Shown here: positions 1 through 13,712 of the stretch, one piece after another | Layout of the letters: each line of letters opens with the position of its first letter | Numbering within the stretch: position 1 is the stretch's first letter | Source: an uncultured archaeon | GTDB lineage: Archaea > Iainarchaeota > Iainarchaeia > Iainarchaeales > 0-14-0-20-30-16 | DNA length: 13,712 bases | Direction: 5' to 3' | Assembly (NCBI GenBank): GCA_964480435.1 | Contig: CAYZSS010000022.1 | Coordinates: 1,343 to 15,054, forward strand | Notes under the pieces: model-generated | What the model was told of the DNA's origin: nothing | The model's input: the letters and a program-made list of their open reading frames with translations, nothing else | The model's database searches: none | Translations under genes and position numbers: made by a program

Positions 1-6
1 GAATAG

Positions 7-23
7 AAGCGAAGCGCTTTTTT
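7..23 (+). terminator. Hairpin plus T-run; possible terminator of a + strand gene lying upstream of the window
   Basis: AAGCG (7-11) / CGCTT (15-19) stem with a 3-nt loop, running into six consecutive T (18-23). The gene it would serve is outside the window. Confidence 0.3.
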
Positions 24-40
24 CCTTTAAATGTGGGTAA

Positions 41-119
41 GGGGACCATAGATTTATAAATCTAATTGCCCCTAAATAATGCAATAAGCCTATTTATAGG
101 CCGTACTGCAACTTTGCAG
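41..119 (+). promoter_or_regulatory. Promoter/leader region of the uL1 operon carrying three consecutive dyad symmetries, two built on TATA-like cores
   Basis: GGGG (41-44) and CCCC (69-72) flank a perfect 14-bp palindrome AGATTTATAAATCT (50-63). GCCTAT-TT-ATAGGC lies at 88-101. CTGCA-ACTT-TGCAG (106-119) abuts the GGAGG Shine-Dalgarno at 119-123. Which element is the real TATA box cannot be decided from sequence. Confidence 0.35.
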
Positions 120-130
120 GAGGTTTTAAT

Positions 131-790
131 TTGAAAAAAGAACTTGTTGAACTTTTGAAGAACTCAATATTGGAGTCTAAGCCAAGGAAATTTCCTCAGG
201 CTGTTGACGTCTGTGTTAACTTTAAGAACATAAATTTTAAATTACCTCAGAACAGAGTCGATGTTACTGTTGAGTTTCCTAAACCATTCACAAAAGAAAC
301 TAAAGTTCTATTATTTGCTTCTGAATCTGGGTTACAACACGAACTTAAAGATTTAGTTGATAGAGTTGTTGCAATTGAGGATATCCCTAATTTAGATAAA
401 AAAGCAATAAAAGGTATTGCTATGGGGTACGATTTATTTTTTGCTGAAACTAAGGCAATGCCAATAGTTGGTAAGTACTTGGGTCAAGCTTTGGCTCCAA
501 GGGGAAAAATGCCTAAATTAGCTTTACCTAACAAAAACGCAATGTCTGCAATGATTCAAAAAGAGCAAAATTCGGTAAAAATTACAAATAAGAAAGGTAA
601 ATTTTTGCCTACTGTTCATTTCAAGATAGGTACTGAAAAAATGCAGGCTGAAGACTTGGCACTGAATTTGTCAACTGCGATGGAGAAGTTATTAGCTTCA
701 TTACCATCAAAAGAGCAGAATATAAGATCTATGTATGTTAAAACAACTATGGGGAAAGCATTACCTATGGAAATGAAATTATTCTTGTAA
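131..790 (+). CDS. rpl1: 50S ribosomal protein uL1
   Basis: 219-aa ORF with a TTG start 7 nt downstream of GGAGG. The protein reads like the uL1 family throughout (N-terminal RKFPQAVDVCVNFK segment, PRGKMPK loop). It is first in the conserved archaeal L1-L10-L12 gene order. Confidence 0.9.
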   Translation: MKKELVELLKNSILESKPRKFPQAVDVCVNFKNINFKLPQNRVDVTVEFPKPFTKETKVLLFASESGLQHELKDLVDRVVAIEDIPNLDKKAIKGIAMGYDLFFAETKAMPIVGKYLGQALAPRGKMPKLALPNKNAMSAMIQKEQNSVKITNKKGKFLPTVHFKIGTEKMQAEDLALNLSTAMEKLLASLPSKEQNIRSMYVKTTMGKALPMEMKLFL

Positions 791-893
791 ATAACGCAAT
801 TTAATGTGTAGTGATACTTATGATCAAGTTTGAATTTTTGTTCAAGGAAAAGTTCACAAAAATATCAGACAGGCTCATAAAATGGTGATACTT

Positions 894-1670
894 ATGATCT
901 CAGGAAAAGGGCATAATAAAGTTTGGAAAGAAAAGCAGATAAACGAAGTTAAAAGTAACTTTGATAAATATTCAACAGTTGCTATTGCTTGTGTAGAATC
1001 TTTGCCTTGTGCAATAGAGAGAAAATACAGGGCTTTATTGAAGAAAGACGGCGCATTTATAGTAAATGTAAAAAATAGACCGGTTAAGATTTTTTTAAAA
1101 GATGCAAAACTTGAATTGGCCGATAAAGTAAAAGGCACTTCAGTGATTATACTTTCAAACAAAAGTCCATTTGAATTATTTGGAATGATAAAAAAGAATT
1201 CTGGCACTACATCAGCAAAAGTTGGAGCTGTAGTAGATATCCCTATTGAAATTCCTGCAGGGGATACTGGGATTGCAGCGGGACCTGCGTTATCAGATTT
1301 TAAAGCATTAAAATTAGATACTCAAATAAGAGATGGAAAGATTTTCATTGCTAAACCTAAGGTTGTTTTGGAACCTGGACAAAAAGTAGATGAAAAAACA
1401 TTAACAATACTTAATAAATTGAAAATAAAGCCAATGACTGTTGGTATGCAAATAATTGGAATTTATAGTAAGACAGAATCTTTGTTATACTTACCAGATG
1501 TATTAGATGTTGATTATGACGACTATAGGAATATGGTTGCTAAAGCTTATGCTGATAGTACTGCATTAGCTATTGGAATACATTATGTGAGTAAGGATAC
1601 AATAGCAAGATTAATTGCTAAAGCGCATAGAGAAGCTGTAGCTGTTAATCCTGATAAAAATGAGGAATGA
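894..1670 (+). CDS. rplP0: 50S ribosomal stalk protein uL10 (archaeal P0), short form
   Basis: N-terminus ..VWKEKQINEVK..STVAIACVESLP matches the archaeal P0 pattern (WK..EV, then the 'vv.v......pa.ql' segment), and the gene sits between uL1 and P1. ATG 894 is preferred over ATG 882 because the SD-like GGTGAT (884-889) precedes it; 882 remains possible. The protein ends ..NPDKNEE with no acidic/GLFG tail. Confidence 0.85.
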   Translation: MISGKGHNKVWKEKQINEVKSNFDKYSTVAIACVESLPCAIERKYRALLKKDGAFIVNVKNRPVKIFLKDAKLELADKVKGTSVIILSNKSPFELFGMIKKNSGTTSAKVGAVVDIPIEIPAGDTGIAAGPALSDFKALKLDTQIRDGKIFIAKPKVVLEPGQKVDEKTLTILNKLKIKPMTVGMQIIGIYSKTESLLYLPDVLDVDYDDYRNMVAKAYADSTALAIGIHYVSKDTIARLIAKAHREAVAVNPDKNEE

Positions 1671-1692
1671 ATTATAATTGAGAGGTGAAATT

Positions 1693-1983
1693 ATGCAATA
1701 TATATATGCTGCAATGTTACTACACTCTACTGGAAAGGAAATTACTGAAGCAAGTGTTGAAAAGGTATTATCCGGAGTAGGCGTAGAAGTAGACAAGGCT
1801 AAAGTTAAATCTTTGGTTGAAGCTTTAAAAGAAGTTAATATTGAAGAAGTAATTAAGCAAGCATCAACTGCTGTTGTTGTAGCTCCTGCTGGATCTTCCG
1901 CTCCTGCAAAGGCTGAAGAGCCAAAGGAAGAGAAGAAAACAGAAGAAGAAGCAGCTGCTGGTTTAGGCTCATTATTCGGTTAA
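1693..1983 (+). CDS. rpl12: 50S ribosomal stalk protein P1 (archaeal L12)
   Basis: MQYIYAAMLLH N-terminus, Ala/Pro/Glu/Lys hinge and the canonical C-terminal stalk peptide EEAAAGLGSLFG. GAGGTGA (1682-1688) lies 4 nt upstream of ATG 1693, so the TTG at 1678 in the ORF track is probably not the start. Confidence 0.9.
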   Translation: MQYIYAAMLLHSTGKEITEASVEKVLSGVGVEVDKAKVKSLVEALKEVNIEEVIKQASTAVVVAPAGSSAPAKAEEPKEEKKTEEEAAAGLGSLFG

Positions 1984-1997
1984 ACGAAGATTTGCTT

Positions 1998-2050
1998 AAG
2001 GGGTTAAATTACCCCTTCTTTATTCTATTCTTTAACTCTTTTTTGTTTTC
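1998..2050 (+). terminator. Hairpin plus T-rich tract ending the ribosomal stalk operon
   Basis: AAGGGGT (1998-2004) / ACCCCTT (2011-2017) form a 7-bp stem with a 6-nt loop 15 nt after the P1 stop. It is followed by T-rich sequence including TTTTTT (2040-2045). Confidence 0.45.
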
Positions 2051-2106
2051 TAGTTTTTTTAGTAATCTTTATATTTATTAACCTACTTTTTCATATGTGA
2101 TTATTT

Positions 2107-2814
2107 ATGCCTCCTGAACGTCCTATTTTTAAAATAAAAACAGTAAAAGGGAAAGAAGTAAAAAGAATGACTCCTTCTTCTCAGATGTTTGAATTAAAAA
2201 GAAGATTGGCAGGAATGACAGGCGAACAAATTAGACAATTAATTAAAACAAAATCTACACTTGCAATAGATTTATTAGCTCTGTTGTTAAATGCTAGACG
2301 TCTTAAGAGTAGAAATATTACTGCCGATGATTTGAACAGATTAAGTTATACTGGAGCAGGATTAAGTTATACTGGGGCAGATTTGAAACAGTTAGGTTAT
2401 GGTGCTATAGACTTGAAACAATTAGGTTATAGCGCTTCTGATTTGAAAAGATTAGGATATGATAGGGCGGATTTGATAAAAGCTGGTTATGATGCTATAG
2501 CTGTGAAAAGATTAAGTTATGATGATGCTGTAGATTTAATAAAAACAGGTTATGATGCTGCAGTTTTGAAAAGATTAGGTTATAGTGCTGCTTCTTTGAA
2601 ACAAGCTTATTATGAAGCTGCTGATTTAAAACAAGCAGGTTATAGTGCTGTTGCTTTGAAACAAGCAGGTTATAGTGCTACTTCTTTGAAACGAGCAGGT
2701 TATGGTGCTATAGACTTGAAACAATTAGGTTATGGTGTTGCAGAGTTAATAAAAGCCGGATTTTCTCAGCAAGAAGTAAATAAAGCAATTGCAAGATTAC
2801 AAAATAAAAAATAA
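2107..2814 (+). CDS. Tandem decapeptide-repeat protein (pentapeptide-repeat-like), function unknown
   Basis: 235-aa ORF. It has a basic ~70-aa N-terminal region, then ~15 units of consensus (L/A)GY(S/G/D)Ax(D/S)LK(Q/R), e.g. GYGAIDLKQL, GYSASDLKRL, GYSAVALKQA. A TATA-like CTTTATATTTATTA lies ~30 nt upstream of the ATG. Confidence 0.7.
   Translation: MPPERPIFKIKTVKGKEVKRMTPSSQMFELKRRLAGMTGEQIRQLIKTKSTLAIDLLALLLNARRLKSRNITADDLNRLSYTGAGLSYTGADLKQLGYGAIDLKQLGYSASDLKRLGYDRADLIKAGYDAIAVKRLSYDDAVDLIKTGYDAAVLKRLGYSAASLKQAYYEAADLKQAGYSAVALKQAGYSATSLKRAGYGAIDLKQLGYGVAELIKAGFSQQEVNKAIARLQNKK
2314..2787 (+). repeat. In-frame 30-bp tandem repeat array (coding) within the repeat-protein gene
   Basis: The 30-nt periodicity is visible in the DNA. 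An exact 37-nt duplicate aggttatggtgctatagacttgaaacaattaggttat occurs at 2394-2430 and 2697-2733. One 21-nt unit (LSYTGAG) is duplicated at ~2340-2380, and one unit is 33 nt. Confidence 0.85.
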
Positions 2815-3041
2815 TTTGTTTATTTTCAGTTTTTTATTTTTCTTCTTTAGTGCCTGTTTTATAAACTGCCCACATTAAGTTTTGTGCTCATTTTTCAAGT
2901 TAATCAATATAATCCTAACTTCTTTCTTTCCAGATGTTTGAAATCCTAAAAACGTATACATAAAGTATCTACATAAAACTAAAACATATATAAAGATTTA
3001 TTTCTTGTTTTTCTATATTCTATTTTTTAAGGTGATATCAG

Positions 3042-5237
3042 ATGATTAAGAAAGTTAGAAAGAGAGATGGCAGGATAGTTGACTTTGATAAAGACAGAGT
3101 TGAGGGGGCAATAACTAGGGCTTTTGAATCGGTTAATGTTCCTCTTGTACATGTAAAAGGTATTGTGGAAGGTGTAATAGAGGATTTAGTTGATAGAGAT
3201 TCTAAAGATGTGCCGTCTGTAGAAAATATTTCTGATCTAATAGAAAGATCTCTAATGGAGCATGGATTTAATGAAGTAGCAAAATCCTTTATACTTTATA
3301 GAGAATATAGAAGACAAATAAGAGAACTTAAGAAAGCTGTTTTTGGAGAAGATACAAAAACAAAATTATCTCTGAATGCAATAAAAGTATTGGAGGGGCG
3401 TTGTCTTCTTAAGGATGGAACAGGAAAGATAATTGAAACTCCTGAAATGATGTTTAAAAGGGTAGCAAATAACCTTGCGTCCGCAGAGGCAAACTATGTT
3501 TCTGATAAAAAGAAAGCAAAAGAATTAATTAAGGATTATTCAAATGAATTTTTTGAACTTATGACTTCTTTGAAATTCTTGCCTAACAGCCCTGCTCTAA
3601 TGAATGCTGGTGCTGCTCTACAGCAATTAACTGCTTGTTTTGTTTTACCTATAGAAGATTCTATGGGAGGTATTTTTGATAGTCTAAAGAATGCAGCCTT
3701 AATCCACCAAAGTGGAGGGGGCACAGGTTTCTCTTTTTCTAAACTTAGACCAAAAGGGGATCAAGTAAAAAGCACAAGTGGTGTTGCTTCCGGGCCCGTT
3801 TCTTTTATGCGTGTATTTGATGCTGCAACAGAAGTAATCAAACAAGGTGGAAAAAGAAGAGGGGCAAATATGGGTGTTTTAAGGGTAGATCACCCTGATA
3901 TAATAGAATTTATTACCTGTAAACAGCAGGAAGGGCATATTTCTAATTTTAATATTTCAGTAGCCTTAACAGATGCTTTTATGAAGGCCCTAGGAGAAAA
4001 TGGGGAATATGATTTAATTAATCCTAGGACTAAAGTAGTGGTTAAGAGTGTGAGTGCTAAATCGGTATTTGATTTAATTGTAACTATGGCCTGGAGTAAT
4101 GGAGAGCCAGGAATAATTTTTATTGATGAAATAAATAGGAAGAATTTTGTTCCAAATATGGGGGCTATTGAAGCAACAAACCCTTGTGGTGAACAACCTT
4201 TATTGCCATATGAAAGTTGTAATTTGGGTTCAATAAATCTTTCTTATTTTGTCAATGATGCTGGAAAGATTTTGTGGGATGATTTAAGAAAAACAGCAGA
4301 ACTAGGTGCAAGATTTTTAGATAACCTTATTGATATGAATAAATACCCTGTGGAAGCAATTGAAATGATGTCCAAATCCAGCAGAAAGATTGGTCTGGGT
4401 GTAATGGGTTGGGCTGATATGCTTTACAAATTAAAGATACCTTATAACTCTGATGAGGCAGTATATCTTGCGGATAAGGTAATGAAGTTTATAGAAGATG
4501 CAGCAGTAGAATATTCTTCCAATTTAGCTAAGGAAAGAGGGAGTTTTCCTGCTTTTAAGGGTAGCTACTGGGATAAAAAAGGATATTCAAGTATGAGAAA
4601 CGCAGCAATAACTACTGTTGCTCCAACAGGGACATTAAGTATGATTGCTGATGTTTCTTCTGGGATTGAGCCGTTCTTTTCTTTAGTTTATACAAAAACT
4701 GTTTTGGGTGGTCAAGATTTTGTATATGTTAATGATTTTTTAGAGGATGAATTAAGAAAAAGAGGAATATATAGTGAAAGTTTAATTTACAAAATAAAGG
4801 AAGCTGGATCTTTGCAAGATATTGAAGAAATTCCTGAAGACCTAAAAAAAGTATTTGTAGTGTCCGGAGATGTTTCTGCTGAATGGCATATAAAGATGCA
4901 GGCTGCTTTCCAAAGAAGAGTGCACAGTGCAGTATCAAAAACAGTAAATATGTCTAACTCCGCAAGTATTGAGGATGTTTCAAAGGCTTATATGTTTGCT
5001 TATAATTTGGGTTGTAAAGGTTTAACTGTTTACAGAGATGGAAGCAGACAAGTACAGGTATTAACAAAAGGTTCCAAACAACCACAAACAACAATACCAA
5101 CTGAAAAAGAAGCACCAAAACAAAAAAAAATGGTGGAGAATAAGTTTGATGAGTGCCCAATTTGTAAGAAAAAAATGGTTGCTAAAGAAGGTTGCTATAC
5201 TTGTATACATTGTAATTATTCAAAATGCGGGATGTAG
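3042..5237 (+). CDS. nrdJ: Class II (adenosylcobalamin-dependent) ribonucleoside-triphosphate/diphosphate reductase with N-terminal ATP-cone
   Basis: 731 aa. The ATP-cone is at the N-terminus (VRKRDGRIVDFDKDRVEGAITRAF...). The active-site loop TNPCGEQPL is of the class II type (class I has NLC.E). SCNLGSINL and APTGTLS segments are present, along with a C-terminal CxxC...CxxC zinc-ribbon tail (CPICKKKMVAKEGCYTCIHC). AAGGTGAT SD at 3029-3036. No intein. Confidence 0.9.
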   Translation: MIKKVRKRDGRIVDFDKDRVEGAITRAFESVNVPLVHVKGIVEGVIEDLVDRDSKDVPSVENISDLIERSLMEHGFNEVAKSFILYREYRRQIRELKKAVFGEDTKTKLSLNAIKVLEGRCLLKDGTGKIIETPEMMFKRVANNLASAEANYVSDKKKAKELIKDYSNEFFELMTSLKFLPNSPALMNAGAALQQLTACFVLPIEDSMGGIFDSLKNAALIHQSGGGTGFSFSKLRPKGDQVKSTSGVASGPVSFMRVFDAATEVIKQGGKRRGANMGVLRVDHPDIIEFITCKQQEGHISNFNISVALTDAFMKALGENGEYDLINPRTKVVVKSVSAKSVFDLIVTMAWSNGEPGIIFIDEINRKNFVPNMGAIEATNPCGEQPLLPYESCNLGSINLSYFVNDAGKILWDDLRKTAELGARFLDNLIDMNKYPVEAIEMMSKSSRKIGLGVMGWADMLYKLKIPYNSDEAVYLADKVMKFIEDAAVEYSSNLAKERGSFPAFKGSYWDKKGYSSMRNAAITTVAPTGTLSMIADVSSGIEPFFSLVYTKTVLGGQDFVYVNDFLEDELRKRGIYSESLIYKIKEAGSLQDIEEIPEDLKKVFVVSGDVSAEWHIKMQAAFQRRVHSAVSKTVNMSNSASIEDVSKAYMFAYNLGCKGLTVYRDGSRQVQVLTKGSKQPQTTIPTEKEAPKQKKMVENKFDECPICKKKMVAKEGCYTCIHCNYSKCGM

Positions 5238-5438
5238 CGCGGGTTCAAAAAAACCCGGGATTTTGTATGGCGTAAAGCCATACGAGGCTTCGCCACTGGG
5301 TCGAATTACCCCGGGAAATTGCACCACACCATAAGACAATTTTGCTTTTCACAAAATTGCTTAGGGTCCTGAAACTTTTTGCCAAAACGCAAAAAGGTTT
5401 CCTGACAAGGTGGTGCGGGTGCTTCGCACGGGATAAAC
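5238..5438 (+). ncRNA. GC-rich structured RNA candidate; possible divergent cobalamin-riboswitch-like leader of the downstream adenosyltransferase gene, or an independent small RNA
   Basis: About 54% G+C over 5238-5330 by hand count in a ~1/3 G+C window. Helices: 5240-5245/5252-5257; 5265-5271/5277-5283; 5298-5301/5308-5311; long-range GCACCAC 5321-5327 / GUGGUGC 5410-5416 enclosing hairpins 5337-5344/5352-5359 and 5371-5382/5389-5401. GCCACUG (5292-5298), a short hairpin, then CGGGAA (5312-5317). T5 at 5439-5443. Strand was chosen from these motifs, not proven. Confidence 0.5.
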
Positions 5439-5469
5439 TTTTTAAGTTGGCAAGCGGAACTGATAGTTT

Positions 5470-5952
5470 ATGATAATTTATTATTATGGAACTGGAAAAG
5501 GAAAGACCACTGCTGGGCTTGGGGCATTAATAAGAGCTAAGCTAAATGATAAAAAGATTCTACTTATTCAATTTCTAAAAAATAATACTGTTGAAAGTAA
5601 ATCTCTTAATGGGTTTTGCTTTGGGGATAGCAGTTTTATTTCTGGCACACCGGAGAAGAAACACTTTGGAATGGCAAAGGATGCATTTGATTTCTTTATG
5701 CAAAAAAAGAAAGATTATGACGTAATTATGCTAGATGAATTAGGGATTGCTCTTTACTACAAACTACTAGAAAAGAAAATTGTGCTGGATACTATTTCTG
5801 AATTCCAAGGAGCTGGTTATCCTGTTCTTATTGTGACTGGGAGACCAAAGATTCCCGAATTAGAAAAGATTGCGGATTTGGTAAGTGAAATAAAAGAGCA
5901 GAAGCACCCATACAATGAAGGAAAGTCTGCATTAAAAGGAATTGATTATTAA
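5470..5952 (+). CDS. cobO: ATP:cob(I)alamin (corrinoid) adenosyltransferase, CobA/CobO/BtuR family
   Basis: 160 aa. P-loop GTGKGKTTAGLG lies near the N-terminus, with DVIMLDELG (Walker-B-like) further on. The family-typical C-terminal TGRPKIPELEKIADLVSEIKEQKHPYNEGKSALKGIDY matches the 'TGR..p..l.e.ADlVtEm...KHp...G......GI.y' pattern. No obvious SD; TATA-like CTTTTTAAG ~28 nt upstream of the ATG. Confidence 0.85.
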   Translation: MIIYYYGTGKGKTTAGLGALIRAKLNDKKILLIQFLKNNTVESKSLNGFCFGDSSFISGTPEKKHFGMAKDAFDFFMQKKKDYDVIMLDELGIALYYKLLEKKIVLDTISEFQGAGYPVLIVTGRPKIPELEKIADLVSEIKEQKHPYNEGKSALKGIDY

Positions 5953-6044
5953 AAAACAAGTAAGAAAAATTGAACCTGTTTTCTTTTGTGAGGGTTTCAT
6001 TTTTTTGTTTAACTAATGCTGTTTATTGTTTAGCCCCTGTCTGC

Positions 6045-7061
6045 CTATTTGCTTTCTTTTATTTCAAGTAACTTTGCAACAGCCTGTTTTACTTGTGAGA
6101 TCTCTTCAGGAGTAATTCTGTTTAAATTTAAAGAGAATGTTGCTTTTGGTTTTAAATACTTGAAAGTAGGCATGAAGTCCTCTACTTCTCTCTCTAACAT
6201 TAAATCTTTTTTAGTATAAATTATAATGTAATCTTTTTGAGTCTTTTCTAAAATTTTTCTAATTAATTTGTTTTGTTTTTCTGCACCTTCATTTAGTGCA
6301 ATCATAAATATAAGTGATTTTGCAAGCCTTTCTACTGCAATAACAGTTTGCTTTTCAATTATATTCATCTTAGAAAAATCTCTAACTAATAATCCTGGTG
6401 AATCAATAATTTGATATGGTTTGAATTTTTCTTCAAAAATTCCTACTTGTAATTTTTGAGTAGTAAATGCATAATCTTTGATTTCTGTTTTACTTCCAGT
6501 AATCTTATTTATGAATGTACTTTTTCCTACATTTGGAATACCTACTATTACTGCTGTAGGGTATTTTTGGAATTCAGGACTTCTTCTTAGTGTTTTTGTG
6601 CTTGCTCTAATATAATCTAAAGATTTATCCAATTTTTTCACAATAGAATTTACCCTTCCAAAGAATTCAGTTCTCATCTTGGGGGCAGCTTTCAAATTGG
6701 TTTTCATTTTTGCAAGATGTAAATTTTTTAAATCATTAAGAAGGAATTTTGTTTTGGCAATATGTGCTAAGCTTTGTTTTAAATCACGCAAATTTATTTC
6801 ATTTAAAAATAAGTCTTTGTTAATATCATTATCCATTTTATCTATGCTTGGGAATTGTTTTACTACATCTTCTAGTTGTTGTTTAATGTCATCATTTAAT
6901 AGGCAGATTCTCTTCATCTCTTTGTTGGCAATAAATACATATTTGGTTTTTTTTTGGGTGTTTTGCACTTGGTCTAGTTCGGCTTTGACTTTTTGTGCAG
7001 CACTATCCATTATTTCCTTTGCCTTTGGAATGTATGTTCTTTCTTTTTGTTTTTTACTCAT
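6045..7061 (-). CDS. NOG1-family GTP-binding protein (ribosome-biogenesis type GTPase)
   Basis: 338 aa with a long helical N-terminal region followed by a G-domain. G1 is GIPNVGKS, G3 is DSPGL, and the G4-like motif is TKKD. GAGGATC SD (complement of 7066-7072) lies 4 nt upstream of the ATG. Confidence 0.75.
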   Translation of the reverse strand: MSKKQKERTYIPKAKEIMDSAAQKVKAELDQVQNTQKKTKYVFIANKEMKRICLLNDDIKQQLEDVVKQFPSIDKMDNDINKDLFLNEINLRDLKQSLAHIAKTKFLLNDLKNLHLAKMKTNLKAAPKMRTEFFGRVNSIVKKLDKSLDYIRASTKTLRRSPEFQKYPTAVIVGIPNVGKSTFINKITGSKTEIKDYAFTTQKLQVGIFEEKFKPYQIIDSPGLLVRDFSKMNIIEKQTVIAVERLAKSLIFMIALNEGAEKQNKLIRKILEKTQKDYIIIYTKKDLMLEREVEDFMPTFKYLKPKATFSLNLNRITPEEISQVKQAVAKLLEIKESK

Positions 7062-7175
7062 AAAAGATCCTCTGTTCAGTATCTATATGGTGGGAAAGAT
7101 TTATATATGCCTTATAGTTATATAGATAGTTAATTTTTTAGCAAATTAATATTTATATCTTGTTGGAGGGATTTT

Positions 7176-8012
7176 GTGAAGACTTATTTATTGGGCTTAA
7201 TGGGTTTATTTCTTATTTTATCTGCATCTGCTGTTTTTTCAGCAAGTATGTGGTATGATTTTGGAAACAATTGGGCAACAGATGGGAATGCCTCTCTAAA
7301 TGTTTATGTGGATGCAGGAACTGATGGTACAGCAGACAACAGTAAGGCAGTAACAGTTTCTGTGAGTATTGACTCCAATGAATGTGAATATAGTGATACT
7401 ACTTCTTTACAATCCAATGGGAAATATTATGCTAATTTTAATTTAGATTTAAATTGTGATGGTGTTTTGGATATTAATGGTGCTGACCTTAATTTTGTGA
7501 TTTCAAGCACAAGTCCTGTATTATCAAAGAATTTTAGTTTTTATTTGCCTGGTTTTAAGGATGTAGATATGAACTGGCAAGATGGTAAATTAATAAGTGT
7601 TTATGCTGATGAAAATTTAACAATTAACCCAATTTTTTATGATGAAAATGGATCCGCTTTAGCAGATTTTAACGGGGACTTTAAATTATATTTATTTGGT
7701 CCTGATGGAAACTTTGTAGATAGTTATGATGTAAATGGTTTAGCTGATTATAATTTCCAATATGAAGGAAATTATGCAATAAAAGTTTATTATGGCGGAA
7801 AGGAATATAGCTACAATTTAACAGTAGTTAAATCTGAAGCATCAGCAGATAGTAGTGCTGATGGTACTGGTGCAGAAGGAACTGCAAAAAAGAGCACATG
7901 GTGGATTTGGGCAATTGTAGTTATAGGTGTAATTGCTGTAATCTTGATTGCTGATGTATTACATACTCTTTGGACTGAAAGACCAAAAAAACAAGGTTTG
8001 TCAAGAAAGTAA
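7176..8012 (+). CDS. Secreted/cell-surface protein with N-terminal signal peptide and C-terminal membrane anchor
   Basis: GTG start 5 nt after GGAGGG (7165-7170). Signal-like N-terminus MKTYLLGLMGLFLILSASAVFSA. Five N-x-S/T sequons (NAS, NFS, NLT, NGS, NLT). A Ser/Ala/Gly linker is followed by the hydrophobic helix WWIWAIVVIGVIAVILIADVL and a basic tail. No family recognised. Confidence 0.6.
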   Translation: MKTYLLGLMGLFLILSASAVFSASMWYDFGNNWATDGNASLNVYVDAGTDGTADNSKAVTVSVSIDSNECEYSDTTSLQSNGKYYANFNLDLNCDGVLDINGADLNFVISSTSPVLSKNFSFYLPGFKDVDMNWQDGKLISVYADENLTINPIFYDENGSALADFNGDFKLYLFGPDGNFVDSYDVNGLADYNFQYEGNYAIKVYYGGKEYSYNLTVVKSEASADSSADGTGAEGTAKKSTWWIWAIVVIGVIAVILIADVLHTLWTERPKKQGLSRK

Positions 8013-8105
8013 TTTTTCTAAAGAAAAATTATTTCAGGGCCAGAAGAAATTTCAGTAAAGAAATTTGCTTCTTGCAAAGGTTAAAGTAATTCCTGTAAAG
8101 GAATT
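8010..8105. repeat. Cluster of AT-rich perfect hairpins/dyads in the spacer after the surface-protein gene
   Basis: TAATTTTTC-taaa-GAAAAATTA (8010-8031, overlapping the TAA stop). AAATTTC-agtaaa-GAAATTT (8047-8066). TTTGC-ttctt-GCAAA (8064-8078). AATTCC-tgtaaa-GGAATT (8088-8105). The unit gtaaagRaatttgctt is repeated at 8055-8070 and 8095-8110. Confidence 0.7.
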
Positions 8106-8136
8106 TGCTTTTAATCTTTTCCTTCTTTTTTTTATT

Positions 8137-8868
8137 ATGGCTCATTTTAATACTCATTTAAAATTTGTGGAACCTTTAATTTCCAAACTTGACAAAAACT
8201 ATTTGCTTTCTGGTACTGTGTTTCCTGATATTGGCTTATATGTTAATTTTTCAAATAAAAAACATCAAAAAGATTTTACTCATTTTTTTCACTATCCTGA
8301 ACCAGAGAGTAAGATTGGACTTGAATTTGGAAGGGCTCTAATTGCTAAAGCAAAGACAAAAGAAGAGCTTTCTTTTGCAATAGGATTTTATAGCCATTTC
8401 TGTTTAGATAAAGCAGTGCATACCTATATTATGGGAAATAGCCTTACGCTAGATGAGCACATAATTCTAGAGTTCTTTAGGGCGTACATTGATTTTGAAA
8501 AGAGGGTTAAAAGGCTCTACTTTCCAAAGAAATTTGTTGCTTCTGTTTTTGAAGAGTTATATACACAAAATAAAGATAACTGTGATCATCTAAGGGTTGT
8601 GGGGCGCTGGAAGTTATTTAGATTTAAGTTTATAACTGAATATTTTTTAAGGCACCTAATAAAATTAAACTATGGTAAAAAACAAAAGAAGCTAAGAATA
8701 ATAAAATGTATTTTGTCTTTTTTCCAACCTTTCTACAAAAGAAAATATAATGTGGATTTGTTCTTGTATTTGCATCCACCCTTAAGTCTTAAGAAAAAGC
8801 ATTTGGCTAACTTAAATAGAATTATTGAAAAAACCCAGAAGGATTTCCTAAAGGAATTAAAACTTTAG
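8137..8868 (+). CDS. Hypothetical metal-dependent hydrolase, zinc-dependent phospholipase C-fold-like
   Basis: Starting at ATG 8137 the protein begins MAHFNTHLKF, followed by ..GTVFPDIG.., ..THFFH.. and ..GFYSHFCLDKAVH... This H/D spacing recalls the Zn_dep_PLPC-type family. The TTG 8065 extension in the ORF track is hydrophobic junk overlapping the hairpin spacer. Family assignment is from memory only. Confidence 0.45.
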   Translation: MAHFNTHLKFVEPLISKLDKNYLLSGTVFPDIGLYVNFSNKKHQKDFTHFFHYPEPESKIGLEFGRALIAKAKTKEELSFAIGFYSHFCLDKAVHTYIMGNSLTLDEHIILEFFRAYIDFEKRVKRLYFPKKFVASVFEELYTQNKDNCDHLRVVGRWKLFRFKFITEYFLRHLIKLNYGKKQKKLRIIKCILSFFQPFYKRKYNVDLFLYLHPPLSLKKKHLANLNRIIEKTQKDFLKELKL

Positions 8869-9057
8869 TAAGCCTTTAGGTATTTCAACTAAAATTTCGT
8901 CTTTTCCAACTCTTTTTTCAACACCTAATTCGTTGGCATCTACTACTTTTCCAATTACTAGATATGAATTATTATCTGTTTCAAAGATTGCAGGGCATTG
9001 CGTACAACAATCTCCGCACATCATATTCTTTGGGGTTAATTCTTTCTTTATTTGCAT
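8857..9057 (-). CDS. Small Cys-rich protein (CGDCCTQC knuckle), function unknown
   Basis: 66 aa from ATG 9057. AAGGAGTGAT SD (complement of 9062-9071) lies just upstream, so the GTG at 9066 sits inside the SD. Four Cys occur in CxxCCxxC, followed by a beta-rich segment PAIFETDNNSYLVIGKVV. The 3' end overlaps the convergent 8137-8868 gene by 12 nt. Confidence 0.55.
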   Translation of the reverse strand: MQIKKELTPKNMMCGDCCTQCPAIFETDNNSYLVIGKVVDANELGVEKRVGKDEILVEIPKGLLKF

Positions 9058-9138
9058 ATTTATCACTCCTTAGTTAAGTATATTTTTACTTATTATTATT
9101 TAGGAATAATTCTATTTTTAAAGAATACTGTAAAAAAG

Positions 9139-10119
9139 CTATATTTTTAAATTTATTTCACTAACGGACTGAGCTTTTATTCCTGTTTCTTTCTCAATGG
9201 CTTTAGCAAACTCTTCACTTTTTCCATGGTAGGTATATACTTTTTTTGGATTGCTTTCTTTAATAAAATCTATTAATCCGTAGTAATCTGCATGAGAAGA
9301 TAGTCTAATATTGTGGTACCTATCTTGACCAGTTACAAAAGTATAATCTAGCTTCTTGCCGGAGATAAAAGAAATGTAATTAATCATGTCTTTGGAATAT
9401 TTTGAAGGAGGTAAAATAATATAATCAGCATCTTTGAGCTCTTCTAATGGAAGCATATTCTTTTGCTTTTTTCCATGGCTGTTATAAACTTCATTTGAGA
9501 AAATTGTGTCCGCAGGTAGTGCTACATAACAACCCGTTTCTTTATTAATCTCCCTAACTATTTCCTGAGTTTTTCCTAGTTTGTGTGTAATTATCACTGG
9601 TAGTTTATTATTATATACTGTGTTTTTCACCCAGTTTTTTATTTTTTTGTAACCCTCATTTCTTTTTTGAAATTGATGTTTTTCAGTACCGTATGTACTT
9701 TCTATAATCATGAAGTCTAAGTCATTAATTGGTTTTATAGGTTTTGATATGTTTGTTGCTTCTGTGTTTATATCTCCTGTGACTGCGTATCTTAATTTGT
9801 CATTTTCAACTAGCACCGAGGCGCTTCCCAGAATGTGACCGGCGTTAAGCAAGGTAACTTTATTTCCATTTAATTTTATTTGCTTGTTGTAATCATAAGG
9901 AATAAAGTTTACGTCAAAATCATAATTCCGTTTTAGAAGATCTACTGTTGCTTTGTGTGCAATAAATGCATTATATCTTCCGGCTTTTGCTATTTTTATG
10001 TGGTCGGAATGTGCGTGTGTAATAATATTTAATTCGGAATAATTTTTCTGGGCTAAAGGGTCTATGGTAAATGGTACTTCCCCTGAATATTTTACTGTTG
10101 TGTTATTTACCTTTAACAT
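9139..10119 (-). CDS. Metallo-beta-lactamase fold nuclease of the beta-CASP family (short form)
   Basis: 326 aa. MBL motifs are HAHSDH, GHILGS and TGD. Beta-CASP motifs are IESTYG (A), LSSHAD (B) and TYHG (C). It has no KH or other N-terminal RNA-binding domains. Confidence 0.75.
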   Translation of the reverse strand: MLKVNNTTVKYSGEVPFTIDPLAQKNYSELNIITHAHSDHIKIAKAGRYNAFIAHKATVDLLKRNYDFDVNFIPYDYNKQIKLNGNKVTLLNAGHILGSASVLVENDKLRYAVTGDINTEATNISKPIKPINDLDFMIIESTYGTEKHQFQKRNEGYKKIKNWVKNTVYNNKLPVIITHKLGKTQEIVREINKETGCYVALPADTIFSNEVYNSHGKKQKNMLPLEELKDADYIILPPSKYSKDMINYISFISGKKLDYTFVTGQDRYHNIRLSSHADYYGLIDFIKESNPKKVYTYHGKSEEFAKAIEKETGIKAQSVSEINLKI

Positions 10120-10207
10120 TTAGATCCCTAATTTGTGGTAATAAAGATAGGGCTTTCTAGATTATAAAGATTATTGGTAAATGAAATGAAAATAAGAATT
10201 ATGGTAA

Positions 10208-10714
10208 TTATTTATATGGTGCTAGAGTTAAATAGCAAACAGTATCCTTGCTTCCTGTTATGGCATAGGTGGAATCAAAAAAAGAATAATATGGATTATT
10301 AGGAATTTCACCATCGTTACTGCACATGGCATATAAGGTTACTTTGTATGTTTTTGTTCCGGTATATTTTATCTGGTCAGAAGAAACAATAAAATCGCTC
10401 ATTTGTACTTTTGATGGGATGAACTGAATCTGATTTGGCTCTAAAGAGTGAACTATATTAATAATATCTGTTAATGTTATTGTACTATGGTCTTGTTTAA
10501 AGGCCGCACCTGTGCTGAAAACTTCAGAAGGGTCGGCGTAAGCTTGTTTTACTATGCCTGCTGCCACGCTTCCTGGATTTTTTAACATATTTTCTTCATG
10601 TATTCCATCACCAAAAGGTATAAAATTAATTGCTATTATAAATAATATTAGTGCTATAATAAAAATAATAACTGCAATTCCTAAGATTTTTAAAACTTTT
10701 TTTCCAGTAACCAT
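10208..10714 (-). CDS. Membrane-anchored hypothetical protein (single N-terminal TM helix, extracytoplasmic domain)
   Basis: 168 aa. A basic N-terminus MVTGKK is followed by a ~25-residue hydrophobic helix, then a soluble domain with two Cys. No family recognised. Confidence 0.5.
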   Translation of the reverse strand: MVTGKKVLKILGIAVIIFIIALILFIIAINFIPFGDGIHEENMLKNPGSVAAGIVKQAYADPSEVFSTGAAFKQDHSTITLTDIINIVHSLEPNQIQFIPSKVQMSDFIVSSDQIKYTGTKTYKVTLYAMCSNDGEIPNNPYYSFFDSTYAITGSKDTVCYLTLAPYK

Positions 10715-10827
10715 ATTTTCACTTGTAAGTTAAGATACTATCTACTAATATCTACTGTGATTATTTAAAAATGTTACCCTTTATTTGAAATTATAATTAA
10801 AAAATAGAAAAAGAAAGAAACGTAACT

Positions 10828-11223
10828 CTACATTTCTATTGCGTTTAATATTCCTGTTTGTCCAGGTCTTGAAGTAATTTTTGCTAAAATGGTTTTATCT
10901 TGTAATTTTACTTCTACTTCTGCGCCTTTAGTTAAAATGTTTCTTCTTATGAACTCTTTGTTTGCTTTGTTTCCTTTTTCTGTTATTACTTCGCCTTTAA
11001 CAATTTGTCCTTCTTTTGTTTTAACATTAACAAATTTTAATTTTAAAGGAACAGTTTTACTATTTCCACCTTTAATTCTCAAAACCTTTCTTTTTTCTTC
11101 TGTATTAGTTATTGCTGGTTTAGAAGGGTTATTTCTTAGTTCTGATAGTTTCTTTTTCTTTCTTCTTACTGTGTGGTTTAATCCACCTGTAGATCTTCTT
11201 TTTGCTTTTTCATTTGATAACAT
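10828..11223 (-). CDS. rps8e: 30S ribosomal protein S8e
   Basis: 131 aa. RRSTGG...RRKKKKLSELRNNP, RIKGGNSK, NKEFIRRNILTKGAEV and the C-terminal SRPGQTGILNAI match the eS8 family pattern. AGGTGA SD (complement of 11229-11234) lies 5 nt upstream. Confidence 0.9.
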   Translation of the reverse strand: MLSNEKAKRRSTGGLNHTVRRKKKKLSELRNNPSKPAITNTEEKRKVLRIKGGNSKTVPLKLKFVNVKTKEGQIVKGEVITEKGNKANKEFIRRNILTKGAEVEVKLQDKTILAKITSRPGQTGILNAIEM

Positions 11224-11429
11224 TCATTTCACCTTATAAAAAGTATATTTTTCAAAACTTTATGATATTTATAGAAGTATATATTTTTAAATAAGACGCT
11301 AATTTTTCCTTAGGTTTAAGAACGGGGTCGTAATAATAAAAACTTTGTTTTATAGCTAAATGTTTTTAATCTTTAGTGTTTTTATTATATTGAGGTATAT
11401 GCTATATATTATATAAGGATGGGTATTTT

Positions 11430-11861
11430 ATGAAAGACGACTTTTATGACTTTGATCCTTTTAAGTTGTTTAATAAATTTGAGAAGATGTTTAATGATAT
11501 GGGACCCCAAGAAAAAAGAATAAAATCTTCGACTAGGGAGCCTTTAGTAGATATTTCTGAGACAGAGAATGAAATAAAGGTATTAGTAGAACTCCCTGGA
11601 GTAGAGAAGAAAGATATAGATCTTGAAATTAAAGGTAATTTTTTAATTATAAGAGCTACAATATCCAAGAGTAATAAAAAAGAACAAAAAGATTATTTGT
11701 ATCAGGAAAGGACATATCAACAATATTATAGGGTTGTTCCATTATCTAAGGAAGTAGACCCTAGTAAAATAGATGCAAAATATAATAATGGTATTTTGGA
11801 AATTATCTTGCAGAAGAAAAAAGTAATAAAAAAAGCAAAAAATAGAATTATGATTAAATAG
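11430..11861 (+). CDS. hsp20: Small heat-shock protein, Hsp20/alpha-crystallin family
   Basis: 143 aa. The alpha-crystallin domain reads PLVDISETENEIKVLVELPGVEKKDIDLEIKGNFLIIRA ... YYRVVPLSKEVDPSKIDAKYNNGILEIILQKK. Confidence 0.9.
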   Translation: MKDDFYDFDPFKLFNKFEKMFNDMGPQEKRIKSSTREPLVDISETENEIKVLVELPGVEKKDIDLEIKGNFLIIRATISKSNKKEQKDYLYQERTYQQYYRVVPLSKEVDPSKIDAKYNNGILEIILQKKKVIKKAKNRIMIK

Positions 11862-11871
11862 GAGGAATATT

Positions 11872-12147
11872 ATGGCAGTAATAAATAAGTTAGGGGTTTT
11901 TAGTTTAGCAAAGATAATGGCTTTGTATAATTTGGTTTTTGGGGTGCTTATTGCAATACTATCTATAATTGCAAAGATATTTGTGTATGGTCCTTTGGCT
12001 AGTTATACTTGGAGTATGGCTGTTATACAAGAAATAATATTCATTATTGCAATGCCAATATTTGGATTTATCCTTGGGCTAGTAATTGCATTAATACTAA
12101 ACTGGGCTCTAAAAGTAGGTGGCGGTTTAGAAATAAGTCTGGAGTAA
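11872..12147 (+). CDS. Small integral membrane protein (about three TM helices), function unknown; apparently co-transcribed with hsp20
   Basis: 91 aa. GGAGG (11861-11865) lies 6 nt upstream of the ATG, and the gene starts 10 nt after the hsp20 stop. It is strongly hydrophobic. Confidence 0.6.
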   Translation: MAVINKLGVFSLAKIMALYNLVFGVLIAILSIIAKIFVYGPLASYTWSMAVIQEIIFIIAMPIFGFILGLVIALILNWALKVGGGLEISLE

Positions 12148-12176
12148 AGGAATTTTTATGTCTCTGTTGTGATTTC

Positions 12177-12413
12177 TTTTCTCAGAGAAAAAGCAAATTT
12201 CTGTGCAAACAGAAATTTCTTTAGTAAGAAGTAACTTTTCGAAAGAAAAGTTCTTCTGACCCTCAAACTTTTTCTAGGAAGAAAAAGCTTTGTTGGCTCC
12301 CGAAACAATTTGCTTTTTAGGAAGAAGACATTTTGCAGTTGCAAAATGCTTCAGCCACTGAAATACTTTTGTTTTACACAAAAGTAGTTTCTTTGCAAAA
12401 TGGTTTCTTGAAA
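12177..12413. repeat. Array of at least seven different perfect AT-rich hairpins/dyads in a 299-nt ORF-free spacer
   Basis: 12177-12191 TTTTCTC-a-GAGAAAA. 12195-12218 AAATTTCTG-6-CAGAAATTT. 12233-12252 AACTTTTC-GAAA-GAAAAGTT. 12268-12287 CTTTTTC-6-GAAAAAG. 12329-12348 CATTTTGCA-gt-TGCAAAATG. 12350-12362 TTCAG-cca-CTGAA. 12364-12386 TACTTTTGT-5-ACAAAAGTA. Also TTTGCAAA at 12392-12399. Confidence 0.75.
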
Positions 12414-12446
12414 TCAGCAACTTAGGCACAAAACAAGAGGTATTTT

Positions 12447-13565
12447 ATGCCAATAATATTTAATAAACTGAAGAGGAGGACCCGGAAATCTGTTGTTAGT
12501 GTTGATTACTCGGTATTTCTTTTCTTTTTTGTAATAATATTGGCGTCTTTAATTCTATTTTCTTTTACTACAAAATTTATAAGTGTAATTTTTTTATGTT
12601 TGGTATTTCTTATTTCTGTAATAGTTCACGATTTAGCCCAAATCCTTTACATGATGGCTTTAAAATACAAACTCAAGAGATTTGTGATGTATCCTTTTGG
12701 ATCTAAGAAAGTTTATGACCGGTTTTTTGATAAACCTACACATGAACTGTTTTATGCTTTAATTGGGCCGATTTCTAATCTGGTTGTTCTTGTGGTTGCT
12801 TTTATAATTGCAGTAAATTTACCTAGTGCTTGGCCTGAATCAATCATGCTTAAAGATACTTTGACTGCACAGACTTTTGATATTGCTCTGATTCAATTCC
12901 CTCTGTTTGTTGTTGTGTGGATAAACTTTTTACTATTTATATTTAATTTACTTATTCCTGCCTTGCCTTTGGATGGTGGTAGAATTTTCCATTCTCTTCT
13001 AACAATCTGTTTTGGAAATTATTCGGCAAATAGAATTCTGCCTTTGTTTAGTAAGGTTTTAGGATTTATAGTAATTCTTTGTGGATTTATATTTTGGGAT
13101 CTGCTTGTCCTCATGCTGGGTGTATTTATTTATTTTATGAGTAATAAAGAAGCAAAAGAAAGCGAGTTATATGTTACTCTGGACGGTCAAAAGGCAGGAG
13201 ACCATGTTTCAACTAAGTATCTAATGGTTAAAGCGGAAGAATCGATTTTTGATGTTTTTACTAAGATGTCACAGGAAAGAGAAGTAGATGTGATTGTTGA
13301 TTATGGCAAGAATGAGTATGGTGTTTTGGGGATTGACACAATTTCAACAATTCCAAAAGGTTACTGGGTCTCAGAAAAAGTAGGGGATAGAGCAAAAGTA
13401 GTTGATCATGTAATTCCTACTGAGGGTCTGGCCTTTGTTGTACACTATATGATGGAAAATAGTCTGAATATCTTGCCTGTTTTCAGTAATAAAGAGCAGA
13501 CTATTATTGGTGTTCTAAAAAGAGTAGATATTGCAAGTGTTATCAGATTGGGAAGAATTTCTTAA
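12447..13565 (+). CDS. Site-2 protease (peptidase M50) family membrane protein with C-terminal CBS pair; zinc motif degenerate (HDLAQ)
   Basis: 372 aa, polytopic. The family motif NLLIPALPLDGGRIF (NxxPxxxLDGG) is present. The position of HExxH reads VHDLAQ (12627-12641). The C-terminal ~140 aa has two CBS-like repeats. GAGGT SD at 12437-12441. Confidence 0.75.
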   Translation: MPIIFNKLKRRTRKSVVSVDYSVFLFFFVIILASLILFSFTTKFISVIFLCLVFLISVIVHDLAQILYMMALKYKLKRFVMYPFGSKKVYDRFFDKPTHELFYALIGPISNLVVLVVAFIIAVNLPSAWPESIMLKDTLTAQTFDIALIQFPLFVVVWINFLLFIFNLLIPALPLDGGRIFHSLLTICFGNYSANRILPLFSKVLGFIVILCGFIFWDLLVLMLGVFIYFMSNKEAKESELYVTLDGQKAGDHVSTKYLMVKAEESIFDVFTKMSQEREVDVIVDYGKNEYGVLGIDTISTIPKGYWVSEKVGDRAKVVDHVIPTEGLAFVVHYMMENSLNILPVFSNKEQTIIGVLKRVDIASVIRLGRIS

Positions 13566-13651
13566 TATTCTTGCCTAAAAGCTTATATATCTAAATATAG
13601 TTATTTTACTTGTTAATATATATATTATGCCTATAATAAAGAGGGAATATT

Positions 13652-13712
13652 ATGAAGAAATTACTATTATTGCTATTTAGTGTTATTTTTGTTGCGAGCT
13701 TGGGATTTTCTG
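13652..13712 (+). CDS. 5' end of a secreted/lipoprotein-like protein (truncated by window edge)
   Basis: ATG 13652 lies 6 nt after GAGGG. The ORF encodes MKKLLLLLFSVIFVASLGFS..., a typical signal peptide, and runs off the window. Confidence 0.5.
   Translation, partial: MKKLLLLLFSVIFVASLGFS

Follow-up and report, generated by a model that had tools for sequence, protein, structure and literature searches.

Several families of short repeats offer points of comparison for the locus described here. The repetitive extragenic palindromes of bacteria (REP/BIME/REPIN) are mobilised by RAYT Y1-HUH transposases (PMC2817692, PMC3116915, PMC3733652). Rickettsia palindromic elements (RPEs) are single bacterial elements of ~100–150 bp, and MIRUs are bacterial direct tandem repeats of 40–100 bp. 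MITE-type repeats of bacteria can act as terminators or affect mRNA stability (PMC10969869). In the literature, no description of repeats such as those reported below was found for Iainarchaeota or other DPANN archaea. The genomes of DPANN archaea are tiny and densely packed, and are usually thought to be poor in selfish DNA.

The locus lies in a window of 13,712 nt, i.e. the whole stretch of DNA that was analysed, from an uncultured archaeon of the Iainarchaeota. Its longest non-coding stretch, as recognized in the initial annotation, is a spacer at positions 12148–12446 between a small membrane-protein gene and an M50-family gene. The reading that we favour, with a probability of roughly 0.78, is that this spacer represents a lineage-specific and recent insertion, ~270–285 nt in length, of palindromic-repeat copies that would belong to a family of non-autonomous selfish DNA.

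Properties of the spacer

The spacer was initially described as ORF-free and filled with perfect hairpins. All six hairpins that were named are present, and four of their arm lengths stand as first given; the arms at 12195–12218 and 12268–12287 had been counted as 9 and 7 bp, one base pair short in each case (Table 1). When 2000 dinucleotide-preserving shuffles of 12148–12446 are taken as the chance control, the hairpin density is well above expectation: there are six perfect dyads with arms of at least 7 bp (shuffle mean 0.81, P~0.006), five with arms of at least 8 bp (0.27, P~0.001) and three with arms of at least 9 bp (0.10, P~0.001). The predicted folding energy is −90.8 kcal/mol for the plus strand (z −5.5) and −92.2 kcal/mol for the minus strand (z −6.5). 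The GC content (33%) is level with that of the genome (31%). Identical spacer sequences are found in two further public assemblies, and an assembly artefact is therefore excluded.

The term ORF-free holds loosely. Mechanical translation yields minus-strand reading frames of 62 aa (12156–12344) and 51 aa (12274–12429), as well as a 71-aa plus-strand frame that overlaps the left edge of the spacer, and none of these looks gene-like. A tRNA/tmRNA scan of the window gave no hits, Tandem Repeats Finder detected no array within the spacer, and Rfam showed no match at gathering scores (the best permissive score was ~20 bits, compared with cut-offs of 40–170). The spacer is not a CRISPR array, as had been stated at the outset, there being no constant repeat and no Cas1 found. 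C/D-box and H/ACA sRNAs were considered by eye and rejected; the copies share no conserved C/D boxes, and their stems are perfect and lack a pseudouridylation pocket.

Architecture of the repeat unit

The hairpin arms had been thought not to be copies of one another, which proves wrong in spirit, as they belong to a single family of units and have diverged from one another. The suggestion of three decayed units of ~35 nt came close to the real unit spacing of ~37 nt. A simple scan for a GAAG...CTTC foot fails unless a 1-nt bulge is allowed, and a covariance model, R1, was used instead.

The unit is ~38 nt in length and has the order X1X2-AA-NAAR, a 1-nt 5′ bulge, a variable stem, a loop, YTTN, AG and X2′X1′. 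It forms a long imperfect hairpin. Two outer pairs covary, and are followed by a conserved asymmetric 2×2 internal loop (5′-AA/5′-AG), a 4 bp foot (NAAR/YTTN), the single-nucleotide 5′ bulge and an upper stem of 7–10 bp that is free to vary. Among 44 distinct units, the AA side of the loop is present in 41, the AG side in 39 and the bulge in 42. Watson–Crick pairs make up 614 of 626 pairs (98%), with five G·T and three A·C, so that there is no G·T excess. Double-sided changes in paired columns, determined with RNAalifold and pair counts, occupy 137 cells, compared with 57.5 in shuffles, and none of 500 shuffles scored as high.

Units are usually arranged tail-to-tail as doublets, which are joined into larger arrays. 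In 15 of 15 adjacent pairs a plus unit precedes a minus unit, with an overlap of ~3 nt. The best-conserved sequences are the linkers, semi-conserved 15-nt palindromes with a 3-nt centre (CTTCAG-GGN-CTGAAG and CTTCTT-ACC-AAGAAG). Linker halves also covary across the variable stem, e.g. CCAAGAA/TTCAGGG changes to CCAACAA/TTGAGGG or to CTAAGAA/TTCAGAG. The 98% Watson–Crick stems, the lack of a G·T excess and the alternation of strands argue for an element that acts at the DNA level rather than for a non-coding RNA. The near-perfect stems and the covariation signify that the hairpin is maintained, and a role beneficial to the host could also explain this.

Composition of the insert

Parsed against this architecture, the insert resolves into a mosaic, in which four copies of the unit are intact and at least three more are decayed or truncated (Table 1). 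Units 1 and 2 form one tail-to-tail doublet, and units 3 and 4 form another. An 81% identical copy of unit 4 is found within the intron of tRNA-Trp (C2:24216-24300). The degenerate unit to the left of the doublets has kept its tail, CTTT-AG-TA, but its head is unpaired and it falls below the model threshold. The polypyrimidine/polypurine dyad that it partly overlaps has the appearance of a relic of the CTTTTCTTTT...AAAAGAAAAG type of hairpin, which follows CTTCTTAC ends at tRNA-associated copies. At the other end, the decayed segment resembles the family 3′ end, ...YTT-AG-GY-N-CATAAAATATAA.

Table 1. Features of the insert, its flanks and two further family sites in the window. Dyads are given as positions, arm length and loop length; R1 matches are in coordinates of the contig (C22).
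Feature	Positions	Strand	Perfect dyad	Basis
Small membrane-protein gene, 91 aa	11872..12147	+		ORF; upstream partner of M50 in conserved pair
Left start-region direct repeat AGGAATTTTTATG	12148..12160	+		SD-like AGGA + ATG
Polypyrimidine/polypurine dyad TTTTCTC-A-GAGAAAA	12177..12191	.	12177-12191; 7 bp; 1 nt	By-eye comparison with C9, C10, C13, L019, L022
Degenerate unit	12184..12224	+	12195-12218; 10 bp; 4 nt	By-eye parsing against unit architecture
Intact unit 1, GT-AA-GAAG-t-AACTTTTC-gaaa-GAAAAGTT-CTTC-TG-AC	12224..12261	+	12233-12252; 8 bp; 4 nt	R1 match C22:13566-13603, E 9e-5
Intact unit 2, CC-AA-CAAA-g-CTTTTTCT-tcct-AGAAAAAG-TTTG-AG-GG	12259..12296	-	12268-12287; 8 bp; 4 nt	R1 match C22:13601-13638
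Truncated unit, 3′ half only, ...GCAAATTG-TTTC-GG-GA	12297..12319	-		Comparison with congener three-unit elements L017, L019, L020
Intact unit 3, GG-AA-GAAG-a-CATTTTGCA-gt-TGCAAAATG-CTTC-AG-CC	12320..12357	+	12329-12348; 9 bp; 2 nt	R1 match C22:13662-13699, E 3e-4
Intact unit 4, CA-AA-GAAA-c-TACTTTTGT-gtaaa-ACAAAAGTA-TTTC-AG-TG	12355..12395	-	12364-12386; 9 bp; 5 nt	R1 match C22:13697-13737
Decayed unit heads/tails, CAAAATGGTTTCTTGAAATCAGCAACTTAGGCAC, then AAAACAAG	12396..12436	.		C3 paralogue alignment to ~12414-12429; solo-unit ends
Right start-region repeat GAGGTATTTTATG	12437..12449	+		Working Shine-Dalgarno + M50 start codon
M50-family (site-2-protease-like) gene with CBS domain, 372 aa, intact	12447..13565	+		Pfam PF02163, PF00571
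Second family site: two-hairpin module after ribonucleotide reductase gene	5337..5405	.		Dyads
Unit within second site	5366-5405	-		R1 match C22:6708-6747, E 3e-5
Third family site: tail-to-tail doublet	8002..8075	8002-8040 +, 8038-8075 -		R1 matches C22:9344-9382, C22:9380-9417

On either side of the insert is a segment with a Shine-Dalgarno sequence plus ATG. The two segments form a pair that has diverged, with one gap and 11 matches over 13 positions, although the start regions of this genome are alike in any case. In the left segment, the ATG opens a relic reading frame of four codons (ATG TCT CTG TTG TGA) that ends at 12172. The same pattern recurs at six solo units and at a four-unit array (C11:17064). 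The sequence AAAGGAATTTTTAT, initially taken for a BRE/TATA-like promoter signal, is better read as belonging to this pair. It should be pointed out that the left segment may alternatively represent, in reverse complement, the CATAAAA-type terminal motif of the element.

Insertion between two neighbouring genes

The small membrane-protein gene and the M50 gene are separated by 1 nt in both congeneric genomes, G001 (L002) and G002 (L001), and in a metagenome contig (L030). In the sister genus, homologous reading frames of 96–98 aa lie 9–13 nt upstream of M50. The hairpin spacer is absent from the orthologous junctions in the two congeners, the metagenome contig and the sister genus, and with the genes 1–13 nt apart in all of these the spacer is derived. 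The M50 protein itself is 77–78% identical to the congener orthologues (379 and 356+ aa). The boundaries of the insertion can be placed to ~15 nt at best, with three readings of the junction.

Distribution and mobility of the family

R1 finds 48 units at 29 loci in the host genome, G000, at E≤0.01. At E≤0.001 and with stricter filters, it finds 14 units in G001 and 33 in G002; 58 further genomes from the same family and order gave no match. These searches place the repeat family in one Iainarchaeota genus among the genomes searched. The majority of the G000 units are outside long reading frames, and weaker copies of the spacer array are present on at least 10 contigs. A paralogue that is 92–94% identical to the window array is found in the leader of a pilin-like gene (C3:45481-45839); the sole large difference is one exact doublet, and the copy is inverted relative to its flanking genes. 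The window has two further family sites. The syntenic place of the first, which follows the ribonucleotide reductase gene, has no unit in G001, and the other is a doublet at the junction of the reading frames 7176–8012 and 8065–8868.

A comparison of filled and empty sites was carried out for one genome pair, G000 and G001. At 17 of 20 syntenic loci that have a unit in G000 there is none in G001; G000 is the outgroup to G001 and G002, and at loci other than the M50 junction gain is not always separable from loss. Units are present inside the introns of tRNA-Trp and tRNA-Asn, and intron lengths in G000 and G001 are 385 and 88 nt for tRNA-Trp, 258 and 125 nt for tRNA-Asn, and 85 and 150 nt for tRNA-Gly-CCC. 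In addition, there is a 69-nt in-frame insertion inside a reading frame. The family differs in location between congeners and occupies gene starts, tRNA introns and in-frame positions in coding sequence. The initial annotation had listed a decayed repeat element among its candidates. The repeat element is correct, although the majority of units are intact, and the family is dispersed, with presence or absence differing between congeners.

Six solo units are situated at start codons and are flanked by perfect direct repeats of 12–17 nt that span the Shine-Dalgarno sequence and ATG; empty G001 sites were confirmed for three of the six. Flanking repeats with at least 11 matches were seen at 19 of 45 loci, compared with 8 of 135 shifted controls. 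The direct repeats vary in length within the 12–17 nt range, always over the Shine-Dalgarno sequence and ATG at solo units, and doublets often have none. Several right-hand copies read GTGTGAYTTTATG. A promoter–Shine-Dalgarno–ATG cassette carried by the element was considered for this reason and rejected as a general rule, as each locus has direct repeats of its own, with no mismatch between the two copies. A fixed target such as TTAC, as in IS608-like elements, was also rejected; the bases adjoining unit heads are not conserved.

Alternative explanations

One alternative is that the host recruited the hairpins as a bidirectional terminator or insulator, with T5-bearing stems on both strands that would keep M50 apart from the HSP20/small-protein unit. 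The plus strand has three T5 runs (12151–12155, 12269–12273 and 12313–12317), each stem provides the same on the minus strand, and both strands fold strongly. These features are in keeping with such a role, as is the precedent of bacterial repeats that terminate transcription or alter mRNA stability (PMC10969869). However, the gene pair is 1–13 nt apart in every relative examined, and thus there was no ancestral need for separation. Termination is also unlikely as the purpose of the units because they are found inside the tRNA-Trp and tRNA-Asn introns and in frame in reading frames, where it would be harmful. Transcription of the array into a structured non-coding RNA, or into a long 5′ leader that regulates M50, with hairpins kept for protein binding, processing or stability, was among the roles first listed and seems quite improbable. 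The folding z-scores and the strong stem covariation would suit such an RNA; units are tolerated in tRNA introns that are certainly transcribed, and the hairpin beside a solo unit would hide the relic ATG that lies upstream. Yet the spacer is missing at all orthologous loci and the paralogue is inverted with respect to the genes beside it. Since units alternate in strand, half of those in any transcript would show CU/UU in place of the conserved AA/AG loop. Stems have no enrichment in G·U, spacer GC content does not depart from that of the genome, and Rfam gives no match. The window array is probably not a dedicated RNA gene or regulator.

It is very improbable that the palindromes serve as duplex operators or nucleoid sites, in which a dimeric protein would read the 15-nt linkers, as in the operator array first proposed. 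That the linkers are conserved best, and have an inverted-repeat form of their own around three central nucleotides, is what one would expect of such sites. But each half of a linker covaries with a remote partner on the far side of the variable stem, which is sensible only if the long hairpin forms; the hairpin arms vary freely, and the conserved 5′ bulge and AA/AG internal loop exist in the folded form only. Furthermore, the sites are scattered over gene starts, introns and reading frames and have no common regulon. The last alternative, that the many dyads simply follow from an AT-rich composition of low complexity, is already refuted. The genome is 31% GC, and its non-coding DNA has ~7 times the dyad density of coding DNA. 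A pure composition effect would make coding sequence equally dense in dyads, but perfect dyads with arms of at least 8 bp occur at 2.07/kb in non-coding and 0.31/kb in coding sequence, and this explanation therefore fails. Also against it are the shuffles, with 0.27 such dyads where the spacer has five, the common, defined architecture of hairpins with homologues elsewhere in the genome, and the lack of R1 matches in 58 related AT-rich genomes.

Proposed origin and mode of spread

The insertion of selfish repeat copies remains the preferred reading. The family would be, or would recently have been, non-autonomous selfish DNA similar to the bacterial REP/BIME/REPIN, RPE and MIRU elements, and would act at the DNA level, probably as a single-strand hairpin. 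The window array may have been copied as a block from, or to, the array in the leader of the pilin-like gene. It would have landed at the M50 start region, with a Shine-Dalgarno sequence and ATG now on either side, and the downstream copy would keep M50 translatable. The spacer would have no dedicated host function. Perhaps as a side effect, M50 became uncoupled from the transcription and translation unit of the HSP20 and small-protein genes, and the T5 runs and hairpins may attenuate read-through.

No Y1/HUH, TnpB, Cas1, reverse transcriptase or DDE_Tnp_1 was found in G000 and G001; these assemblies are 77–85% complete, and the absence of a RAYT/Y1 enzyme is thus not proven. PF01797 is absent from both. 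The G002 genome does have it, within an ordinary IS200/IS605 that also carries tnpB. This element was rejected as the mobilizer because its ends are unlike the unit; a shared 12-mer, TTTCTTTGCAAA, is probably due to chance. No autonomous insertion sequence with ends that match the units was found. This raises the question of whether the family might be a form of archaeal mobile DNA, undescribed so far, that has no conventional transposase. The hairpin would be copied into translation starts by fold-back, template switching or target pairing, with duplication of 12–17 nt of Shine-Dalgarno sequence and ATG. We regard this as possible but doubtful. Under such a scheme an inverted copy of the target would be left beside the hairpin in the pattern a-b-U-U′-b′-x-a-b, and an interrupted gene would automatically retain a working start, the old start being buried in the stem. 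The same element would expand tRNA introns, and the window array would be a multi-unit product.

The findings suggest that a genus-specific family of palindromic repeats can spread in a DPANN genome via a few safe places, namely gene starts, where the start signal is regenerated, tRNA introns and in-frame positions. When these genomes are annotated, a long spacer rich in hairpins, an odd N-terminal extension or a giant tRNA intron should be regarded as a repeat insertion and not as a new RNA gene or protein domain. Breaks between contigs in the metagenome assemblies of these archaea are likewise explained by the repeats. The AA/AG loop and 5′ bulge offer a concrete ligand for a putative hairpin-recognizing activity, and the start-codon duplications provide an unusual and testable signature of insertion.

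Comparison with known repeat elements

MITEs and PATEs, including those of the archaea Sulfolobus and Haloquadratum (PMC10969869), and the Neisseria Correia elements resemble the family in being small, structured and non-autonomous, in nesting into one another and in affecting the expression of neighbouring genes. Doublets also have MITE-like terminal inverted repeats (CCAAGAAR ... YTTCTTAC/GG), which result from the inverted arrangement of units. The family differs in that no parent insertion sequence was identified for it, IS200/IS605 being present only in G002 and with dissimilar ends. Its direct repeats have no fixed length and are unusually long, and typical MITEs are far larger than its modular unit.

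MIRUs and related intercistronic repeats are similarly positioned at operon gene junctions, where a short reading frame and a regenerated start signal preserve downstream translation. In contrast to the units, they have no hairpin doublets and no covarying stem architecture. Like the units, the Rickettsia RPEs are selfish palindromic repeats of a reduced genome, they are found in frame in protein-coding genes and also in RNA genes without destroying them, and no known transposase is associated with them (PMC10969869). Their sequences are unrelated to those of the units, and start-codon duplication, which is present here, is undescribed for RPEs.

The REP/BIME/REPIN families differ in several respects. 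The 5′ GTAG/CGTC tag is absent from the units, whose head is NN-AA-NAAR, and no RAYT was found in G000 or G001. The copy number is in the tens rather than the hundreds, which is low for a REP family. Insertions have direct repeats of 12–17 nt, whereas REPINs have none; units are found also at start codons, in tRNA introns and in reading frames; and the host is an archaeon. In form the two are alike: both are imperfect palindromes of ~35–40 nt in which the foot is conserved and the stem varies, pairing is kept by compensatory change, orientation alternates in doublets and mosaic clusters, and both constitute mostly extragenic, lineage-restricted families.

A hairpin-packed spacer

The window covers C22:1343–15054 of the source genome (724 kb in 30 contigs, 31% GC, 77% complete), which has 'Candidatus ainarchaeum sp.' MAGs of the DPANN group Iainarchaeota as its closest named relatives, and archaeal marker genes in the window include those of ribosomal protein S8e and NOG1. 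A 299-nt spacer at 12148–12446 separates the ORF of a small membrane protein, itself preceded by an HSP20 gene, from an M50-like/CBS gene (Table). This spacer was inserted and is a mosaic of copies of a mobile palindromic unit, an imperfect hairpin of ~38 nt that is specific to the genus.

The initial annotation described the spacer as containing at least seven hairpins, and this observation is confirmed. The six dyads named there are all found, two of them with longer arms than had been given (10 bp at 12195–12218 and 8 bp at 12268–12287). Perfect dyads with arms of at least 8 bp number 5 in the 299 nt, compared with 0.27 in dinucleotide shuffles (P~0.001). Genome-wide, the density of such dyads in non-coding DNA is ~7 times that in coding DNA, and thus the composition effect that equally dyad-dense coding DNA would have indicated is not seen. 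The spacer sequence is identical in two further public assemblies, and a third public contig ends within it, as is expected of a repeat.

Two other features of the window can be mentioned. The M50 homologue has H-D-L-A-Q (12627–12641) in place of the family HExxH, and the homologues in two congeners, G001 and G002, have H-D-I-I-Q at that position; the altered metal site is kept across the genus and therefore is not a recent decay. The ORF at 2107–2814 has a 30/60/90-nt tandem repeat in ~12 copies and so encodes a protein that repeats every 10 residues.

Architecture and distribution of the unit

Thirty two-hairpin modules were aligned and folded with RNAalifold. Each hairpin reaches into the 'linkers' through covarying outer pairs. 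The two hairpins of a module belong to one unit type, the second being its reverse complement. There is one architecture: 5′-X1X2 / AA / N-A-A-R / 1-nt bulge / 7–10 bp variable stem / loop of 2–7 nt / stem′ / Y-T-T-N′ / AG / X2′X1′-3′. A covariance model of the unit detects 48 units in the source genome (E<=0.01), counted after parsing as 44 distinct units, in which 614 of 626 pairs are Watson-Crick, five are G·T and three A·C. The 5′ AA loop is present in 41 of the 44, the 3′ AG loop in 39 and the 5′ bulge in 42. All four Watson-Crick types are seen at both the first foot pair and the outermost pair X1-X1′, and the outer dinucleotide X1X2 has ~ten distinct Watson-Crick combinations. Over 54 units, the structure shows 137 cells with double-sided changes versus 57.5 in shuffles (0/500 shuffles reach 137), and it outscored every slid control. 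Adjacent units invariably (15/15 pairs) run (+) then (−), tail to tail, with ~3 nt of overlap.

At E<=0.001 and with stricter filters, the model finds 35 units in the source genome, 14 in G001 and 33 in G002, but 0 in 58 other genomes of the family or order, four of the sister genus included. Thus, among the genomes searched, the unit family is limited to this genus; that no unit is found in related AT-rich genomes is also a specificity control for the model.

The spacer was searched against the whole source genome by BLAST and nhmmer. The closest copy of the array (92–94% identical) is at C3:45481–45839, between pilin-like genes, and is inverted with respect to its flanking genes compared to the window copy. 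The sole large difference is one exact doublet of ~75 nt, two units tail to tail, placed in the C3 copy in the loop of the hairpin equivalent to 12233–12252. Pieces of 75–85% identity occur on contigs C10, C2, C9, C13, C18, C11 and C4, some of them inside the introns of tRNA-Trp and tRNA-Asn, and an unbiased scan of neighbouring dyads found the linker TTTCAGGGNCTGAAG or its complement at ~25 places, two of them elsewhere in the window (Table). No unit was detected at the G001 places syntenic to these two.

A mechanical 51-aa ORF on the minus strand of the spacer (VPKLLISRNHFAKKLLLCKTKVFQWLKHFATAKCLLPKKQIVSGANKAFSS; 12274–12429) has its homologue in the pilin pre-leader that the C3 array encodes in frame; this ORF is a by-product of the repeat and no gene. 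At C10:20306–20503, a second copy of GCCACTGAGCCACAGAAGCAC, the 5′ end of tRNA-Thr, lies ~125 nt away among GCCTTTTT...AAAAAGGC-type hairpins and resembles an att-like partial tRNA duplication. A GC-richer stretch by tRNA-Asn (C9:~27890–28110), containing GGAAGGTCCGCCC, looks like a candidate RNase P RNA.

Features of the window and of unit-bearing loci (plain coordinates, window; C-numbers, contigs of the source genome unless G001 is named)
Feature	Location	Details
Two-hairpin module	5337–5405	after ribonucleotide reductase gene
Tail-to-tail doublet	8002–8075	junction of ORFs 7176–8012 and 8065–8868
Small membrane-protein ORF	11872–12147	91 aa; left of spacer
Intact unit	12224–12261	+
Intact unit	12259–12296	−
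Intact unit	12320–12357	+
Intact unit	12355–12395	−
Degenerate or truncated units	~12184–12224, ~12297–12319, ~12396–12433	
M50-like/CBS gene	12447–13565	right of spacer
tRNA-Trp locus (intron length)	C2:23919–24376	385 nt vs 88 nt in G001
tRNA-Asn locus (intron length)	C9:27449–27781	258 nt vs 125 nt in G001
tRNA-Gly(CCC) locus (intron length)	G001 C3:189314–189534	150 nt with unit vs 85 nt in source genome
Direct repeat	C17:10884	GGTGTGACTTTATGA, 15 nt
Direct repeat	C26:3580	AAGGTGTTAATTTATGG, 17 nt
Direct repeat	C20:14042	GTGATTTGAATGA, 13 nt
Direct repeat	C5:1945	GTGATTTTATGGACAA, 16 nt
Direct repeat	C21:3476	GATAACTATGGA, 12 nt
Direct repeat	C16:7750	ATGCCAAGACCAA, 13 nt

Empty sites and insertion at start codons

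The flanks of 29 loci of the source genome were compared with the whole G001 genome. Twenty are syntenic there, only 3 of which have a unit at the orthologous place, and 17 are empty; 2 more of the 29, matched in G001 by one flank, also have a unit there. The giant tRNA introns owe their size to units that fill them. A conserved ORF has, at C4:17257–17325, a unit-containing in-frame insert of 69 nt (23 codons) that is missing from the G001 orthologue (C5:42968–43020); this is similar to RPE inserts within genes.

Six solo units directly follow a start codon, and each has on either side a copy of a perfect direct repeat, particular to the locus, that covers the Shine-Dalgarno sequence (SD) and ATG. 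This duplication was checked independently at further loci and by comparison with empty sites. G001 empty sites with one repeat copy are confirmed for the C17, C20 and C21 loci, and the pattern is also found at a four-unit array (C11:17064) and a G001 unit (C19:27000). Flanking repeats with at least 11 matches are found at 19 of 45 loci versus 8 of 135 shifted controls. At the tail of every solo unit, the final ~7 nt of its direct repeat recur in inverted orientation, in a sequence that follows that of the locus (AACTATG/CATAGTT at C21, TTTATGA/TCATAAA at C17), and the resulting layout is a-b-U-U′-b′-x-a-b.

Origin of the spacer

The M50 proteins of G001 and G002 are 94% identical, whereas either is 77–78% identical to that of the source genome, which is thus the outgroup of the three congeners. 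Locus L002 of G001, L001 of G002 and the metagenome contig L030 all keep the gene order HSP20, 91-aa gene, M50, and in them 1 nt separates the GTG start of M50 from the 91-aa gene's stop codon. Sister-genus genomes have a homologous ORF of 96–98 aa, 9–13 nt upstream of M50. Close spacing in both the congeners and the sister genus indicates that tight coupling is ancestral, and therefore that the 299-nt gap was gained in the lineage of the source genome.

The insert is flanked by AGGAATTTTTATG at 12148–12160 and GAGGTATTTTATG at 12437–12449, and its right end, CTTAGGCAC-AAAACAAG, is similar to the 3′ end of the unit family. Such a junction would fit insertion at a start codon, M50 now using the downstream copy. 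The break could also fall after codon 3, as suggested by the likeness of ATG-TCT-CTG at 12158–12166 to GTG-TCT-GTG of the congeners, and a further reading, suggested by the homology of the window array with that on C3, takes AATTTTTATG for the reverse complement of a CATAAAA-type end of the element. Relative to G002, G001 has 12 extra nt (CCTATAACTATG) exactly where the source genome has the insert (L002 2980–3010 vs L001 2989–3010); with them the RTG-CCW-ATAA start region is imperfectly repeated in tandem, possibly as a footprint left by an insertion since lost. Because of the competing junction readings and this 12-nt extra, the insert boundaries are stated only to ~±15 nt.

Mechanism and comparison with known repeat elements

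Four roles had been proposed for the spacer: an RNA gene or leader, an operator array, a terminator/insulator and a repeat element. That interpretation is partly supported, in that only the repeat element stands. Near-perfect Watson-Crick stems without wobble excess, the alternation of units in strand, their occurrence in either orientation to neighbour genes and in introns and ORFs, and the lack of a spacer at orthologous sites all argue against an RNA gene, a leader or an operator array and suggest that units would be handled by a DNA-level, hairpin-recognising process. A terminator/insulator side effect is plausible from the T5 runs on both strands.

The mobilization mechanism is possibly out of the ordinary. 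Searches for Y1, Cas1, RT and DDE_Tnp_1 in the source genome and G001 found no gene. G002 has an ordinary complete IS200/IS605 element adjoining a tRNA gene (C9:14669–16272), with divergent tnpB (379 aa) and tnpA (144 aa); no other Y1 transposase was found in the genus. Small contigs of G002 carry further tnpB copies and DDE transposases.

The GTAG or CGTC tag that defines REP sequences is absent from the unit, and the RAYT gene, also a defining REP feature, was not found. By its alternating palindromic units, the family has REP/BIME/REPIN as closest analogue; by palindromes inserted in frame in a reduced genome, RPE; and as intercistronic repeats that keep translation, MIRU.
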